Assembly (NCBI GenBank): GCA_903839975.1 | Contig: CAIMEH010000013.1 | Coordinates: 15,999-79,998, forward strand | Direction of reading: 5' to 3' | Source of the DNA: an uncultured Candidatus Berkelbacteria bacterium | GTDB taxonomy: Bacteria; Patescibacteriota; UBA1384; 2-12-FULL-50-11 | DNA length: 64,000 nucleotides | In this document: positions 1 to 64,000 of the stretch, one piece after another | Position numbering within the stretch: the first letter of the stretch is position 1 | How the letters are laid out: every line of letters starts with the position of its first letter | The notes under the pieces: generated by a model | The model's input: the letters and a program-made list of their open reading frames with translations, nothing else | Database searches by the model: none | What the model was told of the DNA's origin: nothing | Program-made: the position numbers and the translations under genes

Positions 1-1
1 A

Positions 2-967
2 GGAGTCGCTAAGGCCTCTGAGACAGGTCACGGTACTAACATTATTTCCGGCCTTGCTCTGTCGATGCGCTCAACTGCCTTGCCAGCCTTAGTTATTGCC
101 GTTGCTGTGATGGCCGCATTCAAAATTGCTGGCCTATATGGCATTTCTGTGGCCGCTTTCTCGATGTTGTCGCTAGCTGGCATGATTGTAGCCGTCGACG
201 CTTTTGGTCCAATTACCGACAACGCCGGTGGCATCGCCCAGATGGCCGGACTACCAAAAGATGTTCGAATAATTACTGACGAGCTTGATGCTGTCGGCAA
301 CACCACCAAAGCCGTTACCAAGGGTTACGCTATCGCTTCGGCGGGCTTGGCTGCTTTGGTACTTTTCGACTCCTACACCAGAGAAATACTGGCTCGGGGA
401 CATGTTGTAAGTTATAGCCTGTCCGATCCATATGTTATCGTCGGTCTGTTTATTGGCGGTATGCTGCCTTACATCTTTGCCGCCTTGTCGATGGAAGCAG
501 TTGGCCGTGCGGCCGGCGCTATCGTCGAGGAGGTTCGCAAGCAGTTCCGTGAGCGCCGCGGGATCTTAGAGGGCAAAGTTAAGCCAGATTATGCTCGAGC
601 AGTTTCAATAGTAACCAAAGCCGCCTTAAAAGAGATGATATTCCCGGCGATTGTTCCTGTCGTGGCTCCGATAATTGTTGGTTTCATTCTAGGTCCAGCT
701 GCTCTTGGTGGGATGCTAATCGGTTCAATCGTTACCGGACTATTCCTGGCTCTCTCGATGACTACTGGTGGTGCCGCCTGGGATAACGCCAAAAAGCATA
801 TCGAAGAAGGTAACCATGGTGGCAAGGGCAGTGACGCTCACCACGCCGCTGTTACTGGTGATACTGTCGGCGATCCTTACAAAGATACCGCTGGCCCAGC
901 CATCAACCCAATGATCAAGATTGTGAACATCGTTGCCATACTAATCATTCCTCTGATCGCCAAATAA
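2..967 (+). CDS. hppA: K+/H+-translocating membrane pyrophosphatase, C-terminal part; the gene begins upstream of the window
   Basis: The frame is open from the window start. The protein is multi-TM with the conserved V-PPase C-terminal region ([13 protein letters not shown]...[14 protein letters not shown]). Confidence 0.85.
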
Positions 968-974
968 CAAAAAT

Positions 975-1193
975 ATGGAACACAAAAATCTCTCCTGGAT
1001 CGTCGAGAAATTTGAGAACGGCTCGGTCGTTCTCAAAGCCGACGGCGAGAGATTGCGTGTGCCACGAACTCAGATACCTAAAGGCATAAAAGAAGGTGAT
1101 ATCGTTACTGCCGAATTCTACCTGTTAAAAGACGAAAAAAAGCGCAAAGATAACCTCGCCAGGGCTATTCTTGAAGAAATCCTGAACACGTAG
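975..1193 (+). CDS. small hypothetical protein (72 aa)
   Basis: ORF immediately after hppA with no recognisable motif. Confidence 0.4.
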   Translation: MEHKNLSWIVEKFENGSVVLKADGERLRVPRTQIPKGIKEGDIVTAEFYLLKDEKKRKDNLARAILEEILNT

Positions 1194-1209
1194 TAGTCTT
1201 AGCGCATAG

Positions 1210-3048
1210 ATGAGTGAAAAGAAGACGAAGAAGTTAACCTTCGCCAAGTTTTTAGATATTTTCAAGAAACAATCTTCCTGGAAGAAGTGGATTTTTGGCT
1301 CGCTCGCAGTAGTTGCCGTTATCGGCTTAGCCTACTTAACTTTTTCCCTGATTTATATCGGTAAAACTTACCCACGTTTAACAGTCGGTGGCGTAAAAGT
1401 TAGTGGGTTAAAGCAAGCCCAGGTTAAAAGTCTATTAGATGAACAGGCTAAAATAAACCAAGGTACGCCGCTAACACTCGTCTTCCAAGACAAAACTTCA
1501 ACCTTAAAACCAGAAGATATTAGCTGGCAGCTCGATACCGATGCAACGGCAACAAGTGCCGTTAATATCGGTCGCCAGAATGGTTTTTGGCGTAGCCTTT
1601 GGGCTCAGCTAAAATCACCTTTCGTAGTTACGGAAGTGCCGATGGCGATTACTTATAATTCTGATTCTTTAGCTAATAAACTTTCGGCTATCACTGGGCC
1701 AATTAACAAGCCGGCCACTAACGCTCAAGGGCAGTTTGCTGGCGGCAAGCTAACACTTACAGCAGAGAAGTCTGGCCAGGTAATCGATACCGATACAGTT
1801 TCCGCTCAAATTCTCTCGGCCTGGAGCCACTTTCAAACTATAAGCATTGCCATGCAGATGACTACGGATTTGCCGACGATTGTATTAGGCGACCAAGCTG
1901 CTCTTACCGCGCAGGCAAACAGTCTGGCGGCCACAAAATTAACCTTAAAGTGGCCAGCTGGCCAGGCAACGCTTTCTAAGACGGATGTCGAGCAGATGGT
2001 AGATTTTACCGCTGGTGATGCAAATACTGATGGCACCAAAACGCTAACGGCCCAGTTCACAGCCGATAAGATTCACCAGTTCCTACTAACTTATGCCACT
2101 ACAAATATCGATAAACCAGCGGTCGAACCGAAGCTGGCGATGGTTAATAACGTTCTAACCGTAACGACGCCAGCGGTTGGTGGCACGATTACTGATCTTG
2201 AATCTTCAACGCCGATAATTTTAGCCGAGCTTCGGTCGACTGACACAGCCAAGGTAGCGACTCTAACAATGAAGAGCCAAGATCCAACCATCAATCAGAA
2301 TAATCTGGCCTCGCTAGGCATTACTAGTTTAATCGGTGAAGGTATCACCAGCTTCGCTGGCTCACCGGCCAACCGAATAGTAAATATTAATCGAGGAGTA
2401 ACATTATTAAATAGTATTCTTGTTAAGCCAGGAACGGAGTTCTCTACACTGGATAATCTTGGCGAGATTGATGCCGCCAACGGTTTCGGCCAGGGCTTGG
2501 TGATAAAAGATAATCGAACTGTACCGGATTATGGCGGTGGGCTCTGCCAGGTTTCAACTACCCTTTTTCGCGCCGCCTTGGCTTCTGGGTTAAAGATTAC
2601 CGAGCGCCAGAATCATGCTTACAGAGTTAGCTACTACGAGCCGCCAGTTGGTTTGGATGCCACTATCTTTGATCCAGCTCCAGATTTTAAGTTCCTAAAC
2701 GACACCCCTGGCTATATTCTGGTTCAGGGAAAAGTTGTCGGCAATAAAGTAACTTTTGATTTCTACGGTACTAGTGACGGCAGAACTTCGGTTGTCTCGA
2801 CACCACAGATTCTAAGCACCACACCGGCCGGTGATCCGATTTATACCAATACCGATACGCTTAACATTGGGACCACTCAACAAATTGAAAAGGCCCATGA
2901 CGGTGCTCTGGCATCTGCGACTTACACAGTTACTCGTAACGGTGTGGTAATTAACCAACAGACGTTTAAGTCGAAATATAAACCTTGGCCGGCTCAGTAT
3001 TTAGTTGGCACCCACGACCCAGCTACTGGCCCAGCACCTACGCAGTAG
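1210..3048 (+). CDS. VanW-family protein with N-terminal TM anchor
   Basis: N-terminal hydrophobic segment. The C-terminal region (PGTEFSTLDNLGEI...GGGLCQVSTTLFRAAL...YRVSYYEPPVGLDATIF) resembles the VanW domain. Confidence 0.7.
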   Translation: MSEKKTKKLTFAKFLDIFKKQSSWKKWIFGSLAVVAVIGLAYLTFSLIYIGKTYPRLTVGGVKVSGLKQAQVKSLLDEQAKINQGTPLTLVFQDKTSTLKPEDISWQLDTDATATSAVNIGRQNGFWRSLWAQLKSPFVVTEVPMAITYNSDSLANKLSAITGPINKPATNAQGQFAGGKLTLTAEKSGQVIDTDTVSAQILSAWSHFQTISIAMQMTTDLPTIVLGDQAALTAQANSLAATKLTLKWPAGQATLSKTDVEQMVDFTAGDANTDGTKTLTAQFTADKIHQFLLTYATTNIDKPAVEPKLAMVNNVLTVTTPAVGGTITDLESSTPIILAELRSTDTAKVATLTMKSQDPTINQNNLASLGITSLIGEGITSFAGSPANRIVNINRGVTLLNSILVKPGTEFSTLDNLGEIDAANGFGQGLVIKDNRTVPDYGGGLCQVSTTLFRAALASGLKITERQNHAYRVSYYEPPVGLDATIFDPAPDFKFLNDTPGYILVQGKVVGNKVTFDFYGTSDGRTSVVSTPQILSTTPAGDPIYTNTDTLNIGTTQQIEKAHDGALASATYTVTRNGVVINQQTFKSKYKPWPAQYLVGTHDPATGPAPTQ

Positions 3049-4714
3049 TTTTTCGGTGGTGAGCTACGGCTCGACCGAGCGGTAACGGAATCAGGATATT
3101 TTTGTGCTCGTTTTGGGCGATAGCCGATTTGATAAAACCATCAAATAACGGATGAGGTTGGTTCGGGCGGCTCTTAAACTCTGGGTGAAACTGGCAGGCC
3201 ACAAAATACGGATGGTCTTTCAGCTCGATAATCTCTACAAGATTTAACTCTGGGTTCACGCCGGAGATTACGAAATTTTCATCGTTCTCAAATTGCTTTC
3301 GGAAATCATTATTAAACTCGTAGCGATGGCGATGTCGTTCCAGAATATGATCCTTGCCATAAAGCTGAAAAGTTTTCGTTTTGTGAATTATCTTGCAGGC
3401 AAAATTTCCCAGTCTCATCGAGCCGCCGTAGTGGCTAGTCTGCATTTTTTTAATCTGGTCGGGCATTAGGTCGATAACTGGGCTGCCATTCTCGGCAAAT
3501 TCGGTTGAGCTGGCATCTTTTATTCCCAGAACATTACGGCCGTATTCGATACAGGATAGTTGCATACCTAGGCACAAACCAAGTAGCGGAATTCGATGTT
3601 CGCGGGCAAACTTGATAGCGGTGATAATACCTTCAATTCCACGATTGCCAAATCCACCAGGCACACAGATGCCGTCGTAACCCCGAAGCTTTTCTGGGCC
3701 TTCTTGCTCAATCATCTCGCTATCCACCATCTGAATATTAACCTTATACGGCGTCTGCCAGCCGGAAGATTTTAGGGCCTCAATAACAGAGAAATAAGTG
3801 TCGCTCATGGTCATATATTTGCCGACCATGGCGATGGTAATCTCCTTGGTTCGGTTTCGGCGAATGCGGGAAACCAGCAACTTCCAGTCTTTGCCGTTGT
3901 GGTGTTTCATCTTCAGGCCGAATTTTTTCAGAACTAAGGTATCCACTTTGTATTTGCCCAAAGTCAGTGGCACGGCGTAGACGGTATCAGCCGTTTCTAG
4001 CGGAATAACTGCTTCTTCTTTTAGTCCTGAGAAAAGAGCAATTTTGCGCAGATGCTCTTTATATACCGGATAATCTGAGCGGCAGAAGATAATACTTGGG
4101 TGGATTCCTCTCGATTGCAGATCGTGAATAGAGTTCTGAATTGGTTTAGTTTTAATCTCGTGCGAAGCCTCAAGATACGGCAAGTAGCCAACTTGAACAA
4201 ACATCACGTTCTCCGGCTGCTCCATCGCTACCTGACGAGCCGCCTCCACAAAGTGAGTGCTCTCGATATCGCCGATGGTGCCGCCTATCTCGGTAATTAG
4301 TATCTGGGCTTTGTTTTTTTCAGCCGCTTGGAAAAGTCGTTGCTTAACCTCATTGGTAACATGTGGGATAACCTGAACGGTTTTGCCTAAGTATTTTCCC
4401 TGACGTTCTTTCTCTATAACTGCCCCGTAGATCGAGCCGCTCATCACCGAGGACTCGCGCGACATCTCTTCGTTTAAAAATCTTTCATAATGGCCCAAGT
4501 CCAGATCGGTTTCGGCGCCGTCGGCAGTAACAAAACACTCGCCGTGTTCGGCGGGGTTCAAAGTGCCGGCATCAGTATTTAAGTAGGGGTCAAACTTTTG
4601 GAGGAAAACGCGATAGCCCCGATTCTTCAGGAGGTTTCCAAGCGAGGCGGCCACAATCCCCTTGCCGACCCCAGATAAAACACCTCCAGTCACAAAGACA
4701 AACTTTGTTGACAT
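3038..4714 (-). CDS. pyrG: CTP synthase
   Basis: N-terminus MSTKFVFVTGGVLSGVGKGI. The C-terminal glutamine amidotransferase region has GLCLGMQ. Length 558 aa. Confidence 0.95.
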   Translation of the reverse strand: MSTKFVFVTGGVLSGVGKGIVAASLGNLLKNRGYRVFLQKFDPYLNTDAGTLNPAEHGECFVTADGAETDLDLGHYERFLNEEMSRESSVMSGSIYGAVIEKERQGKYLGKTVQVIPHVTNEVKQRLFQAAEKNKAQILITEIGGTIGDIESTHFVEAARQVAMEQPENVMFVQVGYLPYLEASHEIKTKPIQNSIHDLQSRGIHPSIIFCRSDYPVYKEHLRKIALFSGLKEEAVIPLETADTVYAVPLTLGKYKVDTLVLKKFGLKMKHHNGKDWKLLVSRIRRNRTKEITIAMVGKYMTMSDTYFSVIEALKSSGWQTPYKVNIQMVDSEMIEQEGPEKLRGYDGICVPGGFGNRGIEGIITAIKFAREHRIPLLGLCLGMQLSCIEYGRNVLGIKDASSTEFAENGSPVIDLMPDQIKKMQTSHYGGSMRLGNFACKIIHKTKTFQLYGKDHILERHRHRYEFNNDFRKQFENDENFVISGVNPELNLVEIIELKDHPYFVACQFHPEFKSRPNQPHPLFDGFIKSAIAQNEHKNILIPLPLGRAVAHHRKTTA

Positions 4715-4775
4715 CTAGCCCACCCTACGGGCGAACCGTCAAAGTGTCAAGGACACCAATTTACTGCTTAAACCC

Positions 4776-4804
4776 TTGACTTTTCAGGTTAAATATGCTA
4801 AGCT
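4776..4804 (+). promoter_or_regulatory. sigma70-like promoter TTGACT-17-TAAGCT upstream of the 4840 ORF; near-identical to the promoter of the DGR target gene
   Basis: cttgacttttcaggttaaatatgctaagct is read directly from the sequence. The same ~30-bp string recurs at 32548-32578. Confidence 0.5.
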
Positions 4805-4839
4805 GGCCATAATATCTTGTTCCTTAAGGGGGCCGAAAA

Positions 4840-5430
4840 TTGGACAAACTCGAGTTTGGAAGGGTTAAGCCTTTCTATTTTAGATTTAAAGAAGACTTCC
4901 TAAAGGAAGTCACGACCGAACAGGAAAAAACCTGTTTGTTTATGTTCTTCACGGACGAGAATGCTCTGGTCAGGACGGTGCCGCCTTCACCGGCGGAGGA
5001 GATTGGTATCATCAGTCGAATTCATAAAGAGTTCGAGAAGATGAGGCAATTCGGGTCAAAGCATTTTCCGAGAGAAGAGTGCACGTACGAGGCAACCGAG
5101 CGCACCTATCAAAGTGCTCTCAAGAAGCTTCGTGACCGATGCGCTCTGTATCATGAAGAGGTGCACGACTGTCGGCACGAGCCGCTTGCAGTTATTCCGC
5201 TTGATTGGTGGGTAATTAAGCTGCTTAAGGCGACTTGCTACGACTCAACCGTCCGGATCGCCAGAGCGACTGACCGACAGCTGCTTTCGATTAGGGGTAT
5301 CGGACCAGTGACTCTAAAGCAGATTCGGGTTTTTATTCCGTTTGATCCGGAAGCTGGCAAGGTCGCACGCGACAGGCGCAGCCGAATCAATGCCCAGATC
5401 CGAGCCGGCCAAAAAGGTCTCGGAATCTGA
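4840..5430 (+). CDS. hypothetical protein with C-terminal helix-hairpin-helix-like motif; TTG start
   Basis: A good RBS (aaggggg) lies 7 nt before the TTG. The motif LLSIRGIGPVTLKQIR is HhH-like. Confidence 0.5.
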   Translation: MDKLEFGRVKPFYFRFKEDFLKEVTTEQEKTCLFMFFTDENALVRTVPPSPAEEIGIISRIHKEFEKMRQFGSKHFPREECTYEATERTYQSALKKLRDRCALYHEEVHDCRHEPLAVIPLDWWVIKLLKATCYDSTVRIARATDRQLLSIRGIGPVTLKQIRVFIPFDPEAGKVARDRRSRINAQIRAGQKGLGI

Positions 5431-5440
5431 CCGACACCAT

Positions 5441-5482
5441 GCCGCCATACGTCAAAACTGACGTATGGCGGCTTTTCTTTTT
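5441..5482 (+). terminator. rho-independent terminator hairpin gccgccatacgtca-aaact-gacgtatggcggc followed by a T-run
   Basis: Perfect 14-bp stem plus ttttctttttcc. Confidence 0.7.
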
Positions 5483-5506
5483 CCTTCAAAAAAAGTACGT
5501 TCAAGA

Positions 5507-6860
5507 TATGAACGAGAAAATTTTTAAAGCTTACGACATCCGCGGGACTTATCCAGACCAGGTTAACGAAGATTCGTTTAAGAGAATTGCTCAGGCCTTC
5601 GCCATGTATATTCAACCAAAAACCGTTGCCGTTGGTCGCGACGTTCGCGTTTCCGGGCCAAGTTTGCAAAAAGCCGTTATCGAGGGACTAATTTCAATGG
5701 GCGTAAATGTCATCGACATCGGAGTCGTACCAACGGAGATGATGTACTTTGCGGTAGGCTTGCTTGGTTTGGATGGCGGTATCCAGGTTTCGGCCAGTCA
5801 CAATCCAGCTGAGTATAACGGCCTCAAGATGGTCAAAAAAGGCGTCGAGGCTATCTCAACTGATACCGGTTTATTGCAGATAAAAGAAATGGCTCTTAGC
5901 GGTCAGGAATTTTCTGCTGAAACAAAAGGTGAAGTTAGGCAGAAAGATTTAACCGACGAGTACCTAGATTACATCGCCAAGCTAGTTAATTTAAAAGATT
6001 TGCCACAACTCAAGATTGTCGCCAACGGCAACTTTGGCATGAGTGGCGTTATGGCAAAGAAGTTAATCGAGAAAATGGAGTTGCCAATCGAACTAGTTGA
6101 ACTTAACTTCGAACCAGATGGAACATTTCCAAAAGGCCGCCCCGATCCTTTAATACCAGAGAATAGGGCTGAAACTAGCGCACAAGTCAAAGAAAACGGC
6201 GCAAATATGGGAGTAGCTTGGGACGCGGATGGCGATCGTTGCTACATCGCCGACGAAAGTGGTACGTTTATAGAAGGCTGCCACATGACGGCCTTGCTCG
6301 CTGTACACTTACTCGAGAAAAATCCTAAACAAAAGATTCTCTACGACCCACGAAATATCTATGCTACTCGTGATTCAATTACCGCTACTGGCGGAATCCC
6401 GATCGAAACCAAAACTGGCCACACTTTTATCAAAAACCGCATGCGTAGCGAACAGGCACTCTTTGCCGGCGAGATGAGCGGTCACTACTACTACCGCGAT
6501 TTCTATAACGCGGATAACGGCTTGCTAACATTTCTTTATTTCCTCGAGTTAATAGCCCAGAAGAAACAAAAAGTTTCAGAAATAGCAGCCCCGCTTAGAG
6601 AAAAATACTTCGTCTCCGGTGAGATTAATTTCAAGGTTAAAGATGCCCAGACGGCGATAGAAGCTATAAAAAAAGAATATCCCGACGGCAAGATCGACAC
6701 GACCGACGGCATCTCAATCGATTTTAACAGCTGGCGATTTAATCTGCGTTCCAGTAATACCGAACCGTTACTCCGATTGAATGTAGAATCAACCGACAAA
6801 AATATCTGCGAGCAGAAAACCGCCGAGCTTCGGTCGCTGATTGAAGATCACAAAGTTTAA
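5507..6860 (+). CDS. phosphoglucomutase/phosphomannomutase family protein
   Basis: Starts MNEKIFKAYDIRG. It has the active-site SASHNP motif (VSASHNPAEYNG) and the GEMSGH motif. Confidence 0.85.
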
Positions 6861-7238
6861 GCGCTTCGAGTTCTCCTACCCAAAGCGCTTTTATGTGTTA
6901 GACGACACTGACGTTTTTCCGGATATCGTCAGCGCAGATGTTGCATATTCCATAGACAACATCGATTATCTTCCCCTGTTTCATCTCTGGCACGGATACA
7001 GACCGGCCTTCGGAGAATGCGGCACTACTCACCCTTCGAAATTTCCCTTTCTGCTTACAATAGAAGCAGATCGGTTTGTACTCGATGGGTTTTACGACTA
7101 ATTTTGGGGCAACGACATCGCTTGATTGCGATAGATCACCCAAGGTACGAACTTGAAGCGAGCGCATTTTTAGACCTCCTTGCACTCAGGATGCGAAAAT
7201 TATGCGCCAAAAAAATATGTCAATCAAGGGGTGAAGCT

Positions 7239-8228
7239 CTAAAGTAAACCGAGGGATTCTTTAACCTTTTTCAGGGTTTCTTCGGCAACTGGCTCGGCTT
7301 TTTTCCGACCTTCTTCTGCTATCTTAATTAGCCCTGCCTCGTCCTTACGCAGTGATGCATAAGTTTTTTGAATTGGTTTTAGAAAACGAATAATATCTTC
7401 AATTAGTTGTTCTTTCAGCTCGCTGTAGCGGATAGTCCCCTTCTTGTGCTGCTCTTCGAAATGTTTGACGGTCTCCGGGTCGCTAACGCCTTCAAGGATG
7501 ACAAATAGATTTTTGACGCCCGGGCTCATCTCGCCTGAATTTGGATCGGTGTCGGTAACGGCGCGCTTGATGGTTTGGGTAATTTCTCCTTCGGTGGCTA
7601 ACAAGCCGATCGCTGAGCCTGGAATGCTCTTGCTCATCTTCTTTGATGGGTCGTTTAGGGCCATGATTCGGGCAGCTTTAGTCAGGAGCGGCTTCGGTTC
7701 AACCAGTATATTATCTCCGACAAAGTGATTAACTGAACGGATAATCTCTCGGGAAAGTTCGAGATGCTGAACTTGGTCTTCGCCAACTGGCACCACTTCG
7801 GCGCCGTAAAGGGCAATATCAGCAGCCTGTAAAACTGGATAAGTGAATAAGCCGACGTTCTGGCCGTGACGATCTGATTTCTCCTTAAACTGAGTCATGC
7901 GATTAAGCTGGCCCAAAGAAGTAAAGTTGCCAAAAAGCTGACCGAGCTCGGCGTGGGCGGGAATCTGGGACTGAACGAATAGTGTTGAGGATTTCGGGTC
8001 AATTCCTAAGGCCACCATCATCGCTAACAGGTCAAGCGTCTGGCTGCGCATCTTCTCGGGAGAAGGTTTTATCGAGAGAGTATGCAAATCGGCAATAAAG
8101 AAAAAAGCGTCGTAGTCGTGCTGAAACTCCACCATCTGTTTGACGGCGCCAAGGTAGTTGCCGATATGTAGTTCGCCGGTTGGCTGAATGCCACTAAGTA
8201 GTTTTTCCATCCCTTCTATTCTAGCCAT
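7239..8228 (-). CDS. trpS: tryptophanyl-tRNA synthetase
   Basis: Class I aaRS with HIGN-like GELHIGNYLG and the KMSKS motif; 329 aa. Confidence 0.9.
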   Translation of the reverse strand: MARIEGMEKLLSGIQPTGELHIGNYLGAVKQMVEFQHDYDAFFFIADLHTLSIKPSPEKMRSQTLDLLAMMVALGIDPKSSTLFVQSQIPAHAELGQLFGNFTSLGQLNRMTQFKEKSDRHGQNVGLFTYPVLQAADIALYGAEVVPVGEDQVQHLELSREIIRSVNHFVGDNILVEPKPLLTKAARIMALNDPSKKMSKSIPGSAIGLLATEGEITQTIKRAVTDTDPNSGEMSPGVKNLFVILEGVSDPETVKHFEEQHKKGTIRYSELKEQLIEDIIRFLKPIQKTYASLRKDEAGLIKIAEEGRKKAEPVAEETLKKVKESLGLL

Positions 8229-8330
8229 TACCTGTCTTTCTGAACAGCCACATTCTACTTGTTGAAATCGTTATAAAAAGTACTAAGCTTAAATTAAGAT
8301 TTTAAATTGAACTATTTAGAGAGGGGAAGG

Positions 8331-9671
8331 ATGATCACAAAGCGTATTGCAGTTCTCTGGTCGGTGGCGATGCTTATTATAGGTTTAGTGGCTGGTTTTT
8401 TGCTTTACTCCCCAGTATCTGATTCGACTGGGTTGCATGCTGGTGGTCTTGTTGGAGTTGGTGCTTTAGGGACGGTGCTTGGAATAAAATCAAGCGATGG
8501 CACTACCACCTCGCCGACTCAATGGTCCAACACTCAGTGGGGTACTTTTTCTAAATGCGTTGGTACTACAAGATATCTAGGCAAGTCTAGCAGCGATTTA
8601 GCTTCGTGCGTTGCCCAAGTATTAGCTGGCTCACCTTTTGCTGGCAGTATGAGGTTGCAGGTATCGACAATCGGACGAATGCCGGTCGCTGACGTCTTGG
8701 CTTTAACTATCTCAAAAACAGGAATGATTACTGGAACAACGGATGTGTCGAGCACAAATGTCTGCCCAGTGCCATCAACTAGCCTCTACCTATACGGTTG
8801 TAATGGTACAACTCCAGTTGGCGCGACAATTACAGGTTATATCAACCCCGCTGGCCAGATTAATCTCACGATCGGCAAGAGCAATCTAGCTGGGTATGTT
8901 TTCAAGAGCGGTCAAACATCAAAGATTGATACCACCCTATACACTGGCGCTCTGTTGGATGCCGGTGGATTAGCGAGTGTGCCAGGCGTAACTCTTATGC
9001 CAACGGCGCCATTTGTAACTGATGGTGTAGCGGCAGTTAATGTTCCTAACGGAGTTAGCATCTACGAGGTTGATATGTGGGCAAATCTACCTGCAACGAC
9101 AACTACACCTACTCCAACACCAAGTCCAACCGCTGACTGGCAGACATACACAAACACGGAATTTGGTTTTAGCTTTAAATATCCTGCAACAGGAAGCGCT
9201 GTTAGTTTGACTGCAGGCACTCAGCCAAGTGAGCTAAAATTCTTCGGTCCGATTAGCGATGGAGGCACTGCTACGCACTTGCTAAGCATCTATACAACGA
9301 CCCAGACATCGCTTCTTAACTTCATAAATCAATCATTTACCAAGACTGCTGCTCTTGACACTAACACATCTACCCCGGGCCATGCGCACACCAATGTTGA
9401 AACAGTTCTTACTAAACCAATAAACATTACTAGCGCTACCATTGCTGGATTGGCTGCTAAAACATTCGTCTGGACCGACAGTCTTAGCAACCCAACACAG
9501 TGGAACGGTGTGGTTGCTTTCATGAAAGGCTCAACTGTAGTAACTTTCAGCACCACGCCACAGACATCGGCAATTGCTTCTGTCTTGTCAGATGCTGAGC
9601 TAAATAACATTGCCTCGACCTTCGCCTTTACTGCTACCACTCCTGGAGGATCGACTTCGGCTTCTAGATAA
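8331..9671 (+). CDS. hypothetical membrane-anchored/secreted protein with Thr/Pro-rich linker
   Basis: RBS ggggaagg precedes an ATG at 8331. There is an N-terminal TM helix and a TTTTPTPTPSPT linker. Confidence 0.55.
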   Translation: MITKRIAVLWSVAMLIIGLVAGFLLYSPVSDSTGLHAGGLVGVGALGTVLGIKSSDGTTTSPTQWSNTQWGTFSKCVGTTRYLGKSSSDLASCVAQVLAGSPFAGSMRLQVSTIGRMPVADVLALTISKTGMITGTTDVSSTNVCPVPSTSLYLYGCNGTTPVGATITGYINPAGQINLTIGKSNLAGYVFKSGQTSKIDTTLYTGALLDAGGLASVPGVTLMPTAPFVTDGVAAVNVPNGVSIYEVDMWANLPATTTTPTPTPSPTADWQTYTNTEFGFSFKYPATGSAVSLTAGTQPSELKFFGPISDGGTATHLLSIYTTTQTSLLNFINQSFTKTAALDTNTSTPGHAHTNVETVLTKPINITSATIAGLAAKTFVWTDSLSNPTQWNGVVAFMKGSTVVTFSTTPQTSAIASVLSDAELNNIASTFAFTATTPGGSTSASR

Positions 9672-9682
9672 CGTTACTTTAA

Positions 9683-9720
9683 ACAAAAACACCCCCAGTT
9701 TTGGGGGTGTTTTTGTTTGT
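9683..9720. terminator. bidirectional rho-independent terminator with 15-bp perfect stem and T-runs on both sides
   Basis: acaaaaacaccccca-gttt-tgggggtgtttttgt. Confidence 0.75.
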
Positions 9721-9781
9721 GTGAGTGATATTATTAAGGTAACGCAGGTTCGTTCGAACCTAAAAATGGTAGGGTGACAAG

Positions 9782-9982
9782 TTGAGAATGTTAATGACGT
9801 TCATTGGGATCTTGCTGGTCTTTCTTGTTGCTTTAAAGTCGGGATTTGTGCTGGCAGAGTTAGCCGACTCCAGTATGTTCTCGTCCAATCAAGCAATCGA
9901 GATCGGTATAGTATTGTTAGGATTCTTTGCAATTGCTATTGGCAATATTGCAATGTTCAACCTAAAACGACTTAATCGTTGA
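9782..9982 (+). CDS. small hydrophobic hypothetical protein (66 aa)
   Basis: Contains two predicted TM helices. Weak call. Confidence 0.3.
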   Translation: MRMLMTFIGILLVFLVALKSGFVLAELADSSMFSSNQAIEIGIVLLGFFAIAIGNIAMFNLKRLNR

Positions 9983-10080
9983 GGTAGATGCCTTCTGCCC
10001 ATGACCCGCCGCCGGCTCCTATGTGATTGCAGCTTCCAGCTGGAGTATGCGTAATCACTAGGCCCGGCGGCATTTACTTC

Positions 10081-10115
10081 TAAAAAAGAATCCGGCGCCC
10101 ATAGGTGGGCGCCGG
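10081..10115 (-). terminator. rho-independent terminator for the 10131-10571 gene
   Basis: Hairpin ccggcgccca-tagg-tgggcgccgg with an A-run on the plus strand, which is a T-run on the minus strand. Confidence 0.6.
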
Positions 10116-10130
10116 TAAATTAGTTCTGCT

Positions 10131-10571
10131 CTAGGCGTGAACAAGTTCACGTTCCTCGACCTCCGCAAACATGTACTCCTTGGCGATGACCGACCTAATT
10201 GGGTCGATAATTCTGTTGAAATAATCGTCCGCTTCCGCTTGAGTAATCGGATTCTTGTCGCCAAGATTCTTAATTCTCTTTTCTAGGCCTTTAAGCTGTT
10301 TCTTCAGGGTTTCGAACAGTCCCGCAGCTTCACCGCTGGCTTTGAGCTGGTTTGAGCTCAGCTCTTCGCCAAAGATGCGCGCCAAGTCGCTTCTGACCTC
10401 GGGTTTCGTCCCGAAGTCCTTAAAGAGATTGATAATCGCCCATATTGCGTCGATTGCTTCCTTGCGTCTGGCTTCGGTTTGCACCTGTCCCTTTGCCGCA
10501 CATGCGAAGAAGCAGCAAATGTTGATAGGGTACTTCAAATTAACGTTACCGTCGTAGTTACCTTTCCTCAT
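10131..10571 (-). CDS. hypothetical protein (146 aa)
   Basis: ORF with coiled-coil-like C-terminal half and no recognisable family. Confidence 0.45.
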   Translation of the reverse strand: MRKGNYDGNVNLKYPINICCFFACAAKGQVQTEARRKEAIDAIWAIINLFKDFGTKPEVRSDLARIFGEELSSNQLKASGEAAGLFETLKKQLKGLEKRIKNLGDKNPITQAEADDYFNRIIDPIRSVIAKEYMFAEVEERELVHA

Positions 10572-10680
10572 TCTCGTTGCCTTCCTTGCTCTTTCGTCGA
10601 AATATAAAATACAAAATACACTCGCATACTAACTTAAATAGATATAAAAAAACATCATTCGTGTTCTGTGCGACATATTC

Positions 10681-10708
10681 TTGACTTATGTAAAGCTCGC
10701 TTTACAAT
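10681..10708 (+). promoter_or_regulatory. sigma70-like promoter TTGACT-16-TACAAT for groES-groEL; no CIRCE element seen
   Basis: ttgacttatgtaaagctcgctttacaat, with RBS aaggagg 10 nt before the ATG at 10745. Confidence 0.6.
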
Positions 10709-10744
10709 ACAGATATATAAAAAGCATAAAGGAGGCTAATAAAC

Positions 10745-11083
10745 ATGCATGTAAAACCATTAGCTGATCGAGTTGTGGTCAAAGTCGAAAGCGCGCAGCA
10801 GAAGTTAAAATCTGGCATTATCATTCCTGATACTGCCAAAGAAAAACCACAAGAGGGTGAAGTTATTGCTGTTGGCCCGGGCCGCTTAGACAAAGACGGC
10901 AAGCGCATTGCCGTTGAACTGAAAAAGGGCGATAAAGTTATGTTCGAGAACTGGGGCGGTAAAGATTTTAAATCCGATGGCGCCGATTACAAAATACTAC
11001 GTGAAGACGACATCTTGGGAATCGTCGAAGATGGTACCACGGAGATACTCAAGAAAATGGCTAAAAATATTGGGAGCAAATAA
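10745..11083 (+). CDS. groES: co-chaperonin GroES
   Basis: Cpn10 fold sequence (KPLADRVVVK...IIPDTAKEKPQEGEVIAVGPG); directly precedes groEL. Confidence 0.95.
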   Translation: MHVKPLADRVVVKVESAQQKLKSGIIIPDTAKEKPQEGEVIAVGPGRLDKDGKRIAVELKKGDKVMFENWGGKDFKSDGADYKILREDDILGIVEDGTTEILKKMAKNIGSK

Positions 11084-12709
<1,626 letters not shown>

Positions 12710-12734
12710 TCAAATAGAGTATCGGTTTGTGAAA

Positions 12735-12760
12735 AAGGCTCGCCAGAGCCTTTTTTATTT
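12735..12760 (+). terminator. rho-independent terminator after groEL
   Basis: aaggctc-gcca-gagcctt followed by ttttttattt. Confidence 0.7.
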
Positions 12761-12848
12761 ACCCGCGGTGCCTTCATAACATCTCTTACCTCTGATATAC
12801 TGCTTTCAGCACATCGTCCAAGAAATTGGACAAACATATAGGTGGAAT

Positions 12849-13634
12849 ATGAACAACGAACAACTCTTATTGAAAGCGCTCGACATAGTTACTGAAGCGA
12901 CCAACAAGCTTCGACCTTTCTACGGAAACGTGAAGGGTGAGAGAAAAGAACACGCTACGGATTGCGATATGGTTACGGAACTCGATAGGCAAACTGAGCA
13001 GATACTATTTGACGAGCTAACTAAGCTCGATCATGGTATCGGCTTTCGTGGCGAGGAATTTGGCCAGGTCAAAGAAGGTGACCGGTATTGGTCGGCCGAC
13101 CCGATTGACGGTACGGACCCATTTATTAGAGGGTTACCATTTTGCTCAGTTCAATTAGCGCTAATCGAAGAAGGAAAACCAGTTCTCTCGATTATTGACT
13201 GTATCGCTCAATTCCAAACGTTCTACGCCCTAAAGGGCAGTGGCTCTTGGCTTGGCGGCGAACCGATACACGTTAGCGAGCGTTCGCTCGAGAATGGGGC
13301 GATGATCTTTGAGGCAAACCTGCGCAGTAACCCCGAGCATATTGAGCTTCGTCTCAAACTAAGACAGCGAATCTGCTTGATGCAGTTTTGCGCCAGCGGT
13401 TACGAGTTGGCAATGGTGGCGAGCGGGGCGCTAGAGGCCAAGGTCTCGGTTAACGGTTACGGCAAAAGCTGGGATTATGCACCTGGTGCGCTCTTAATCC
13501 AAGAGGCAGGTGGTACGGTCGCAAACATTGGAAAGACCAGTTACGACGTTCAGAACTGCGAGGTGATAATGGCTAATCCCATTGTCTATAAACAACTGAT
13601 AACTGACCAGGACTTACCGTTCGGTGTCAGTTGA
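12849..13634 (+). CDS. inositol monophosphatase family protein
   Basis: WSADPIDGT motif (DPIDGT) and FIG-like architecture; 261 aa. Confidence 0.8.
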   Translation: MNNEQLLLKALDIVTEATNKLRPFYGNVKGERKEHATDCDMVTELDRQTEQILFDELTKLDHGIGFRGEEFGQVKEGDRYWSADPIDGTDPFIRGLPFCSVQLALIEEGKPVLSIIDCIAQFQTFYALKGSGSWLGGEPIHVSERSLENGAMIFEANLRSNPEHIELRLKLRQRICLMQFCASGYELAMVASGALEAKVSVNGYGKSWDYAPGALLIQEAGGTVANIGKTSYDVQNCEVIMANPIVYKQLITDQDLPFGVS

Positions 13635-13698
13635 CACACAGGCGCTTCGGCGCCTTTTTCTTTTCGCAAAAAAGCGGAGTAGGCTGGATGTGAGGTGA

Positions 13699-14079
13699 TT
13701 GCACATGTCAGTTGCGGAAAAACTACAAACTGTCGATGAGATGGTGGCCGCAGTTGATATCTGCTGCGCCTACCTTTCTCCCGAAGGAATATTTCTTCAT
13801 CGAACAGGGTTGAAGCAGTTAATCGAGCCGATGTATTGGCTCAATGGGCCAGAAGGCCATTGGCTCGGCTTTGAATGCCAGCGTTCGATGTGGTGGTTCA
13901 AGGCAGCTTTCGGCTATCCGCCGATCTGCTACCAGAAGAAGTTGAATCGTCCGCTTGAGGATGTTTCGTTTTGGAACCCGTTTATCGGGCTCTTCGACCT
14001 GTCTAATCCGGAGGGAATAAATGCTCTTGAGGCATTTGCCAAGAAGTGTGATGTTCCTTTCAAGCTTGTTTACATATAA
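13699..14079 (+). CDS. hypothetical protein (126 aa)
   Basis: ORF with no recognisable family. Confidence 0.4.
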   Translation: MHMSVAEKLQTVDEMVAAVDICCAYLSPEGIFLHRTGLKQLIEPMYWLNGPEGHWLGFECQRSMWWFKAAFGYPPICYQKKLNRPLEDVSFWNPFIGLFDLSNPEGINALEAFAKKCDVPFKLVYI

Positions 14080-14156
14080 CCGTCACGGCTTCTCCGCGGC
14101 GGTTTTCTTTACTGGATAAGTCGAAGGCCTTCCGTGTGAACGGAAGGCCAGGGTCT

Positions 14157-14453
14157 TCAGGCAACTGCTTTTCTGCGGCTATACGTTTGAATCAATTCTC
14201 CGTAAGCCATCGGATTTCTTCTAAGAGATCGAACAACTGCCTCAATTGTCTTCTTGTCGATGACCCAAACGGCCACCGGCACTACGGATACGGGGTAGAG
14301 TAACCGGCGGTCATTCCTACATACTTCACAAACTTCCGTGTCGTTGCAACTAAGATTATGATTCTTAATCGGCAAGAAATATTGTACTGCGTGACCGCAC
14401 AACGTCACAAAACCTCCGGAGCCGTCTGGAATTATCGCATGGATTTTTTCCAC
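14157..14453 (-). CDS. hypothetical Cys-rich small protein (possible zinc ribbon)
   Basis: CGH...C..C..C spacing. Weak call. Confidence 0.35.
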   Translation of the reverse strand: MEKIHAIIPDGSGGFVTLCGHAVQYFLPIKNHNLSCNDTEVCEVCRNDRRLLYPVSVVPVAVWVIDKKTIEAVVRSLRRNPMAYGELIQTYSRRKAVA

Positions 14454-14536
14454 AATCTTCTCCTTGTTTTGCTCAAGTTGAGCGTACGCAAATTATATGC
14501 CAATACGGGCAAGTGGGTCAATACGCTATAAGGCTG

Positions 14537-14911
14537 TTAGCGAATCTGGGCGCCGAGGCCAACGTCTTTTTCTGGGTCGGGGTGCAGAGCCACTGGCTGC
14601 TCATCATATTCGGCCGACAAAATCTCGCCGCTTTGCGGCTTGAGTTTTCGTGCTACCGCACTCAAAATCATCCCTTGGCTCTCAATGCCACGAATTACTC
14701 GTGGCTCTAAATTCATTAAAACCGGCATGAGCGTTCCAACCAAAACCGATGGATCGGGATACGAAATAGCCCAGCCGCCGATAATTGTTCGTTTTTCGCT
14801 ACCGAAATCGAACTCAAATTTCAGCAACCGGTCGGTACCTTCAACTTTTTCCACCGACAAAACCTTGCCGATCTTAATCTCTAATTTCGAGAATTCGTCG
14901 TACGTGACCAT
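14537..14911 (-). CDS. tRNA-binding domain protein (CsaA/EMAP/MetRS-C-terminal-like)
   Basis: LEIKIGKVLSVEKVEGTDRLLKFEFDFG matches the OB-fold tRNA-binding domain signature. Confidence 0.7.
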   Translation of the reverse strand: MVTYDEFSKLEIKIGKVLSVEKVEGTDRLLKFEFDFGSEKRTIIGGWAISYPDPSVLVGTLMPVLMNLEPRVIRGIESQGMILSAVARKLKPQSGEILSAEYDEQPVALHPDPEKDVGLGAQIR

Positions 14912-15427
14912 TTAAGCAGTTGGTTCGATTATGGGGATTTCAATGGCCAGTTTGTCGAATATTGGCTGGTCCACAACATCCTGAAAAACAACCGCGTTCG
15001 GGGTGATACTTACCAGAAAATGTCGGGGAATAATTCGTTCGTGAAACAAACTTCGAATAACGAAACGAACAATCAAGCCGGTATCGGCGTCGATTAAAAC
15101 ATCGCTAATGCGGCCGATGCGCTTACCGGACTCGGTAGTGGCGGTTACGTTAATTACCCGGCCGTAGTGGTGGTAGATATTGTCCAGATCTTTTAAGTTA
15201 GTTTTTAGGGCGGATTTATCGTGAATTACAATGGCGCGGCGATTTGAGCTGGCAATGTCTCGCCACTCCAGGCCAAAGAATTTTTTCACTACTCCGCTTT
15301 TTGCGACTTGCAGCCCGACTGCTTGGCCGATCTTGCCGTCGTACACCAGGAAATCAATAACGCCATATTCGGTACCGGAGCTATCAACAACCGGCAGCCC
15401 CTTACAATGGGTCGCTTCTATGATCAT
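14912..15427 (-). CDS. PRC-barrel domain protein (tandem PRC barrels); start placed at the internal Met (MIIEATHCKGLPVV)
   Basis: Two ~80-aa PRC-barrel-like repeats with G-x-V-x-D patterns. The 31-aa N-terminal extension in the track ORF looks spurious. Confidence 0.5.
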   Translation of the reverse strand: MIIEATHCKGLPVVDSSGTEYGVIDFLVYDGKIGQAVGLQVAKSGVVKKFFGLEWRDIASSNRRAIVIHDKSALKTNLKDLDNIYHHYGRVINVTATTESGKRIGRISDVLIDADTGLIVRFVIRSLFHERIIPRHFLVSITPNAVVFQDVVDQPIFDKLAIEIPIIEPTA

Positions 15428-15654
15428 GCTATTACAGTACCAAATTCCCCTAGTTATCTCTACGTTAGAGTCTACTAACAATCCTTTCAGATAGCTGCAA
15501 ACTGTAAATTTTGGCTGCAAAACTCGAGTTGCTCGTCAAGGTAGGCCAGCTATCCCTCCTCGCAAACTCGAATTTTTCGCACAAAATTTCCTTGTTTTCG
15601 CATCAAGAAAAGATTATTACTAGGCTCTTAAAAATGCTATGGTAGTCTGGAGGG

Positions 15655-17571
15655 ATGAATTTTAATCTTAAAAAAATTCGGAAGTACATCAAACTAAATG
15701 CCGCTGCGACGATTGTTAGCGCGGTTATCTTGCTAGTAGTCGGAACTTTCCTGATTTGGGTTGTTGGAAGTTATCTAGCTGGTTTGAATTCTAGTACCGG
15801 CCCTGGCGTAACAGCATCATTAAGTGCTTCCGATCATGACTCTAGCTGTAAGCCATTGGATACTGCTGCGGCCAATCCATCCTATCCTGACTGCCCTTCA
15901 CCGACTCAACTAACGTTAAATGGTACCAATATTACAATCCCACGGTTTCAAGGTGGGTTGAGCTATCTTGGCGGTAGTGGTGGTGGAACAACATCAGATC
16001 TACTTACTAAAAATTTGGTCTGGGCCTGGAATATTCCAACTTTCGATTATCACAACACCAGTACTCAGTGGGGATCAACCTTCCCGCTTGATATTGATGC
16101 CCAGAACGACATTACCAATGCCAAGAAAGCAGGTGTCGATGGTTTTGTAATCGATACGCTACCGGATATGAACAATATGCTTAAAGCCGTTAACTCTACT
16201 ACCGACGCAGCCGGCTTCTATGTTGCTCCGTCAATTAACTTTGGGGCGTCAACCAACCCTTATTATTCACCTTCTGCGACGCCAGACTATAACAAAACGC
16301 AAAGTGGCTACATTGCTTACGGAAACCAATACTGCAGTGCTGCTGCCGGTCACTCATCGGCCGCCAAAGTTGGTGATAAGCTAGTTGTTTTTGCCTACAG
16401 TGATCCTGCCGACAGAACTAACGCAGCCGCCTACTCGGCTGCCTGGACATCAATTAAGGCTGGAATCAGCTGCCCAATTTACTGGGTCGGAAAGCTAAAT
16501 GCTGGCAGAACCGTTGACTTAACTCAAACTGCTGCACAGATAAATACCAGCGTCTCTCAGGTAATTCCGTACGTTGATGCTGGTTATAATTTCGAGAATA
16601 CAAGTGTTGCCTACTGGTCAACAATTATCAGCGATATGGGCGGCAAGCCGTTTTTTGGTGGCTCGATGCCAGGGTATTATCGCAGCTCCGGAAATGGCAT
16701 CGACGAGCTCACTGACTCGGCTGGAATCCAGAACTACATCAGCTCTTGGAATGCGATTATTGCCAACAAGGCTAATGGCCCATGGACGATTATCTCTTCC
16801 TGGAACGATTTTACCGAGCACACTAATATCGATCCAGACTCAGATCTTGGAACCCTGAGAAGTGATTTTACGGCTTGGTACTCGGCTAAATTCAAAGGGG
16901 TAGCTACGTCATTTGCCACACCACAGCTTTATGCAATTACACCACAGGCGCTTTATCTTGGACAAAGTAGTTTTACTTATGCCCAAGTAATTAACCCAAC
17001 GAGTAGTCCAGTAGTCATACACCTCTCTTATATTGATAGAAACGGAAAAATTATTGGCGGTGGCTCAAGTGGCACGATACCTGCTAACAGTGTCGGAGGA
17101 ATTGCTAGATCGATGAATTATGCATCCTCTCCTTCGGGTAACTACGTTAGAACAAGAGTATCGATGGACGCGCCGTACACATTGTCAGTCACGGGTGCTC
17201 CAACGCTTGTCTATCCAGCTAGTAAGCCAGCTGGCTATAACACAGCTGCGTTGTATTATTCTGTTGGCGCTGCCCACGCCTTGTCTGGTTCGCCAACGGC
17301 GGTTGTTGTCGGTACCACAGCCACTCCAACCAAGGCTAGCGGCACGACGGTACGTTTCTTAAGTACTCTTCACGACCAGAACCTACTAGGCTTATTAAGC
17401 AAGAGCGCTAACTCGCCGTACTCTGTTTCTCCACTTGCGATTGGCGCTGGTTCACAGACAAACAATAACGGCTACGAAATTACTAATAGTCTTAATTTTC
17501 ACCTTTATGTTGCCAGGGAAATTGATAGCAATAATAATATTGGTTATAGTACCCCAATAATTGGTCCGTAA
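15655..17571 (+). CDS. large secreted/membrane-anchored hypothetical protein (638 aa), possibly glycoside-hydrolase-like
   Basis: N-terminal TM/signal anchor; Ser/Thr/Asn-rich. No confident family. Confidence 0.5.
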   Translation: MNFNLKKIRKYIKLNAAATIVSAVILLVVGTFLIWVVGSYLAGLNSSTGPGVTASLSASDHDSSCKPLDTAAANPSYPDCPSPTQLTLNGTNITIPRFQGGLSYLGGSGGGTTSDLLTKNLVWAWNIPTFDYHNTSTQWGSTFPLDIDAQNDITNAKKAGVDGFVIDTLPDMNNMLKAVNSTTDAAGFYVAPSINFGASTNPYYSPSATPDYNKTQSGYIAYGNQYCSAAAGHSSAAKVGDKLVVFAYSDPADRTNAAAYSAAWTSIKAGISCPIYWVGKLNAGRTVDLTQTAAQINTSVSQVIPYVDAGYNFENTSVAYWSTIISDMGGKPFFGGSMPGYYRSSGNGIDELTDSAGIQNYISSWNAIIANKANGPWTIISSWNDFTEHTNIDPDSDLGTLRSDFTAWYSAKFKGVATSFATPQLYAITPQALYLGQSSFTYAQVINPTSSPVVIHLSYIDRNGKIIGGGSSGTIPANSVGGIARSMNYASSPSGNYVRTRVSMDAPYTLSVTGAPTLVYPASKPAGYNTAALYYSVGAAHALSGSPTAVVVGTTATPTKASGTTVRFLSTLHDQNLLGLLSKSANSPYSVSPLAIGAGSQTNNNGYEITNSLNFHLYVAREIDSNNNIGYSTPIIGP

Positions 17572-17574
17572 AAT

Positions 17575-18132
17575 TTAGTGCGAGACGCGGGAAGTGTATT
17601 CGGCGGTATCTGTATTAATCTGAATAACGTCGCCTTCTTTAATGAACAGTGGCACGTTTATCTCGGCGCCGGTTTCTAACTTGGCTGGTTTTAGAACTGA
17701 ACTAGCTGTATTGCCTTTAAAGCCTGGTTCGGTGTAAACAACCTTTAACTCAACTTTTTTCGGTAGGTTAACGTCTATTGGTTGGTCTTTCCACATCATA
17801 AGGTCGACGTTCTCGCCTTCTTTGAGGAAACGAACTCGGTTTTCCGGTAATTTTAGGGAAACTGTCTCGAAAGTGTCGTTGGTCATAAAGTAAGCTTCGC
17901 CCGCTTCAAGATACAGATACTGAGTTTGTTTGTAGCTGATGTCAGCCTCATCGAGGCGTTCGTTGCCGGCAAAAGTGTAGTCGTAAACCGAACCATCAAG
18001 CAGATTGCGCAATTTGGTCACCAATTTGGCGCCGCCACGACCCATCTTCAGATGATCGGCAGCAACAACGACGTGAGGTGATTCACGGAAGATTATTTTA
18101 TCACCTGGTCTGACTTCTCCTAGGTTCAGCAT
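17575..18132 (-). CDS. efp: elongation factor P
   Basis: 185 aa; GRGGAKLVTKLRNL and three OB-like domains typical of EF-P. Confidence 0.9.
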   Translation of the reverse strand: MLNLGEVRPGDKIIFRESPHVVVAADHLKMGRGGAKLVTKLRNLLDGSVYDYTFAGNERLDEADISYKQTQYLYLEAGEAYFMTNDTFETVSLKLPENRVRFLKEGENVDLMMWKDQPIDVNLPKKVELKVVYTEPGFKGNTASSVLKPAKLETGAEINVPLFIKEGDVIQINTDTAEYTSRVSH

Positions 18133-18235
18133 TGTTTGTTCGAATATATTATATTATCCGATAAAATACTTACATCGATTAAATTCGAGCAAGTAATCTT
18201 GTCGCCGGGGCGAACTTCACCTAAATTTAACATTC

Positions 18236-18448
18236 TTAACCTCTTTTAGCGTAAGGCAGCAAACCTAGGAATCTTGCGCGTTTAATAGCAACGCCGAGCT
18301 GACGCTGGTACTTGGTTGAAGTATTGGTGTCTTTGGCGCTCTTAATCTTGCCCCAGCTGGTCAAATAGCGACCCAAAAGAGCGGTATCGCGGTAGTCGAT
18401 TTCTTTGATCTGGTTTTTCGTAAAGTAACAGTCAACTTTTCTTTTCAT
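18236..18448 (-). CDS. rpsR: 30S ribosomal protein S18
   Basis: 70 aa, basic, S18 consensus (RFLGLLPY), lying in an rpsF-ssb-rpsR arrangement. Confidence 0.9.
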   Translation of the reverse strand: MKRKVDCYFTKNQIKEIDYRDTALLGRYLTSWGKIKSAKDTNTSTKYQRQLGVAIKRARFLGLLPYAKRG

Positions 18449-18450
18449 GT

Positions 18451-18918
18451 TTAGAATGGAATGTCGTCTAGGTTAATCTCGTCGGTGGTTGTTTCGGTCT
18501 CCGACTTCTTGGTTTCTTTTTTGCTTGGTTTCTCGTGATCAGCTCCTTCGGTGATGGCAGAGGCAACGTCAAACGAGTTGGCGCCGTCTTTTGGTGCTAG
18601 GGCGATAAAGTTATCAGCTACGATCTCGGTTCGCTGACGCTTAGCGCCATCGGTACCTTCCCAGCTACGAGTCTGCAAACGGCCTTCGATGTAAACTTTT
18701 TTACCCTTTGAAAGCGAGCTAGCAGCCCATTCGCCTGGTTTGCCCCAGATACTAATCTCGTGATACTCGGTTGAATCCTGAGTATTGCCGTCTTTGTCTT
18801 TCCAACGGCGGTTAGTAGCTACGGCAAACGAACAAACGGTCTGACCACTTGGTAAGCTGCGAATCTCTGGATCGCGGGTCAAGTTACCAATAATTTCGGC
18901 GCGGTTTAAACTAAACAT
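18451..18918 (-). CDS. ssb: single-stranded DNA-binding protein; start placed at the internal Met (MFSLNRAEIIGNLTRDP)
   Basis: OB-fold SSB N-terminus and an acidic C-terminal tail ending DDIPF. Confidence 0.9.
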   Translation of the reverse strand: MFSLNRAEIIGNLTRDPEIRSLPSGQTVCSFAVATNRRWKDKDGNTQDSTEYHEISIWGKPGEWAASSLSKGKKVYIEGRLQTRSWEGTDGAKRQRTEIVADNFIALAPKDGANSFDVASAITEGADHEKPSKKETKKSETETTTDEINLDDIPF

Positions 18919-19279
18919 TCTTCTCGTCCTTGTCGTACTTTTTGCGAGGTCGGTTCTGGCGCTGTTCCATGTCACCCTTCCAATCGGTTAAAAGGAAACG
19001 CAACACTTCTTCTTCGTGATGTAGGCCTTTTTCTATCTTGCCAACTTCAGATGGGTCGGTCGTAAAGAAAATAGAGATTAAAATTAGCTCGTGATGTTTT
19101 TTAACTGGGAAAGATAGAGTCTTTGGACCGAGGCTCTCAGATTTTTTAATTTTAACGTCGAATTTCTTAAGATACTCAACAATACCATCAAGCTCAGCTT
19201 CGTTCTTGATTAAAGCCGACAAAAGATACAGCTGCTCTGCCTTTGTTGGTGTTTCAGTAATTTCTTTTATCTCTGACAT
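18911..19279 (-). CDS. rpsF: 30S ribosomal protein S6 with basic C-terminal extension
   Basis: Lies upstream of ssb-rpsR in the conserved operon order; S6-like N-terminal region. Confidence 0.75.
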   Translation of the reverse strand: MSEIKEITETPTKAEQLYLLSALIKNEAELDGIVEYLKKFDVKIKKSESLGPKTLSFPVKKHHELILISIFFTTDPSEVGKIEKGLHHEEEVLRFLLTDWKGDMEQRQNRPRKKYDKDEKNV

Positions 19280-19322
19280 TCAAGGGATAGTATACCGTAC
19301 TTTGGCATATCCTTTCAAGGGG

Positions 19323-20231
19323 TTAATTACTAGCTTTGTCGTGGAATTTTTTGTGGACTTCCCGGAGGGATTTGTCGGTGATGTGGGTATAGACTTGGGT
19401 GGTAGCAATCGAGCTGTGGCCAAGTAAGGCCTGAACCGAACGAAGATCCGCACCGTTGCGTAAAAGGTCGGTAGCGAAGCTGTGACGCAGCTTGTGGGGG
19501 CTGATGGGCTTGGTGATACCAGCTGCGCGAGCATATTTATTAAGCATTCGCTGAATTGAACGTGCCGATAGGGGATTCTTCTTGTTATCTAGCTCGGGGT
19601 TGGTGAAGTGGCGGATAAATAAATACGGGTTCACGTCTTGGCGAACATCGATATAATCACCCAAATCCTCGATAGCTTCTTCTGTTAAGAAAACTGGCCG
19701 GACTTTACCGCCCTTGCCTTTAACCGAGAACTCGCCGGAGACAACGCTAACTTGGTTGCGTTTTAATTCTGTTAGCTCGCTGATACGCAAACCGGTGGAA
19801 TAAAGCATGCTATATATGGCTCGGTCACGCAGTCCTGACAGGTCACCGATTGGAATGGCGGTTCTAATCTGGGCAACTTCTTCCGGTTCCAGGAAGCTAA
19901 CTTGGCGGCCACGAGTTTTGCTCAGGGTAATTTTTTCTGGCGACATCACTTCGACGTCACGGTTGATTAAGTATTTCAGCAATGCACGGATAGCAATTAA
20001 ATAATAGTTTTGAGTCGATTTGCTTTTTCCCACCTCGTAAAGTTTTTCTATCTGAAAATCGACAATATCTTCGGCAGTTACTTGCTCAATATCAGTTATC
20101 TTTTTCTCTTCGGTCCAGTTCTCAAAAAGTGTCAGGTAGGTGGTGTAGTTGCGAACGGTGTTGGGCGAGTAGCCTTTAGAAACGACGCAGTACTTTAAGA
20201 ATTCTTTTATTGCTCTTTTTGTAGTCATTGT
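19323..20231 (-). CDS. tyrosine recombinase XerC/XerD family
   Basis: The C-terminal catalytic region has RHSFAT, LGHSSIATTQVYTH and the Tyr. Start placed at MTTKRAIKEF. Confidence 0.85.
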   Translation of the reverse strand, partial: TMTTKRAIKEFLKYCVVSKGYSPNTVRNYTTYLTLFENWTEEKKITDIEQVTAEDIVDFQIEKLYEVGKSKSTQNYYLIAIRALLKYLINRDVEVMSPEKITLSKTRGRQVSFLEPEEVAQIRTAIPIGDLSGLRDRAIYSMLYSTGLRISELTELKRNQVSVVSGEFSVKGKGGKVRPVFLTEEAIEDLGDYIDVRQDVNPYLFIRHFTNPELDNKKNPLSARSIQRMLNKYARAAGITKPISPHKLRHSFATDLLRNGADLRSVQALLGHSSIATTQVYTHITDKSLREVHKKFHDKASN

Positions 20232-20280
20232 TATATAACTCCGGTATACTTTAACACGAATTAAGATACTATTTTTTTGT

Positions 20281-20883
20281 ATGCCAAAAACCAATATAGA
20301 CTGGAAAAACGACCTAGCCGAGACAATCTCGGTGTTGGCGAACCCAGCACTAGTTATGCTCGGCGGGCTGGTGCTAATTATCTATCATTTTGCCCCTAGT
20401 ACCGACAAATTTTGGCACTGGTTGCTGATCAGTGGATTGCTTTTATTTATCCCCAGCTCACTTTACTTGGCCTATACCTGGAAAAAAGAAGACCAGATTG
20501 ATATCGATGTTTCAAAACGTCAGGACAGGTTTGTGCCGATGATGCTAATGACTTTAGGCGCGATTGTGGGGGGTTTTATGGTTCAGAGACGATTGGATAA
20601 TGAAACTATAACGGCTTTAAGTTTTACTCTTGCAGCTTTATTGATGGTTCTGACCATTACTACTTTTGTCTGGAAGATAAGTTTACACGCCGCTAGCCTG
20701 GCCACGACTGTTAGTTTGCTTGTGGCCTTCGGTGGTGCAAATTACGCTTGGCTGTATTTAGTGCTAATACCGGTAGTTTGGGCGCGCTTAACTTTAAATA
20801 AACATACGCCGGCACAGGTAACTGGCGGAACTTTGGTTGGAATAATTATCACCTTCTTGGGTGTAGGATTTTTCAAAGGATAA
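20281..20883 (+). CDS. hypothetical integral membrane protein (200 aa)
   Basis: Five to six predicted TM helices. Confidence 0.5.
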   Translation: MPKTNIDWKNDLAETISVLANPALVMLGGLVLIIYHFAPSTDKFWHWLLISGLLLFIPSSLYLAYTWKKEDQIDIDVSKRQDRFVPMMLMTLGAIVGGFMVQRRLDNETITALSFTLAALLMVLTITTFVWKISLHAASLATTVSLLVAFGGANYAWLYLVLIPVVWARLTLNKHTPAQVTGGTLVGIIITFLGVGFFKG

Positions 20884-20939
20884 GTGTGCGCTAAACGCAC
20901 TAAAGAACTGACGACACAAATTCTGCACGTCGATACTTC

Positions 20940-21005
20940 GACAGAATTAACTGTTTTTTGACCGGGCTCGTTACACTCCAAGTCTACAAAACAGTTAATT
21001 CTGTC
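20940..21005. repeat. 18-bp perfect inverted repeat (gacagaattaactgtttt / aaaacagttaattctgtc) with 30-nt spacer, flanked by the 10-bp direct repeat acgacacaaa, in a convergent intergenic region
   Basis: Read directly from the sequence. Additional nested hairpins lie at 20917-20948. Confidence 0.6.
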
Positions 21006-21026
21006 TTGTAATCTTTACGACACAAA

Positions 21027-22181
21027 CTATATCTCAATGTCTTGAACTACTGGGGCGGCTGGCTTTGGCGCGTCGGCCGGAGCAACTGGTGTTGAAGTCG
21101 GTATCTTTGGTGCTGGTTCGGCTAATGGCTCAACTTTTTTTATAGAATCCATTGGTTCACCTGGCTCAGTGACAGTCTTTGGTGGTTCATCAAAAGGAAT
21201 GGTGATGTGATTTTCTGGTGGTGGTGGCAAATCTACCTTTTTTTCTGCCATTGGTGCTGGCGGAGGTGGTGGTGGCAACGGAACATCAACTTTTGGTACT
21301 ACTGGCGTAGGCGAAGAAGTAACAGGTGGTGGTGGAGGTGGCAAAATCGGTTTTGGTGCGGAATCAAAAGCCGGTGGGGCTGGTGGCGGCGGAGGTGCTG
21401 GAGTAAAACTTGGAGCTGGTGGGGTTGAAGGCGAAGAGATGGGGAACATTGGCTTAGCAATTGGAGCAGGTGGCACTGGCAACGGTGGAGCAACTGGCAA
21501 CGGTGGTGGGGTTGGTCGTGGTGGCGTAACCGGCGGCATTGGCAACGGTGGCGTTGGTGTAACTGGCGCAGCTACTGGTGGTGGCGTTGGGTTCGTGAAC
21601 TGAGTTGATGGAGTGCTATTAATTGCTAGCGGCTCGGATTTTGGTGGCATGATTGGCCATGGATTAACTGTCCGTGGCGCTGCCGATGGTGGCGGTGTCG
21701 TGTTAGACGGCGCGCTCATCCACGAAGGATCTACCATTGGTTTTACAAACGGTGCTGGATTAGTCGGGGCAGATACAGGTTTAGGTGTAAAAGTTGGCTG
21801 AGTTGGTGCTACTGGTTTTGTTGGAAATGGCACAACTGGCGGCGAAAAAGGCTTGGCGTCAAAAGATGGTAGATCAATCTTTGGCGTTGGCACAGACGTT
21901 TTTGGCACGCTAAAACTTTCAACTTTTGGCAAGTCTACGTAATGAATTTCGGATTTTTCCTCTTTTTTCGTTTCGTGAATTTGTGGGGTTGTGGAGCTGG
22001 TTGGTTTCTCGCCCATAATCTCGGCGAGGTAATTTATATTAATAAGTGCGATAGCTGGCTTGCCGCCCTTGGTTAGGACGTACATACCATCTTTCTGGTT
22101 CTCGATGTCGGCAACTATACGGCTAAAATTATCACGGGCGTCCGTGAGTGGCACGATTCTGTCTATCGGAACATTAATCAT
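21027..22181 (-). CDS. Phd/YefM-like N-terminal domain fused to ~330-aa proline-rich low-complexity tail
   Basis: N-terminus MINVPIDRIVPLTDARDNFSRIVADIENQ...KPAIALININYLAEIM is antitoxin YefM-like. It is followed by PPPPLP/PTPP repeats. Confidence 0.5.
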   Translation of the reverse strand: MINVPIDRIVPLTDARDNFSRIVADIENQKDGMYVLTKGGKPAIALININYLAEIMGEKPTSSTTPQIHETKKEEKSEIHYVDLPKVESFSVPKTSVPTPKIDLPSFDAKPFSPPVVPFPTKPVAPTQPTFTPKPVSAPTNPAPFVKPMVDPSWMSAPSNTTPPPSAAPRTVNPWPIMPPKSEPLAINSTPSTQFTNPTPPPVAAPVTPTPPLPMPPVTPPRPTPPPLPVAPPLPVPPAPIAKPMFPISSPSTPPAPSFTPAPPPPPAPPAFDSAPKPILPPPPPPVTSSPTPVVPKVDVPLPPPPPPAPMAEKKVDLPPPPENHITIPFDEPPKTVTEPGEPMDSIKKVEPLAEPAPKIPTSTPVAPADAPKPAAPVVQDIEI

Positions 22182-22305
22182 TAATATCTTCTCCCCTCTA
22201 TAAAATAGACTAAAGAGTGTGGGTGGTACTGTCAATGTTTACTAAAAATAGCGCCATTTGGCAGATATTTGTCGCCCTTGCTCGTGGCCGTCATTAGGTT
22301 AGAAT

Positions 22306-23589
22306 GTGACCATGTCATTAAATATAAAAAAATCCAAGCTCGACAACGGCCTGACGATCGTCAAAGTAAATCTGCCCAATTTCCACTCCATTTTAAACTT
22401 TTTGGTGGTGCGCAGCGGTTCGCGTTACGAAACGCCGGAAATAAATGGTATCGCTCATTTTTTGGAGCACATGGTTTTCAAAGGTACGAAATCTTACGCC
22501 AACACTAAAGAAATTTCCGAAGCTGTTGAGGGTGTCGGTGGTTACTTTAACGCTTGGACGGCCAACGACCACACCGCCTACTGGAATATTGTGCCGCAAG
22601 ATCAGTGGCAGCTCGGCATAAAAATGCCAAGTGAACTAGCTTTTTATCCAACATTGCCGGCACCAGATTTAGAGCGCGAACGTGGCGTTATTATTGAAGA
22701 GATTCGACGCATGAACGACGATCCATCGAGTTTAGTTCAAGATCTGATCGGTGAAATTCTGTATCCAGAAAGCACGCTTGGCTATTCAATTATCGGTACC
22801 GAAAAAAATATTCAGGAGATGTCGATCGAAGATTTTCGTGCTTATCACAAGAAGCACTATCAGCCGAACCAAGCCTATTTTATATGTGTAGGTAATTTAG
22901 AGGACAAAGACATCGATGCTGAAATTGCTAAGAATCTTGGCGAACTAAAGATGGGCGAACGCTCAGAATTTAAGCCGGTTACTACTCCAAGCAAGAAAGG
23001 CCTGGTCGTGAAAGACAAAGACACCGACCAAACGCACTTTGTGTTGGCTGTGGCTGACCCATGTTTAAAGTACAAAAGCGAAGATCTTTACGCTGCCGCT
23101 GTCCTCAATACTGTTCTCGGTGACGGCATGAGCTCCCGATTATTCCTAAATATTCGCGAGAAAAAAGGCTTGGCTTACTCGATTCACTCCGAGATGCAGT
23201 CTTTCGAAGACACTGGCTTAATTCAAATTACCGGTGGCGTGAATACCGGCAAGATTAACCTAACGCTAGAAGCCCTAGAAGAAGAATTAACTAAACTTCG
23301 TAGCGAGCTAGTTAGCGAAGTTGAACTTAAAAAAGCCAAAGCCAAGATTACTGGCAGCTACGATTTAAGCTCCGATCGCCAGCTTGATATCGCTCGTTGG
23401 TACGGTGTGGCCAGAATGCTTGGCGACGACACCACTATCGAATCGTCCAAGGAAAAGATTGAAAAAGTTACCGCTGAACAGGTAAAAGCGATCGCTGAAA
23501 AACTCTTAATCAAAGATCGTCAGTGTCTATCGGTAATCGGACCGTTCAAAGACGATAAAAAATTCAAAGAGTTCTTACAGTTAGATTAA
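22306..23589 (+). CDS. M16 family (insulinase-like) zinc peptidase
   Basis: Inverted zinc-binding HxxEH motif (HFLEHMVFKGT); 427 aa. Confidence 0.85.
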   Translation: MTMSLNIKKSKLDNGLTIVKVNLPNFHSILNFLVVRSGSRYETPEINGIAHFLEHMVFKGTKSYANTKEISEAVEGVGGYFNAWTANDHTAYWNIVPQDQWQLGIKMPSELAFYPTLPAPDLERERGVIIEEIRRMNDDPSSLVQDLIGEILYPESTLGYSIIGTEKNIQEMSIEDFRAYHKKHYQPNQAYFICVGNLEDKDIDAEIAKNLGELKMGERSEFKPVTTPSKKGLVVKDKDTDQTHFVLAVADPCLKYKSEDLYAAAVLNTVLGDGMSSRLFLNIREKKGLAYSIHSEMQSFEDTGLIQITGGVNTGKINLTLEALEEELTKLRSELVSEVELKKAKAKITGSYDLSSDRQLDIARWYGVARMLGDDTTIESSKEKIEKVTAEQVKAIAEKLLIKDRQCLSVIGPFKDDKKFKEFLQLD

Positions 23590-23610
23590 ATATTAGCTAC
23601 AATTAAAGTC

Positions 23611-24138
23611 ATGAACACAGAACATATTCAAAGAAGTTTGATACTAATAAAACCTGACGCCGTCGACCGCAGCTTAATCGGCGAAGTAATTAGCCGTTTC
23701 GAAAGAGCTGGATTAAAAATTGTTGGACTGAAACTTTTACAAGCGACTCCCGAGTTGGCCAGAACCCACTACGGCGATTTCGTTGAGCGTTACACACCAA
23801 AACTCGGTGCCGAAAAAGCCAATCAGATTATGGACGAGATGGCCGGCTTTTTATCTTCTGGCCCTATCGTTGCTATGGTTTTGGAGGGTGTTGAAGCGGT
23901 TGCAAATGTTCGTCGCTTGGTTGGCACGACCTATCCCAACGAATCACCGGCCGGAACTATTCGTGGCGACTACGCCCATGTAACTCAGGCTTATGCCAAC
24001 GTTAGCAATATCACTGTTAAGAACTTAGTTCATGCATCCGGAAATCCTGAAGAAGCAGTGGTAGAAGTTGGCATTTGGTTTAAACAGGATGAACTAGTTG
24101 AATATTCACCGCTTCACGAGAAGCACACCCGAAAGTAG
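23611..24138 (+). CDS. ndk: nucleoside diphosphate kinase
   Basis: NDK fold motifs (LILIKPDAV, GDFCIQ-like region, HASGN active-site His region). Confidence 0.85.
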   Translation: MNTEHIQRSLILIKPDAVDRSLIGEVISRFERAGLKIVGLKLLQATPELARTHYGDFVERYTPKLGAEKANQIMDEMAGFLSSGPIVAMVLEGVEAVANVRRLVGTTYPNESPAGTIRGDYAHVTQAYANVSNITVKNLVHASGNPEEAVVEVGIWFKQDELVEYSPLHEKHTRK

Positions 24139-24147
24139 AGGCAGATA

Positions 24148-25203
24148 GTGAAACTCTACTACTTGAGTTTCTTTGCTGCCGCCGTCATCTCCGCCGTTCT
24201 AACGCCGTTACTGGTTAAATTTGCCCAAAAGCGTCATATTTTCATGACCGAAGTTCGCGAGCGCGATCTTCACAAAAAGCCAACTCCAAGAGTTGGTGGT
24301 ATCGCCGTGGTGGTTTCATTTTTGGTGGTTACGGCCGCATTTATTATCTTCTCTCCAACTAGTTTGGTCTTTACTGGTGCGAAAGTTTGGGGCATCGACA
24401 AAAATTTGTTTGGCGTATTACTGTCAGTAATTTTGCTGAGCGCCTTTAACGTTGCTGATGACTTCAAGAGTTTGCCTTGGCAGATACGACTATTTATTCA
24501 AACCGTTGTGGCATTAATGATTGTGGCCTTTGGAGTGAACGTGCCGTGGCTCTCTAGTCCGTTCGGAGGCAAGATAATTTTAGGTGCCTTCAGTAGTATC
24601 TTCTCGATTCTGTGGCTGGTTGGCTTAACCAACGTTATTAACTGGCTCGATGGTGTCGATGGTTTGGCTGGTGGCGTTAGCGCTATTGCCATGGTTTTTA
24701 TTATTTTCTTATCGGTCAGTAGCAAGGTTAATAACCACGCCAATGCTTTATTGGCCACGGCCGCCCTTGGGGCAATCGCCGGATTCCTACCTTTTAATAT
24801 TGTTCGTGCCAAAGCTTTCTTAGGCGATACCGGCTCGCAGTTTGTTGGTTTTATGGTTGGGGTTTTGGCGATAATTTCTGGCGGCAAAATCGCCACCGCT
24901 TTTTTGGTACTGGCGATCCCCTTCCTTGATGCCATTGTTGTTTTGGGCTCTAGAATAATTCATCATCAGTCGCCGTTTCAGGCCGACAAACGTCATCTTC
25001 ACCACCGCTTGCTCGACATCGGTTTTAAACCTTGGCAGATCGTTGGTCTGTACTATTTTATTACCGCCTTGTTTGGCCTTATCGCCGTTAACACCGAGTC
25101 GCTCGGCAAACTTCAGGCCAGTATGTTCGCCCTGGCTTTAATGATGGTGCTGGTTCTGCTTTACTCGTATGGAGGCAAAAGAAATGTCGCAAAAAATATC
25201 TGA
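24148..25203 (+). CDS. glycosyltransferase family 4 (MraY/WecA-like) polyprenyl-phosphate sugar-1-phosphate transferase
   Basis: Multi-TM protein with NVADDFKSL (DDxxD) and NWLDGVDGLAGG motifs. Confidence 0.75.
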   Translation: MKLYYLSFFAAAVISAVLTPLLVKFAQKRHIFMTEVRERDLHKKPTPRVGGIAVVVSFLVVTAAFIIFSPTSLVFTGAKVWGIDKNLFGVLLSVILLSAFNVADDFKSLPWQIRLFIQTVVALMIVAFGVNVPWLSSPFGGKIILGAFSSIFSILWLVGLTNVINWLDGVDGLAGGVSAIAMVFIIFLSVSSKVNNHANALLATAALGAIAGFLPFNIVRAKAFLGDTGSQFVGFMVGVLAIISGGKIATAFLVLAIPFLDAIVVLGSRIIHHQSPFQADKRHLHHRLLDIGFKPWQIVGLYYFITALFGLIAVNTESLGKLQASMFALALMMVLVLLYSYGGKRNVAKNI

Positions 25204-25699
25204 AGACGAATATAATTTTCGCGGTCGTAGAGCGGACGAGCAAGTTTTGCTAGTTGCTAAGAACCATTCTTGGCTACTAATGCCGATTTTTTATGCCTGG
25301 GTACTAATAATTGCGGTTTGTGGTGTAGCTTTGTGGAAATTTGGTGCATCAAGAGTTGTTTCATATACAGTCGTTATATCGGTAGCTATAGGAATCTTAT
25401 ACACACTTTACCAGTGGTTTATCTGGGACTGCGGTACATATATCATCACTAATCAAAGAGTTATTAGGATTGAACAAATTGGACTGTTTAATCGCCAAAT
25501 TTCCGAAGCTGAGATTGACCGAATCCAGGAAATTTCCACAGAAATAAAGGGACCAATTCACACACTATTCAATTTTGGTACTGTTCATATTCAAACTGCC
25601 TCAAGTGATGCAAAAGTGGATTTTGAAGATATAGCAATTCCCTATGACATACAGCAAGAGATAGCTAGGATTCGTAAAACCTTCAACGCTAGTGTTTAG
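25184..25699 (+). CDS. membrane protein with bacterial PH (bPH_2/YdbT-like) domain
   Basis: Two TM helices followed by a PH-like domain. Confidence 0.55.
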   Translation: MSQKISEDEYNFRGRRADEQVLLVAKNHSWLLMPIFYAWVLIIAVCGVALWKFGASRVVSYTVVISVAIGILYTLYQWFIWDCGTYIITNQRVIRIEQIGLFNRQISEAEIDRIQEISTEIKGPIHTLFNFGTVHIQTASSDAKVDFEDIAIPYDIQQEIARIRKTFNASV

Positions 25700-25705
25700 T
25701 AGAGC

Positions 25706-26827
25706 TTAAGGCTTTTCGGCTTCAATAAACAATATACCGTGGTATTTTGACTCTGATGGTTTTTCGGAGTTCTTCTTGGAGATAGAAAGTATTCTGAACC
25801 CAGCTTCTGATAAATATTTTTGGGCAAAATCTTCGTCTAGATATATCGCAGGAAAGTAACTATCGCCACTTTTGTAAACAATGGCTCCCTCAAGGGCTGT
25901 CATAAGTAGAATTCCCTTGGGCTTAAGATAGGAATGTATATTATCAAGCATATTCTTGTATTCGGTAATGTCGTCAGTCGCGCTTTCGGGACAAAAGTTA
26001 GACTGTACTATATCGAAGCTATCTACTAGCTTGTCGTTGAGGTTGTTAAGGTTTAGGGGTTCGATGCTTGTAATCTTCTTTCTTAGGAGCTTGCTTCGTT
26101 CTTCAACTTCGCTTCCTCCCTTGGGCTTATCCTCTAAAGACAAGACATATCTAGTAAAGTCGTCCCATTGAAAGGCTTGGCTATTATTTTTTTGCCAATC
26201 TCTTATCTTATCTAAGTTATTTTCTGAGTAATCAGTAAAGGTTATTGATTTAACCTTATTGGCCGCCGATAGAAGTTGGTAAACCGTTGGACCGCCACCA
26301 ACTTCAAGGAGCTTGTAGCTGTCGCTTTTCATCTTGGAGTATATCTTGTTGTACCAATTTAGAATGTCTTTATTCTCTCTGCTCAATACTCGGTAATATT
26401 CTTTAAGGTATTTTTCGGGAGAGAAAGTGTCAAACGTCCTGTTTATATTCATCTGATCGTATCTAACCACAGAGCTGTAGATATTATTGTCTAGCAAGCT
26501 AAAATATTCTTTAACAAAATTTATTACCTTCTGTGAGTCGAAGTATTTACAAGAGAAAACGTCCAGGCAGAACTCACCATTCTTGGTAAAAGTATGTATT
26601 GAAATGTGAGAGAAATCGATAATCGCAAATGCAGTTACTCCGGGATTTTCAGGTATACCATCAACAACAATTGGCCCTGCTAATATTTTCATGTCAACTA
26701 AACTAGCTAGCTTTAATATCAGTGAGCTAATGGCTTTTTTGTCGGACAGCTTTTTTTCTTCGCACCCAAAGGCGTCCAAAACAATATGAAATCTTCTCGA
26801 CGTATAGCTGTCCACTCTAGCTTTCAT
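25706..26827 (-). CDS. fusion protein: class-1b S-adenosylmethionine decarboxylase (SpeH-like) N-terminal domain plus NNMT/PNMT/TEMT-family SAM-dependent methyltransferase C-terminal domain
   Basis: N-domain: HIVLDAFGC and the FSHISIHTF (ESH-like pyruvoyl site) motifs. C-domain: FSPEKYLKEYY and LLEVGGGPTVYQLLSAANKVKSITFTDYSENNL, which closely resembles the NNMT SAM-binding region. Confidence 0.7.
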   Translation of the reverse strand: MKARVDSYTSRRFHIVLDAFGCEEKKLSDKKAISSLILKLASLVDMKILAGPIVVDGIPENPGVTAFAIIDFSHISIHTFTKNGEFCLDVFSCKYFDSQKVINFVKEYFSLLDNNIYSSVVRYDQMNINRTFDTFSPEKYLKEYYRVLSRENKDILNWYNKIYSKMKSDSYKLLEVGGGPTVYQLLSAANKVKSITFTDYSENNLDKIRDWQKNNSQAFQWDDFTRYVLSLEDKPKGGSEVEERSKLLRKKITSIEPLNLNNLNDKLVDSFDIVQSNFCPESATDDITEYKNMLDNIHSYLKPKGILLMTALEGAIVYKSGDSYFPAIYLDEDFAQKYLSEAGFRILSISKKNSEKPSESKYHGILFIEAEKP

Positions 26828-26868
26828 ATTCTGACCGTAGCACTGATGGTTAAGGCTGTAAAGCCTTG

Positions 26869-29800
26869 CTAGCTAGATAGTAACGCCGCGACAGTTTCTT
26901 CTAATTCTGGCGAAGATTTTACTTTCATCTTAGTGTTTATCAATTTCGTGCTACCGTCTTGCATAACCCTTAGTTCCACCGGAACTGATCCGGGATGCTT
27001 AGAGAATAAAAGCTTTAGCTCTTCCATTTTTTCGCGGTTGGCATTACGAGGCACTTCAACCAAAAAACTCTTGCTCTTGGCTGGCTCAGGGCTCTTGCCG
27101 TTGCCGCTGCCACCGTTGCTCCCCCACTTTCCACTAGATGGCCTGGCCATAGGCCGAGTGGAATCGATATCGGGCAAGTTGGCCTTGGTCACATGATCTA
27201 GCTCCCAAACCTTATCAACTAGAATTTTTGGTACGTCGTCTTTGTCGCTGACTTTGCCCTCAACTAACAGTAGTTTGTCGCTTTGCCACAAAGCTTGCTG
27301 ATCTTTGAAGATGGTTGGGAAAACTATCGCTTCAATCATGCCGGTGGCGTCTTCCAGTTGAACGAAAGCCATCATCTGGTTGGACTTGGTGGTAATTTTC
27401 TTGACCTCAACGGTTACTCCGCCAACGCGAACGGTGGTGTTGGCTTTGTCGATTGTTACTTCGTTAATTGGCTGAGCCACTTCGCCCAGCAGTTTGGCGT
27501 ATTCCTTAATTGGATGGTCAGAAAGATACAATCCTAGAAGTTCTTTCTCCCAGGTCAAAAACATTTTTTTATCTTCTGGGCCGTGTGGCAGCGCCAACTT
27601 GGCGATAGCATCTTGAGCTTCGGCTTCACCAAAAATGTTTAGCTGGTCGGCGTTGCTATTTTTGCCGTTATTAGCGTACTTGGCGATTAGCTCTAGCCCG
27701 GCGTAAAGATTGCCACGGGTGTCAAATCGATCCAACGCGCCAGTTTTAACCAAACTCTCCAAACTCTTTTTATTAACGACGCTTCCACAACGTTGCAAAA
27801 AGTTTTCCAAGTTTATAAACGGCCCGTTTTTCTTTCGTTCGGCCACAATTCCTTTGGCCACATTCTGGCCAACATTTTTGATAGCGGACAAGCCAAAGCG
27901 AATGCTTCTATTGTCTTTTACCACCGAGAAAGCGGCAAACGATTCGTTAACGTCTGGGTTCAAAACTTTCATGCCCATACGTTCGCACTCGGTAATCTCA
28001 ATTGTTAAACGCTCAAGATTATCAAGATCGCTTGTCATTAAGGCAGCCATATAGCAATCGGGGAAGTGAGCTTTTAAGTAGGCGGTCTGAAAGGCGATCA
28101 TGGCGTAGCAAACGGCGTGGCTTTTGTTGAAGCAGTAAGCGGCAAATTCCTCGAGTTGTTTCCAGATTTCCGAGGCTTTTGTTTCGGGCACGCCATTTTT
28201 CTTGGCGCCTTCGATAAACTTCTCTTTCATCTCGGCCATCAGTTTTGGAATCTTTTTACCGATAGCTTTTCGCAAAGTATCGGCCTCGCCGCCGGTGAAA
28301 CCGCACATATCCTTACTCATCTGCATCACCTGTTCCTGATATACCGGAATACCGTAAGTTGCTTTAAGCGAATTCTCGGCCAGTGGGTGCGAGTACTCAA
28401 TCTCTTCTTTGCCGTTTTTGCGATCTATAAAGCTCTGGATCCACTGCATCGGACCTGGACGATAAAGCGCCACCATAGCGACGATATCTTCCAGCTGGCT
28501 TGGTTTAAGCTCCTTGATGTAGCGTTTCATACCGGCCGATTCTAACTGGAATACACCTGTTGTTTCACCACGACCCAAGAGTTCGTAAGTTTTTTTATCC
28601 TCGAGCGGCAGGTTGTAAATATCTATTTGTTTGCCGTAAACTGCCTCGATGATCTCGGTGGCGTTGCGCATAGTTGTTAAGTTGGACAGGCCCAAAAAGT
28701 CCATTTTTAACAGGCCAATTTTCTCGATTGGGCCCATTGAGTACTGAGTAACTTGGTGAACGTCGCCGCCCTGTGATGCTTGAACCGGCACGTACTCTTC
28801 CAAAGGTTCCTTGGAGATAACGATGGCGCAGGCGTGTTGGGAAGCGTGGCGAATCGTGCCTTCAAGTTTGCCGGCGGCATCTAAAAGCTGATGAGCTTCA
28901 GGATCTTTGTCGTAAACTTCTTTCAGTTCCGGCGACTCTGTAACAGATTTAGAAAGCGGTACATGGCGGCCCTGAACTGGTGGTGGCACTACTTTGGCGA
29001 TGGCATCAACTTGGGCGTAAGGCATGCCTAAAACTCGACCAACGTCACGGACGGCGGCTCGGGCTTGAATCGTTCCGAAAGTAATAATGCCGGCCACGTG
29101 GTCGTCGCCGTACTTCTGACGAACGTAGTCGATAACTTCACCTCGCCTGGTGTCTTCAAAGTCCAAGTCGAAGTCTGGCATCGAGATACGATCCGGGTTT
29201 AAGAAACGTTCGAAAAGTAGGCCGTATTTAATTGGGTCCACGTTGGTAATGCCGGTAACGTAAGCCATTAGCGAGCCGGCACCAGAGCCACGACCCGGAC
29301 CAACGACTATGCCTTTGCTTTTGGCGTGGCGAATAAAGTCAGCCACAATCAAAAAGTAACCTGGGAAACCCATACGCAGAACAACGCTGAGCTCGTACTC
29401 TAAGCGCTGTTTTAGCTCGGGGGTGATAGTTGAATAACGCTCTTTTAGGCCATCTTCGCACCACTTTCTAAGCATCGATTCTTCGGTCTCTTCCGCCGGC
29501 AAGGGGAAGTTTGGCAAAAGATCACCGCCGAGCGGAATCTCTAAATCAACCATATCGGCAATCTTGACGGTGTTCTCGATTGCTTCCGGCACATCGGGAA
29601 CGGCTGCGGCCATCTCCTCCGCCGTTTTCAAGGAGAAGTCGCCGGTGTAAAGCATACGGTTAGTGTCGCTCACTAAGCGGCCGGTTTGGATACAAACAAG
29701 CTGATCGTGGGTCACGTGATCGTCGGAGTTAACGTAGTGAGTATCGTTGGTTAAAATCAGCGGCAAGCCGGTTTTTTTGGCTAGTTCCTTGATGTGTTGG

Positions 29801-30369
29801 TTAACCACGTGCTGCTCGGGAATCGATGGGTGATGTTGTAATTCAAGATAGTAATTATCTTTGCCAAAAATTTCGCGGTATTCGGTAACGGTTTTTTCCA
29901 AGCCTTCAAAGTCTTTATTTAGAATTAATCTCGAAGTCTCGCTGGCCAAGCAGGCGGAAGCGCCGATTAGTCCTTCGCTGTGGCGACTCAGCAGATCGCG
30001 ATCGATACGCGGTTTGTAGTAATATCCTTCCATGTGGGCGACGGAGGTGAGCTTGATTAAATTTTTATAACCGGCGAAATTTTTAGCCAGTAAAACCATA
30101 TGATAAGGCTTGGTATCGATACCGGCCGATTTGTCGGTTAGGGCGCGTGGCGCCACGTAAGCTTCCACGCCGATTATAGGTTTAATGCCGGCTTTTTGGC
30201 AGGCTAAATAAAATTCAATGGCGCCGTGCATAACGCCGTGGTCAGTTAGGGCCAACCCTGGCATACCCAGCTCGACGGCCTTGTCGACAAGTTGGTCCAC
30301 CCTGCCCAAGCCGTCCAGGAGTGAGTAATGAGAGTGAACGTGTAAGTGAACGAAATTAGGCTTGGCCAT
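26869..30369 (-). CDS. dnaE: DNA polymerase III alpha subunit
   Basis: 1166 aa. N-terminal PHP domain (HLHVHSHYSLLDG), polIII alpha core and an OB-fold. Confidence 0.95.
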   Translation of the reverse strand: MAKPNFVHLHVHSHYSLLDGLGRVDQLVDKAVELGMPGLALTDHGVMHGAIEFYLACQKAGIKPIIGVEAYVAPRALTDKSAGIDTKPYHMVLLAKNFAGYKNLIKLTSVAHMEGYYYKPRIDRDLLSRHSEGLIGASACLASETSRLILNKDFEGLEKTVTEYREIFGKDNYYLELQHHPSIPEQHVVNQHIKELAKKTGLPLILTNDTHYVNSDDHVTHDQLVCIQTGRLVSDTNRMLYTGDFSLKTAEEMAAAVPDVPEAIENTVKIADMVDLEIPLGGDLLPNFPLPAEETEESMLRKWCEDGLKERYSTITPELKQRLEYELSVVLRMGFPGYFLIVADFIRHAKSKGIVVGPGRGSGAGSLMAYVTGITNVDPIKYGLLFERFLNPDRISMPDFDLDFEDTRRGEVIDYVRQKYGDDHVAGIITFGTIQARAAVRDVGRVLGMPYAQVDAIAKVVPPPVQGRHVPLSKSVTESPELKEVYDKDPEAHQLLDAAGKLEGTIRHASQHACAIVISKEPLEEYVPVQASQGGDVHQVTQYSMGPIEKIGLLKMDFLGLSNLTTMRNATEIIEAVYGKQIDIYNLPLEDKKTYELLGRGETTGVFQLESAGMKRYIKELKPSQLEDIVAMVALYRPGPMQWIQSFIDRKNGKEEIEYSHPLAENSLKATYGIPVYQEQVMQMSKDMCGFTGGEADTLRKAIGKKIPKLMAEMKEKFIEGAKKNGVPETKASEIWKQLEEFAAYCFNKSHAVCYAMIAFQTAYLKAHFPDCYMAALMTSDLDNLERLTIEITECERMGMKVLNPDVNESFAAFSVVKDNRSIRFGLSAIKNVGQNVAKGIVAERKKNGPFINLENFLQRCGSVVNKKSLESLVKTGALDRFDTRGNLYAGLELIAKYANNGKNSNADQLNIFGEAEAQDAIAKLALPHGPEDKKMFLTWEKELLGLYLSDHPIKEYAKLLGEVAQPINEVTIDKANTTVRVGGVTVEVKKITTKSNQMMAFVQLEDATGMIEAIVFPTIFKDQQALWQSDKLLLVEGKVSDKDDVPKILVDKVWELDHVTKANLPDIDSTRPMARPSSGKWGSNGGSGNGKSPEPAKSKSFLVEVPRNANREKMEELKLLFSKHPGSVPVELRVMQDGSTKLINTKMKVKSSPELEETVAALLSS

Positions 30370-30488
30370 ATCTAATTCTTTGTAGCAAACTTAACCCTAA
30401 ATAGCCAAGCACAAAATTACCAACCAAGGATTGAAAAACTGCCCAAGAAAAAGTATAATTTCCGTATCTTTCTACGAGGTGAAGAAAC

Positions 30489-30773
30489 ATGACTTTTCCA
30501 GAAGAATTCTGGCAGAGGTTCGAAGGAGTGGCGAAAGAAGCCATTCTGACCGATGATGAAGTGGCATTGCCTGAAACGGTCTTGGGAAGCCTTTATTTGG
30601 CGTGGGGAGCAGAAGTTGATGTATTGGACTTTTGTCTGCAGCTAGAGGATGAGTTTGGGGTCGAGATTACAGATGCAGAGATTAGTGATTTCGTGGATCG
30701 ACATGAGACGATAACACTGGGCGACATTGCTCAGATGGTCTATGAGAAGGTCTTGGCTCTTCCGGCTAAATAA
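30489..30773 (+). CDS. small acidic ACP-like protein lacking the canonical phosphopantetheinyl Ser
   Basis: GAEVDVLDFCLQLEDEFGVEITD resembles ACP helix II-III ([24 protein letters not shown]), but no DSL serine is present. Confidence 0.35.
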   Translation: MTFPEEFWQRFEGVAKEAILTDDEVALPETVLGSLYLAWGAEVDVLDFCLQLEDEFGVEITDAEISDFVDRHETITLGDIAQMVYEKVLALPAK

Positions 30774-30789
30774 TTGGTTCGGCAATCCT

Positions 30790-30825
30790 GCCTGACGGCA
30801 TACAACCGTCAGGCATTCTTTTTAT
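30790..30825 (+). terminator. rho-independent terminator
   Basis: gcctgacgg-cataca-accgtcaggc followed by attcttttt. Confidence 0.7.
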
Positions 30826-30835
30826 CCCAACTCTG

Positions 30836-30864
30836 TTGACCATTTTCCCCAGATTGGGTACAAT
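30836..30864 (+). promoter_or_regulatory. sigma70-like promoter TTGACC-17-TACAAT for rpmA
   Basis: Read directly from the sequence, 12 nt upstream of the rpmA ATG. Confidence 0.6.
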
Positions 30865-30875
30865 TGAGTTCATAA

Positions 30876-31148
30876 ATGGCAAGTACAAAAGCAAAAGGAT
30901 CTAGTAAGAACGGCCGAGACTCGCAAAGCAAACGCTTGGGCGTCAAGGTTTATGGCGGCCAAACTGTTCGTGTCGGCGGCATGATTGTCCGTCAGCGCGG
31001 CAGCAAGTTCTACACCGGTACCAACGTAATGAAGGCCGGTGACGACTCAATTTTTGCCACGAAAGATGGCGTTGTTGAATTTGGCACCAAAAAAGTCAAA
31101 AATTTTGCCGGTAAATCTGTGACCAAAACTTTTGTCAGCGTTAAGTAA
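30876..31148 (+). CDS. rpmA: 50S ribosomal protein L27
   Basis: N-terminus [24 protein letters not shown]; 90 aa. Confidence 0.9.
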
Positions 31149-31160
31149 CAACAATACAAA

Positions 31161-31733
31161 ATGGACTCACATCAAATCATCCGCGACCTTAATAGCAGCA
31201 GTCTTAAAAAGACGGTTGCCGATATTCGCGTAGGTGAAACCGTTAAGGTCCACTACAAGATTCGTGAAGGCGCCAAAGAACGTATCCAGATTTTCGAAGG
31301 CCTAGTTGTTGCTACCAAAAATGGCAAGGCTTTACAGGGCAGTTTTACCGTTCGCAAAGTTGTTAGCGGAATCGGCGTCGAAAGAATTTTCCCATTGCAC
31401 TCCCCATGGATTGTTAAAATTGAGACCACTAAATCCGGTAAAGTTCGCCGTGCCAAATTAAATTTTGTTCGCAAGTACGCCACCTCTTCTAAGTTCAAAC
31501 TTAAAGACAAAGGCAAGGCTGGTTCTATTTGGGAAACTGTGGCCGAAGAACAAGAAAAAGTAGCTGAAGCTGCCGAAGAACAAGAAAGCGCTGAAGTTGC
31601 ACCGGAAGTAATCGAAGAAACTCCAGAAGTTGCAGAAGTAACCGAAACCGCCGAGAATACAGACAATGACAAAGGCGAGCAAGGAGCTGGGGAACAGGTC
31701 GGAGAATCTAGCAGCGAAGCTGTTACAGAATAA
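31161..31733 (+). CDS. rplS: 50S ribosomal protein L19 with ~70-aa acidic C-terminal extension
   Basis: L19 core ([16 protein letters not shown]...[11 protein letters not shown]). The extension is E/A-rich. Confidence 0.85.
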
Positions 31734-32028
31734 GGGTTACAAGATTGTCGCGCAGAACCTGCGCACTAAGTACGGAGAGATCGATATCCTTGCCGAAGAT
31801 GGCAAGGCTTTAGTTGTTGTCGAGGTTAAGGCCAAAACTTCCGAAAGATTTGGCTCGGCTCTGGAGATGGTCACGCCAACCAAGCAGCGCAAACTGATTC
31901 TGCTAACTGCTGAACTTCAGGCCAAACATAAAGTTGAGAATGTCCGTATTGATGTTGTTGCCGTCGACAATGCTTCTTCTGAGCCAGTCCTAAAACACTA
32001 CAAAGGCATCGTCGAATTCCACGGCTAA
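31666..32028 (+). CDS. YraN/UPF0102 family endonuclease-like protein
   Basis: [36 protein letters not shown] matches the YraN signature. It overlaps the rplS 3' end by 68 nt in another frame. Confidence 0.7.
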
Positions 32029-32085
32029 AAAGTCACTATATGTAGCTATTTTATATTAACGTTATTATTAATATTCTCAGACACA

Positions 32086-32106
32086 AATATGACCGATAGG
32101 TCATAT
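32086..32106. repeat. palindrome copy 1: aatatgacc-gat-aggtcatatt, abutting the stop of the HTH gene
   Basis: Perfect 9-bp arms with a 3-bp spacer. Confidence 0.8.
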
Positions 32107-32108
32107 TG

Positions 32109-32435
32109 CTACTTGAGGGTAATATTCAGTTTTCTATCTAAAATATCTGCATATCTTTCCAGAAAATCTAACGATGGATTAAATTTTCCAGCCTCAAATT
32201 TAGAGACAACCGACTGATAGGTTTTTAATTTGTCGGCTAGCTGTTTTTGGGTCATTCTTTTTTGCAGCCTGGCGTTACGGAAACCGCCGATCACTAACTG
32301 TCGTTTCTCTGGTACTGCCATAGGCTCGGGTTTTGGCTTGATGTAGTGAGGATTGCGGACTTTTTTGTGGCGATATACCTTCTTTGGTCCACCGGTTGTA
32401 ATAATTATAAACTCATCAACGGTGTTTAATTCCAT
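32109..32435 (-). CDS. XRE-family helix-turn-helix transcriptional regulator
   Basis: C-terminal HTH_XRE region LQKRMTQKQLADKLKTYQSVVSKFEAGKFNPSLDFLERYADIL. An alternative start at the internal Met (MAVPEKRQL) is possible. Confidence 0.7.
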   Translation of the reverse strand: MELNTVDEFIIITTGGPKKVYRHKKVRNPHYIKPKPEPMAVPEKRQLVIGGFRNARLQKRMTQKQLADKLKTYQSVVSKFEAGKFNPSLDFLERYADILDRKLNITLK

Positions 32436-32439
32436 ACAC

Positions 32440-32465
32440 TAAATATGACCCGTAGGTCATATTTA
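32440..32465. repeat. palindrome copy 2: taaatatgacc-cgt-aggtcatattta, 5 bp upstream of the HTH start codon
   Basis: Perfect 11-bp arms. Confidence 0.8.
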
Positions 32466-32549
32466 TGCAAATGTGCTAGGATGGGTGCGCAAAGGCTTAA
32501 TAAATAAACTAACATAAGAGCATTTAAACTTTACAGACGGCTTTATGGC

Positions 32550-32578
32550 TTGACTTTCAGGTTAAAAGATGCTAATCT
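32550..32578 (+). promoter_or_regulatory. sigma70-like promoter TTGACT-17-TAATCT of the DGR target gene
   Basis: cttgactttcaggttaaaagatgctaatct, with RBS aaggagg before a GTG start at 32652. Confidence 0.5.
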
Positions 32579-32651
32579 TTAGCCACTCTAATTGAGTATT
32601 TTGTTCATTTACACGACCGCGGTGCAAAGCATCGCAAGGAGGAAGTAACCC

Positions 32652-33389
32652 GTGGAAGACGGAATTACCCCTATTCAAAAACAAGTTGATCATGCTGAAA
32701 ATATGATCGAGAGGACATTTTCAAACTATCCCGACGCCAAAAGGCTTCAAAGAGCCATGGGCAATGCCGACTGGAAAAAGCGCCTATGGGCGCTAGCAGA
32801 CGAGCTTGGCTTCGACCCAACCAAAATCTTGGAACGGGCTCGTTTCGAAGTTTATGGCAAGTTTCTGGGTTTTGATTGCCCAGACTTAACCCAGCTAGCT
32901 ATCCCAGCACCTAGGAATGGTTTCAATTGGATTCGTCCAATCGTAGCAATTCACGAAAAGGCCCCAAATGAAGCTGCCTTCCAGCAGCTAAAGAAGCAGT
33001 TTGGTGATAAGGCGTGGAAGTACACCGATAAGGTGCTTGACGAGGTGATAAAAGACAACGACCGTGACCCCCTTAAAAGCGGGCCTTACGTCATCCGAGC
33101 GCGCGACCGAGTTGAAGCTGACGAGGAGCTAAAAAACTTTTCAGCTAACCAACTGACTGAGCGCAAGATTGCTGGTAACACGCTCTATGAGCGACAGATA
33201 CTTGAAGCCTTTCACTATGTGGAAACCGGTGAACATTTAGACGTGGTGAATGTTACGCTCTGTTCAGGGTCACGTGGCTCCGACGGTAGCGTCCCGGACT
33301 ACTACTGGTACAACGGCGAGTTCAGGGTCCTTTGGTACTTTCCCGACGACCACAACGACAACTTGCGTGCCCGTGAGGTGGTTTCCTAA
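32652..33389 (+). CDS. DGR target (variable) protein. The C-terminal ~40 aa are encoded by the VR; the C-terminus is C-type-lectin/FGE-like, a frequent DGR-target architecture.
   Basis: The 3' 120 bp match the TR with A-specific substitutions. The C-terminal Y/W/N-rich segment (VPDYYWYNGEFRVLWYFPDDHNDNLRAREVVS) is typical of diversified CLec ligand-binding loops. Confidence 0.8.
   Translation: MEDGITPIQKQVDHAENMIERTFSNYPDAKRLQRAMGNADWKKRLWALADELGFDPTKILERARFEVYGKFLGFDCPDLTQLAIPAPRNGFNWIRPIVAIHEKAPNEAAFQQLKKQFGDKAWKYTDKVLDEVIKDNDRDPLKSGPYVIRARDRVEADEELKNFSANQLTERKIAGNTLYERQILEAFHYVETGEHLDVVNVTLCSGSRGSDGSVPDYYWYNGEFRVLWYFPDDHNDNLRAREVVS
33267..33386 (+). repeat. DGR variable region (VR)
   Basis: 120-bp homology to the TR. 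About 20 mismatches lie almost exclusively at TR adenine positions. The last ~35 bp are invariant and IMH-like. Confidence 0.85.
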
Positions 33390-33407
33390 CCCTTCTTCCT
33401 TTTCTCT

Positions 33408-33454
33408 TTTTCCCTTGCCCAGCCCAATGTTTTGCTCTGCAAAACTAGGGCTGG
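33408..33454 (+). terminator. GC-rich hairpin (gcccagccc...gggctgggc, with a nested inner stem) plus T-run immediately 3' of the VR. This is the DGR homing-associated hairpin and the terminator of the target gene.
   Basis: Read directly from the sequence. Confidence 0.7.
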
Positions 33455-33660
33455 GCTTTCTTTATGGCCAAAATTTTAATACTGTTGTTTTGGCTACAAA
33501 ACCGGTTCGTAGTTCGTTCGAATAGCGGTTTGCCAGCATTAGGAAACTACGTGCCAAGTTCAAAGAGGGTTGCTTCTACGCATGCCTCGTAATGCATCGC
33601 GAAAAGAAAATGTTTAATTTTCTGCTTATTTTGGCTCATACAGAAGGATAAGGCACATAA

Positions 33661-33780
33661 GGGTCACGTAACTCCAACGGTAACGTCCCGAACTGCAACT
33701 GGTACAACGACAAGTTCAGGGTCAATTGGTACAATCCCGACAACCACAACGACAACTTGCGTGCCCGTGAGATAGTCTCC
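33661..33780 (+). repeat. DGR template region (TR)
   Basis: Asn-codon (AAC)-rich when read in the VR frame (GSRNSNGNVPNCNWYNDKFRVNWYNPDNHNDNLRAREIVS). It is non-coding by itself. Confidence 0.85.
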
Positions 33781-33799
33781 GAAACGAACCCCGCTGTAT

Positions 33800-34186
33800 T
33801 TAGCGGGGTTCGTGATCTAATGATTTTATCCAACCGTTAGTCATCTGTGAGATTTCCTGAAGCTCTTGCGATACTAACACATAGTTTCTTGGCTTGATTA
33901 TTTTTAGCTCATAGCTAACTCTAATTAGCCTCTTCTCTAGCTCAACCTCTCTGCGTAATTTTTTAAGGTTAGGTAGCTTCTCTTGTTTGGGTAAAAAAGC
34001 CGCCTCTACAGCCAGTGTTAAGCTGTTTAAGCACGAGTTTTCGATCCTCGTAAATATTCCTAACTTGTCCCTCTTGGGTAGACTTGAGCTAAGGCTGTAA
34101 ATCTGTTTGTATAATTCAATAATCTTATGAACAACGGGAACATCGTTTGTGGAAAACTTTCCCGAGAGAGAGAGAGGGAGAGAGAG
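33800..34186 (-). CDS. avd: Avd-like accessory variability determinant (four-helix-bundle family). The open frame is 128 codons with no canonical start codon in frame.
   Basis: Translation ...VVHKIIELYKQIYSLSSSLPKRDKLGIFTRIENSCLNS...QELQEISQMTNGWIKSLDHEPR resembles Avd/bAvd proteins, including the C-terminal I.KMLNGLIKSL-type helix. The stop codon sits in the loop of hairpin 33786-33811. Confidence 0.6.
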   Translation of the reverse strand, partial: LSLPLSLSGKFSTNDVPVVHKIIELYKQIYSLSSSLPKRDKLGIFTRIENSCLNSLTLAVEAAFLPKQEKLPNLKKLRREVELEKRLIRVSYELKIIKPRNYVLVSQELQEISQMTNGWIKSLDHEPR

Positions 34187-35184
34187 CTAAAAGAGTCTTT
34201 TTCCATGAAGGTACTTTCGCAAAAATAATCTCTTTAGACAACCTATTCTTGGCATGGGCGAATTATTGTAAGGGCAAGAGGAGTAAAGATGATGTTCAGA
34301 AATTTGAATTTTCGCTAGAAGACAATATTTTCCAGCTTCATAACGAGTTGCTAGCGCACAAATACAGTCCAGGAAAATACCAACAATTTTTAATCACTGA
34401 CCCCAAAAAGCGAGTCATAAGCAAAGCACTGGTTCGCGATCGTTTGCTTCATCAAGCGATTTATCAGATTCTTTATCCGCTCTACGACAAAACTTTTATT
34501 TTTGATAGCTATTCATGTCGCAACGGTAAAGGAACGCACAAAGCATTTGCTCGGCTTGTTTCCATGACGCAAAAAGTCAGTCGCAGCTACACCGCACCTT
34601 GTTGGGCGTTGAAGATGGATATTAGAAGGTTTTTTGACAGTATCGACCACGAAACTTTGCTTGAGCTTCTTGGGCAAAGAATAAACGATGCTTACTTAAT
34701 GACGCTACTGGAAAATATTGTAAGAAGCTTTGAATTCAGCCCAGGCAAGGGTATGCCACTTGGAAATCTAACTAGTCAGCTTTTTGCCAATATCTACATG
34801 GATCCGTTAGATAAATTCTTAAAACACAAACTAAATGCTAAATACTATCTGCGCTACGCCGATGATTTTGCAGTTGTCTCGTCAGACCATGATGAATTAC
34901 TTGGGTATTTTATTGAGATAAATAGTTTTCTTAAAGAAAAACTAAAACTATCGTTCCATCCGAATAAAATTGGTCTCCGTAAATTAAGCTGGGGCATTGA
35001 TTTTGTCGGCTATGTGGCGTTACCGCACTATCAATTACCAAGAAATAAAACCGTAAAGCGAATATTGAAGAAAGTCGCAAAATCTTCCGAAGAGGAATTG
35101 TCAAAAACTTTGCCGTCGTACCTTGGCTATCTTAACCACGCTTCAAGCCACAAAGTTACTAAAAAAATAATGCCTTCTACCTAG
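34147..35184 (+). CDS. DGR reverse transcriptase; TTG start as in the ORF track, true N-terminus uncertain
   Basis: RT motifs: DGR-specific LGNLTSQLFANIY (I/LGxxxSQ in motif 4), catalytic YADD (YLRYADDFAV), and the motif 1/2 region (RVISKALVRDRLLHQAIY). Confidence 0.9.
   Translation: MWKTFPREREGERAKRVFFHEGTFAKIISLDNLFLAWANYCKGKRSKDDVQKFEFSLEDNIFQLHNELLAHKYSPGKYQQFLITDPKKRVISKALVRDRLLHQAIYQILYPLYDKTFIFDSYSCRNGKGTHKAFARLVSMTQKVSRSYTAPCWALKMDIRRFFDSIDHETLLELLGQRINDAYLMTLLENIVRSFEFSPGKGMPLGNLTSQLFANIYMDPLDKFLKHKLNAKYYLRYADDFAVVSSDHDELLGYFIEINSFLKEKLKLSFHPNKIGLRKLSWGIDFVGYVALPHYQLPRNKTVKRILKKVAKSSEEELSKTLPSYLGYLNHASSHKVTKKIMPST
34164..34186. repeat. (GA)n / (CT)n dinucleotide microsatellite at the divergent overlap of the RT and Avd N-termini
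   Basis: gagagagagagagggagagagag. Confidence 0.9.
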
Positions 35185-35221
35185 CTACTTTTGGTTGCAC
35201 AAATTTTTTATCTTACTTGAA

Positions 35222-35255
35222 GGCATAAATATGACCTATAGGTCATATTTATGCC
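35222..35255. repeat. palindrome copy 3: ggcataaatatgacc-tat-ggtcatatttatgcc, lying between the RT stop and gltX
   Basis: Perfect 15-bp arms. It shares the core aaatatgacc/ggtcatattt with copies 1 and 2. Confidence 0.8.
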
Positions 35256-35308
35256 AATAGTTATCATTGAGTGAAGCCAGAAACCCCAAAAACAGGTACA
35301 ATACAAAC

Positions 35309-36769
35309 ATGGAAAACGAAGAAATCAGAGTTCGATTTGCCCCGTCACCAACCGGCAAATTCCACATTGGTAGTGCCAGAACGGCTCTGTTCAACTATCT
35401 TTTTGCCAAGAAAATGGGCGGCAAGTTTATTCTGCGTATCGAAGACACCGACAAAGAACGTAGCAGCGAAGAATATACCCAAGACATTATCAACTCACTT
35501 CTCTGGCTGGGTATCGGTTGGGACGAAGGTCCGCAGGTTGGTGGCGAGTACGGCCCGTATTTTCAGACCCAACGCCTAGGTTCGTACAAAAAATTTGCCG
35601 ACAAACTTTTAGAGGACAAAAAAGCCTACAAGTGTTTTTGCACGGCAGAAGAACTTGAAGCAGAGCGAACCGCTCAACACGCTGCCAAGCAAGCACCAAA
35701 GTACTCTGGCAAATGTCGCAATCTGACCCCTGAACAAGTAGCCGAGAACGAGAAGGCCGGCAAGCCGTTTGCTATCCGTTTTATCACCCAAGAGAAGAAG
35801 GTAGATTTTGACGATCTGATCAAAGGTCATATCAGTTACGACGCAGGGTTAATAGGCGATTTTACAATCGTTCGTTCCGACGGCATGCCACTTTTCACTT
35901 TCGCAGTTGTTGTTGACGATTACGAGATGAAAATCAGCCACGTTTTGCGAGGCGAAGAACATCTGCCAAACGCCGCCAAACATATTCTGATTGCTGAAGC
36001 AATGCAGATTATGCCACCGCAGTTTGGCCACATGCCGTTAATTTTGAATACCGACAAAACCAAGATGAGTAAGCGCAAAGATCCAGTTTCTGTGACCGAC
36101 GACTATCGGGCCAAAGGCTACCTGCCAGACGCCTTGGTTAACTTTATCGCCTTGCTCGGTTGGAATAACACCGACGATCAAGAAATTTATTCCATGAAAG
36201 AGCTGATTCAGGAGTTCCAGATCGAGCGTGTCGGCAAAAGTCCATCCATCTTTGATCGCGAAAAATTGCTTTGGATGAATGGTTTGTACATCCGCCATCT
36301 AACTGTTGGCGAGTTGGCATCGCAAGCCCAGAATTTTATTACCGACAAAGAGTTGGAAGATAAGATTATGGAGCGGCCAGATTTCTACCTTCAGGCTGTG
36401 GCTCTGGTTCAAGATCGCTTAAAATTACTCAGCGAAGTTCAGGAGATGATTAAGTTTTTCTTCTTCCCGCAAGAGTATGATGCCGAAGTTTTGATCGCCA
36501 AAAAATCAGATAAAACACGCACAGCTTTGGCTCTAAAGCTGGCCGAGGAAGAACTGGCCAAACTAACCAAATTCTCTCACGACGAGACCGAATCAACTCT
36601 GCGAGCCGCCGCTCAAGTTAACGAGCTGCAAGCCGGTGAAATTTTATGGTCGGTTCGTGCCGCCCTTTCCGGAAGTTCTGCATCGCCAGGAGTATTCGAA
36701 TTACTCGAGGTATTCGGCAAAGACGAATCCCTAAAACGCATCGCCACTGCCCGCACAAAACTTGCCTAA
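35309..36769 (+). CDS. gltX: glutamyl-tRNA synthetase
   Basis: MENEEIRVRFAPSPTGKFHIGSART (HIGH-type motif) and KMSKRK (KMSKS motif). Confidence 0.9.
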   Translation: MENEEIRVRFAPSPTGKFHIGSARTALFNYLFAKKMGGKFILRIEDTDKERSSEEYTQDIINSLLWLGIGWDEGPQVGGEYGPYFQTQRLGSYKKFADKLLEDKKAYKCFCTAEELEAERTAQHAAKQAPKYSGKCRNLTPEQVAENEKAGKPFAIRFITQEKKVDFDDLIKGHISYDAGLIGDFTIVRSDGMPLFTFAVVVDDYEMKISHVLRGEEHLPNAAKHILIAEAMQIMPPQFGHMPLILNTDKTKMSKRKDPVSVTDDYRAKGYLPDALVNFIALLGWNNTDDQEIYSMKELIQEFQIERVGKSPSIFDREKLLWMNGLYIRHLTVGELASQAQNFITDKELEDKIMERPDFYLQAVALVQDRLKLLSEVQEMIKFFFFPQEYDAEVLIAKKSDKTRTALALKLAEEELAKLTKFSHDETESTLRAAAQVNELQAGEILWSVRAALSGSSASPGVFELLEVFGKDESLKRIATARTKLA

Positions 36770-36837
36770 CTTAATTTTTCTGCTTACTCTTGTATTAAGA
36801 GTGTCTCGTTAATAGTAGACGCAATAGGAGGAGAGAG

Positions 36838-37041
36838 ATGAAAATATTAGCATCAGTAAGTTCGCTTTTGGCCTTGGTTGGTTTGTACATGGTATACGCA
36901 GGTAGCCTATCGAATACCTGGGGTTATCTATTGTTTGCCTACTTCTTAGTAGTCAACTTGGTTGGTTTGTTCATGGGCGGCAAAAAGGATGAGGCTTCCT
37001 CACCATCGATGCCATCAACCCCAACAACTCCAACAGTCTAA
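36838..37041 (+). CDS. small membrane protein with Ser/Thr/Pro-rich tail (67 aa)
   Basis: Strong RBS aggaggagagag before the ATG; two TM helices. Confidence 0.45.
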   Translation: MKILASVSSLLALVGLYMVYAGSLSNTWGYLLFAYFLVVNLVGLFMGGKKDEASSPSMPSTPTTPTV

Positions 37042-37056
37042 TTGAATTTGGAAAAA

Positions 37057-37091
37057 GAAAGAGACAGGGTTAAAATCCTGTCTCTTTTTTG
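37057..37091 (+). terminator. rho-independent terminator
   Basis: agagacagg-gttaaaat-cctgtctct followed by tttttt. Confidence 0.75.
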
Positions 37092-37115
37092 GTAGAATTA
37101 CAGAAGTAATATCGA

Positions 37116-37187
37116 TGCCGGGTCGTCTAGTGGTAGGACGATTGCCTCTGGAGCAATAAATCGAAGGTTCGAATCCTTCCCCGGCAA
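37116..37187 (+). tRNA. tRNA-Gln (anticodon CTG)
   Basis: Cloverleaf folded by hand: acceptor tgccggg/cccggca, 3-bp D-stem gtc/gac (Glu/Gln-like), anticodon stem attgc/gcaat with loop ctCTGga, T-arm gaagg-ttcgaat-ccttc. No encoded CCA. Confidence 0.75.
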
Positions 37188-37188
37188 C

Positions 37189-37475
37189 ATAAGAAAAGTC
37201 CCCTTGTGGGGCTTTTTCTTTTGTTGCCTAGATTCGAACCGCAAGCTGATAGGCTTGTAAGGTTCGCTAACGAGCGTAACGAAGTGAAGCGAGTTTTACG
37301 CAGTGAAGCGGAGTCCTCCTTCCCCGGCAACAAAAAGTAAATATTGAGAAGTGAGCGACGGCACGTCGCGAAAACGGTAGGACGCTTGCCTCTGGAGCAG
37401 GAGATCTCGCTACGCTCGAGCTCTCACACTTCGTGTTCGACATCGAAGGGAATCCCTCCCCGGCAACAAAAAAAT
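37189..37475 (+). other. Degenerate tRNA-Gln-derived repeats: two further copies of the tRNA 3' end tcc(c)ccggcaaca at ~37315-37334 and ~37455-37470, plus a partial D/anticodon arm copy (ggtaggacgcttgcctctggagca, ~37378-37401). Possible pseudo-tRNAs or att-site scars.
   Basis: Direct sequence comparison with the intact tRNA. None of the copies can form a complete acceptor stem. Confidence 0.4.
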
Positions 37476-37766
37476 AGAGCCAAGGTATTAGCTTGGCTCT
37501 TCGAGAATAGCGGGATGAGTCTTATTGGCATTTAAATACCTAGGTTTAGCTTATCTAAGCTTAAGACCTGACTAAACTTGTGCGGTATTTCCTAGATAAC
37601 AGATGACTTCATAGCTCCGTTTCCATTTGCACGGCTTTTTAGGGCGGTGCTTTTTTGTGTCAGCGTGGGCCTGTCTACTTGCTTCTTGTCTACCGACAGT
37701 GTTCAAGTACCTAGTTGGGCTGTCGCCTGATCTGCCTCAATTCCTCATCCGACTCGTTAACGTGCA

Positions 37767-38765
37767 TTAGCATTGTCGCACAGAATTTCGATAATTCAAG
37801 GCTAGTACTTCCAGTGCCTCTTGATGGCTGTTAGTGGCCATTAGTTTTTCTCGTAAGTCGGCGGCGCCATCGAAGCCGCTAACGTAAATTTTGAAGTACT
37901 TCTTGAGTGGCGGATAACATTTCTCACCTGTCCAGGTTTTTTCGTGAAGTTTGATATGATGGACAAGAAGTGAGATGAGCTCCGTATTTTTTGAGGTTGC
38001 CCTATTCATGCTGAATACCAGGGGATTATGAAATATTCCGCGGCCAATCATAACGCCGTCTATGCCATATTTTTTTACCAGCTCTTCGCCCTGTTCTCTT
38101 GATAATATATCGCCGTTGGCGATTATTTTTGTTTCTGGCGAAATCTTGTCACGAAGTTCCACTATCTTGGTTAGTTCGTCGTATTGAGCCGGCGCTTTGC
38201 TCATCTGAACAGCGGTACGTAAGTGAATGGTTGAGGCAGCCAATTTGAACCCAAGTAAAAAGCTAATCCACCTCTCGGTATCTACTGTTTTGTATCCAAG
38301 ACGAGTTTTAACGCTGACAGGCAGATTTTTGCCAGCCGCTTTTTGGACGGCGGTAATAATTTCTCCGGCAAGTTGTTCGTTGTTAATTAGAGCGGCGCAG
38401 GCACCTTTCCTGACAACCGTTTTCTCTGGGCAGCCCATATTGATGTCGACACCGGCAAAGCCCGCTCTCTTAATGTATTTAGTTAAGGTAGTAAAATTCT
38501 CTGGTTTTAACCCCCAGATCTGAGCGATGAGGGGTTGTTCTTCTGGGGTAAACTTAAGTTTCTGGGATACTTTTTCTCTCCCTACTGAGCAAAAACCATC
38601 AGCGTTCACGAATTCAGTAAAAAATAGATCAGGTTTGGCAGTGCCAGCGATTATTCCGCAGGACTCTGAAGCGCCAGTGATGATACGACGAAAAACGGTG
38701 TCAGTGACATCGTCCATGGGAGCAAGCACAAAAAACGGATGCGGTAGCTCGTCGTAAATATTCAT
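37767..38765 (-). CDS. tRNA-dihydrouridine synthase
   Basis: Dus family TIM barrel (FFVLAPMDDVTDTVFRRII; catalytic Cys region NMGCPEK). Start placed at MNIYDELP. Confidence 0.8.
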   Translation of the reverse strand: MNIYDELPHPFFVLAPMDDVTDTVFRRIITGASESCGIIAGTAKPDLFFTEFVNADGFCSVGREKVSQKLKFTPEEQPLIAQIWGLKPENFTTLTKYIKRAGFAGVDINMGCPEKTVVRKGACAALINNEQLAGEIITAVQKAAGKNLPVSVKTRLGYKTVDTERWISFLLGFKLAASTIHLRTAVQMSKAPAQYDELTKIVELRDKISPETKIIANGDILSREQGEELVKKYGIDGVMIGRGIFHNPLVFSMNRATSKNTELISLLVHHIKLHEKTWTGEKCYPPLKKYFKIYVSGFDGAADLREKLMATNSHQEALEVLALNYRNSVRQC

Positions 38766-38860
38766 CTTAGTAATTTTACCAGTAAATATGGCATAAACCG
38801 AGTGTATTAGGGTAAATAATCTTGACACAGTAGTTTAGGGTGCTAGCATTATGTTGAACC

Positions 38861-39343
38861 ATGACTGAAGATAACAAACCAACCTACAAACAAATGTTCC
38901 GCTCGAAATCCGACCGAATGCTTTTTGGCGTCTGCGCTGGTATCGCCAAATATTTTGAAATCGACCCAGTTCTCGTTCGAGTTCTATTTGTAATCTCGGC
39001 TTTCTTCGGTGGCTTCGGAGTTTTGGTTTACATCGTTCTGGCAATCGTCATGCCGGAAGAGGGTAAAGAAGCGCCTATGAACAAGGAAGATTTCAAGAAA
39101 AATGCCGAGGAGTTTGGCAAAGAAATGAAAGATAGCGCTGAAAAGTTCTCTCAGGATTGGCGCGAGCATAAGCACGAACATCGCTACCACAGCGGCGGCC
39201 GTTTTTGGGTTGGTGCCTTACTACTATTCTTTGGCGTTATGTTCTTGCTTGGTAGTCTTGGCTTTGTCGCATTCTCGATAATCGGCCATCTTTGGCCAGT
39301 AATCTTAATTCTTGTTGGCATCTCAATTTTACTGCGCGACTAA
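38861..39343 (+). CDS. PspC-domain membrane protein
   Basis: PspC domain LFRSKSDRMLFGVCAGIAKYFEIDPVLVRVLFVI, followed by TM segments. Confidence 0.7.
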   Translation: MTEDNKPTYKQMFRSKSDRMLFGVCAGIAKYFEIDPVLVRVLFVISAFFGGFGVLVYIVLAIVMPEEGKEAPMNKEDFKKNAEEFGKEMKDSAEKFSQDWREHKHEHRYHSGGRFWVGALLLFFGVMFLLGSLGFVAFSIIGHLWPVILILVGISILLRD

Positions 39344-39344
39344 G

Positions 39345-39716
39345 ATGGAAGAAGCACAGGTTAGTTACTACAAACATTACCGAGCTGGTCGGGGACTTGT
39401 TTGGGCGTTTATCCTAATCTCGGCCGGGATAGTTCTGTTACTAAATAACCTAGGCTATCTTTCTCAAGATGTTTGGCAGGTCATCTGGAGATTCTGGCCA
39501 GTACTGGTAATAATCTGGGGAATTCGGGCAATTTTGGGCCGAAACGCAGTTTCATATTACATCGCCAATATATTAGGCGTCTTAATTATTCTTAGCGTCT
39601 TATTCTACGTGCTGATGGCTAGCCACACCGGACTGGGTAACTGGTTAGTTGATCACTACACAAATATCGCCAACTACTCCTTTCCCGGCACCGGCAGTAT
39701 TCTAAACTACCGCTAA
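39345..39716 (+). CDS. hypothetical membrane protein, partner of the PspC-domain protein
   Basis: Four TM helices, adjacent to and co-oriented with pspC. Confidence 0.5.
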   Translation: MEEAQVSYYKHYRAGRGLVWAFILISAGIVLLLNNLGYLSQDVWQVIWRFWPVLVIIWGIRAILGRNAVSYYIANILGVLIILSVLFYVLMASHTGLGNWLVDHYTNIANYSFPGTGSILNYR

Positions 39717-39803
39717 ATCATAAAGCGTAATCTCAGACTAATTTAGGATATTGCTTTTTGCGCTCGAAAAAACTAACAATTAAATTTCCTGGAGGAATAT
39801 TAC

Positions 39804-40928
39804 ATGCAAAAAGACAAATTTGGCCCTGAGACGATATACGAAATTTACGACCCAAAAATTGGCCTAGAAGCCTACCTGGTAATAGATAATACGGCGATGG
39901 GCGTGGGCAAGGGCGGAATTCGGATGACGCCTGATGTTTCGAAAGAAGAGGTCTTCCGGCTGGCTCGCACGATGACCTGGAAGAATGCCTTATTCGATCT
40001 GCCATTTGGCGGCGCCAAAGCCGGTATCAGATGGAACGGTGGCGACGAGGCCAAAAAGCGTGAAGCTGTGGAGAGCTTTGCCCGGGCAATCGAGCCGATT
40101 CTTGTTACCAGATATATTGCTGGTCCAGATGTGGCCACTGGAGAGGAACAGATGAAATGGATCGCCCAGACCGTCAATAATTTCAAAGCTACAACTGGAA
40201 AACCAAAAGATTTCTGTGAGGCTGGCCAGTGTGGCTTGCCACACGAACTTGGCTCGACTGGTTATGGCGTAGTTCAGTCGACACTTGAGGCTTTAAAGTT
40301 CCAAGGTATTGATCCAAAAGATGTTACTGTTGCTATTGAAGGTTTCGGTAATGTCGGAACATTTGCTTTCAAACACTTGTCTGAAGCTGGCGCCAAAATC
40401 GTAGCCGTATCAGATATTAAAGGCACGGCTTTTAACGAAAAAGGCTTAAAAATGGATGACCTCATCAAAGCCCAAAAAGAAAAAGGCTCGGTTAAGTTTG
40501 CCCAAGGTGCTACCGAAATGACGCACGATGAGATCTTTGGTCTGGAGGTGGACATTCTGATTCCGGCTGCCACAACTGACGTAATTAACGACTCAAACAA
40601 AGATGGCGTTAAGGCCAAGATTATTGTTGAAGGTGCAAACATCCCGATGACCGAATCAATTGAAAAAGAACTGGTCGCTAAAGGAATATTGATAATTCCC
40701 GACTTTGTCGCTAATGGTGGTGGGGTCATTTCTTCGTACTGTGAGCACGTTGGCAAGAAGCCTGAGGAGATGTTCGAGATTGTCAAAGAAAAGATTACCA
40801 CGGCCACTAGAGCGGTATTAGAGCGGGCCAAAAAGGACAACCGGACCTTGCGCGAGGTTGCTTACGACATCGCCCGGGAAAAAGTAGAAGTGGCTATGGA
40901 AAAACGTGCCACAACGTTCAATATTTAG
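39804..40928 (+). CDS. Glu/Leu/Phe/Val dehydrogenase family (glutamate dehydrogenase-like)
   Basis: Substrate-binding FGGAKAGI motif and NAD(P)-binding GFGNVG. Confidence 0.85.
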   Translation: MQKDKFGPETIYEIYDPKIGLEAYLVIDNTAMGVGKGGIRMTPDVSKEEVFRLARTMTWKNALFDLPFGGAKAGIRWNGGDEAKKREAVESFARAIEPILVTRYIAGPDVATGEEQMKWIAQTVNNFKATTGKPKDFCEAGQCGLPHELGSTGYGVVQSTLEALKFQGIDPKDVTVAIEGFGNVGTFAFKHLSEAGAKIVAVSDIKGTAFNEKGLKMDDLIKAQKEKGSVKFAQGATEMTHDEIFGLEVDILIPAATTDVINDSNKDGVKAKIIVEGANIPMTESIEKELVAKGILIIPDFVANGGGVISSYCEHVGKKPEEMFEIVKEKITTATRAVLERAKKDNRTLREVAYDIAREKVEVAMEKRATTFNI

Positions 40929-40972
40929 GCAAAAGACACTGTTGCTTGGAAATCTAGTATGCTGGAAAGAGC

Positions 40973-42382
40973 ATGCAACTTGTTGACCCAAGATCAAAAC
41001 ACGAGAGAATCGTTGAGCGGATTAGTATCCAAGTAAAAGCGGCTTACGATCAGAAAAAACCAGTCAAGATTTTTCATGGTGGTACACACTCAACGCGCCC
41101 GCAGCATTTTACCCGGGACAATACGGTAGATATTAGTGATTTAAATCAAGTAATAAATATTGATGTGGCTGGCCAGTTTGCCATCGTTGAACCAAACGTA
41201 CCGATGGATGCCTTAGTATCTGCAACGCTGCCATATGGTTTGGTTCCGGCGGTAATTATGGAGTTTCCTGGCATTACTGTTGGCGGTGGTGTTCAAGGCG
41301 GCGCCGGTGAGAGCAGCTCGTTCCGTTGGGGGCTATTCCACGAGATCTGCCACGAGTACGAATTAGTACTTGGCGACGGTACCGTAACCAAGGCTTCCGA
41401 GGAAGAAAATCATGATTTGTTTCACGCAAATGTTGGCTCGTACGGTTCGATGGATATTATTACCTCTGTCAAAATTTCTTTGATTCCAGCTAAGAAATAC
41501 GTCCGCTTAAAATACATTCCAACTGGCAATGTAGCCGAAGCGGTAAAAGCCATCCAGGAAAACGTTAAAGAGAACGTTGGCTTTGTCGACGCTATCCAAT
41601 TCAGCAAAGAAAAAGGTGTTGTCATGTCAGGTGACTTTTCTGATGAAGCCGATCTGCCAAAATCTCGTTTCCGCATGGCTTGGAACGCGTGGTTCTATCA
41701 GCACGCCAAAAAAGTTGTAAAGAAAGGTCAGCCTTACGAAGAACTAATTCCGATTCAGGATTATCTCTTCCGTTACGATCGAGGCGCATTCTGGGTTGGT
41801 GACTACGGCTTTGGCATTCTACACCTGCCGAATATATGGCTATTTAGATTCTTATTACACTCTTTGTTCACTACTCGGACGCTTTACCGATTCCTCCATG
41901 CTACTAATGCGTCCGGCCAGTATATCGTCCAAGATCTTTGCTTGCCCGAGGATTCAATAGTGCCGTTTGCTGCCATGAACGATGATTTGGCAAAAGTTTA
42001 TCCGCTCTGGCTCTGCCCGATTCGACCGGATGACGAGAATAAACTATCGCCGTCGTACATCAAGACAAAATTGGTGATCAACGTTGGTGTTTGGGGAAAA
42101 TATGTTGTTGATTCGGAAAAGTTTATCGAAACAAATAGGAAGATCGAGCAGCAGATCAAAGATTTAGGTGGCCGAAAAGTTTTGTACGCCCATGCGTATT
42201 ACACCGAGGATGAGTTCTGGTCGATCTACGACAAAGAGTGGTACGACAAAACGCGTAGGATAATTCACGCCAGCTCCACCTTCTATAATATTTACAACAC
42301 TGTTGTAGTGAAAGAGAAGATTCAGTCCTCTCGCCTAACTGGCCTGATGGGCTTAATCAAATCGCCGTTCAAGATTCAATAA
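40973..42382 (+). CDS. FAD-binding (PCMH-type) oxidoreductase
   Basis: FAD_binding_4-like N-domain (GITVGGGVQGGAGESSSFRWG); 469 aa. Confidence 0.65.
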   Translation: MQLVDPRSKHERIVERISIQVKAAYDQKKPVKIFHGGTHSTRPQHFTRDNTVDISDLNQVINIDVAGQFAIVEPNVPMDALVSATLPYGLVPAVIMEFPGITVGGGVQGGAGESSSFRWGLFHEICHEYELVLGDGTVTKASEEENHDLFHANVGSYGSMDIITSVKISLIPAKKYVRLKYIPTGNVAEAVKAIQENVKENVGFVDAIQFSKEKGVVMSGDFSDEADLPKSRFRMAWNAWFYQHAKKVVKKGQPYEELIPIQDYLFRYDRGAFWVGDYGFGILHLPNIWLFRFLLHSLFTTRTLYRFLHATNASGQYIVQDLCLPEDSIVPFAAMNDDLAKVYPLWLCPIRPDDENKLSPSYIKTKLVINVGVWGKYVVDSEKFIETNRKIEQQIKDLGGRKVLYAHAYYTEDEFWSIYDKEWYDKTRRIIHASSTFYNIYNTVVVKEKIQSSRLTGLMGLIKSPFKIQ

Positions 42383-42423
42383 TTTCTGTCTAATTTGTTG
42401 GTATTTGGTACGCTGAATGTAGC

Positions 42424-45093
42424 ATGCAAAAACCGTACGCGCTGCCAGCTTCGACAGTCCTGCGCGAGCTTGGCGCTGACAAGTTTCATGGCCTTAGTCG
42501 TAAGGAAGCCTTCAGGCGTCTGGCGATTCACGGTACCAACGAGTTGCGCCACAAAAACAAAGTCAGCTCGTGGGAAATATTTTGGCGACAGTGGGTGAGT
42601 CCGCTGGTCTGGATTTTACTGGTAGCGGCCATACTGGCGCTGCTTAAAAAAGAGTACGCCGATGCCGTTGTAGTGCTGGTTGTTATCTCAATTAACACAA
42701 TTATCGGTTGGGCGCAGGAGTATAAAGCCGAAAGAACCATCAGCAAGCTACGTTCAATTTTGGCGCCGATGGCGCGAGTGATTCGCGATTCTACAGAGCA
42801 GAAGATCGCCGCCACTTATCTGGTGCCGGGTGATATCGTGCTGCTGGAGGCTGGCGACAGAGTACCGGCGGATCTGCGAATAATTGAGTCAAGAAATTTA
42901 CGTATTAACCAAGCCTCGCTAACCGGCGAGTCGATTCCGGTGGAGAAAAAAGACGGCATCTTAGGTCCAAGTACAACTTTAGCCGAGCGTCACAACATGG
43001 CGTTTGCCTCGACCTTGGTTATTTCCGGAACCTCAGTGGCAATTGTTGTTGGCACCGGCGGCAACACCGAACTTGGCACAATAAGCCGAGAAGTCGCCCA
43101 GATTCAAGATAGGGAAACTGCCTTGATGACCGGAATCAAGAAACTTGGCCAATGGTTGTTGATTGCGGCGATTGTCTCCTCGGCTTTAGCGCTGGTGATT
43201 GGTCTGTACCGCGGCATCGCTTTAACAGACATGGTCAGCATCTCGATCTCGCTGTTGGTCTCGTTAATTCCAGAAGAGCTGCCGATAATTTTGACGGTGA
43301 TACTGTCGATCGCTCTGCTGCGAATTTTCAAACAGAAAGCGCTTATCAGAAACCTGCCGGCCTCTGAGACTTTGGGCAACGTCGATGTCATTTGCTTGGA
43401 TAAAACCGGCACTATCAGCGAAGGCACGATGACGGTCGAGAAAATATACGTGCCAGGTAGCGAGTACCAAGTTGAGGGTAAGGGTTACGGTTTATCCGGC
43501 AGTTTCAAAAAAGATGGTGCCAAAATTGACGTTACTAAATCCGGCGTGGCCAAAACTTTGCTTGAGCTAGCTTCGCTCTCGACCATGTCGACGATCTCCA
43601 AGGCCGATCTTCTGGCCGACCAAGCCAAGGCATTAACTGACCCAACAGAGACGGCGCTGGCAGTTGTCGCAGCTAAGGCAGGTTACTACGCTTTCCGTGA
43701 AGAGGGTCAGCATCCCGAGCTGCTGGAGATTCCATTTGACCAAGAGTTGCGTTTTTCTACCTCGGTTCACAAGTTTGGCACCGACAACCGCTATATCGCT
43801 AAGGGTGCAGCCGAGAAAATTCTGCAGCTTTCTACGCATTTCTTGGGTGACGGCGGCAAGAGCTACCGCATGATGCTGGAAACAAAAAATGATATTGAGA
43901 AACGAATTACCGATTACGCCAGGGCCGGCTATCGTGTGGTGGCCTTGGGCTATGCTGACCATTCCGCCAAAGAACCGATTAGCCCACACAACATTAAGGG
44001 CCTAACTTTTGTCGGGCTGTTTTGCATGGACGACCCAGTCAAGCCAGAGGCGGCCTTAGCCATCAAGCGAGCCGTGGCTGAAGGTTTGCGCCCGATAATG
44101 ATTACTGGCGATCATCTACTAACTGCTCACGCTGTGGCAATCAGAATTGGCTTGGATGCTTTGGGCAAAACAATTCATGCCAGCGAATTATCTCGGGTAA
44201 ATCTTAATGAAGTGGCGGTAATTGCTCGGGCTACGCCACACGACAAGTTGGCTATTATTGAACGACTGCAAAAGCACGGTTACGTGGTGGCAATGACCGG
44301 CGACGGTATCAACGACGCTCCAGCTTTGAAAAAGGCCGATATCGGCATTGCCATGGGCAAGGGTGGCACTGATGTGGCGGTTGAGGCGTCAGACATGGTG
44401 CTGCTTAACGACGGGCTAGATTCTATAACCGCGGCTGTCAAAGAAGGCCGACTGATTCAGGCCAATATGAGTAAAGTGGTCTTTAGCTTAGTTACGACCA
44501 GTATTGCCGAGGCTATCTTAATTATTGGCGCGCTCTTGGTTAATCTGCCAATTCCACTACTGGCTATTCAAATATTATTTATGAACTTGGTTACTGACGG
44601 TATCGGTTCACTTGGTTTGGTGGGCGAGCAGACGGAGGATAACTGTAAGAAGCCTATGGGCGCAGGGCTTATCAATTGGGCAATCGCTCGGCGGATGGCC
44701 TTATTGGGTGTGATTATGGCGACGGGAACGCTGTTGATTTTTAGGGCCTACTTGGGCAACGGCAATACTTATGCCGATACGGTCGCTTTTGTAACTATGA
44801 TAATTTTTGAGCTCAATGTTTTGATAAACGCTCGCTCAGATCGTAGGTCAATTTTCAGCGGCAAACTAAAGGCCAACTGGTGGTTGATCATGACGATATC
44901 CATTGCTGTACTTATCATGCTAGTTGCTGTTTATAGCGCCGTTGGCAACAAGTTGCTGGGTACTGTTCCGCTTAGCTTGGGGACACTAATTATCTGCGCC
45001 CTGGTGGCCGATTCGGTGATAGTTGTAGACGAACTTCGAAAGCTTATTGTCTCCGCCGCCCATGCCTGGGCAAAACGTGTAACAGCTGTTTGA
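42424..45093 (+). CDS. P-type cation-transporting ATPase (type II-like)
   Basis: Phosphorylation motif CLDKTGTIS, TGDGINDAPAL hinge motif and about 10 TM helices; 889 aa. Confidence 0.9.
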   Translation: MQKPYALPASTVLRELGADKFHGLSRKEAFRRLAIHGTNELRHKNKVSSWEIFWRQWVSPLVWILLVAAILALLKKEYADAVVVLVVISINTIIGWAQEYKAERTISKLRSILAPMARVIRDSTEQKIAATYLVPGDIVLLEAGDRVPADLRIIESRNLRINQASLTGESIPVEKKDGILGPSTTLAERHNMAFASTLVISGTSVAIVVGTGGNTELGTISREVAQIQDRETALMTGIKKLGQWLLIAAIVSSALALVIGLYRGIALTDMVSISISLLVSLIPEELPIILTVILSIALLRIFKQKALIRNLPASETLGNVDVICLDKTGTISEGTMTVEKIYVPGSEYQVEGKGYGLSGSFKKDGAKIDVTKSGVAKTLLELASLSTMSTISKADLLADQAKALTDPTETALAVVAAKAGYYAFREEGQHPELLEIPFDQELRFSTSVHKFGTDNRYIAKGAAEKILQLSTHFLGDGGKSYRMMLETKNDIEKRITDYARAGYRVVALGYADHSAKEPISPHNIKGLTFVGLFCMDDPVKPEAALAIKRAVAEGLRPIMITGDHLLTAHAVAIRIGLDALGKTIHASELSRVNLNEVAVIARATPHDKLAIIERLQKHGYVVAMTGDGINDAPALKKADIGIAMGKGGTDVAVEASDMVLLNDGLDSITAAVKEGRLIQANMSKVVFSLVTTSIAEAILIIGALLVNLPIPLLAIQILFMNLVTDGIGSLGLVGEQTEDNCKKPMGAGLINWAIARRMALLGVIMATGTLLIFRAYLGNGNTYADTVAFVTMIIFELNVLINARSDRRSIFSGKLKANWWLIMTISIAVLIMLVAVYSAVGNKLLGTVPLSLGTLIICALVADSVIVVDELRKLIVSAAHAWAKRVTAV

Positions 45094-45294
45094 ATATAAA
45101 TTCTTGAGCGAAAATCCCAGAAATTGTGATGTAACAGGCCGATTAGGCTTTGCAATTTCGCCTGGATTTTCTCCCCACGCCTGTGGCAGCGAGTGGGGGT
45201 AGGGTCGCAAGGGCCTAGGGGGCGACTTCGCAAATCAGCCCCCTGGCCTTTGCGGAATGGTGCGAAAACAGTAATAAAAATGTAATCTATTTCT

Positions 45295-45669
45295 ATGGGA
45301 AAAACATATAAAGTCCTGCTAGTTGAAGATAACGAACCAATCAGAACCATGTACAAGGAAGAATTCTTGCACTGTAATTTTGAGGTGGTGGAGGCCGAAG
45401 ACGGCGAGATAGCCGTGAATGCAGCAATTCAACATCTGCCAGATATTATTTTGCTTGACCTAATGTTGCCGAAACAGGGTGGCTTAAGCGTCTTAAAAAT
45501 ACTTCGTTCACATCCAGAGACAAAAGATACTCCCGTTGTTATTTTGACCGCTTTGCCAAACCCAGAGTATCAAGATGAAGCTGGCGATAAAGTTCAAGGA
45601 TATTTCTTGAAGATTCAGGTTAAGCCACGTGAGTTGGTCAACAAAGTCCGCTCGATGCTAGACGTGTAA
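45295..45669 (+). CDS. single-domain response regulator (CheY-like receiver)
   Basis: Receiver motifs LLVEDNEPIR...DIILLDLMLP...K (Asp pocket). Confidence 0.8.
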   Translation: MGKTYKVLLVEDNEPIRTMYKEEFLHCNFEVVEAEDGEIAVNAAIQHLPDIILLDLMLPKQGGLSVLKILRSHPETKDTPVVILTALPNPEYQDEAGDKVQGYFLKIQVKPRELVNKVRSMLDV

Positions 45670-45720
45670 TAAGCCTCGACTAATTTGTCCAATTTTAGTA
45701 AAATTACAGAAGTAATGTTT

Positions 45721-45794
45721 GGTCTCATCGTCTAGTGGCCTAGGACACTTGGTTCTCATCCAAGAGATCGCGGGTTCGACTCCCGCTGAGACCG
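45721..45794 (+). tRNA. tRNA-Glu (anticodon CTC)
   Basis: Acceptor ggtctca/tgagacc, 3-bp D-stem gtc/gac, anticodon stem cttgg/ccaag with loop ttCTCat, T-arm gcggg-ttcgact-cccgc. Confidence 0.85.
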
Positions 45795-45852
45795 CAATTA
45801 AGCTCCCTTTCAGCTTGGAGTATTACTCTTTCTCCAAGAAAGGTAAAAATAC

Positions 45853-46392
45853 ATGGAAGATAAAGAAGAAATGAAATCTGAAGGCGAACAGCCGGAAGAA
45901 AAAGCCAGTCAAGACAACCACGAACAGTGGCGCAAGGAGAAGTGGGAGAAATACCACATGTACCATCGCCATCGAACTTCGCGATTTGTTGCACTGACGT
46001 TAGTTGTGGTTGGTGGTGTAATTATTTTACTCGGTGCGTTTGCGGTCGGGCACAACATGGGCAACCGTCGAGCATTTGTTGGTGGTGCGACTTCTGAGCG
46101 CGGTGTAATTACCAATAATATGGTTGGTAATTTTGCTGGCCGAATGGGTGGCATGGGCGGCCGTCATATGGGCAGCTCAATTCTTGGCTCGGTTACAAAT
46201 ATCGGTGGAAATACCTTAACTGTTCATAACAGCAGCAAAGACTATACCGTTACCGTTTCAAGCACAACCTCGTTCTACAAACTCGGTGCCGTCTCTAGTC
46301 AATCAACATTGAAGACCGGAGACGTGATCGTGGTCTCTGGTACGCCAGACTCCAGCGGAAATATCACCGCTACAGCAATTAGTATTCAGTAA
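45853..46392 (+). CDS. hypothetical membrane-anchored protein with Gly/Met-rich region
   Basis: Charged N-terminus, one TM helix and a GGMGG repeat. Confidence 0.5.
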   Translation: MEDKEEMKSEGEQPEEKASQDNHEQWRKEKWEKYHMYHRHRTSRFVALTLVVVGGVIILLGAFAVGHNMGNRRAFVGGATSERGVITNNMVGNFAGRMGGMGGRHMGSSILGSVTNIGGNTLTVHNSSKDYTVTVSSTTSFYKLGAVSSQSTLKTGDVIVVSGTPDSSGNITATAISIQ

Positions 46393-46411
46393 TACTAGAA
46401 AGGATTTAAGG

Positions 46412-46449
46412 CAGCCATACGTCATATATGACGTATGGCTGTTTGTGTT
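46412..46449 (+). terminator. rho-independent terminator cagccatacgtcatat-atgacgtatggctg followed by a T-run; sequence-related to the terminator at 5441
   Basis: 30-bp perfect palindrome followed by tttgtgtt. Confidence 0.7.
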
Positions 46450-47135
46450 GACGACAACTAATTGCAGTAGCACAATGTGGCTAATGTATGACGCTCAAGC
46501 AAAGATGGCTGTTTTCTTCGGATGTATTATTTTGACAGTAATTATCGGCTGCGGAATTTATTTATTCAGAAATCCAGTTAACGCCATGCATATTATTCAG
46601 TCTTTTCATAAGTAAAATAAAAGCCCCGCAATCCAATCGAATGATTGTGCGGGGCGTGCGGATTTGGTTCGGACAGTTGACACAGCTGCCTAGCGGCTTA
46701 GCTCAGCCGGACCGTAAGACGAATTAGTCTTCGAGATCTGTTAGTTGATCGTCAAGCGACAGATCTGTTTTGACTGCTTGAACAATGCTGGCGTGCTGCC
46801 GGCGACGCGGTTTCGTGCTCGTATTAGATGCTCGAAGTCTTGCAGAAAGCCTTCGGTGCCTGGCTTTATCATCGCTGTCCTTGAGTTTTTCATATGGGCC
46901 CAAGTCGTTGAGCGCGGCAATAATGCTTAGTTTTGCTCTCTCCCCAATTGTGACGGTGATAAACTTTGCTTTCCTTCGCGTTACCGGTGTAGTAATGCGT
47001 CCCCTAGTAATCAAAGCTGAAACTGACATAGAATTTTCCTCCATGCGCTACCAATCTCATTGGCAGATTAGCAGATAATACCATTAAACCCCCGAATAAT
47101 CCACAGTTTCAAGCCCATTTCGGTATACTGGGTAT

Positions 47136-47879
47136 ATGGGATTGTTTTCACTTTTCGAAAAAAAAGTTGAATCGAAACAAGTTATCGAGCCTCTAGGCTT
47201 GGCTTTTGCCGACTGGCAGCTGGCCAGAGTTGTTGGCGACGAAACCAAATCCAAGCAGGTCCTGTCGATATTTCAGGCCACTTGTATCGACCCAAATAGC
47301 CTTCTGCAAGCCATTTTAGGGCGAGGCAAAAGTCGTGACGGCGCCAGGTTAATTAAAGACGAACCAATGTCGCTTTTGGGCGGTAAAAGAACAGTTGAAA
47401 TTGGTAACCATAAGATAGAGATTGTTATTGGCTTGCCGGAAGAAGTTGATAGTTATTTAACCGAAAATAACGGCCGTGAGGCCGAGCTGGCGCTGGAAAA
47501 CGGCTTTTTGCCGCTGATTGTAGCCGAGAGTTATAACGAAAAAACTAAACTTCAGTATTTGGGCACTTTGCTTTACGAACCGCAGGTTAACAAAAAGTAT
47601 TTCTTCGGCGAGAAAAAGTTTCTAAGCGTTCTGCCATCTGCCTTAATTGCCTATTACGTGGGCAAAACGGCCGAGTACCAGCCGATGGCGGTGGAGGCCG
47701 ATGAACTAATGAGCGGTACGCCACAACAGATTGAGCAGAAACTTAAAACGGTCTCAATTATCGGTTCGGCCAGCTTGCGTGATCGTCATCATATTCTGTC
47801 GCTGCTCCATAACGCCGGCAGCTTCAAATATCTCTCCACCAACTCCGCCGACGAAGGGCTCCAAAAAACCGACAGCTAG
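47136..47879 (+). CDS. hypothetical protein (247 aa)
   Basis: ORF upstream of hisS with no recognisable motif. Confidence 0.45.
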   Translation: MGLFSLFEKKVESKQVIEPLGLAFADWQLARVVGDETKSKQVLSIFQATCIDPNSLLQAILGRGKSRDGARLIKDEPMSLLGGKRTVEIGNHKIEIVIGLPEEVDSYLTENNGREAELALENGFLPLIVAESYNEKTKLQYLGTLLYEPQVNKKYFFGEKKFLSVLPSALIAYYVGKTAEYQPMAVEADELMSGTPQQIEQKLKTVSIIGSASLRDRHHILSLLHNAGSFKYLSTNSADEGLQKTDS

Positions 47880-47914
47880 TTTAATCGTTCGATCTCTTCA
47901 GGTAAAATAAAACG

Positions 47915-49147
47915 GTGATGGATAAAGAATTATTACAGCCACTTTCTGGATTTCGCGATTATTTAGGACCAACGAAAGTTAGGATTATTCGAGCACTTCA
48001 GGAAACTTTTGAGCAGTACGGTTATCAGGCATTGGAGACGCCGGCCCTTGAACGTCAGGAGATACTGCTAGGCAAATTGGGCGAGGAAGGCCAGAAACAA
48101 CTTTATTTATTCGAGGACAACGGCAAACGAAAAGTGGGTTTGCGCTACGATCTAACCGTGCCGCTAGCTCGTTTTGTTTCCTCGAATCTCGGCAATATAC
48201 CATTACCATTTAAGCGTTACGAAATCGGTAATGCATGGAGAGCCGAGAAAGCCCAGAAAGGCCGTTTTCGCCAGTTTACCCAGGCCGATATTGACGTTGT
48301 TGGGGCGCCAGAACCATCGAGCGAAATCGAACTATTCTCGCTAGTGGCAGCTGTCGCCAAAAAGCTCGGTCTAAAAATTATCTATCAAGTATCTGACCGA
48401 CGAGTTTTGGCAGAAATCATGGAAGCGCTGAAAATTCCTGAGGGCGAGCGAATGCCGCTAATGCGCTTGCTCGATAAAAAAGACAAAATTAGCTCCGAAG
48501 ATTTTAATGCCGAGTTGGTTAAACTTGGGCTCAGTGATATCGAACGTCGTCAGATCGCCAGTACTTTCTTGAATGAAAGAGCCGATATTGAAAAAATCGA
48601 GAAGCTAACCGGCAAACCGGAGTTATTTAATACTGTTCGCGCCCTTTTGGATTGGGCTAAAAACGAGGGAGTTGAGGCTGAGTTTACGCCGGGCATGGTT
48701 CGCGGTTTGGACTACTACACCGGTACGATCTTCGAGATTAAAGCGCCCGAGTACGACGGCGGCACCGTCGTGGCTGGCGGTCGTTTCGATTCGCTAGTAG
48801 AGCAGTTAACTGGTCAAAAAATTCCAGCCGTTGGTATCTCGTTTGGTGTTGATCGTCTGGCCGATTTATTACAGGATAAAGAACAGAACGAGACTTTATA
48901 CATTGTTCGCTTGCCTGAGACCGCTAACGAGCTCGATAACTGGGTTCGTCAGCTGCGTGCCGACGGCAAAGACGTGGAAGTTTACTTGGACGAAAATGTA
49001 GAGCTAGGCAAGCAGATTAAATACGCCGACAAGCGCGGTTACCAAAATATTTTAATACCGTTCGAGAACGAGTGGGCCCGTGGTCAGATCGTTAGAAAAA
49101 ATCTAAAATCAGGTGACCAAGAGAGTATTAACCGAGACAAAATCTAA
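47915..49147 (+). CDS. hisS: histidyl-tRNA synthetase
   Basis: Class II aaRS motifs: GFRDYLGP (motif 1), RYDLTVPLARF and the GGRFD motif 3 region. Confidence 0.85.
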   Translation: MMDKELLQPLSGFRDYLGPTKVRIIRALQETFEQYGYQALETPALERQEILLGKLGEEGQKQLYLFEDNGKRKVGLRYDLTVPLARFVSSNLGNIPLPFKRYEIGNAWRAEKAQKGRFRQFTQADIDVVGAPEPSSEIELFSLVAAVAKKLGLKIIYQVSDRRVLAEIMEALKIPEGERMPLMRLLDKKDKISSEDFNAELVKLGLSDIERRQIASTFLNERADIEKIEKLTGKPELFNTVRALLDWAKNEGVEAEFTPGMVRGLDYYTGTIFEIKAPEYDGGTVVAGGRFDSLVEQLTGQKIPAVGISFGVDRLADLLQDKEQNETLYIVRLPETANELDNWVRQLRADGKDVEVYLDENVELGKQIKYADKRGYQNILIPFENEWARGQIVRKNLKSGDQESINRDKI

Positions 49148-52056
49148 TGGCTGAAAATAATACCGAAAAACGCAAATCGTTGTTTGATCTTGAAGAAGAA
49201 ACTTTAAAGTTCTGGCAGGAGAACAAGATCTTTGAAAAGTCCTTGGAGAAAAACGATAAGTCTAATATTTTCTCGTTCTACGATGGCCCACCATTTATTA
49301 CCGGTATGCCGCACTACGGCACGCTCTTGCCGTCGATTGCTAAGGATATAATTCCACGTTATCAAACCATGAAAGGCAAGTACGTCCGCCGAGTTTGGGG
49401 TTGGGACGTCCATGGGTTGCCGGCCGAAAATCAAGTCGAGAAACAGCTCGGGCTAAAATCCAAAAAAGACATCGAAAAGATGGGCATCGACAAGTTTATT
49501 GCCGCCTGCCGCGAGTACGTTAAAACTGGTTCGGAACAGTGGAATTGGTACGTTGACCACATCGGCCGTTGGGTTGATATGGAGCACTCTTATCGCACCG
49601 ACAATATCGAGTTTATGGAATCAGTCATGTGGATCTTCAAAGAACTCTACGACAAAGATTTAATTTATCAGGGTCGTCGAGTTTCGCTTTACTGCCCGCG
49701 TTGCGCCACCCCGCTCTCGAAGTTCGAGATTACGATGGACGACGAGAACTATAAAGACGTGGAAGACCCAGCCGTTACTGTCGCTTTCAAGCTGAAAGAT
49801 CAGGATGCTTACGTTTTGGCCTGGACAACTACCCCTTGGACGCTGCCATCCAACTTGGCCTTGGCTGTCGATGAGAACGCCGAGTATGTTAAGGTTTACG
49901 ACGCCAAAAACAAGCGCTACTACATCTTGGCTCACGAGGCGATGGTGCGCTACGACGAGATGGACTGGGAGATTAAAGAACATATTCCGGGCAAAGATTT
50001 AGTGGGCAAAGAGTACGAGCCGCTATTCAACTTCTTAGCCACCAACCCAGAGAAGGATTACCATATCTACGCTGCTAAGTTCGTAACGATGAACGAGGGT
50101 ACCGGCGTCATTCATATCGCTCCAGCGTTTGGCGAAGAAGATTTTAACTTCGGTCAAGAAGTTGGTTTGTCGATTCTGGAAACCTTGAACGACGAAGGCA
50201 AGTTTATCGAGCAGGTTAAACCTTGGGCGGGCGCTTATTATAAATCCGCCGATCCCGAGATTACCGCCGATTTAGAGAAACGTCAGCTTTTAATTAAAAA
50301 TGAGACTATTACGCACTCTTTTCCGCACTGCTACCGTTGCGGCACGCCGTTAATCTACAAGTCACAGATGCAGTGGTATCTAAAGATCTCCGAGCTCAAG
50401 AGCAAACTGCTCAGCGAGAACGACGCCATTAACTGGGTACCAGAGCATTTTGGCAAGGGTCGCTTTAACTACAATATTGAGAACGCACCCGACTGGTCGA
50501 TCTCCCGAACCCGTTACTGGGGTTCGCCGATTCCGGTTTGGGTCACCGAAAACGGCGAAAAAGTTGTAGTTGGCTCGATTAAGGAGTTGGAAGAACTTTC
50601 GGGCGAAAAAATTACCGACTTACACCGACCGAAGATCGATGACGTTGTTCTAACTCTAAAAGACGGACGCAAAGCCCATCGCGTCAAAGAAGTGTTGGAC
50701 TGCTGGTTCGAATCCGGGGCCATGCCGTACGCCCAGTTCCATTATCCATTCGAAAATAAAGAAGAGTTCGAAGCCAGTTACCCGACCGACTTTATCGTTG
50801 AATACACCGGTCAGCTCCGCGGTTGGTTCTACTACCTGCACGTCTTGGGTAACGCTTTAATGGGCAAGAACTCGTTCAAAAACGTTGTCGTTACTGGTGT
50901 GTTAATGGGCAACGACGGCCGCAAAATGAGCAAGAGCTACAATAATTTCCCAGACCCACGCCAAACACTAGAGAAGTACGGGGCAGAGTCGCTACGTCTA
51001 TTTTTCATGAACTCGAACGTCATGGCCGGCGGCGATTTGGCGGTTACCGAGGATGATATCCGCGAGCAGTCGCGCTTGCTGGGAATCCTGCACAACAGCT
51101 TTAAATACTTCCAGACCTACGCCGAGGTTCACAAATTCAAACCGATTGATGATCCCGAAAATCCTACAGCTGGTCGTGAGAACCCAACTTTAATCGATCG
51201 CTGGATATTACTGCGTTTGGAAGAGTTTATTATCGAGTACTCCGAGGCGCTCGACGCCTTCGATTTCGTGAAGTCCTCTCGCGCCATACGGCCGTTTATT
51301 GAGGACCTTTCCACGTGGTACATCAGACGCAGCCGTGATCGTTTCGTAGCGGGCGATTCTGCCGCCTTAGAGACGTTGCACGATGTCCTGACCAGCTTCG
51401 CTAAAGCGGTGGCACCGACGTTGCCGTTTAGCGCCGAATTAATCTACCGCTCGCTTACCGGCAAGACCAAAGAGAACTCAGTTCACCTACAAGAATACCC
51501 AGCCCTGCAGCATGATATCGTTAGCGAAAACAGCAATGTTTTAGCCAGGATGAGCGATATCCGCGAGATCGCTTCGATCGCCCACAAGATTCGGGCCGAG
51601 GCCGGTATCTCGCTTCGTCAGCCACTGGAATCGCTTTCAATCGTCGGTTTCAAAGAGCTGGAAACCGAAGAAGAGTTCTTGGAAATTCTGAAAGACGAAC
51701 TCAATATCTCCACCATTACCTTCGATGAGGTTGGCGGCAACTTTAAGTGCGTCGAGGCCAACGGCAAAAAAGTTTGCCTAAATCTAACTATCAACCAAGC
51801 CCTACAAGAAGAAGGTCAGTACCGTGAACTGCTTAGAGCCCTGCAAGATGCTCGTAAAAAAGCCGGCCTGAACGTCGGTGAACGGGTAACGGCGTGGTTC
51901 CATACCGACGAACAGAAAATTTCGGCCTTAATCGAAAAACGCCGCGAAGACATTCAAACAGCTCTGTCGTTTGAGGCGTTAATTCAAAAAGGCGCCCTAT
52001 CAGGAGCCGTGGAAACTATGAGCGGCGATCTGATGGTCGAATTTAAAAAGAACTAA
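49147..52056 (+). CDS. ileS: isoleucyl-tRNA synthetase
   Basis: Class I. GWDVHGLP (IleRS-type GWDCHGLP), the CP1 editing region and KMSKS (RKMSKSYNN); 969 aa. Confidence 0.85.
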   Translation: MAENNTEKRKSLFDLEEETLKFWQENKIFEKSLEKNDKSNIFSFYDGPPFITGMPHYGTLLPSIAKDIIPRYQTMKGKYVRRVWGWDVHGLPAENQVEKQLGLKSKKDIEKMGIDKFIAACREYVKTGSEQWNWYVDHIGRWVDMEHSYRTDNIEFMESVMWIFKELYDKDLIYQGRRVSLYCPRCATPLSKFEITMDDENYKDVEDPAVTVAFKLKDQDAYVLAWTTTPWTLPSNLALAVDENAEYVKVYDAKNKRYYILAHEAMVRYDEMDWEIKEHIPGKDLVGKEYEPLFNFLATNPEKDYHIYAAKFVTMNEGTGVIHIAPAFGEEDFNFGQEVGLSILETLNDEGKFIEQVKPWAGAYYKSADPEITADLEKRQLLIKNETITHSFPHCYRCGTPLIYKSQMQWYLKISELKSKLLSENDAINWVPEHFGKGRFNYNIENAPDWSISRTRYWGSPIPVWVTENGEKVVVGSIKELEELSGEKITDLHRPKIDDVVLTLKDGRKAHRVKEVLDCWFESGAMPYAQFHYPFENKEEFEASYPTDFIVEYTGQLRGWFYYLHVLGNALMGKNSFKNVVVTGVLMGNDGRKMSKSYNNFPDPRQTLEKYGAESLRLFFMNSNVMAGGDLAVTEDDIREQSRLLGILHNSFKYFQTYAEVHKFKPIDDPENPTAGRENPTLIDRWILLRLEEFIIEYSEALDAFDFVKSSRAIRPFIEDLSTWYIRRSRDRFVAGDSAALETLHDVLTSFAKAVAPTLPFSAELIYRSLTGKTKENSVHLQEYPALQHDIVSENSNVLARMSDIREIASIAHKIRAEAGISLRQPLESLSIVGFKELETEEEFLEILKDELNISTITFDEVGGNFKCVEANGKKVCLNLTINQALQEEGQYRELLRALQDARKKAGLNVGERVTAWFHTDEQKISALIEKRREDIQTALSFEALIQKGALSGAVETMSGDLMVEFKKN

Positions 52057-52299
52057 GGCTTGACGACCGAAATTACTGAGCCTACGCTTATGTCTGGAAA
52101 CGCGTAATGTACCTTTCGACGAAAGGTCGTGACTAGTGTTTTGGGACTCATCTCAAGAGAGGTGACAACTATAAGGAATTTCATTTCGTAGTGAACCGGA
52201 CAACGATAAATCCTCGGGGGCGCAGCTACTAGCGCCCCTTTAACTTTGTAATAAAAATTCTGCCCGCGGAAATAATCCGCGGGCATTGTGTTTTTTCGC

Positions 52300-54102
52300 T
52301 TACTTAACCGAAGATTTCGGTGTATGTGTTGGCGAAAGCGATCGAGCCTTGGCAGCAGGCTGGATCATAGTTATCGGGTTGTTGATGGGTACGATAGAAC
52401 CGTAGTGACGTGTTAAAGTCACCGATTTTACCGCCTGTCTTTCGCTGTTTACGGCTGCACGGACGATTACTTTTGTGGTGCCGCACTGGTATTGCGGGGT
52501 AAAGTTCCATATAGGATCTTTGTTTGAATTTAACCACAAATGAACATCCTTTGACCAAGTTCCGTAAGGCGCTAATACAAGCAAACTATCAAGCATGTAA
52601 AAGTGATACGGAAAGAATTGACCGTCGGGTAAACCAGGGTTTAACCAACTTGTGTCGAGCGAGTTGCCGTACTGGTCGTAGTCAGCCATTGTCAGGTCGT
52701 GAACTGGTAGGTAACTGCCGGTGTTGTTCTTCAGAATTATGGTGTAGTTCCAACCATCACTGGCAGCATCGACGTTATTGCTTGCTAGACTGACGTCGAT
52801 GGCCGCATCTGAGTGGTTTTTAACGAAATTTACCACTTCGGCCATCACGTTTTTGTCGGTTTTGATCGAGCAGTGTCCGGCACCTTGAACGATGTGTCGT
52901 TCGATAGCACCGGAAGTAATCTCTTCCATAACCACGTTTTTGGCCAGGGCGCTGTCTTGGGGGACAACGCTGTCCTTGCTACCAGCAAAGAAGTAGTAAT
53001 TAACGGCAACTCGTTGGTTGTAGCCGTTGTTCAGGTCGGGAAGGTTGAGGGCATTTAGGTAGCTGCTGCCAGTTGCCATTTCCGTGACGCAACCCTCTTG
53101 TTCGTACTGTGGCGTCGGACAGATACTGAACGGGTCGTTCAAAAGCTGATCCATATCACGTTTCAAGTTTGTTAATGGATCGGCGATTGTCGCGCCGGTA
53201 TTGGGAGTGCCGTAGGCAATCACATCGCTTATCTTAGTTGGGTCAATCTTGTGTTCCACAAGATCTCGGCCGATAAGACCACCACGCGAGTGCAGGAAAA
53301 GCATAATGCTTTTGTCTAGGGCGCTAATCGAATTCAGTTGTTGTTGGAAGTAGCTAACCGCCGTTGCACCACCATCGAGGTAGTTATACGGCATGCCGTA
53401 GGTAAGATACGCCCCGAAGTTCAAGTGGAGATAGTTGGCCAAGTCGGTAATAGAACCGACGTTGTCAAGAATGCCGTGTCCGACAAAGATTCTTTTTCCG
53501 GCTGTGTTAGACGAGTTGTTTAACAGTAGCGGTGTTGGCGAATCGGTATCGGGAACATTGTCTATAAACGAAGCTACCAACCAGTTCCAAGTGTTGGCGA
53601 TTGTCTGGCCGACGCTGCGATCTTGTAACGATCGGCCGGAAGCGGTGCTTAGCTGGAAAGGCGTAGCGCCTGTGCCAGTGTTAGTGGTGCTCCAGTGCCA
53701 GATCGTCGGATCATTGGCGTCGCGGTAGGCGACGATTTTTATCTCGTTGCTGTTACCACCGGCGATTGAGATATTAATCGGTTGCTGATTGGCAGCCACC
53801 GATTTTAGCTCAGTTACGTTAAAGATTTTGAGCTTAGTGTTGGCTGGCGGGTACAAGAAACCCGTTGAGTTGAATAGGTCGTTCGTTAAGGTCGTACCAG
53901 TTGGGAAGGTTGCCGTAGAAGCAGTGATTGTTTCGTTGCCGTAAACTTGGTTGACGGCCTGATTTGGGGCAACGTTTAGAACGTCAGTTTTAATTGGTTT
54001 GGTTGGGTCTGGGGGTACGGATGGGCCTGAGCCTCCACCACCACAACTTACGAGAGAGATGCAGGCAGCAATGCCAGCAAAAAGTAACGAGATTCGTTTC
54101 AT
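52300..54102 (-). CDS. lipoprotein with alpha/beta-hydrolase (lipase/esterase-like) core
   Basis: Lipobox LVSC after the signal peptide. The LHSRGG nucleophile elbow (GxSxG variant) and a GAGHCS region are present. Confidence 0.55.
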   Translation of the reverse strand: MKRISLLFAGIAACISLVSCGGGGSGPSVPPDPTKPIKTDVLNVAPNQAVNQVYGNETITASTATFPTGTTLTNDLFNSTGFLYPPANTKLKIFNVTELKSVAANQQPINISIAGGNSNEIKIVAYRDANDPTIWHWSTTNTGTGATPFQLSTASGRSLQDRSVGQTIANTWNWLVASFIDNVPDTDSPTPLLLNNSSNTAGKRIFVGHGILDNVGSITDLANYLHLNFGAYLTYGMPYNYLDGGATAVSYFQQQLNSISALDKSIMLFLHSRGGLIGRDLVEHKIDPTKISDVIAYGTPNTGATIADPLTNLKRDMDQLLNDPFSICPTPQYEQEGCVTEMATGSSYLNALNLPDLNNGYNQRVAVNYYFFAGSKDSVVPQDSALAKNVVMEEITSGAIERHIVQGAGHCSIKTDKNVMAEVVNFVKNHSDAAIDVSLASNNVDAASDGWNYTIILKNNTGSYLPVHDLTMADYDQYGNSLDTSWLNPGLPDGQFFPYHFYMLDSLLVLAPYGTWSKDVHLWLNSNKDPIWNFTPQYQCGTTKVIVRAAVNSERQAVKSVTLTRHYGSIVPINNPITMIQPAAKARSLSPTHTPKSSVK

Positions 54103-54247
54103 ATCCTTCCTCCAATATCTTTTCCAGGTTGGAAAAGTTCGTCTGCAAAAGCAGTTGGCTGAATTTTATCTGAAAACGGCTGTTTTTTCAAGGAAAGAGA
54201 AAGGGCCCGACGTTTTTATACGTCGGGCCATGAGTGTCCAGTTTGGA

Positions 54248-54916
54248 CTAACGGATCTTGAGGTCGCTTGCCTTTTGGCTTTTGACGTAAGGGTCAGTGG
54301 CAACAATTAAGGCATTGGAGGCCGCTTTGGCGATTGGGCCGGTCTTAGCGCCGCCCGAGAACCAGTTAAAGCCGAAGGTTAGCCAACCGGCTGCCACCAT
54401 CCAATCGGGTACTTTTGTTTGGTTATTTGCTTCGATGGTGCAGACTGGGGTTGCAAGATCGCCAGCGTTAACATCGACCATAACGAGGTTAAGGTTCGCC
54501 TTGGTCTTTGTCTCAGTTCCTCGAAGCGTTACAACCGAGTAGGCGTGAAAGTTGTAGTTGGCGTAGACGATCATGTCGACGTCTAGCTTCTTCCCTATTT
54601 GCAGCAAATCCTTGGGATCGGCTGTCATGTTCGGGTTGTCGCTCTGTTTATAGAAGTCGGGATTTACGTCCTTGAGCGCGGTTTGGACTTCTGCACTGTC
54701 AACCATCTTGTAGTCTTTCAAAATGAAAGCCAAGGTGTCGTCGAAAGCTTGAGGTGGCTCCTTGTGTCCAGTGTAAACCTTGCCATCCTCGAACATTCGA
54801 ACGATAACTGCGCAGTATTTAAGGCGCGGTTTTTCCTTGTTCTCTTGGGCGAACGTGGTAACCGATAGTAAGGCGGCCATAGCCGCAATGACGATTGTTC
54901 TAGCGATTTTATTCAC
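54248..54916 (-). CDS. secreted hypothetical protein; GTG start after RBS aggagg
   Basis: Signal peptide VNKIARTIVIAAMAALLSVTTFA. Confidence 0.5.
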   Translation of the reverse strand: MNKIARTIVIAAMAALLSVTTFAQENKEKPRLKYCAVIVRMFEDGKVYTGHKEPPQAFDDTLAFILKDYKMVDSAEVQTALKDVNPDFYKQSDNPNMTADPKDLLQIGKKLDVDMIVYANYNFHAYSVVTLRGTETKTKANLNLVMVDVNAGDLATPVCTIEANNQTKVPDWMVAAGWLTFGFNWFSGGAKTGPIAKAASNALIVATDPYVKSQKASDLKIR

Positions 54917-55037
54917 TCCGATCCTCCTGAATGTTGTGCCTATTAAGGCGTGCAATAACAGGCATATTGTACAGGTAATTGCTGTTTTACTCAATGGTTT
55001 TTGGTTTTGTTTTAATGGTCAGCTACAATAACCAGAG

Positions 55038-55685
55038 ATGCTTATCGCCTTTTTTCAAATTATCGCCACCTCTGTTGTTTGGGCGGTGTTAAAAATTTTT
55101 ACTCGTTTCGAGATACACGGCACGGAAAATTTGAAAGAAGTTAGTCGGCCATTTGTGGTTGTTGCAAATCATGAAAGCGTGCTGGATCCGCCGCTGATTG
55201 GGGTGATGTTGCTTCATCGACCACAGCTTTTTCCGATTCGTTTTATGACCAAAGATCTTTTGATCTATATCCCAATTTTCGGGCAGATTATTTGGTTATT
55301 GGGCGCTTTCAGGGCTCGCAAGAAGAAGGGTATTGGACGGTCGTTATTGGCGCCGGTTAAAATTCTTGAAGGTAGAAATGGCGTGATGATGTTCCCAGAA
55401 GCGCATATTATTCACGAACGGGCACATTTGGGCGAGGGTCGTCGTGGTGCGGCAATTTTGGCATTAACAACTAAGGCTCAGCTACTGCCTGTTTCTTTGC
55501 ATACTCCGGCTAATTTGAACCTGTTTACCTTTATTTTCACCAGGCCAAAAATCGTTGTTCGTGTCGGTACGCCGTATTATTTAAATAACCTGGATTACCC
55601 TGACTTCTCCGACGAAAACACCTTTGCCGCCACCAAAGTAATTATGCAAAAAATCGCCGACTTATATTTCCAGCACAAGTACTAA
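55038..55685 (+). CDS. plsC: 1-acyl-sn-glycerol-3-phosphate acyltransferase
   Basis: HxxxxD acyltransferase motif (VVANHESVLDPP) and the FPEAHII motif. Confidence 0.8.
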   Translation: MLIAFFQIIATSVVWAVLKIFTRFEIHGTENLKEVSRPFVVVANHESVLDPPLIGVMLLHRPQLFPIRFMTKDLLIYIPIFGQIIWLLGAFRARKKKGIGRSLLAPVKILEGRNGVMMFPEAHIIHERAHLGEGRRGAAILALTTKAQLLPVSLHTPANLNLFTFIFTRPKIVVRVGTPYYLNNLDYPDFSDENTFAATKVIMQKIADLYFQHKY

Positions 55686-55709
55686 GTTGATAATTGGTAC
55701 TATCAGGTA

Positions 55710-55738
55710 TTGACAGAGTATTTTTATAGTTGTATATT
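55710..55738 (+). promoter_or_regulatory. consensus-like sigma70 promoter TTGACA-17-TATATT driving precursor A and its maturase
   Basis: ttgacagagtatttttatagttgtatatt. Confidence 0.65.
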
Positions 55739-55785
55739 TTTCGTGATTGTTGAGGGGTCCGTACCCTAACATGGAGGTAAGTGAC

Positions 55786-55932
55786 ATGTCACTCGAAGAG
55801 TTGAAAAAGCTCTCGATCTCCACTTGTAATCTCGCGGTCAATTCGGTGCTAAGCAACGAATGTGACGGGGGTGACGACGATTGCGTCGACGGTCAGGACT
55901 CTGACGACGACTGCACAACGGCTGGCGGCTAG
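55786..55932 (+). CDS. RiPP precursor-like peptide A (48 aa) with Asp/Cys-rich core
   Basis: RBS ggaggt sits 7 nt before the ATG. Sequence: MSLEELKKLSISTCNLAVNSVLSNECDGGDDDCVDGQDSDDDCTTAGG. It lies immediately upstream of an rSAM/SPASM gene. Confidence 0.65.
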   Translation: MSLEELKKLSISTCNLAVNSVLSNECDGGDDDCVDGQDSDDDCTTAGG

Positions 55933-55953
55933 TTCGCAGGTCGGCATACTTCT

Positions 55954-55981
55954 GTGGGCGCGTACTTTTGTTCGCGCCCAC
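55954..55981 (+). terminator. attenuator-type GC hairpin between precursor A and the maturase (gtgggcgcg-N10-cgcgcccac followed by tattcttt)
   Basis: 9-bp GC stem with a weak T tract, suggesting partial termination. Confidence 0.55.
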
Positions 55982-55999
55982 TATTCTTTGGAGAAAAAT

Positions 56000-57223
56000 A
56001 TGGATCATAAAGCATATAAGCTAATCGTTGACGGTAGGGCGATAGTTTTCCTTCCAACACTAGGAAAATGTTTCGAAGTTTCTCCAGAGAAACTCGATGA
56101 ACTGCCCGACTACATAACCGCAGACGACTCTGTGAAACCTGTCGTCAAGAAGAAATACACCAGCGCCACCCTTGTACTAACCGATGATTGCAACTTGGCG
56201 TGTTCGTACTGCTATGAATTCGGGAAGCCAAGGCGCGACCCAATAACGATGAGTGTGGAGACGATTGAGAAAGCGATAAAAAGTCTAGTCGGGCGTGCCG
56301 TAAGTGAAAAAACTTCTGGCGTCAGACTCTACTTTTTTGGCGGCGAACCAACTTTGCGTCTCGATGAAATTATTTACGCCAAGCAACTCCTGGACAAGAA
56401 ATGCGGAGAGCTTGGCTTAAAAACCAGGTACTGCATTACTACTAATTGTTGCATGTCGGACGAAGCTGCTAATTGGGTCATGGAAAACATTGATTCAATT
56501 GGCATATCTTTCGACGGCAACAAGAGGATACAGGACAGGCAAAGAGATATGAGCTTTGATCAAGCTTTTGATCGAGCGAAACAATTCTTCTCTGTCTGTG
56601 GCAGTAAGAAAGTGAGCATTAGAGTGACAGTTTCGCTATGGAGTGCTCGTAAAATGGAAGAGATTGTCAGCTTCTTTGCGGCGAGCTTTCCCGGAGTAAA
56701 AATCTATCTTGAACCATTATTCAAGATAGGTAGAGGCAAAACAACTTCGCTTGAGATGCCAAATCCAGACAGATTCTTCAACGGATGTCTGGCTTGCTAT
56801 AAACTTGCCAAGACACTTGGGGTTGATGTTGTAACTAGCATTGGCAAACCGAGGAACGACACACCGTACTTCTGCGGTGCGCATGGTGGAGGACAAGTCT
56901 TCGCGCCTAATGGCGAAGTTCTTACCTGTCCAAGAATGTCATTGAGTTGTGAGCCCGGAAGAGACTTCTTCGTTTGCGGAGAAATTACAAATGATGGCAT
57001 TGTCTTTGATCGGGCAAAAACAGAATCGTTGGCGAGTCTACTAGACTACTCAAAGATACCTAAGTGTGCCGATTGCTTTGCAAGATATGCCTGTAGGGGC
57101 GACTGTCCGGCCAATAAAGCAGTGATTAACCAAGCTACCTTCTTCCATGAGCCTAGCTATAGGTGCGAAGCAATTAAGCGTTTCGTGTCAAAACTTTTGC
57201 TCTTGGAACTCGATTCAAGCTAA
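56000..57223 (+). CDS. radical SAM / SPASM-domain peptide maturase A
   Basis: CxxxCxxC (CNLACSYC) rSAM cluster. The C-terminal SPASM Cys pattern is CGAHGGG...CP...CGE...CADCFARYACRGDCP. Start placed at MDHKAYK after RBS ggagaaaaat. Confidence 0.85.
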   Translation: MDHKAYKLIVDGRAIVFLPTLGKCFEVSPEKLDELPDYITADDSVKPVVKKKYTSATLVLTDDCNLACSYCYEFGKPRRDPITMSVETIEKAIKSLVGRAVSEKTSGVRLYFFGGEPTLRLDEIIYAKQLLDKKCGELGLKTRYCITTNCCMSDEAANWVMENIDSIGISFDGNKRIQDRQRDMSFDQAFDRAKQFFSVCGSKKVSIRVTVSLWSARKMEEIVSFFAASFPGVKIYLEPLFKIGRGKTTSLEMPNPDRFFNGCLACYKLAKTLGVDVVTSIGKPRNDTPYFCGAHGGGQVFAPNGEVLTCPRMSLSCEPGRDFFVCGEITNDGIVFDRAKTESLASLLDYSKIPKCADCFARYACRGDCPANKAVINQATFFHEPSYRCEAIKRFVSKLLLLELDSS

Positions 57224-58144
57224 TTCACCCGGTGTTTCGCACTCTGCGACGCACCGGGCTATTTTTTTAACAAAATCCGCATCAATTGATTGGTTAGAAA
57301 TAATATATTCTTGCGCTAATGGCATTCCAATTTTGCCAGATTCGTAAATTATTTTGTTCAGTCTGTTTCTTTCTGATTTGCTCTCGGACCTTTCTTCGGA
57401 ATCCGTTATACCAAAATACTTTTCTGCAAAAATGCCACGTGGGGCAAACAGATTAACAATTGCTTCGCGAGTTAGTTGTGTTTCTTGGTTGTAAAAATCT
57501 TTCTCAACTGACTGACTTAAAAATTCTCTATATCGACTTGTTTCAAACACACTATGAATAATCTCGTGCAATACTAGTAAAATTATCCGTCGGACTAGTA
57601 TATCGCTCTCAATATTAAATACGGATAAGCCAATAAATTCGCGACTTAAAGATTTACCAAAATCGGCGCCGTATCTTGCTGGTTTGGAGTTTATTGCCAG
57701 CAACTCGATAGTAACTGGCTTGGAAATGTCTGGATTGAAGTTGCCGTAAAGTACAGACAGATCTTTAAGCGCCAGCTCAATCTCCTTTGAGTATTTTTTT
57801 ACTCCTTGATCCAAAGCTTCCCTAAAACTTTCTAATCTCTTTTGGTCGTCGGCCCAAGTTTCTTCAACAAATACTTGTAACTCTTCGAAATGTTTTGCAA
57901 TCGAAGCTGGAAAGATAGATGTGTCGCTTTCTGACAATGATTCTAGTAAGTCTGCTTTCTTGACGGTATCGAGAGATTTGAAATAACTTTTGAAATTAGA
58001 GTAATATTCAGTATCTTTCCAAGTTTGTTGCCTTATCTCTTCTGCAATCTCTAGGAATTTTTTTGAGCCGCCTTCGCTCCCGCTAGCTAGTAGTAGTGAA
58101 TAATAAACGTTAAATGCTTTATTGACCTCAAATTTTATCTCCAT
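57215..58144 (-). CDS. HExxH-motif putative zinc metallopeptidase (candidate leader peptidase); convergent with maturase A
   Basis: LVLHEIIHSVFE. The last ~15 codons overlap the rSAM-A terminator hairpin. Confidence 0.5.
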   Translation of the reverse strand: MEIKFEVNKAFNVYYSLLLASGSEGGSKKFLEIAEEIRQQTWKDTEYYSNFKSYFKSLDTVKKADLLESLSESDTSIFPASIAKHFEELQVFVEETWADDQKRLESFREALDQGVKKYSKEIELALKDLSVLYGNFNPDISKPVTIELLAINSKPARYGADFGKSLSREFIGLSVFNIESDILVRRIILLVLHEIIHSVFETSRYREFLSQSVEKDFYNQETQLTREAIVNLFAPRGIFAEKYFGITDSEERSESKSERNRLNKIIYESGKIGMPLAQEYIISNQSIDADFVKKIARCVAECETPGELA

Positions 58145-58337
58145 TTACTTGCAGAATACGCCTTGAGCAAGATAGATAAAAGAGGTGCTTTTTTGACGCG
58201 GAGGGGGAGTAAATAAATTGGGATGTGTTTTGGCTCATTGCATTTATTCTGGCCACTCATTGTAGCTATAAATTTTCGTAAAAATGTGCTACTATGACCG
58301 CATCCTGCCCATCAAGGGGCACCTTAAGGTGATCGAC

Positions 58338-58472
58338 ATGAAAACAAAGGCACGAGTTCGTGTTCCTTCCTGCTCTCAGCTCAAAAAGCTGAGGGGCAGA
58401 ATTAAGGGCTCAGCGTCTGCGGCCAATTGCGGTTCAAGCCAGTGTGCTTGTTCCTGTGCCTGCAGAAACTGA
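58338..58472 (+). CDS. RiPP precursor-like peptide B (44 aa) with Cys-rich C-terminal core
   Basis: RBS aaggtga precedes the ATG. Sequence: MKTKARVRVPSCSQLKKLRGRIKGSASAANCGSSQCACSCACRN. Confidence 0.55.
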   Translation: MKTKARVRVPSCSQLKKLRGRIKGSASAANCGSSQCACSCACRN

Positions 58473-58483
58473 ACATCGTCAAC

Positions 58484-58522
58484 GGGGTGGGAGTAGTAAT
58501 ACTTTCCGCCCCACTATTTTTT
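58484..58522 (+). terminator. attenuator/terminator hairpin between precursor B and the maturase (ggggtgg...ccgcccc followed by actatttttt)
   Basis: The same architecture and the same cccactatt tail as the hairpin after precursor A. Confidence 0.55.
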
Positions 58523-58539
58523 GATATTCAAGGAGCAAA

Positions 58540-59502
58540 ATGATGGGAAGCGAATTAAAGCTTTCGAGATTCGTTCATGCATTCGATATTGAAGATTCCC
58601 TGGCGCTCTTCCACTCATTTCGCGTGGATACTGTGTTTTTGCCGAAGGAGTCTCGCGACTTGTTGGATAGGCTAAGACTAGGAGTTTCTCCTACCGAGGC
58701 GAGGAAAATGTTTGGCACGAAGTCGACTAAAACTCTGACTGATAAATATTTTCTGGTCGACTCGTCATACGACGAAATTGCTGAGTTACAGAAATGCGTT
58801 CGTAAGGATGTTTCGGGAACGTACTTCCATACGATGTACCTTCTTCTTGCAGAACCGTGCAACCTCGACTGCGGGTATTGCTTCTTTCAGGACGAGATGC
58901 CGGTTAGAAAAACAGGCGACCGTATCATGAAGGAGTCGACGGCCAAAAACGCACTGGATTTATTCAGTACATGGGCTGAGAAGAAACAACCCGCGACAAT
59001 TATCCTCTATGGAGGCGACCCGTTGATAAACATGAGGACGTTAAAGTTTGCTATCTCCTACACTGACCAATTGGTAAGCGAAGGTAAATTGCACGCTGAC
59101 ACGGTTGTCTCGATTGTCTGCAACGGCACTCTAATCAACGAGGACTTTGTTGAGTTCCTGAAGAGCTTCGGCCGAAGAGTGTCTCTAGGGATATCTCTCG
59201 ACGGCCCGCGGCACATTCATGACTTTTGGCGAAAAGACAAGAAGAAGCGGGGCTCGTATGACCGAGCGATTGCAGGGTATACACTTGCGAAGGAGGGAGG
59301 CTTGAGCCCGTCTATATCTTGCACGCTTGCGCCCAACAATCTCCCTGAGATTGACGCAATCACTGACTGGCTAATTGAAATGGAGCCGGCTGGAATGAGT
59401 TTCAATCTACTGGCCGATACATCCAAATTGCACATGGATGCTAAATACGCCGAAGACGCAACTAACGCTATGATCAGGGCGTTTAAGCGTTTAAGCGTTT
59501 AA
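58540..59502 (+). CDS. radical SAM maturase B, rSAM core. It is terminated by a stop created within a (gcgtttaa)x3 tandem repeat and continues in the SPASM ORF 59508-59921.
   Basis: CNLDCGYCFF CxxxCxxC motif. Confidence 0.8.
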   Translation: MMGSELKLSRFVHAFDIEDSLALFHSFRVDTVFLPKESRDLLDRLRLGVSPTEARKMFGTKSTKTLTDKYFLVDSSYDEIAELQKCVRKDVSGTYFHTMYLLLAEPCNLDCGYCFFQDEMPVRKTGDRIMKESTAKNALDLFSTWAEKKQPATIILYGGDPLINMRTLKFAISYTDQLVSEGKLHADTVVSIVCNGTLINEDFVEFLKSFGRRVSLGISLDGPRHIHDFWRKDKKKRGSYDRAIAGYTLAKEGGLSPSISCTLAPNNLPEIDAITDWLIEMEPAGMSFNLLADTSKLHMDAKYAEDATNAMIRAFKRLSV

Positions 59503-59507
59503 GACAG

Positions 59508-59921
59508 GTGGGTATCTATGAGGACCGAATGATGCGGAAGGTGGACTCATTCACCGACGGCAGGAGATTCTACAAGGACTGTGCTGGCTACGGGGAACAA
59601 GTTGTAATCGCGCCCGATGGAGATATCGGACCATGCCATGCCCATACGGCAACTCGTAAATACTTCCGGGCAAACGTTAACACGCCTGGAGAGTTCGATC
59701 CTAGGAACGATTCAACTTTCGTTGAATGGAGTCAAAGGTCGCCCTTTACAATGCCCGAGTGTATTGGCTGCGAGGCTCTCGGCGTATGTGGTGGCGGTTG
59801 TGCCGCTAATGCCGAGAGAAGATCGGGAAGTATGCGTGGACTAGACGACTTGTTTTGTATTCACGCTAAGCAGGTCTTGGCCTGGATGATAACCGACCTG
59901 TACCTCGGTATGAATAGCTAG
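59508..59921 (+). CDS. SPASM-domain C-terminal fragment of maturase B (separate ORF in this assembly)
   Basis: CIGCEALGVCGGGCAANAE SPASM Cys cluster. Its frame is restored to the rSAM core if one 8-bp repeat unit is removed. Confidence 0.7.
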   Translation: MGIYEDRMMRKVDSFTDGRRFYKDCAGYGEQVVIAPDGDIGPCHAHTATRKYFRANVNTPGEFDPRNDSTFVEWSQRSPFTMPECIGCEALGVCGGGCAANAERRSGSMRGLDDLFCIHAKQVLAWMITDLYLGMNS

Positions 59922-59948
59922 CTCGCTAACAGCGAAACTAACAATGGC

Positions 59949-60635
59949 CTATCCCAGCAGGGATAGGCCTCTTTCTATAAATTCGTTAATATCTTTAATT
60001 GCAATATCGGTAAGTTCCTTTTGAGATTTCACCAACTCAGGATAGTTATGGTCGGTATAAGCACCGGTTTTGTCCCAAGGCCATAAGCTTTTTAATACAG
60101 GGTCTAATCCAGTAATTGCAAATGCATATATTTCTGCAAGTTTCCAAGTGATTTGGTCTGGTACGTCTGGATAACCCGAGCGCATTTTAGAAAAAAATTG
60201 GGTAATTACTAATTCGTGAGCTGTAATTCGTCGTTGTTCTCTGAAATCTTTATTCCATATACGCGCAACTTTATTTCCGCCCCAATTACTTATTCCTGGA
60301 TGGAATAAACTGACAACACATTCATAATTCTTATGAGCGAGCGGAAATTTTGTTAGTTCGGCAAGGCGCTTGAAAAATTTTTCATCAATTTCATCCCAAC
60401 CTTTTTGGTATTCAGATATTACTTTGTCTAGTTTGTCACCAGTTTCTGAATATCTTTTGTCGACAATCTTTTCAGAAAGTTTTTTATCACCTCTCGCAAT
60501 CCTTTTTGCATCTCCCGTATTAATATTCATAACTTGAGCATATTCAAGAATACCTTCTTCGCTTCTGCCCTGAAGCATTATAGAAATCATCTCGGTGTCG
60601 TATTCTTTGTCTTTAATAAATTTAAGTAGTGACAT
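59949..60635 (-). CDS. hypothetical protein (228 aa), convergent with maturase B
   Basis: ORF that shares the upstream motif ttttgacgcggagggggag with the HExxH gene. Confidence 0.45.
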   Translation of the reverse strand: MSLLKFIKDKEYDTEMISIMLQGRSEEGILEYAQVMNINTGDAKRIARGDKKLSEKIVDKRYSETGDKLDKVISEYQKGWDEIDEKFFKRLAELTKFPLAHKNYECVVSLFHPGISNWGGNKVARIWNKDFREQRRITAHELVITQFFSKMRSGYPDVPDQITWKLAEIYAFAITGLDPVLKSLWPWDKTGAYTDHNYPELVKSQKELTDIAIKDINEFIERGLSLLG

Positions 60636-60720
60636 ACTGCGATTATATACTCTCGATTAGCCAATTACACAATTTTGACGCGGAGGGGGAGGTTGGGTAA
60701 TAGAAATTAAACCGCCGCCC

Positions 60721-61008
60721 CTATTGGGGGCGGCGTTCATGATTGAGCGTCCAGTAGTACTGGAAGACGGCAGCAGCAGCAATGAATACTGCTGGCGTGT
60801 CAGATATCTTTAAGAACGTGTCTGGCTTTGTCCAGCCATACAGCGCCCAAAAAAGAATATTAAAGAATACGAGTAGGATGATATAGGGCGATACGTCCCT
60901 AACAGATCCGGTCTTCCGAACTCTTAACATCTGGAGCGGCAAACCGACCCAAGTAGTTATGATGGAAAAACTAACGGCGAAGAATCCAAAAACTGTGCTT
61001 GGTATCAA
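60721..61008 (-). CDS. SemiSWEET/PQ-loop family small transporter (95 aa, 3 TM)
   Basis: PQ-loop motif GLPLQML. Confidence 0.6.
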   Translation of the reverse strand: MIPSTVFGFFAVSFSIITTWVGLPLQMLRVRKTGSVRDVSPYIILLVFFNILFWALYGWTKPDTFLKISDTPAVFIAAAAVFQYYWTLNHERRPQ

Positions 61009-61079
61009 CTAACCCTCCATACAAATCTTGTGAACTATACCATTCAACAGGTTAAAAGTCAAGTAGTATGGTCTAATTT

Positions 61080-61108
61080 TTGACGGTCTAAGTATTTGTC
61101 TGTAAATT
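61080..61108 (+). promoter_or_regulatory. sigma70-like promoter TTGACG-17-TAAATT for the GNAT-MT operon
   Basis: Read directly from the sequence, 10 nt before the ATG. Confidence 0.5.
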
Positions 61109-61118
61109 TTACCTATAC

Positions 61119-61664
61119 ATGATTTCTTTTTTGCGTGCCAAGCCGAAAGTTGAAAAAATTCTCGTCAAAGACGACCTTTTTTCGAAGGTAGCAGAGATGC
61201 GCTATAAGATTTACTGCGAAGAACTTGGGTTTCTAGAGAAGAAAAAATACCCAGAGAAGAGAGAGATGGACGAGTACGATGGTCAGTCGATTCACGTGGT
61301 AGTTAAGGTCGGTAACCGCATGGCAGGTTACGCCAGAGTTATTCTTCCCAATGGCAAGAAGTTGCCTATATTTGAAAACTTTAAAGTTCCGGAAGAGAAA
61401 GATCCTCATCATGCCTGTGAAATATCTCGTTTTATGATTTCCAAAGCTTATAGACATAAAGATGAAACAAGACGTGAAATATTTAAGCTTCTAGCCGAAG
61501 AAATTTTGAAGATAGTTGAAGAGCAAGAAGTAAAAGTTGTTTATGCAGTTGTTGAGGAGTGGCTTCTGAAAAGTCTTCAAAAGAGAGGGTATGAATTTGA
61601 AAAAATTGGAGAAGGACACTTCCACATGGGTGCGGTGACTTACCCAATTAAGCTCGTGCTATGA
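61119..61664 (+). CDS. GNAT-fold N-acyltransferase of the LuxI/FeeM (autoinducer-synthase-like, N-acyl amino acid synthase) family
   Basis: MRYKIYCEELGF, EYDGQSIHVVVKVGNRMAGYARV and EISRFMISKAYR align with the LuxI/FeeM conserved blocks. Confidence 0.65.
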   Translation: MISFLRAKPKVEKILVKDDLFSKVAEMRYKIYCEELGFLEKKKYPEKREMDEYDGQSIHVVVKVGNRMAGYARVILPNGKKLPIFENFKVPEEKDPHHACEISRFMISKAYRHKDETRREIFKLLAEEILKIVEEQEVKVVYAVVEEWLLKSLQKRGYEFEKIGEGHFHMGAVTYPIKLVL

Positions 61665-62689
61665 GCTCTCTGGCCCAATTTTTCACGAGCTGGGCAAGTA
61701 CGATTCAGTCAAGCTACGGTGTAAATCCGTGGATATTTATTGTTATTTACCTCGCTACCCTACCTTTTACTTGGTGGTTATTTTTTCTGATAGTTTTCTC
61801 GCTAAAAGATAAAAAATACTCCAAAGCCGGTTATTTTATTGTGCTCGAGCTAATTTTACTTGCGCTACCATACCTGTATCTTCTGATCTATATGCAAAAT
61901 ATTCACTGGTTGATAAGGGTGGCGGTAGTTATTCTAATATTCTGGTCATTTGTTTCTTTAAGAAAAAGGCTGCTACGCAAACAAAACGACTGGGATGATA
62001 TTGCTAAAGACTATGATTCAATCTCGAATATCTCAAAGGCTCATAAAGAAAAGATTGGCTATGTGTCAGAACTGGCGACCAAAAATAGTCCGAAAACAAT
62101 TCTAGATTTAGGTTGTGGCAGCGGCGTGATAGAAAAGAAGCTAGATGAGATGGGGTATAGAGGCGAGGTTACTTCTCTCGATTCTTCGGAAGAGATGTTG
62201 AAGATTGCCAAGAAGCACAGCTATAAAAACTTCAAACCCAATTTTATCTACCAGGACTTGAATGCTCAGCTACCCTTCAGGGAAGAGAAATTTGATTCAA
62301 TTATTATGGTCAACGTTCTGTTCTGCCTAAGGGACCAGAAGTCCTTTTTAGAGAGTGTGAATAAATTGCTAACAACGGATGGCAGTTTTGTATTGGTAAA
62401 TCCAAAGCCGATACCAACAACTGCCAACTTTTTCTCGGAACATTTCAAAGGTCTAAACCTGGTGGGGAAAATAAGGGAAATAGGAAGAGTAATTATTAAC
62501 ATTCCTGGATTAATCCATCTATTAGTATTCCAGAACAAATTAGATTCACAGGAAAAAAATAAAGATTCTTACGACTACAAAGATAAAGACGAGCTTGCAA
62601 CCCTCCTTAAAGGAGCTGGTTTGCTGGTGGAAAAAGTGGAGGAGATACAGGCTAACCAGAACTGGCTTTTCTACTGTAAAAAAGCCTAA
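61661..62689 (+). CDS. membrane-anchored class I SAM-dependent methyltransferase
   Basis: N-terminal 3-4 TM helices. SAM-binding motif I ILDLGCGSGV, with post-I and motif II also present. Confidence 0.75.
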   Translation: MSSLAQFFTSWASTIQSSYGVNPWIFIVIYLATLPFTWWLFFLIVFSLKDKKYSKAGYFIVLELILLALPYLYLLIYMQNIHWLIRVAVVILIFWSFVSLRKRLLRKQNDWDDIAKDYDSISNISKAHKEKIGYVSELATKNSPKTILDLGCGSGVIEKKLDEMGYRGEVTSLDSSEEMLKIAKKHSYKNFKPNFIYQDLNAQLPFREEKFDSIIMVNVLFCLRDQKSFLESVNKLLTTDGSFVLVNPKPIPTTANFFSEHFKGLNLVGKIREIGRVIINIPGLIHLLVFQNKLDSQEKNKDSYDYKDKDELATLLKGAGLLVEKVEEIQANQNWLFYCKKA

Positions 62690-62855
62690 GCAGGGCAGGG
62701 CTCGCCCCAAAAAGATAACAGCAAGACCCTGGGTCATTCCTAGTGTGGGTTTCCCCATGTTACTTTTAAAACTCGTGTGCACTATAGTGCAGTTGCGAGT
62801 GTTTTGGGATATAATATGCCCAGTTTGATCCTTTACAGAGACGGAACGATTAACT

Positions 62856-64000
62856 ATGGAAACTGCCACGAGAATATATGAATTTTCTGTCGGAGAAAGG
62901 CAATACACTTTTGACGGCGACGGCCTAAGGCTGTTTGAGGGCTCCTGTCTTCCAACGTCAGATTCTTTGCCCAACCAACCTAGTAATTTAATTGAAACGA
63001 GACCTGCCTTTCTGAGGAATCTCGCTCTTAATTTAACTAATAACTGTAACTTTTGCTGTGGCTACTGTTATGCCAAGCAGGGTAACTACGACATACCAGG
63101 TCTAGTAATGACGCTTGACACTGCCAAGCACGGCATTGATCTTCTTTGCGAATCAGTTAGAAAGAATGATAGCGAGAAGGCAACTATTGCCTTGTTTGGT
63201 GGCGAGCCACTCCTCGAGTTTGAGCTAATTAAAGAAATAGTTGCTTACACGAAAAGGAATATGCCTACTTCAACGTCAATCCAATACCTGATTACGACCA
63301 ACGGCACTCTCATCGACAAAGAAGTTGCTGAGTTCATGCAGGAGAATGGTTTTATCGTCACTGTCAGTATAGATGGGGACGAGGAGACTCACGACGCTTA
63401 CCGCCGCTACAAAAAAATTGGTACAGGAACCTACAACGATGTTGTTGCTGCTGCTAAACTTCTGCAAGGTAAGGTCCCCCTAACAGGTAGGCTTACTGTT
63501 GCCGAAAGAACGCCCGATGTTTGCGCTTCGGTTTTGGCGGTTAAGGCCGCCGGATTTGATCGCATTACCTACGCTTTCGACTACAGAATGAGCGAAGAAG
63601 CCTTCCAGGCTAGCCTAATCTCAGTCGAAAAATTACTTGTTGCATACGAAGATTCTATTAAGGCTGGAGACTATTACGATATTACCAACGTTACGGAGCC
63701 AATCACTTCAATTGTCCTAAAAAGGAAGAAGCGGTCGCACTGTAACGCTGGCCTTTCGTATTTGTCACTGTCAGCCGATGGGGCGATACATCGTTGCCCG
63801 AGATTTACAGGCATAAAACAGTTCTCTCTCGGCAAGATTCAAGAGAATAACCTACTTAGGGTCGAAAGTTCGATCCAAAGCTACCAACGCTCTCTCGGAA
63901 GAAATGCCGGGGACAGAGTTACCGGTTGCTACGACTGCGCTTTCGTCCATCTGTGTGGCGGCCTTTGCTCCCATCAATCGTTTACTGAATCCGGCTCAGA
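62856..64000 (+). CDS. radical SAM / SPASM-domain protein C; 3' end beyond the window
   Basis: CNFCCGYC rSAM motif. Downstream Cys clusters CNAGLSYL...CPRF...CYDCAFVHLCGGLCS. The frame is open to the window end. Confidence 0.8.
   Translation, partial: METATRIYEFSVGERQYTFDGDGLRLFEGSCLPTSDSLPNQPSNLIETRPAFLRNLALNLTNNCNFCCGYCYAKQGNYDIPGLVMTLDTAKHGIDLLCESVRKNDSEKATIALFGGEPLLEFELIKEIVAYTKRNMPTSTSIQYLITTNGTLIDKEVAEFMQENGFIVTVSIDGDEETHDAYRRYKKIGTGTYNDVVAAAKLLQGKVPLTGRLTVAERTPDVCASVLAVKAAGFDRITYAFDYRMSEEAFQASLISVEKLLVAYEDSIKAGDYYDITNVTEPITSIVLKRKKRSHCNAGLSYLSLSADGAIHRCPRFTGIKQFSLGKIQENNLLRVESSIQSYQRSLGRNAGDRVTGCYDCAFVHLCGGLCSHQSFTESGS

Follow-up and report, generated by a model that had tools for sequence, protein, structure and literature searches.

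A SpeD-fold domain fused to an NNMT-family methyltransferase in Candidatus Berkelbacteria: a putative arginine decarboxylase/agmatine N-methyltransferase

Introduction

Methyltransferases (MTs) of the NNMT/PNMT/INMT/GntF type act at ring or amine nitrogens, and nicotinamide is bound in NNMT by D197, S201 and S213. GntF methylates the primary amine of a guanidine-bearing diamine, its substrate being a guanidine-carrying amine, as is agmatine; the enzyme is represented by a curated model (NF041360) as the pre-guanitoxin-forming N-methyltransferase. Among decarboxylases, homologues of SpeD/AdoMetDC have been neofunctionalised to pyruvoyl-dependent L-arginine decarboxylases, termed SpeDA (S. solfataricus SSO0536; Li, Liang, Phillips and Michael, JBC 2023, PMC10407285), and the SpeD1-SpeD2 proteins of Omnitrophota and Desulfotignum are AdoMetDC-ODC fusions (PMC10407285). 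The putrescine N-methyltransferase (PMT) of plants is derived from spermidine synthase (SPDS), and through a D-to-I change plant SPDS loses the ability to use dcSAM and gains that of N-methylating putrescine (PMC3725402).

Here, we describe a gene from an uncultured Candidatus Berkelbacteria bacterium, located in a 64-kb stretch of DNA analyzed as a whole (64,000 nucleotides; hereafter, the window), that joins a SpeD-fold domain to an MT of the NNMT family and that we consider, with moderate confidence and on the strength of sequence comparisons, to encode a bifunctional arginine decarboxylase/agmatine N-methyltransferase. Like SpeD1-SpeD2, this would be a bifunctional polyamine-pathway fusion with a SpeD-fold pyruvoyl domain in which, after the self-cleavage predicted here, the pyruvoyl chain carries the second catalytic domain; in SpeD1-SpeD2, however, that domain is a second SpeD-fold decarboxylase in a pathway leading to spermidine with SpeE, whereas here it is an MT, and no SpeE was found at the loci examined. 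The proposed reaction, SAM-dependent N-methylation of an amine produced by a basic-amino-acid decarboxylase, resembles that of plant PMT, although the plant enzyme is unfused, belongs to the PABS rather than the NNMT family, uses putrescine and serves alkaloid biosynthesis. No description of an agmatine N-methyltransferase was found in the literature.

Results

Gene and domain architecture

The gene is an unbroken ORF of 373 aa with an ATG start that occupies exactly positions 25706..26827 on the minus strand; the plus-strand translation of the same interval contains many stops. Its main parts are as follows.

25706..26827, minus strand: whole fusion ORF, 373 aa plus stop (stop codon 25706-25708), with its Pfam domains and 20 full-length homologues
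26456..26827, minus strand: N-domain, residues 1-124, SpeD/AdoMetDC-fold, putatively pyruvoyl-dependent decarboxylase of the (F/Y)SH...HTFT clade (PF02675; below the TIGR03330 cutoff), predicted from clade and gene context to be SpeDA-like
25712..26443, minus strand: C-domain, residues 129-372, SAM-dependent N-methyltransferase of the NNMT/PNMT/TEMT family (PF01234, E 2.9e-42; NF041360; NNMT, E 1e-28; Foldseek)

The preliminary description of this DNA had proposed a covalent fusion of SpeD-type and NNMT-type domains and a Pfam search to verify it, and the search bears this out: both AdoMet_dc (PF02675, residues 14-110, 73.7 bits against a gathering score of 25, E 1.9e-20) and NNMT_PNMT_TEMT (PF01234, residues 129-372, 145 bits, E 2.9e-42) lie far above their gathering scores on a single ORF. 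All the motifs that it quoted were found (H14-IVL-D18-AF-G21-C22; F72-S73-H74; F135-SPEK-Y140-LKE-Y144-Y145; E175-VGGGPTVYQLLSA-188), and its statement that the architecture is uncharacterised was correct. The same two domains make up 20 full-length homologues with 48-59% identity from independent assemblies (NCBI, ENA, JGI and Logan), and because the architecture recurs in this way and the ORF is intact, a frameshift or chimera that artificially joins two separate genes is ruled out. The AlphaFold2 model of the fusion is confident (pLDDT 90.3, pTM 0.73). In the window, the gene is flanked by dnaE and by genes for a bPH_2 membrane protein, a GT4 glycosyltransferase and ndk.

A survey of the phylogenetic distribution, also suggested earlier, showed that the fusion is rare (1.84 billion representatives yielded two 50%-identity clusters) and is carried by CPR bacteria and DPANN-like archaea. 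Comparison of the loci of other fusions revealed no conserved operon partners. A viral origin was considered and dropped, no full-length fusion being present in IMG/VR. Monophyly of the fused N-domains is unsupported (8% bootstrap), and a single fusion event is therefore not claimed.

The SpeD-fold domain

Four sites of the N-domain were mapped by comparison with the T. maritima enzyme.

26606..26614, minus strand: F72-S73-H74, predicted autoprocessing site, aligned to T. maritima E62-S63-H64
26594..26596, minus strand: His78, equivalent by alignment to T. maritima His68 (processing and catalysis; PMC10407285)
26585..26587, minus strand: Thr81, at the Pro position of HT(W/F/Y)P, Thr in 20/20 fusions (PMC10407285)
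26549..26551, minus strand: Cys93, equivalent by alignment to T. maritima Cys83 (catalytic; PMC10407285)

The columns of the T. maritima processing Ser and catalytic His and Cys (S63, H68 and C83; PMC10407285) are invariant in all 20 aligned fusions, as S73, H78 and C93. H74 is invariant as well, F72 is nearly so, with Tyr in one homologue, and the segment IIDFSHISIHTFT is nearly invariant. Thus, the reading of FSH in place of the usual ESH at the autocleavage site is confirmed, and both the Ser and the catalytic Cys survive careful alignment. The H-x-x-x-D-x-x-GC block, put forward earlier as a second hallmark, is present (H14...C22), but its Cys is unconserved, being absent from two homologues, and the catalytic residue is instead C93 in the FSC block. 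Direct matches of the N-domain to the T. maritima and A. aeolicus SpeD structures are weak. Judged by alignment, the N-domain appears to be a genuine SpeD/AdoMetDC-fold pyruvoyl-type domain with Ser, His and Cys intact.

Degraded SpeD domains are known from other fusions (V. vadensis) and Phe at the -1 position is unusual, so that one might regard the N-domain as a degenerate, non-catalytic module for ligand binding or oligomerisation attached to an active MT. This appears extremely improbable: in addition to Ser73, His78 and Cys93, 20 further N-domain positions are invariant in the fusions, the domain is at least as well conserved as the MT domain across the 20 aligned sequences, and its standalone orthologues of ~123 aa occur widely across CPR, DPANN and Bathyarchaeia. 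The invariance of the self-processing and catalytic triad speaks against the related suggestion that the decarboxylase domain was repurposed for SAM binding.

The methyltransferase domain

Two segments of the C-domain are relevant to cofactor and substrate binding.

26264..26305, minus strand: E175-VGGGPTVYQLLSA-188, glycine-rich SAM-binding motif, equivalent to NNMT DIGSGPTIYQLLSA by alignment
25967..26017, minus strand: F271-DIVQSNFCPE281SATDDI, post-beta4 substrate loop, by alignment

The best curated model for this domain is GntF (NF041360, 108.9 bits against a cutoff of 60); it matches NNMT with an E-value of 1e-28 and superposes on it with a TM-score of 0.85 normalised to the target and an rmsd of 2.5 (Foldseek on the AlphaFold2 model). 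The SAM-binding residues of NNMT (Y20, Y25, G63-x-G-P-T, Y69, D85 and N90) are kept as Y140, Y145, G176-GGPT, Y182, D199 and N204, so that the earlier assignment of the C-half as a SAM-dependent N-methyltransferase of the NNMT family holds; the SAM motifs are degenerate in 3 of the 20 fusions (P0010, P0018 and P0020).

Pfam family, fold and SAM-contact residues are thus shared with GntF and animal NNMT, PNMT and INMT, and the domain exceeds the GntF model cutoff. It differs from them in being fused to a decarboxylase and in its substrate-side residues: the nicotinamide-binding D197, S201 and S213 of NNMT are replaced by T310, G314 and A327, and the column of NNMT Asp167 is occupied by Glu281, a candidate binder of the substrate amine that does not vary among the fusions and hardly varies across all decarboxylase-linked relatives. 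No member of a gnt-type cluster (gntA-J) is present among the ORFs identified in the window.

Is the N-domain a SAM decarboxylase?

The preliminary description had the N-half making dcSAM from SAM, which is probably wrong. Against TIGR03330, the NCBIfam AdoMetDC equivalog, the N-domain scores 57.2 bits, below the cutoff of 75.65, and Gly57 aligns with Phe49, the adenine-stacking residue of T. maritima AdoMetDC. The Pro of HT(W/F/Y)P, reported to be invariant in bona fide AdoMetDCs (Li et al. 2023, PMC10407285), is replaced by Thr81 in all 20 fusions, which read HTFT; this criterion is not absolute, because ESH/HTFP SpeD genes also adjoin arginase or deoxyhypusine synthase (DS) genes and, in one case (L137), an NNMT-type MT. 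Neither speE nor any other spermidine synthase gene was found among the 20 mid-size ORFs of the window or in the 10 kb on either side of five other fusion loci.

A true SAM decarboxylase, with the fusion channelling dcSAM/SAM chemistry, for example by methylating an aminopropylated product or by using or modifying dcSAM, would agree with the name of the Pfam family (AdoMet_dc), with the NCBI name of one homologue (P0005, 'bifunctional adenosylmethionine decarboxylase/class I SAM-dependent methyltransferase'), with the fusion of FSH-type domains elsewhere to a PABS-like mini-domain, and with a related HTFT-type SpeD (L052) that passes the TIGR03330 cutoff at 82 bits. We nevertheless regard it as quite improbable. 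Apart from the subthreshold score, the missing Pro and the lack of an aminopropyltransferase near any fusion examined, destruction of SAM beside a SAM-dependent MT would be chemically senseless, and the MT retains the Tyr residues that bind the SAM carboxylate in NNMT structures. Moreover, this assignment leaves unexplained the fusions of the MT family to PvlArgDC and to PLP-dependent (OKR_DC) decarboxylases and its links to phosphagen kinase and GAMT, and the (F/Y)SH clade includes members in speD-speY-speB operons (see below). The N-domain is thus probably not a SAM decarboxylase, and the NCBI name of P0005 is probably a misannotation.

The PABS-like partner of the FSH-type SpeD domains (P0036 type) is a domain of ~157 aa with weak similarity to spermidine synthases. 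Such a fusion could be taken as an AdoMetDC joined to an aminopropyltransferase, though the dcSAM-specifying Asp is missing: the domain has GYG[FL]G for GGGDG, with Phe or Leu in place of the Asp. Its use as proof of AdoMetDC function was dropped on this account, and the P0036 C-domain is more likely a methyltransferase; as a sister fusion of FSH SpeD with a PABS-like domain lacking the dcSAM Asp, it parallels plant PMT.

Evidence for arginine as the substrate

In three related loci (L075, L081 and L078), an FSH-type SpeD is followed by a deoxyhypusine-synthase-like SpeY (PF01916) and, in L075 and L081, also by an arginase-family SpeB (PF00491); SpeD homologues in speY/speB clusters have been shown experimentally to be arginine decarboxylases (Li et al., PMC10407285). 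The (F/Y)SH clade containing these members has 88% bootstrap support in a neighbor-joining tree that does not include characterised SpeDA enzymes, and the speY-speB-linked members, which represent one lineage only, are 40-43% identical to the window N-domain. A phage search for characterised SpeD/SpeDA sequences yielded six remote hits only.

The N-domain shares with SpeDA the class 1b SpeD fold, the Ser/His/Cys triad, the loss of the AdoMetDC Pro, the lack of a speE partner at the loci examined, certain clade members in speY-speB clusters and presence in CPR and DPANN. It also lacks the ODC residues: the SpeDC (ODC) pattern Q..ETS..GHF..Y (Gln, Thr(-1), Phe, Tyr) is absent, the window reading AIIDFSHISIHTFT...CLDVFSC. 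Neither the virosphere paper nor the 2026 homospermidine paper gives residues that discriminate SpeD functions. Unlike SpeDA, the domain is covalently joined to an MT, has the cleavage site D-F-S-H rather than E-S-H, and has no agmatine-to-putrescine genes nearby, the 64-kb window containing none of the agmatine-using genes speB, aguAB and speY and lacking a kinase, an agmatinase and any further guanidino enzyme.

Domain swaps and gene neighborhoods of the MT family provide further evidence. A PvlArgDC is fused to the same MT family in P0397 (33% identity over 248 aa), and the MT is joined to a PLP-dependent Orn/Lys/Arg decarboxylase in P0303 and P0348; the recruitment of three unrelated decarboxylase folds by one MT family is a strong signal of pathway selection in many lineages. 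SpeD and an NNMT-family MT are encoded by adjacent separate genes in five loci (L067, L107, L137, L052 and L008). All four loci of the closest standalone MTs (L006, L008, L061 and L062) contain an MT-phosphagen kinase gene pair, MT first, followed in L008 by an FSH-type SpeD, and the carboxylate-binding loop of the kinase is changed from DSGVG to DDPTG. In L137, a GAMT homologue (E 1e-52) adjoins the MT-SpeD pair. A pattern scan matched no phosphagen kinase in metagenome contigs. The MT-kinase operons and the GAMT homologue recall the GAMT-creatine kinase system, in which an MT acting on a guanidino compound is coupled to an ATP:guanido phosphotransferase; the differences are the MT family, the decarboxylated and cationic nature of the presumed substrate, the altered carboxylate-binding loop and the lack of a kinase in the window.

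It is unlikely, in our estimation, that the N-domain acts on another amino acid (ornithine, lysine or other) with the MT N-methylating the resulting amine, for instance to N-methylputrescine as in plant PMT. ODC activity has evolved in the SpeD family (PMC10407285), the OKR_DC_1 decarboxylases fused to the MT family include members that can take Orn, Lys or Arg, the PABS-like partner domain recalls the switch from SPDS to PMT, which acts on putrescine, and sequence does not reveal substrate specificity. Conversely, the four SpeDC diagnostic residues are missing, none of the assayed SpeD homologues decarboxylates lysine (PMC10407285), and the PvlArgDC fusion, phosphagen kinase, GAMT homologue and speY-speB (agmatinase) contexts agree in indicating a guanidino compound. 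The N-domain is, from these comparisons, probably a SpeDA-like arginine decarboxylase.

We give little credence to a variant in which both activities are kept with other chemistry, the MT acting on a guanidino nitrogen to give a creatine-like product, or arginine being methylated first and the methylarginine then decarboxylated. The pairing of the MT with a phosphagen kinase could suggest the former, creatine being an N-methylguanidino compound, and omega-N-methylarginine is the hypothesised precursor of the N-methylagmatine units of saskemycin; yet enzymes of the NNMT/PNMT/INMT/GntF type target ring or amine nitrogens, and L137 has its own GAMT homologue for guanidino methylation.

Discussion

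Under the favoured assignment, arginine decarboxylase/agmatine N-methyltransferase, the proenzyme would cleave itself between Phe72 and Ser73, the latter becoming the N-terminal pyruvoyl cofactor of an alpha chain (residues 73-373) that also bears the MT, while the beta chain of 72 residues would remain bound. The SpeD-fold domain, of the SpeDA type rather than an AdoMetDC, would form agmatine from L-arginine, and the tethered NNMT/GntF-type domain would use SAM to yield N-methylated agmatine and SAH, most likely by methylating the new primary amine once or more. The N-methylated, polyamine-like amine foreseen in the preliminary description is accordingly retained as the probable product, whereas the route to it via dcSAM is not. 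Related Altimarinota (Gracilibacteria) would carry out this chemistry with the products of separate genes, which lie beside a phosphagen kinase that would phosphorylate the free guanidino group. There is no kinase within the 64 kb, so that in the organism of the window the pathway may stop at methylated agmatine, serving as a polyamine surrogate or cation.

Much more tentatively, and with low confidence, the fusion might be the core of an unrecognised agmatine-methylation pathway in ultra-small symbiotic prokaryotes. In Altimarinota, this pathway would feed a dedicated phosphagen kinase to form phospho-(N-methyl)agmatine, a new carboxylate-free bacterial phosphagen serving as an energy buffer; the window enzyme would be a single-polypeptide producer of the precursor, and in other lineages the amine would pass to an LPG_synthase_C-type aminoacyl transferase.

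If our assignment is correct, agmatine N-methyltransferase is a new enzymatic activity, arginine is converted to methylated agmatine by a new route of two steps on one polypeptide predicted to cleave itself, and the database name 'bifunctional adenosylmethionine decarboxylase/methyltransferase' would need correction. The neofunctionalisation of SpeD into amino-acid decarboxylases would then extend to the large (F/Y)SH clade, which is distributed over numerous CPR phyla and DPANN-type archaea, and the phosphagen-kinase link hints at unexplored energy-buffering or cation metabolism in minimal-genome organisms.

Architecture and distribution of the fusion

The fusion is encoded on the minus strand, and plus-strand translation of the same interval contains many stops.

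25706-26827, minus strand: fusion ORF, 373 aa, ATG start, uninterrupted

Its N-half matches Pfam AdoMet_dc (PF02675, residues 14-110, 73.7 bits, E 1.9e-20) and its C-half NNMT_PNMT_TEMT (PF01234, residues 129-372, 145 bits, E 2.9e-42), the NNMT family being well established. Among PDB sequences, the C-half retrieves NNMT (E 1e-28), PNMT (1e-19) and INMT (6e-18), and the N-half the SpeD proteins of T. maritima and A. aeolicus (E ~0.003-0.01). An AlphaFold2 model built with 20 homologues as input is confident (pLDDT 90.3, pTM 0.73), and its C-domain overlays NNMT structures (TM 0.85 on target, rmsd ~2.5 A). The same architecture is present in 20 full-length proteins (48-59% identity) from NCBI, ENA, JGI and Logan assemblies, which rules out an assembly artefact as the origin of the fusion. 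The preliminary description, in which a SAM decarboxylase was joined to an NNMT/PNMT-family methyltransferase (MT), is thus borne out as to the fusion itself, and the motifs cited there were all found in place.

The G+C content of the gene (0.38) lies about 2 sd under the window ORF mean (0.461 +/- 0.037), compatible with lateral acquisition. A convergent neighbor has the same G+C (0.38, against 0.46 for window ORFs), and the two may be a laterally acquired pair.

25169-26827: fusion gene and convergent bPH_2 membrane-protein gene, stop codons 6 bp apart

The N-domain profile retrieves 7415 SpeD-like proteins at E <= 0.001, the top scorers being standalone proteins of ~123 aa; those inspected bear FSH...HTFT. 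In a survey of 185,579 species-representative genomes, SpeD proteins of this type were found in CPR bacteria (Blackburn-, Gottesman-, Curtiss-, Kaiser-, Davies-, Roizman- and Uhrbacteria, Microgenomates and others) and in DPANN archaea (Aenigmatarchaeota); related variants reading KSH or ESH come from Bathyarchaeia, Altiarchaeales, Dojkabacteria, Saccharibacteria and others. The full-length fusion occurred in only one of these genomes, an 'archaeon' MAG (locus L015), and when 1.84 billion 50%-identity representatives were searched exhaustively with HMMER, only two full-length fusion clusters emerged. One is P0007, representing the main fusion family, and the other P0310, a divergent 366-aa FSH/HTFT protein with an MT domain. 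Fusion-bearing contigs are both bacterial (the window, locus L005 and the contig of homologue P0010, with sortase and FtsX) and archaeal (loci L001 and L002, with thermosome, Cdc6 and Trm5/Tyw2 genes).

An archaeal fusion copy (L015 8523-11081; L066 307-1402) has an identical +1 frameshift, close to residue 232, in each of two separate assemblies, which may reflect a pseudogene, recoding or a shared error; in L015 it adjoins a divergent operon that encodes another SpeD paralogue (ESN...HTYP) together with a homologue of deoxyhypusine synthase. Bathyarchaeia loci L035-L051 and L088-L106 hold a distinct D-K-S-H...HTFT SpeD clade, the directly adjoining genes frequently encoding an MFS transporter or Na+/H+ exchanger and a C_GCAxxG_C_C protein.

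Other features of the window are as follows.

34147-35184: RVT_1 reverse-transcriptase-domain ORF, E 5e-25
37116-37187: tRNA, downstream of the RVT_1 ORF
21027-22235, minus strand: 402-aa ORF, C-terminal three quarters extremely proline-rich (PPPP/PxP repeats)
19323-20294, minus strand: tyrosine recombinase/integrase, Phage_integrase with SAM-like N-domain

The RVT_1 ORF could derive from a group II intron, a retron or a diversity-generating retroelement, and the recombinase may be XerC/D or belong to a mobile element. The proline-rich ORF has a local G+C of 0.51, strong GC skew and an N-terminus that, by eye only, resembles an antitoxin-like domain.

The predicted decarboxylase half

Across a 20-sequence alignment, H14, D18, S73, H74, H78, T79, F80, T81 and C93 are invariant, and the block IIDFSHISIHTFT is nearly so. 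Fusion residues S73, H78 and C93 are the alignment counterparts of T. maritima S63, H68 and C83, which act in pyruvoyl formation and catalysis (PMC10407285). The Cys of the 'GC' block varies among the 20 homologues and is therefore not the catalytic Cys.

The N-half is probably not a SAM decarboxylase. It scores 57.2 bits against the AdoMetDC equivalog TIGR03330, versus a cutoff of 75.65. According to Li et al. 2023, every bona fide AdoMetDC retains the Pro of HT(W/F/Y)P, the SpeD-derived arginine decarboxylases (SpeDA) have lost it, and diagnostic Gln, Thr, Phe and Tyr mark the ornithine decarboxylases, SpeDC (PMC10407285); the fusion reads HTFT, without the Pro, and has none of the SpeDC residues. 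Spermidine synthase was not found among 20 mid-size window ORFs, nor were agmatinase, a deoxyhypusine-synthase homologue or a phosphagen kinase in the window (20 mid-size ORFs; tblastn with exemplars), and the +/-10 kb surroundings of five other fusion loci contain none of the four. T. maritima Phe49, six residues upstream of Ser55, aligns with the invariant Gly57 of the fusion; we take Phe49 to correspond to adenine-stacking Phe223 in the human enzyme. The earlier proposal that this half makes dcSAM from SAM is made unlikely by the TIGR03330 score, by HTFT without Pro and by the failure to find speE among the window ORFs examined or near the five other loci, whereas its other elements, the fusion and a methylated product resembling a polyamine, stand.

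The best argument that this type of N-domain is an AdoMetDC after all comes from the 291-aa protein P0036 and its relatives, in which an FSH-type domain is joined to a ~157-aa, spermidine-synthase-like (PABS-like) domain. The domain is also common as a standalone protein in CPR and DPANN, under the name 'spermidine synthase' in some sources. Its family profile gives only a weak match to spermidine synthases (E ~0.005) and a somewhat better one to a generic methyltransferase, and its glycine loop is GYG[FL]G versus GGGDG in spermidine synthases. The Asp of the latter loop discriminates between dcSAM, whose aminopropyl amine it binds, and SAM, whose carboxylate it repels, and D103I abolishes spermidine synthase activity and confers putrescine N-methyltransferase activity (PMC3725402). 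Because the dcSAM-specifying Asp is missing and the spermidine synthase match is weak, we read the partner as another putative amine methyltransferase and not as support for AdoMetDC function. The mini-domain has conserved YLWMWDTPQE, GYG[FL]G and GDIWPD motifs and is fused to SpeD domains of FSH or Q-F-I-x-T-S type (L009 2809-3684; L023 9456-10317; P0036, P0260, P0274; alignment A4).

Gene contexts were compared across about 200 fetched loci, with SpeD-like genes sorted by motif and neighbors clustered. In loci L075, L081 and L078, a deoxyhypusine-synthase homologue (PF01916, SpeY) directly follows an FSH-type SpeD gene, and the third gene in L075 and L081 encodes an arginase-family protein (PF00491, SpeB). 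Arginine decarboxylase activity has been shown for SpeD in the speD-speY-speB arrangement (Li et al.; PMC10407285). In an NJ tree, the genes of these three loci group with the fusion N-domains in an (F/Y)SH clade (88% bootstrap; signature (F/Y)SH...HTFT, fusion residues 72-74 and 78-81).

The methyltransferase half and its partners

The MT half keeps the SAM contacts of NNMT (Y140, Y145, GGGPT, Y182, D199, N204) and lacks the nicotinamide-binding residues; SAM motifs are degenerate in 3 of the 20 homologues (P0010, P0018, P0020). The family also occurs in other combinations.

P0397, 471 aa: PvlArgDC (PF01862) and NNMT-family MT
P0303 and P0348, 734 and 736 aa: NNMT-family MT and PLP-dependent Orn/Lys/Arg decarboxylase, OKR_DC_1 (PF01276 and PF03711)
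P0337, 579 aa: NNMT-family MT and LPG_synthase_C (aminoacyl-PG-synthase-like)
P0372 and P0383: two MT domains each

The PvlArgDC of P0397, whose MT is 33% identical to that of the window over the full domain length, is an M. jannaschii-type pyruvoyl arginine decarboxylase with a fold unrelated to SpeD. With the PLP type and SpeD joined to the same MT family, three unrelated decarboxylase folds have therefore been recruited. When all decarboxylase-linked MTs are aligned, common elements such as F278-x-x-E281-S-x-T and the FPA block stand out, the Glu281 column being Asp in NNMT. The simplest common denominator is an MT that acts on the amine derived from arginine or, more generally, a basic amino acid.

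In five loci, SpeD-like and MT genes are separate but adjoin each other: L067 (FSH-type SpeD, MT 40% identical, 125-bp gap), L107 (4-bp gap), L052 (divergent), L008 and L137, where a clear guanidinoacetate N-methyltransferase (GAMT) homologue is also present (E 1e-52 versus rat GAMT).

L137, 2777-4925: NNMT-family MT, then SpeD-like gene (ESH/HTFP); GAMT homologue transcribed divergently

Genes for two unannotated proteins (~285 aa and ~95-108 aa) are repeatedly found as a pair beside SpeD-like genes (L005, L014, L034, L052, L053, L107, L120, L137), in several loci with NNMT-family MT, LPG_synthase_C and histidine-kinase genes, and may belong to a larger conserved module; it is missing from the window.

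The nearest standalone relatives of the MT domain are 47-49% identical, and an ATP:guanido phosphotransferase (PF02807 and PF00217) follows the standalone MT in all four loci examined.

Standalone 283-aa NNMT-family MT with full-length kinase, Altimarinota/Gracilibacteria-type contigs
L006, 10001-11994
L008, 8001-10444 (FSH/HTFS SpeD gene after the kinase)
L061, 6001-7999
L062, 2485-4488

The kinase is closest to sea-anemone arginine kinase (4rf6), and its substrate-specificity loop has D-D-P-T-G-A-Y in place of D-S-G-V-G-x-Y. Arginine kinase grips the carboxylate of its substrate through the main-chain amides of Gly64, Val65 and Gly66 (PMC5598448); a loop with Asp and Pro instead would suit a carboxylate-free substrate, and these loci may encode a carboxylate-free phosphagen system.

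Proposed activity

From sequence, fold, conservation and context, we infer with moderate confidence that the fusion is a bifunctional arginine decarboxylase/agmatine N-methyltransferase. Self-cleavage at F72-S73 would give a beta chain (residues 1-72) and a pyruvoyl-bearing alpha chain (residues 73-373) with the MT domain on it; decarboxylation of L-arginine would yield agmatine, which the NNMT/GntF-type domain would methylate with SAM to N-methylated agmatine. Methylation of the primary amine is favored over the guanidine because of the GntF precedent (its substrate being such an amine), because the guanidino group must stay free for the linked phosphagen kinase, and because guanidino methylation has its own GAMT-type enzyme in L137.

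SpeD-derived arginine decarboxylases are already established (PMC10407285). Our literature search found no description of this fusion or of an agmatine N-methyltransferase, and the only mentions of N-methylagmatine concern a rare plant metabolite and a saskemycin building block. Homologue HNU96007.1 bears the NCBI pipeline name 'bifunctional adenosylmethionine decarboxylase/class I SAM-dependent methyltransferase', and our analysis suggests that the adenosylmethionine decarboxylase half of this name is wrong. The proposed activity thus predicts a new reaction, backed by several independent comparative lines.

Follow-up and report, generated by a model that had tools for sequence, protein, structure and literature searches.

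Three clustered palindromes in an inserted DGR island of a Candidatus Berkelbacteria genome as candidate operators of the adjacent XRE-family protein

Introduction

Autoregulated repressors of the Cro/CI (XRE) type can act through multiple operators, as in lambda, where CI loops OR and OL together over ~2.4 kb. In restriction-modification systems, controller (C) proteins use C-boxes arranged around a TATA-like centre, and HigA/HipB-type antitoxins are likewise autoregulated. Short sites of another kind, the att, dif, and pdif sites, flank integrated modules, including integrating elements that use Xer and the pdif modules of Acinetobacter. To our knowledge, little has been established about what activates diversity-generating retroelements (DGRs) and at what time, and a literature search for a dedicated DGR repressor found none.

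Here, we describe three palindromes that accompany a gene for a small XRE-family HTH protein and a DGR in 64,000 nucleotides of an uncultured Candidatus Berkelbacteria genome (contig CAIMEH010000013.1; this whole stretch is referred to as the window). As probable binding sites of this protein, the palindromes would be elements of a common type, although their arrangement is somewhat unusual. As in systems governed by Cro/CI-type repressors, the protein is small and carries an HTH_3 domain, the dyads are perfect with a variable centre, one site lies in the predicted core promoter of the regulator gene itself, and further sites located hundreds to thousands of base pairs away could be joined to it by looping. 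Unlike in those systems, the distal candidate sites lie at the edges of an insertion and not at a second promoter. The cargo also differs, being a DGR instead of phage, restriction-modification, or toxin genes, and the XRE protein has a 45-residue N-terminal extension. Our preferred reading, to which we give about an even chance, is that the palindromes are operators recognised by a sequence-specific DNA-binding dimer, most probably that of the adjacent XRE-family HTH protein.

Results

Three near-identical palindromes of 24-34 bp are present in the window (Table 1). Their common core is AAATATGACC-N4-GGTCATATT(T/G), also written AATATGACC-N4-GGTCATATT. A scan of the 64 kb with the pattern AAATATGACC-N4-GGTCATATTT gave exactly three matches, at 32085-32108 (one mismatch, spacer GATA), 32441-32464 (no mismatch, CGTA), and 35227-35250 (no mismatch, TATA), against 0.01 expected by chance, and none of 100 shuffled sequences gave three. 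The three palindromes are genuine and far above chance. All of them fall within 3.2 kb, and the remaining 60.8 kb of the window, with its ~55 intergenic regions, contains no copy; the other exact ATATGACC octamers in the window are two lone ones, which matches the chance prediction. The original prediction had placed a 3-nt spacer between the arms, but a pattern with this spacer had no match even when three mismatches were allowed, and the true spacer is 4 nt. Its other descriptions agree with our coordinates, namely 11-bp arms for pal2, a perfect palindrome at pal3 (34 bp, for which 15-bp arms had been claimed), and the positions and order pal1-HTH-pal2-target-TR-avd-RT-pal3. Across the three copies, the arms are identical at 59 of 60 positions while the spacer varies at two of its four, and compensatory changes are absent. 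Invariant arms around a free spacer fit a symmetric dimer that reads the sequence, and not a hairpin for which only structure matters. The size and spacing of the site, with 10-bp arms and a 4-bp centre, also suit a dimer bound to one face of the DNA.

Table 1. Features of the island and its surroundings (positions in the window)
Feature	Position	Strand	Description
Inserted island, ~3.25 kb	32029 to ~35275		Bounded by yraN (31666-32028) and by native gltX, leader included (ATG 35309)
pal1	32085-32108		AAATATGACC-GATA-GGTCATATTG; lies between the stop codons of the convergent genes yraN and HTH, abutting the latter (32109-32111)
XRE-family HTH protein, 108 aa	32109-32435	-	HTH_3 at residues 53-103; ORF and domain search
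pal2	32440-32465		11-bp arms, spacer CGTA; overlaps the predicted HTH core promoter
Predicted leaderless HTH promoter	32442-32471	-	-35 TTTGCA (32471-32466), 18-nt spacer, -10 CATATT (32447-32442), 6 nt, ATG
DGR target promoter	32550-32578	+	TTGACT, 17 nt, TGc-TAATCT; conserved in cassettes L083 and L084
DGR target gene, 245 aa	32652-33389	+	VR at 33266-33389
Candidate degenerate fourth site	32699-32722		AAATATGATC-GAGA-GGACATTTTC; four mismatches; codons 16-24 of the target gene
DGR template repeat (TR)	33660-33783	+	TR/VR comparison
avd (bAvd family)	33803-34130	-	Pfam; no available ATG, GTG, or TTG start codon
DGR reverse transcriptase (RT)	34147-35184	+	ORF; Pfam RVT_1
pal3	35222-35255		Perfect 34-bp palindrome; preceded by the RT stop (35184) and followed by the gltX ATG (35309)

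We next consider whether the palindromes might function as nucleic-acid hairpins, that is, as terminators, stabilisers of mRNA 3' ends, or insulators against read-through into the host operon or the island. Like REP elements and intrinsic terminators, they form stable intergenic hairpins (predicted RNA folding energies of -12.6 to -23.9 kcal/mol, z-scores of -4 to -7), and two of them lie downstream of genes in positions typical of terminators, pal1 between convergent genes and pal3 37 bp past the RT stop and 54 bp from the gltX ATG. However, no copy is followed by a U-tract, and a terminator scan called none of them. Clear terminators in the window (9681-9718, 5441-5472, and 46412-46441) have G+C-rich stems and T-runs, whereas the palindromes are AT-rich and clustered. 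Furthermore, pal2 lies between divergent genes, where a terminator is unneeded, and, being upstream of a predicted leaderless start, it would not be transcribed. Identical arms free of compensatory changes are not required of a mere hairpin, and an Rfam search gave nothing but a sub-threshold, spurious miRNA match on pal3. A role as hairpins appears unlikely. The palindromes could instead belong to a dispersed, REP-like family that extends over the genome and is not specifically tied to either the HTH gene or the DGR. Another conserved palindrome family does exist in this genome, with two copies 41 kb apart, and long hairpins with the identical core are numerous in Treponema genomes. Nevertheless, the rest of the window is free of copies, as are the homologous junction and the surrounding 12-15 kb in close relatives, and the matches listed include only one CPR-type genome locus with the core. 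Membership in such a family seems extremely unlikely.

The palindromes and the genes among them occupy an inserted island with a G+C content below that of its flanks. The island splits the rpmA-rplS-yraN-gltX block, which is contiguous in related Patescibacteria (synteny with loci L086, L087, and L088). In relatives, yraN and gltX are 0-49 bp apart, and the empty junction has no palindrome. The synteny comparison suggested in the original prediction thus reveals an insertion, and the alternative raised there, that the palindromes mark a module inserted between yraN and gltX, holds as a statement on location. The DGR itself is real, as it combines an RVT_1 reverse transcriptase, a bAvd protein, and an adenine-specific TR/VR pair in which 15 of the 18 differences fall at TR adenines. 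Related DGR cassettes encode RTs that are 69-73% identical and share the target(+)/avd(-)/RT(+) layout and the conserved target promoter, but both the HTH gene and the palindromes are missing from them. Because these cassettes and the empty junctions have no palindromes, the palindromes co-occur with the regulator gene, in one island.

Furthermore, we examined the XRE protein and the promoter of its gene. The protein is nearly an orphan in sequence space; a single homologue, P0002 (locus L082), was detected among 5.8 billion proteins, with 52% identity across the HTH. Searches of PDB, NCBIfam, and PADLOC gave only generic XRE or MBF1-like matches, and the AlphaFold2 model made from the single sequence was of poor quality (pLDDT 44.6). 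The annotated start codon is a predicted one, and Met39 is an alternative start. The predicted HTH promoter would be leaderless. A TANNNT hexamer is present at -11 to -14 in ~15 of the 44 long ORFs of the window, placing the -10 box ~12 nt ahead of the start codon, so leaderless starts appear to be usual here. The end of pal2 is 4-5 bp from the HTH ATG (32433-32435), and the palindrome spans -29 to -6 of the predicted promoter on the minus strand, filling the spacer and the -10 box. At the locus of the homologue, the promoter TTGACA-17-TATAAA-6-ATG contains a different palindrome, TATAACAT-TT-ATGTTATA, in the equivalent place, again the spacer and the -10 box (n = 1). Since pal2 occupies the spacer and the -10 box, a bound dimer would exclude RNA polymerase. 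Autoregulation of the XRE gene had been proposed originally; negative autoregulation through pal2 is supported at the level of sequence analysis by this overlap with the predicted promoter and by the same layout in L082.

The 18-base core was also found outside the window, in identical form, at no fewer than 201 loci, mostly at promoters adjoining genes for dimeric DNA-binding proteins, which makes the sequence class operator-like. A TetR gene lies beside the core in 118 of the 201 loci among the matches listed, ArsR and Phd/YefM genes also occur, and in a Saccharibacteria locus (L036) the core is located 78 bp upstream of a PaaX-like gene. By contrast, none of the 201 loci listed has an XRE gene near the core. 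As the core is used beside several regulator families, its sequence alone does not identify the binder in the island. The TetR operators ATATGACC-N4-GGTCATAT (TetR_N with TetR_C_13/C_5-like domains; Bacteroidota, Desulfobacterota, and others) have the same 18-base core and a free 4-nt spacer. Loci L117 and L209 of this class, arranged as pal-TetR-pal-hydrolase-pal-SDR with one site per promoter, resemble the island in having several sites around the regulator gene. They differ in that every site there is followed by a gene start on its own strand, whereas in the island this holds only for pal2, and in having a TetR gene, whereas none was detected in the 64-kb window by tblastn or with a profile derived from 29 neighbouring TetR sequences. 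Because the external loci are mostly of the TetR type and none is XRE, the palindromes may be operators of a TetR-, ArsR-, or PaaX-type regulator encoded elsewhere in the genome, with the XRE protein binding something else. We consider this very unlikely, given the result of the TetR search, the restriction of the sites to the island that bears the XRE gene, and the position of pal2 in the XRE gene's own promoter, the same place as the palindrome of the homologue.

The HTH, RT, Avd, and target proteins of the window had no tblastn matches in 80 core-bearing genome loci. A 22-base pattern specific to pal2 and pal3 had no match in metagenome contigs, and viral contigs gave one unrelated core match, with neither the HTH nor the target protein having a relative there. 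A literature search for TetR operators with TGACC/GGTCA at their core yielded nothing informative. A genome-wide search for restriction of the motif to this locus had been proposed; in the 64-kb window the motif is not dispersed, but its core is abundant in unrelated bacteria that have neither this HTH gene nor any DGR.

A candidate degenerate fourth copy, not mentioned in the original prediction, reads AAATATGATCGAGAGGACATTTTC and lies inside the target gene, with a spacing equal to that of the other copies. A site as good as this one is expected 0.04 times per window and ~0.002 times per island and is unlikely by chance. Control of the DGR by the adjacent regulator had been part of the original prediction. 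However, 85 bp separate pal2 from the -35 box (32550) of the target promoter downstream of it. This distance is too great for simple occlusion, and no direct control of the DGR is evident. The degenerate fourth site is the sole hint, and control of the DGR by the XRE protein is only suggested. The fourth site and pal2 bracket the target promoter, and loop-mediated repression of the DGR could follow from this arrangement; counted against it is their spacing of 258 bp, or 24.6 turns, which is out of helical phase.

The placement of the palindromes also bears on recombination or mobility, as they could be att-, dif-, or pdif-like sites or the hairpin ends of a non-autonomous element that mark the assembly or insertion of the module. 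As is true of att, dif, and pdif sites, they are short, have inverted arms, and delimit discrete gene modules in an insertion. Every copy lies inside the insertion, with pal1 56 bp from the left end and pal3 ~20 bp from the right end, and pal2 and pal3 form 33-nt direct repeats (91% identity) that enclose exactly the conserved DGR cassette. The palindrome can be read as 9-6-9 or 14-6-14, resembling the core site of a tyrosine recombinase, and an Xer-like recombinase gene is located 12 kb from the island. However, the island contains no recombinase or transposase, and the centres GATA, CGTA, and TATA differ, which is incompatible with strand exchange between the copies. Thus, the sites flank an inserted segment as att and dif sites do, but an identical crossover region and a cognate recombinase are missing. 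The 10-bp arms with a 4-nt centre (or the 9-6-9 reading with its non-identical centres) also set the palindromes apart from att, dif, and pdif sites, and the island lacks a terminus-like switch in GC skew of the kind that points to a dif locus. Apart from the palindromes, repeats at the island termini, whether inverted or direct, are not significant (103 and 87 of 500 shuffles reach the score), and related DGR cassettes are inserted elsewhere without flanking repeats. Conserved arms with a free spacer suit selection for binding and not the decay of a relic. Recombination or mobility sites of this kind are improbable.

Discussion

The terminator, REP-like, and att-site readings are weaker than the reading of the palindromes as operators of the XRE protein. 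Under this preferred reading, an XRE dimer on pal2 would block RNA polymerase at the HTH promoter and thereby repress its own gene. The putative auxiliary operators pal1, located 356 bp from pal2 (~34 helical turns), and pal3, located 2.8 kb away, could reinforce this repression through DNA looping. Alternatively, pal1 and pal3 may act as bound roadblocks that keep transcription of the island apart from that of the host genes yraN and gltX. Two features count against the operator reading: pal1 faces no gene start, and pal3 overlaps no convincing gene promoter.

A broader view, which we regard as quite unlikely, is that the island forms a self-contained hypermutation module which one XRE repressor can switch or, alternatively, that the palindromes are the sites by which compact DGR cassettes of CPR bacteria move between genomes. 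As a module of this kind, the island would have the XRE repressor bound at both insertion edges, at its own promoter, and at the target gene, looping the whole 3.2-kb DGR. Mutagenic retrohoming would be held off until inactivation of the repressor, and the host operon rplS-yraN/gltX, which the island splits, would be insulated. If true, this would be the first dedicated transcriptional switch described for a DGR.

The palindromes also carry a caution for motif inference. A perfect 18-base palindrome that looks specific to one locus serves several unrelated regulator families across phyla, and a shared operator sequence is no identification of the protein that binds it. If the XRE protein does bind these sites, the island would offer a compact, testable case of a DGR together with a regulator in an ultra-small Patescibacteria genome.

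Insertion of the DGR island between yraN and gltX

The yraN-gltX junction was compared with that of relatives in which this site is empty. In the closest available relatives (loci L086 and L087; GltX 72-73% identical), the gene block was dnaE / rpmA-rplS-yraN-gltX, with yraN-gltX gaps of 49 and 0 bp, and the arrangement was the same in a more distant relative (L088; 66%). Neither the palindrome nor its half-site was present at the junction in these three loci. As the final ~33 bp ahead of the gltX ATG in the window were similar to the native L086 spacer, the insertion is estimated at roughly 3.25 kb, with its left end at 32029 and its right end near 35275. The G+C content of this island was 0.37-0.42 versus 0.45-0.50 in the flanks, and the outer palindromes, pal1 and pal3, lay 56 bp inside its left end and about 20 bp inside its right end, respectively. 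Beyond the palindromes, no significant terminal inverted or direct repeats were found at the island ends. The synteny comparison thus supports, as regards location, the inserted module originally offered as an alternative reading. The upstream L19 gene (31161-31733) encodes a roughly 70-residue acidic C-terminal extension that is also found in L086-L088 (L19 of 185-202 aa).

The predicted order pal1-HTH-pal2-target-TR-avd-RT-pal3 agreed with the ORF positions, and the Pfam matches at the locus were HTH_3, bAvd, RVT_1, and UPF0102. The diversity-generating retroelement (DGR) is genuine, because 15 of the 18 differences between its variable repeat (VR) and template repeat (TR) fall at TR adenines. 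In the avd frame (bAvd family), ATG, GTG, and TTG were all absent where the homologue in the related cassette L083 starts (TTG); avd may start at ATT or be defective. A (GA)n-rich tract, gagagagagagagggagagagag, at 34164-34186 in the avd-RT divergent region corresponds to REREGER at the N terminus of the annotated RT ORF. G+C-rich hairpins were located directly after VR (33417-33456) and TR (33784-33813), and one follows the TR of L083 (5596-5618). Hairpins in these positions are typical of DGR target and template ends.

Features of the island and its surroundings (window coordinates)
Feature	Position	Strand	Remarks
Xer-type tyrosine recombinase (Phage_integrase + SAM-like N domain), beside 402-aa protein	19323-20294 and 21027-22235	-	12 kb from island
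yraN	31666-32028	+	upstream of pal1
pal1	32085-32108		1 mismatch, spacer GATA
XRE HTH gene	32109-32435	-	between pal1 and pal2
pal2	32441-32464 (core)		spacer CGTA; 11-bp arms over 32440-32465
DGR target gene	32652-33389	+	after pal2, before TR
VR	33266-33389
TR	33660-33783
avd	~33803-34130	-	between TR and RT
RT	34147-35184	+	before pal3
pal3	35227-35250 (core)		spacer TATA; perfect 34-bp palindrome over 35222-35255
gltX	ATG at 35309	+	after pal3

Three palindrome copies with a 4-nt spacer

Of the motif originally proposed, the three copies stood but the 3-nt spacer did not. With 3 nt, the window search gave no match even at 3 mismatches, whereas AAATATGACC-N4-GGTCATATTT matched exactly three times in the 64 kb (0.01 expected by chance; three copies were reached in 0 of 100 shuffles). 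Among pal1-3, 59 of 60 arm positions were identical, and two of the four central positions varied. A relaxed scan returned a candidate fourth site with equal spacing and 4 mismatches at 32699-32722, in the 5' part of the target gene. By chance, matches of this quality are expected at 0.04 per window, or ~0.002 per island.

The copies form stable hairpins and two are downstream of genes, as terminators would be. This role is nevertheless unlikely: no T-run follows any copy, a terminator scan called none, the clear terminators in the window are G+C-rich with T-runs, and pal2 sits between divergent genes. That they belong to a REP-like family is very improbable, given that they are clustered rather than dispersed within the 64 kb. 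A second conserved palindrome family, GCCATACGTCA-N4-TGACGTATGGC, is represented by two perfect copies, at 5441-5472 and 46412-46441, separated by 41 kb. Their arms have 24 bases in common (chance expectation, 0); both lie just after a stop codon, precede a T-run, and look like terminators.

The same core in other bacteria

The core AATATGACC-N4-GGTCATATT was found at at least 80 genome loci, at least 120 metagenome loci, and on one viral contig, across many phyla. Relatives of the HTH, RT, Avd, and target proteins were encoded in none of the 80 genome loci listed, and an XRE gene was near the site in none of the 201 loci listed. A TetR-family gene lay within 400 bp of the site in 118 of these 201, with Pfam matches to TetR_N plus TetR_C_13/C_5-like domains. 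Elsewhere, the site preceded an ArsR gene by 28 bp in Zixibacteria (ArsR loci L025, L049, L098, and L197), Phd/YefM antitoxin genes by 1-22 bp in three Proteobacteria (L048, L050, and L072), and a PaaX-like gene by 78 bp on a Saccharibacteria contig. Some Bacteroidota loci read palindrome-TetR-palindrome-hydrolase-palindrome-SDR, with one site per promoter. In Treponema genomes, many long hairpins with 14-20-bp stems, CCGCGCAGAAA(T/C)AATATGACC-N4-GGTCATATT(A/G)TTTCTGCGCGG, are built around the identical core and recur on several contigs per genome (L011, L024, L028, L044, L053, L061, and L071). They resemble a REP-like family with the TetR operator core at its center.

From its sites beside TetR, ArsR, Phd/YefM, and PaaX-like genes, this sequence class behaves like an operator of symmetric dimers, and the type of function proposed earlier is supported to that extent. 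Unrelated DNA-binding folds appear to use one operator sequence and, judging from these neighbors, the core therefore does not identify the binding protein. No TetR-like gene was found in the 64-kb window, and it is quite unlikely that the palindromes are operators of a regulator encoded elsewhere in the genome.

Sister DGR cassettes

RT relatives at 69-73% identity were present in other Patescibacteria. The cassettes at L083, L084, and L085 share the target(+)/avd(-)/RT(+) layout of the window at unrelated genomic places, and the target proteins are homologous between cassettes (46% identical). The target promoter TTGAC(T)-17-TGCTAnnnT is also conserved (window 32550-32578; within L083:4250-4493 and L084:4200-4475). 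That this promoter is kept at unrelated sites suggests that the compact cassette, which extends over about 2.6 kb from the promoter to the RT stop, moves as one unit; no mobility gene or flanking repeat was visible in the cassettes. L083, L084, and L085 have neither an XRE gene nor repeated palindromes at their edges, so on this comparison the XRE gene and the palindromes form a co-occurring accessory specific to this island. In L083, a Phd/YefM-ParE toxin-antitoxin pair (3756-4249) occupies the divergent position held by the XRE gene in the window, and direct repeats (TGAGTGAAA...) are located in the shared intergenic region.

Recombination at the palindromes might be considered, as the conserved cassette is flanked exactly by pal2 and pal3, which are 33-nt direct repeats of each other at 91% identity, all copies are inside the insertion, and a gene for an Xer-like recombinase lies 12 kb away. 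However, the copies have different central bases, no recombinase is encoded in the island, no GC-skew switch is present, and the sister cassettes are without flanking repeats, making such sites improbable. The 402-aa protein next to the recombinase has a weak Phd/YefM-like N terminus.

Predicted autoregulation of the XRE gene and possible control of the DGR

The XRE protein (108 aa) is a generic XRE/MBF1-like HTH protein and nearly an orphan: a search of 5.8 billion proteins recovered nothing beyond the protein itself and a single distant homologue, P0002. Read on the minus strand, pal2 falls within a predicted leaderless-promoter layout of the XRE gene, comprising TTTGCA (32471-32466), an 18-nt spacer, CATATT (32447-32442), 6 nt, and ATG. 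In about 15 of 44 long window ORFs, a TANNNT hexamer begins at -11 to -14 relative to the start codon, far more than the ~8% expected, and the gltX start region reads TACAAT-6-ATG, so that leaderless initiation seems usual for this organism. About a third of the long ORFs combine this hexamer with the lack of a Shine-Dalgarno sequence (for example 59949-60635, 47915, 25706-26827, and gltX), which points to leaderless mRNAs being widespread in this Patescibacteria genome; by contrast, the DGR target gene has a strong AAGGAGG.

The P0002 promoter (L082) is TTGACA-17-TATAAA-6-ATG, and a palindrome of its own, TATAACAT-TT-ATGTTATA, different from that of the island, extends across the spacer and -10 box. 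P0002 and the window regulator thus share this architecture but differ in site sequence and recognition helix, as co-evolving repressor/operator pairs do; this is the best comparative support available, from one homologue. The position of pal2 in the XRE promoter and the equivalent P0002 layout support, at the level of sequence analysis, the autoregulation originally proposed.

Control of the DGR by the palindromes is only suggested. The target -35 box is separated from the upstream pal2 by 85 bp, so that relative to the predicted start pal2 is at about -133 and the degenerate site (32699-32722) at about +125. The two sites lie on either side of the target promoter, as loop-forming operator pairs do, but the 258 bp between them put them out of helical phase; the pal1-pal2 spacing of 356 bp (about 34 turns) is in phase. 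On one strand of every palindrome, CATATT is preceded, across 18 nt, by a -35-like hexamer (pal3, minus strand: TTGGCA-18-CATATT, 9 of 12 consensus positions), so that, speculatively, antisense transcripts under repressor control might arise from pal1 and pal3.

The earlier interpretation is thus partly supported, in autoregulation and in the inserted-module location. The palindromes are most likely the operator set of a repressor, an ordinary kind of element whose placement at the edges of a DGR island is slightly out of the common.

Follow-up and report, generated by a model that had tools for sequence, protein, structure and literature searches.

A probable chromosomal CPR-type diversity-generating retroelement with a short repeat tract in the overlapping starts of its avd and reverse transcriptase genes

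The locus is very probably a chromosomal diversity-generating retroelement (DGR) of the type found in the candidate phyla radiation (CPR), one frequent among ultra-small Patescibacteria. Its order is target gene with variable region (VR), template region (TR), antisense avd and reverse transcriptase (RT), and it has undergone homing in the past. With the conserved ATGs of avd and RT both out of frame and no canonical start for Avd, it is uncertain whether the element works at present. The preliminary description had already identified a DGR from adenine-specific TR/VR mismatches, a DGR-type RT and a target C-terminus of predicted C-type-lectin/FGE type, and this identification was upheld. Thousands of DGRs have been catalogued in CPR bacteria, and CPR/Patescibacteria DGRs were reportedly also treated by Paul et al. 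in Nat Microbiol in 2017. As a DGR the locus is one further example, and its B3 layout, typical of CPR DGRs, is already published. To our knowledge, little has been established about how DGRs are kept in check by their cells. The features of the locus are given below by their positions in the window, which is the whole 64-kb stretch of DNA that was analysed.

32086-32107, unstranded: palindrome copy 1, AATATGACCnnnnGGTCATATT, a perfect match just beyond the 3' end of the HTH gene
32109-32435, minus strand: Xre-type HTH gene, 108 aa, divergent from the target gene (Pfam HTH_3, E = 8e-11)
32442-32463, unstranded: palindrome copy 2, in the divergent region from HTH start to target start
32652-33389, plus strand: target gene, 245 aa, with an N-terminal helical region followed by a predicted C-type-lectin-fold domain
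33266-33389, plus strand: VR, residues 205-245 and stop codon of the target ORF
33390-33416, plus strand: pyrimidine-rich spacer 3' of the VR, CCCTTCTTCCTTTTCTCTTTTTCCCTT
33417-33465, plus strand: GC-rich hairpin and T-run downstream of the VR, terminator-like
33660-33783, plus strand: TR, non-coding, 38 A in 124 nt, 12 AAY codon equivalents
33784-33813, plus strand: perfect 13-bp hairpin directly 3' of the TR, overlapping the 3' end of avd on the opposite strand
33800-34186, minus strand: putative avd, an open frame of 128 codons plus TAA stop between TR and RT
34127-34206, unstranded: head-to-head overlap of the avd and RT starts, both conserved ATGs out of frame with their own genes
34147-35184, plus strand: DGR RT, 345 aa from TTG 34147 (RVT_1, E = 5e-25)
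34164-34186, unstranded: (GA)6GG(GA)4G tract, 23 nt, at the position of a G7-G14 tract in relatives
35228-35249, unstranded: palindrome copy 3, between the RT stop and gltX, closing the bracket round the cassette

TR and VR form a direct repeat with a constant offset of 394 nt and are 85% identical over 124 nt without gaps. The 120-bp gapless repeat described before was real, with limits that widen to 124 nt, and the VR was confirmed as the 3' end of the 245-aa target ORF (codons 205-245). It is the sole pair, as no other TR/VR-like pair occurs in the 64-kb window. Eighteen positions differ, and 15 of these are TR adenines (hypergeometric P = 8e-7; 38 A in 124 nt). About 20 mismatches, essentially all at adenines, had been claimed; the enrichment at adenines held on realignment, while the count did not, with 17 mismatches inside the 120-nt limits and 15 of them at A. 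Adenines of the TR occupy codon positions 1 and 2 in 34 of 38 cases, and the codon content includes 10 AAC and 2 AAT. The codon changes were as first read, with AAC becoming GGC, GAC, AGC or TAC, AAT becoming CTT or TTT, AAG becoming GAG and TGC becoming TAC. Non-adenine differences number three rather than one, at TR positions 33695 (G, with A in the VR), 33777 (C, with T in the VR) and 33781 (G, with T in the VR), and such substitutions, regarded as an oddity at first, are ordinary in CPR DGRs (Wu et al. 2018, NAR 46:11, PMC5758913). Taken as sequence evidence, the mismatch pattern shows only past mutagenic homing in this lineage. Scanning metagenome data for the TR pattern, with wildcards at its adenines, gave zero matches, and an exact-sequence look-up of the window RT, the target and P0001 for a second contig returned no match on record.

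The identical 3' stretch of VR and TR measures 29 nt (33349-33377), shorter than the roughly 35 bp reported earlier. None of the seven adenines in this stretch of the VR is mutated, although their positions are among those most often mutated in relatives. The final 12 nt of the VR differ from the TR at four positions, and a GC-rich core is identical in both; the VR contains an invariant GC-rich IMH-like core, TTGCGTGCCCGTG. Throughout the family, mutagenesis ends 26 nt before the stop codon and the next 14 nt are almost free of VR/TR mismatches. The combination of core, 3'-end difference and hairpin was seen again in about 30 relatives. Where the window has the pyrimidine-rich spacer, relatives carry CCTTGT-type repeats. 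The hairpin reported after the VR was located at 33417-33456 (dG -18 kcal/mol as DNA, z = -5.7), and after it comes the T-run TTTCTTTAT. Hairpin and T-run occur at the same site in nearly all related loci, and the hairpin corresponds to the target-site hairpin element of DGRs. The 13-bp hairpin adjoining the TR folds with a dG of -15.7 kcal/mol (z = -7.3).

Both RT motifs named previously were located, LGNLTSQ at 34759-34779 and YADD at 34855-34866, and the catalytic motifs are intact. The best solved relative is the Bordetella bRT (8ub7, E = 7e-45, residues 20-337), while group II and retron RTs match at about 1e-20. Judged from match scores and motifs, with (I/L)GxxxSQ and an intact YxDD, the RT is a member of the DGR clade. 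The in-frame TTG at 34147 is also the start of a public gene call (P0121), and one related locus, L211, has an in-frame GTG homologous to it in place.

The locus had been called complete without mention of avd, which is also missing from the program-made ORF list. A putative avd does exist, but on the opposite strand and with no ATG, GTG or TTG within its frame that could start it. The frame matches Pfam bAvd PF22296 at E = 6e-10, exactly at the gathering cut-off, and NCBIfam DivGenRetAVD NF033474 at E = 1.4e-15, under the curated cut-off; a PDB search with this one Avd sequence gave no match. Its position and strand are common to about 40 related loci, and in these 80-100% of the VR/TR mismatches fall on adenines.

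The target ORF begins at a GTG with AAGGAGG 9 nt upstream. Structure prediction gives its C-terminus a C-type-lectin/FGE fold that would present the variable residues, in line with the earlier expectation. Neither a Foldseek search with the target nor a search of the PDB with the sequence profile of its family gave a result (no significant match and nothing found, respectively). No signal peptide, transmembrane or hydrophobic segment and no lipoprotein or secretion signal was found in the protein, which agrees with its description as non-secreted; it is apparently soluble and cytoplasmic. A widespread, unannotated target family thus gains a predicted fold and a likely cytoplasmic location.

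The 5' ends of avd and RT overlap head to head. The conserved RT ATG (34127-34129) is antisense to a conserved Avd His codon, and the conserved Avd ATG (34206-34204, minus strand) is antisense to a conserved RT His codon. Across the family, CAT is used over the alternative at these two His codons at 65:1 and 115:1 against a baseline of 64% (P = 8e-12 and 4e-21), values that point to selection on CAT at both codons. Between the two ATGs lies the (GA)n tract, and a change of -2, +1 or +4 nt in it would restore both ATG-initiated ORFs. In more than 100 related loci the same position is taken by G7-G14, mostly G9-G11, and the RT ATG is in frame in only about 23% of them; all three frame states occur among related loci. 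The two nearest relatives with GA tracts, L211 with (GA)5G (11 nt) and L212 with (GA)9G (19 nt), both have Avd out of frame, and the Avd of L212 is also internally broken. Clean adenine-only diversification was seen in assembled loci that are out of frame, with 19/19 mismatches at adenines in L005, 22/22 in L011 and 20/20 in L047. Tract length was equal in seven of eight contig pairs from the same species and in three samples of another species (P0218), so that frequent switching at the DNA level is invisible at the level of consensus sequences. A search for earlier accounts of the head-to-head overlap and the tract found none in the searchable literature, which does not cover the main CPR-DGR paper; an earlier description is possible.

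Three other readings of the tract were considered and rejected. A merely intergenic tract, with both genes starting just inside it, is true for a sub-clade with RT starting MKIQLTHKF and Avd starting MSIIQ. In the majority of loci the stretch from the tract to the conserved His contains no codon at which RT could start, and the bias towards CAT favours the upstream ATGs over this reading. Poly-G acting as a Shine-Dalgarno sequence for non-canonical starts is not borne out, as no consistent start codon follows the tract. Random homopolymer sequencing error is rejected, since independently made assemblies agree exactly in their out-of-frame tract lengths.

Homology to the Bordetella phage system suggests that the TR would be transcribed and copied into cDNA by RT and Avd, with the RT misincorporating opposite template adenines. 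The VR, at the target gene's 3' end, would then be replaced by the cDNA, and the homing boundary would be set by the invariant GC-rich IMH-like core of 13-14 nt and the downstream hairpin. Up to 24 codons could be recoded in this way, in the C-terminal beta-strands of the predicted C-type-lectin-fold domain. On the best reading, slippage in the (GA)n tract would be needed both for Avd and for a full-length RT begun at its native ATG. Since the loss of one GA unit mends both genes, mutagenesis would be off in most cells. It is tentatively suggested, as a possibility well short of an expectation, that tract length or slippage during replication, transcription or translation gates both enzymes and confines hypermutation to a subpopulation, here together with an HTH repressor acting at the three palindromes. 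If true, a contingency switch would be laid over a diversity generator. Such a switch would be a simple, testable way of limiting mutagenic homing to few cells, and annotation pipelines would mis-start or miss RT and Avd in elements of this kind.

That the system is active, as stated in the preliminary description, was not sustained. The mismatches prove past homing only, the typical ATGs of RT and Avd are frame-shifted, and the closest target homologues have lost the RT. The locus might instead be a relic, its VR diversified formerly and now frozen, its Avd start lost and the native RT start shifted out of frame. Besides the displaced canonical ATGs and an Avd with no alternative start, the unmutated adenines at the VR 3' end and the broken Avd of L212 speak for decay. 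Every stage of it is found among relatives, from mere fragments of RT and avd in L003 and L004, through a degraded TR with RT absent in L001, to the P0004 protein, identical in six contigs across several samples with RT absent. Yet the RT ORF is intact through 345 codons with all motifs present, the open Avd frame runs to 128 codons and is still recognised by Avd HMMs, and a single 2-nt change mends both genes. An out-of-frame state is also found in three quarters of related loci, which nevertheless have intact ORFs and VRs cleanly mutated at adenines, so that being out of frame need not mean being dead. A relic is judged rather doubtful.

It is improbable that an error of sequencing or assembly in this low-complexity tract accounts for the frame problem, with both genes in fact starting at their ATGs and the DGR constitutively complete. 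Dinucleotide and homopolymer tracts are error-prone, and N-gaps or duplications do fall exactly at the tract in L050 and L064. However, out-of-frame lengths are exactly repeated in independent same-species assemblies (five pairs, and the three samples of P0218), and both further GA-tract relatives, at 11 and 19 nt, likewise have Avd out of frame. In the window and in L211, moreover, RT possesses a conserved alternative start that is in frame, which is what a genuinely shifted state would lead one to expect. A tandem duplication of a gene 3' end beside an RT that belongs to an unrelated group II intron or retron has a negligible probability: although the top NCBIfam model for the RT is a group II intron RT/maturase, it scores far under its cut-off, and against this reading stand the adenine-specific asymmetry (P = 8e-7), an RT far nearer to the Bordetella DGR RT than to group II or retron RTs, the adjoining Avd homologue, the lack of a maturase, an intron RNA or an Rfam match, and the same cassette kept in dozens of genomes.

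As a CPR-type DGR, the locus conforms to the B3 architecture published by Wu et al. (2018), in which avd lies in reverse orientation between TR and RT. It shares with CPR B3 DGRs the gene order and strands, the upstream target, occasional non-adenine changes, a target with no recognisable sequence domain and a chromosomal housekeeping context. It differs from most CPR relatives in its (GA)n tract where they have poly-G, and it adds to the B3 layout an adjacent HTH gene and three bracketing palindromes. With the DGR of Bordetella phage BPP-1 (mtd-avd-TR-brt) it has in common an RT with full-length homology (E = 7e-45) that takes in the N-terminal His, (I/L)GxxxSQ and the catalytic box, as well as a putative Avd family protein, adenine-specific TR-to-VR differences and a GC-rich invariant VR 3' core followed by a hairpin. 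In contrast to BPP-1, avd lies antisense between TR and RT, which prevents a sense transcript common to TR and avd; the RT has YADD instead of YMDD, the element is not in a phage, and the target, which lacks an export signal, is not a tail fibre. The target has no detectable sequence similarity to the known variable proteins of C-type-lectin/FGE fold, Treponema TvpA (2y3c), Thermus TaqVP (5vf4) and the Legionella Lcl/LdtA-type domain (8q4e), and unlike these it has a distinct N-terminal helical region and lacks a lipoprotein or secretion signal.

In the contingency loci of Neisseria, Haemophilus and Campylobacter, homopolymer or dinucleotide tracts switch genes by slipped-strand mispairing. 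The window shares with them a short repeat in the 5' coding part whose length sets whether the ATG is in frame. It differs in that one tract serves two divergent overlapping genes together, and in that tract length varied within species in only one of nine comparisons, all of consensus assemblies. The likeness is a resemblance and not membership.

The HTH gene is a candidate regulator of the cassette, and a homologue with 40% identity adjoins the related cassette in L003 and L004. The palindrome occurs in three perfect copies per 64 kb against 0.03 expected. As single-stranded DNA, copy 2 folds with z = -5.2, and the extended 15-bp stem of copy 3 reaches z = -8.2. The HTH protein and the three palindromic sites would probably provide extra transcriptional control. 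An Rfam search of 31500-36000 yielded nothing credible, and a promoter/terminator consensus scan showed no excess over shuffled expectation. An extended -10 box, TGTATAAT, is present at 34107-34114, upstream of the RT ATG.

The locus is a real diversity-generating retroelement (DGR) of the B3 type known from the candidate phyla radiation (CPR), in which a template region (TR), the accessory gene avd and a reverse transcriptase (RT) follow one another. The preliminary description had already named it a DGR, and this identification was upheld by the asymmetry between TR and variable region (VR), the homology of RT and Avd, the architecture, and the C-type-lectin fold predicted for the target C-terminus. 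The B3 architecture, TR-(avd)-RT, accounts for 90% of CPR DGRs in Wu et al. (2018; PMC5758913), and the gene order of the cassette is alike.

Features of the cassette and its surroundings
32086-32107, 32442-32463 and 35228-35249: perfect 22-nt palindromes AATATGACCnnnnGGTCATATT, bracketing the HTH gene and the entire DGR
32109-32435: Xre-type HTH gene, divergent, adjoining the cassette
32652-33389, plus strand: target ORF, GTG start with AAGGAGG ahead, ending in the VR
33266-33389, plus strand: VR, 3' end of the target ORF, direct repeat with the TR
33417-33456: hairpin (z = -5.7), with a T-run, downstream of the VR
33660-33783, plus strand: TR, direct repeat with the VR
34186-33803, stop codon 33800-33802, minus strand: avd open frame, 128 codons, matching Avd profiles
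34164-34186: (GA)6GG(GA)4G tract, at the site equivalent to the G tract of relatives
34147-35184, plus strand: RT (RVT_1, E = 5e-25)

TR and VR form a direct repeat of 124 nt with no gaps, 85% identity and a constant offset of 394 nt, the sole repeat pair of such type in the 64-kb window. When the pairwise alignment was tallied by TR base, 15 of the 18 mismatches fell on TR adenines, which make up 38 of the 124 nt (hypergeometric P = 8e-7), bearing out the proposed adenine enrichment; every codon change listed in the preliminary description was also correct. Codon positions 1 or 2 hold 34 of the 38 adenines, and the TR contains the equivalents of 10 AAC and 2 AAT codons. Three differences were found at other bases (G33695->A, C33777->T and G33781->T), where only one had been reported and considered an oddity; this oddity is ordinary, since non-adenine substitutions are frequent in the CPR DGR set of Wu et al. 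(2018; PMC5758913). The fully identical 3' stretch measures 29 nt (33349-33377) instead of the ~35 nt first given. All 7 TR adenines within it (codons CAC AAC GAC AAC ... GAG) are unmutated in the VR, and their codon positions are among the commonest mutated sites in relatives (15/31 loci).

The motifs LGNLTSQ and YADD, on which the RT had been described as DGR-type, were confirmed. Its closest solved relative was the Bordetella phage DGR RT (bRT; 8ub7) with E = 7e-45 over residues 20-337, compared with ~1e-20 for group II intron and retron RTs. The avd frame matched Pfam bAvd at E = 6e-10, with a score exactly at the gathering threshold, and NCBIfam DivGenRetAVD at E = 1.4e-15, under the curated cut-off. 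It is missing from the ORF list because no ATG, GTG or TTG lies near its 5' end; the cassette had been called complete, with the DGR parts rightly named and this accessory gene overlooked.

A scan of species-representative genomes for target homologues yielded 80 loci, about 40 of which carry the same cassette in the order target (VR, plus), TR (plus), avd (minus) and RT (plus). Nearly all of their VR/TR mismatches fall on TR adenines (e.g., 19/19, 22/22, 20/20 and 27/27). The other half are target paralogues with neither TR nor RT within 5 kb. Several genomes hold 2-3 target-family paralogues each (loci L009/L025/L075 on one Magasanikbacteria contig, PFBV01000003.1; L010/L015; L016/L055), most of them without TR or RT within 5 kb, and these extra copies may either be diversified from a distance by a single DGR or not be diversified at all.

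The lead of greatest interest is a slippage-prone tract that avd and RT share, family-wide, where their 5' ends overlap. In relatives, the conserved RT ATG lies opposite a conserved Avd His codon (VPLV-H-K), as its reverse complement, and the Avd ATG pairs in the same way with a conserved RT His codon aligning with bRT His5. As each ATG is antisense to the partner's His codon, the two genes overlap head-to-head by ~40-80 nt. Codon usage is ruled out as the source of this arrangement, as the Avd His codon was CAT in 65 cases and CAC in 1 (P = 8e-12) and the RT His codon CAT in 115 and CAC in 1 (P = 4e-21) against an RT-gene baseline of 64% CAT. In nearly all loci the overlap holds a homopolymeric run of G, translated as GGG in the RT frame and as PPP in the Avd frame. 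Searching metagenomes for G8 combined with the N-terminal RT motif added at least 120 loci. The tracts measure G7-G14, mainly G9-G11, and are present in over 100 DGR loci of Patescibacteria (L005-L079 and L091-L210; e.g., L013 at 2279-2348, L114 and L130). No description of a shared avd/RT tract was found in the searchable literature, the main CPR DGR paper lying outside its reach.

Since each ATG is separated from its gene by the tract, one indel should change the frame of both genes in the same way. In the 74 loci that had both a tract of at least 7 nt and a start codon where one is expected, the RT ATG was in frame with RT in 17 (23%), at +1 in 39 and at +2 in 18, while tract-less loci were in frame in 4/4. 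When any upstream in-frame ATG, GTG or TTG was allowed, both genes were startable in 56 of 107 tract-bearing loci, the rest missing one or both. In one sub-clade both ATGs sit just past the tract, which is then intergenic. Random sequencing error is unlikely to explain the frame state, because out-of-frame lengths are reproducible: tracts were identical in 7/8 same-species contig pairs, 5 of them out of frame, with one pair differing by 2 nt, and three samples of another species had a common out-of-frame G9. Rapid tract switching was not seen in the consensus sequences of these eight pairs and three samples.

In the window, RT ATG 34127 opens a 33-codon frame ending at 34226-34228, and the frame from Avd ATG 34206 (minus strand) has 48 codons. 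Each ATG lies 77 nt from the His codon of the partner gene, a distance 2 nt longer than a multiple of 3, and with a change of -2, +1 or +4 nt RT (351-353 aa) and Avd (134-136 aa) are restored together. The restored N-termini match those of in-frame relatives, e.g., MNNGNIVCGK vs ..DNGDFPCGK in the relative's protein P0131. As assembled, RT has an in-frame TTG at 34147, chosen by the public gene call (P0121), and Avd has no in-frame start. Tracts of (GA)5G and (GA)9G in two related loci, L211 and L212, indicate that GA repeats are a natural stand-in for poly-G and vary in length. L211 carries an in-frame GTG at the spot of TTG 34147, and L212 has an in-frame ATG; neither locus has its Avd ATG in frame, and the L212 Avd is also internally broken. 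A perfect extended -10 box (TGTATAAT), a consensus match only, lies at 34107-34114, 12 nt ahead of the out-of-frame RT ATG, with no Shine-Dalgarno sequence in between; its placement hints at a very short leader, or a leaderless or near-leaderless RT mRNA.

A relic that no longer works, which we consider somewhat unlikely, would fit the state of the avd/RT starts in the window, the unmutated 3' adenines of the VR and the cassette decay in relatives. Loci L003/L004 retain a recognisable TR with RT and avd only as fragments, and L001/L002 have a degraded TR and no RT. One RT-less homologue, protein P0004, has the same sequence in six contigs of several samples, which means a frozen VR. Against a relic, loci assembled out of frame keep their long ORFs intact and have VRs cleanly mutated at adenines. 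The closest relatives lacking an intact enzyme, the window is read as the intact member of a decay-prone sub-lineage. The closest homologues of the target (L001/L002, L003/L004 and L085-L089; 54-58% identity) show a decayed TR, RT/avd fragments or no cassette.

Across the family, mutagenesis ends 26 nt ahead of the stop codon. Next comes a GC-rich stretch of 14 nt (YTGCGYNCNCGYG) with nearly no VR/TR mismatches, beyond which homology decays through the last ~10 nt. In nearly all loci the VR stop is followed by pyrimidine-rich sequence containing CCTTGT-type repeats, and by a GC hairpin with a T-run; in the window, the VR had been correctly placed at the 3' end of the target ORF, with hairpin and T-run after it. 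By homology to known DGRs, the GC-rich stretch and downstream hairpin would be the expected counterparts of the homing-boundary element (IMH) and target-site hairpin, and homing would proceed as in those systems. The pyrimidine-rich stretch occupies 33390-33416 in the window. CCTTGT/CTTGTAC repeats occur within the first ~30 nt past the VR stop in most family members (L011, L021, L024, L027, L042, L060, L079 and others; three tandem copies in L060) and are absent after the TR; they may form part of the homing target site. Immediately 3' of the TR, a perfect 13-bp GC-rich hairpin (33784-33813) overlaps the last avd codons on the opposite strand; the stop codon of avd lies just 5' of this hairpin, which could mark the end of the TR transcript or of avd, or belong to the RNA recognised by RT.

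The neighbours of the cassette are the housekeeping genes dnaE, rpmA, rplS, yraN, gltX, tRNA-Gln and dus, giving no phage context. The three perfect copies of AATATGACCnnnnGGTCATATT compare with 0.03 expected in 64 kb; there is no further perfect copy elsewhere in the 64 kb, and a weak fourth site lies at 32700-32721. Locus L003 likewise has an HTH homologue and its own set of three palindromes (4843-4883, 6372-6412 and 6777-6817), with the half-sites GTCATAT/ATATGAC in common with the window. They bracket its decayed cassette and HTH gene, with the modules in reverse order and in another genomic neighbourhood. This arrangement suggests a putative regulator-operator pair, or the edges of a movable module. 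The nearby rplS (L19) ORF (31161-31733) encodes 190 aa with a C-terminal tail of ~70 residues, which is acidic, rich in Glu, Ala, Val and Thr, contains the short repeat GCCGAAGAACAAGAAA twice, and overlaps the yraN start.

Follow-up and report, generated by a model that had tools for sequence, protein, structure and literature searches.

A slippage-prone tract in the overlap of the divergent avd and RT genes probably switches a diversity-generating retroelement (DGR) on and off, a reading that draws on the comparison of sequences. The tract was found in the window, by which we mean the whole 64-kb stretch of DNA that was analysed, and the locus that carries it is a DGR of the Patescibacteria (CPR). 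The in silico basis for this reading comprises the anatomy of the locus, conservation of the tract throughout the family, length polymorphism of the tract among near-identical relatives, and purifying selection on both genes. The wider proposition, that a hypermutable tract acts as the heritable and stochastic master switch of the DGR across a large clade of Patescibacteria, with the window carrying a lineage-specific (GA)n version of it, is one that we consider evenly poised.

The DGR of the window is complete, and is ordered as a target gene with its variable repeat (VR), a template repeat (TR), avd in reversed orientation, and RT. The target gene, an ORF of 245 aa on the forward strand (32652-33389), had no match when searched against Pfam, and its C-terminal end is the variable region, the VR occupying 33266-33389 on the same strand. 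The TR (33660-33783, forward strand) lies on the same strand as RT and forms with the VR a 124-nt direct repeat that is 85% identical, 15 of the 18 mismatches being located at TR adenines. Directly past the TR, a GC-rich hairpin (GAACCCCGCT / AGCGGGGTTC, with a 6-nt loop; 33786-33811) was read from the sequence and overlaps the avd stop codon. The cassette is flanked by palindromes of 24 nt, but these are no feature of the family, being absent from all relatives. As assembled, the RT body frame occupies 34147-35184 on the forward strand, running from a TTG to the stop codon (345 aa); it matched the Pfam family RVT_1 (E=5e-25), and the translated ORF contains the DGR-type motif LGNLTSQ ([I/L/V]GxxxSQ). 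The RT body is identical to the database protein P0019, and 4,559 RT homologues were retrieved at E<1e-60, many of these originating from Patescibacteria.

The avd body frame (33800-34186, reverse strand) is open from 34186 down to 33803, a length of 127 sense codons, and terminates at a TAA stop codon (33800-33802). This frame had been proposed in the first-pass annotation to encode an Avd-like protein, an identification that was upheld by homologues and modelled fold. Against the Pfam family bAvd (PF22296) it scored E=6e-10 and 39.9 bits, marginally under the gathering cut-off of 40, and PF22296 was present in the precomputed annotation of 18 of the 18 closest Avd homologues. A profile search of Avd against PDB sequences returned no match, hence a fold search was needed to obtain a structural one. 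The AlphaFold model (pLDDT 86.9) is a four-helix bundle with helices at residues 15-33, 44-64, 67-93 and 99-124, and when compared using Foldseek with Bordetella Avd (4dwl, and 8ub7 chains B-E) it gave TM scores of 0.74-0.88 and an rmsd of about 2 Å. The frame has no canonical start. As had been noted at the outset, no ATG, GTG or TTG precedes the conserved region, the earliest of these in the frame being a GTG at codon 103, and the frame is shut upstream in the assembled phase of the tract by a stop codon, read as TAG, at 34187-34189 on the reverse strand. The ORF listing contained no ORF of at least 40 aa in the avd body frame.

Each of the two genes is preceded by an ATG that lies in a frame other than that of its body. 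On the avd strand, the ATG at 34204-34206 begins MEKDSFSSLSLSLSRESFPQ... and is two nucleotides out of frame with the avd body; both this difference of frame and the (CT)n run standing between the ATG and the body had been recognised previously, and the run was recovered by TRF with a period of 2, 11.5 copies and 90% matches. On the RT strand, the earlier claim that RT can start only with TTG holds for the body frame, in which the TTG at 34147 is the only start codon, but it overlooked an out-of-frame ATG at 34127-34129 (MNNGNIVCGKLS..., forward strand), which begins MNNGNIVCGKLSRERE... and is also two nucleotides out of frame with the body that it precedes. The tract between these two codons, (GA)6-GG-(GA)4-G on the forward strand and (CT)n on the avd strand, occupies 34164-34186 (23 nt), where the 5' coding ends of avd and RT overlap, seven codons past the avd ATG and twelve past the RT ATG. 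It is the sole dinucleotide repeat of at least 5 units within the 64-kb window, in which just one C/G run of 6 is found. A single A>G interruption is present at 34177, and the longest perfect runs are 13 and 9 nt; this interruption should lower the slippage rate and counts against a switch. In the AlphaFold model, the Avd residues encoded by the tract are part of a disordered N-terminal tail, and helix 1 begins at residue 15, just beyond them.

Read in reverse complement, the avd ATG is the His codon of the RT motif (L/F)FHEG (FFHEG in the window), and the RT ATG at 34127 corresponds in the same way to the His codon of V-H-K in Avd. Because each ATG is antisense to a His codon of the other gene, the codons of avd and RT are in exact register on the two strands. 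The geometry is unusual, with two start codons hidden antisense to His codons and a single repeat that is read on both strands, and the gain or loss of a unit in the tract alters the reading frame of avd and RT alike. The offset from ATG to body is 2 modulo 3 for both RT (34127) and avd (34206), hence deletion of one GA unit restores both of the ATG-initiated genes at once, as does the addition of 1 or 4 nt. The expectation that loss of one CT unit, or gain of two, would fuse the upstream ATG to the Avd frame was thereby reproduced when the deletions and additions were computed. Following deletion of one unit, RT reads MNNGNIVCGKLSREREGERAKRVFFHEG... and Avd reads MEKDSFSSLSLSLSGKFSTNDVPVVHK..., with the restored genes overlapping head to head by about 78 nt; the peptides that begin at the ATGs of the two genes are MEKDSFSSLSLSLSGK and MNNGNIVCGK.

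A TATAAT hexamer (34110-34115, forward strand), read from the sequence 11 nt upstream of the RT ATG, is tentatively regarded as a possible -10 box for an RT mRNA with a short leader. The family consensus at this position is TAAAAT, at an equal distance from the RT ATG, and the hexamer in either form is inseparable from the coding constraint that avd places on the other strand. A consensus promoter scan, which needs a -35 element, found nothing above shuffle expectation near the junction and did not report the TATAAT.

Under the model that we favour, replication slippage would alter the length of the tract, and any such change would move both gene bodies by an equal amount relative to their start codons. 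A single mutation could in this manner switch Avd together with RT, and with them mutagenic retrohoming, on or off, both heritably and reversibly. The window as assembled would represent the off phase, carrying two extra nucleotides, and the loss of one GA unit or the gain of two would bring both genes back. Slippage as the mechanism, loss of the proteins in the off phase and a benefit through bet-hedging are the parts of this model that we infer. Slipped-strand phase variation that toggles Avd had been among the possibilities raised in the first-pass annotation and is favoured by the comparison of relatives, but its effect had been understated: the tract would toggle RT too, since the RT ATG at 34127 is out of frame by an amount equal to that of avd.

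An Avd-based scan of metagenome and genome collections retrieved 133 loci, nearly all of them labelled as Patescibacteria/CPR groups or as unclassified bacteria. From these, three loci fetched earlier and the window, a total of 135 loci were analysed, for which the Avd match had to reach the N-terminal end. Both genes were found in 127 loci, with their conserved cores separated by 38-163 nt (median 56), and avd was divergent from RT in every one of the 127; the divergent orientation, first considered atypical, is instead the norm of the family. The comparison of avd/RT junctions in related genomes, which had been suggested as a check, revealed a tract whose position is conserved in about 120 loci and whose length varies, the tract-free loci being in frame. 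In the relatives the tract is a C/G homopolymer, 6-12 nt long and reading as poly-C on the avd strand; it was present in the junction of 120 of the 126. C/G runs of at least 8 nt numbered 110 in junctions and 0 elsewhere, in 608 kb of loci. The GA tract of the window is positionally homologous to the poly-C/G tract of its relatives, as well as to the GA tracts of loci L140, L142 and L143, and the Avd of tract-bearing lineages is only 41-53% identical to that of the window. In nearly all loci the tract is flanked on either side by one ATG whose frame is open as far as the tract and which shows the same register as in the window.

Closer relatives, with 68-73% identity, were obtained in an RT-based search. 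In L139, which carries G9, avd and RT are both at +1, as they are in L140, where a (GA)5.5 tract occupies the same position as that of the window. The tract is (GA)9.5 in L142, where the conserved RT ATG and avd are at +1, and (GA)13.5 in L143, where both N-termini are in frame. Comparison with L140, L142 and L143 shows that the dinucleotide version of the tract is common to a sub-lineage, in which it is itself polymorphic in length. Searches conducted with ribosomal protein L19 and an HTH protein retrieved only two ERZ18625277 scaffolds, of 730 nt and 595 nt, that fall short of the junction, and no near-identical copy of the window's junction was recovered.

Tract length was found to differ between loci that are otherwise the same. 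Eight clusters with 1-kb flanks 98-100% identical, originating mostly from different metagenomes, differed in tract length; the polymorphic clusters came from groundwater and sediment series (Ga0100xxx, Ga0210xxx, Ga0075xxx-Ga0076xxx), and in most of these the length of the tract was the only difference in the junction. One cluster included C7, C8 (in frame) and C9, and the others consisted of C9 versus C10 (twice), C11 versus C12 (twice), C7 versus C8, C6 versus C9, and C10 versus C11. L142 and L143, which represent one species, have 0 mismatches in 1,800 nt of flank (300+1500 nt) and tracts of 19 and 27 nt, respectively. Length polymorphism between otherwise identical genomes, by which phase-variable loci are recognised, was therefore found in relatives of the window, namely in the eight clusters and in the L142/L143 pair. 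The avd body of L142/L143 carries a separate 1-nt frameshift, and the tract polymorphism of this pair may be drift in a dying element.

The bodies of the two genes are largely preserved where they are out of frame with their start codons. The avd body was intact in 99 of 100 out-of-frame loci, and the RT body was intact in 81 of 89 out-of-frame loci versus 20 of 25 in-frame loci. For pairs in which both members are out of frame, median dN/dS was 0.135 for RT and 0.10 for Avd, and on this measure avd and RT are both under purifying selection in the out-of-frame lineages. A pseudogene reading, considered as a general explanation, was rejected on the grounds of ORF integrity and dN/dS.

Both registered ATGs could be assigned in 109 loci, and the offsets of avd and RT were equal in all of these, as follows from the registered geometry; what is non-trivial is that almost all loci have their ATG candidates, usually a single one per side, in register. 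The genes were in frame in 22 of the 109 loci, at +1 in 59 and at +2 in 28 (87 out of frame). The five loci without a tract were all in frame for both genes, and the equivalent of the avd ATG is in frame in each of these 5 tract-free relatives as well as in 22 that bear a tract. Amongst the loci carrying C6, L066 and L075 were in frame for both genes and L016 was at +1. Since the tract-free loci and the C6 loci L066 and L075 are in frame, the upstream ATGs are the native starts.

Among the loci that bear a tract, about 80% are out of frame, with an excess of the +1 state, which accounts for 57% of 93 clusters formed at 90% identity (chi-square p=2e-5). Neither the proportion out of frame nor the +1 excess is predicted by a simple neutral switch, and the two could point to recoding, in which the tract is a slippery site at which a fraction of the molecules regain the frame, either because RNA polymerase slips or because the ribosome shifts frame. 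In the poly-C/G loci this could be a +1 ribosomal slip on a CCC-C or GGG-G quadruplet, and a 2-nt slip on UCUCUC would be required in the window; out-of-frame alleles would then still yield Avd and RT at low, tuned levels. Among slippery sequences, homopolymers of 9-12 nt are a classical case, and the intact genes and purifying selection of the out-of-frame lineages are likewise in keeping with recoding. However, a programmed frameshift normally keeps one fixed frame relation across homologues, whereas all three relations occur here and lineages with identical flanks differ in their frame state; the window, moreover, would require a shift by -1 or +2 within a dinucleotide repeat, and recoding of that kind is uncommon. 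Recoding is on these grounds considered unlikely as the explanation, though it and switching at the level of DNA are not mutually exclusive.

Another possibility is that initiation is non-canonical or internal, Avd being translated from a codon other than ATG, GTG or TTG, such as the ATT codons 22-23, and RT from the TTG at 34147, in which case the upstream ATGs and the phase of the tract would be irrelevant. The RT frame does contain this TTG, and in 87 of the 100 out-of-frame relatives the body frame offers a TTG, GTG or ATG close to the conserved avd His codon, starts of a kind that gene callers chose, so that some protein could arise without the upstream ATG in most out-of-frame relatives. 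The window differs from most of these relatives in that its avd lacks a TTG or GTG in frame close to the conserved His codon, and none of the three codons occurs ahead of codon 103. The upstream ATGs are, in addition, always used by the tract-free relatives, and the segments from ATG to tract are open in about 95% of loci. An N-terminal (D/N)NG(D/N)...CGK(L/I/T)S pattern is common to the RTs of tract-free and in-frame relatives, including P0027, P0033 and P0139, and the RT of the window matches this conserved N-terminus only in the frame of the ATG at 34127. Non-canonical or internal initiation is hence regarded as quite improbable.

An assembly or sequencing indel would mean that the genome is truly one GA unit shorter, with the genes in frame and no regulation involved. 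Repeats are error-prone in library PCR and in assembly, one unit would mend both genes, and long-read assemblies are among the sources of the relatives, yet a whole dinucleotide unit is rarely miscalled in short-read data. Independent assemblies of a single lineage repeatedly give the same out-of-frame length, for instance five with C9 and three with C11, which argues against random sequencing error, and L142 and L143 differ by as much as 8 nt. Nor would errors explain why about 80% of over 100 loci are out of frame when every tract-free locus is in frame, and we therefore judge an artefact of this kind to be very improbable. Lastly, that the DGR is decaying, the frameshift being a first step of pseudogenisation and the repeat a neutral microsatellite, is barely credible, for whilst L142/L143 carry the additional avd-body frameshift and several relatives have truncated RT bodies, the avd and RT bodies of the window are fully open, decay is no further advanced in the out-of-frame loci than in those that are in frame, with dN/dS of about 0.1, and the position of the tract is conserved across lineages as divergent in Avd as those described above.

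To our knowledge, the regulation of DGRs is largely unknown, and uncontrolled retrohoming would keep erasing useful variants. If the tract does act as a switch, a fast mutational event would govern an engine of targeted hypermutation, and populations could lock a useful VR variant in the off phase whilst keeping a diversifying subpopulation in the on phase. For symbionts with small genomes and few regulators, a stochastic switch would be a simple form of regulation, and it would also explain the inactive look of many environmental DGRs in surveys. At loci with a tract, avd and RT are cut short or overlooked by gene callers, and DGR catalogues hence probably under-annotate Avd in CPR genomes.

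No description of such a tract in DGRs was found in the literature searched, the scope of which did not extend to Paul et al. 2017 (CPR DGRs), and neither a DGR RT/Avd pair as the target of phase variation nor a tract shared by two strands was found in the searchable literature. Term searches of three DGR surveys, Wu 2018 (PMC5758913), Roux 2021 (PMC8144416) and PMC11661182, gave no passage on homopolymers, phase variation or avd/RT frameshifts.

The locus nonetheless resembles several known systems in part. With the DGR of Bordetella phage BPP-1 (mtd-avd-TR-brt) it shares an LGNLTSQ-type RT and a TR/VR pair with adenine-specific differences, and with the bRT-Avd ribonucleoprotein (PDB 4dwl, 8ub7) it shares the four-helix fold of Avd, at the TM scores given above. 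In the BPP-1 prototype, avd is co-oriented and upstream of the TR, without gene overlap or a simple repeat, whereas avd in the window lies between TR and RT on the opposite strand, and overlaps RT head to head across a slippery tract.

Amongst phase-variable genes, oipA, sabA and hopZ of Helicobacter pylori have CT repeats in their 5' coding regions and undergo on/off switching by slipped-strand mispairing. As in these outer-membrane protein genes, the CT/GA repeat of the window is found a few codons past the ATG in a tolerant Ser/Leu stretch, and the number of units sets the frame; each H. pylori repeat serves one surface-protein gene, however, whereas the single tract of the window is read on both strands and serves two divergent genes of a mutagenesis machine. 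The hifA and hifB genes of Haemophilus influenzae have divergent fimbrial promoters with a (TA)n spacer. There, as proposed here, one simple repeat between two divergent genes switches both, although the hifA/hifB switch is transcriptional and acts via the spacing of the -10 and -35 promoter elements, and the tract of the window is inside both coding regions and would act via the reading frame.

The poly-C/G tracts of the relatives are comparable to the poly-G/C contingency loci of Campylobacter jejuni and Neisseria, for which a review is available (PMC11868660); in C. jejuni NCTC11168, for instance, 29 loci bear tracts of at least 7 (PMC4965091). Similarities include G/C homopolymers of 8-12 nt in A+T-rich genomes, a 5' coding location, and length polymorphism between near-identical genomes. 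The targets of the Campylobacter and Neisseria loci are surface-structure or restriction-modification genes, whereas the target here is the RT/Avd pair of a DGR. The parts of the locus, namely a DGR, Avd and phase variation through a simple repeat, are all of known kinds, but their combination, in which a tract read on two strands within an antisense-registered overlap would govern the two genes that form the engine of a DGR, and is conserved throughout a large clade of the CPR, appears to be new.

The +1 frame state, in which the tract carries one extra nucleotide relative to the upstream ATGs, was found to be enriched in the avd/RT junctions of the related loci L001-L136, accounting for 48.6 of 86 clusters (p = 2e-5) once the loci had been clustered at 90% identity. 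The closest in-frame tract lengths in these junctions were mostly C8 or C9, and the observed lengths peaked at C9-C10. Possible explanations for the +1 excess are an insertion bias, selection for an off state that a single deletion would turn on, or expression that is dependent on +1 frameshifting. In some lineages the tract is broken by a single substitution, as demonstrated by C3TC5 in L061 versus C8 in L098, and by C3AC2 in L071 and L099 versus C6 in L075; the GA tract of the window is also broken by one substitution, A>G at 34177. A tract broken in this way should slip more slowly, with its present state partly fixed.

The lineage represented by L142 and L143, two assemblies of the same species with a GA-type tract, harbours two ATGs upstream of the RT in different frames (MQLPIEF...CGKLS and MGSSPVENFP; L142 317-420, L143 2501-2600), hence an ATG-initiated full-length RT is encoded in two of the three tract phases, whilst avd is in frame in just one of the three. 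Independently of the GA tract, a 1-nt insertion splits the avd body in both assemblies (about 150-290 in L142 and 2340-2470 in L143), with the site reading GACTTTGCT where relatives imply GACTTGCT. The DGR of this lineage may be in decay, although its RT is intact.

In two further comparisons, L010/L012 versus L015/L017 and L040 versus L043, the 1-kb junction flanks were 99-100% identical and the Avd proteins identical, yet the RT proteins shared only 79-94% identity overall, which places a marked divergence in the distal portion of the RT gene. Inter-strain recombination or chimeric assemblies could account for this divergence.

A 24-nt perfect palindrome, AAATATGACCnnnGGTCATATTT, occurs three times in the window (32085-32108, 32441-32464 and 35227-35250), relative to a chance expectation of zero, and its copies flank an HTH_3/XRE-type gene (32109-32435, minus strand), located between the first two, together with the entire DGR cassette. 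As the middle copy separates the divergent starts of the HTH gene and the DGR target gene, it could be an operator for the HTH protein or a scar left by cassette insertion. The motif was absent from all related loci. The terminus of L138, a short scaffold from a different sample, coincides exactly with the middle copy. Directly 3' of the TR, a GC-rich hairpin with a 10-bp stem and 6-nt loop (33786-33811) overlaps the avd stop codon, and could terminate avd transcription, contribute to the structure of the TR RNA, or do both.

Because the tract is out of frame, gene callers assigned the avd and RT starts to TTG, GTG or Met codons within the genes, both in related loci and in database proteins (P0002-P0018, P0021, P0024, P0028 and P0034), or missed avd altogether (L140 and L141). 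Catalogues of CPR DGRs thus probably under-annotate Avd.
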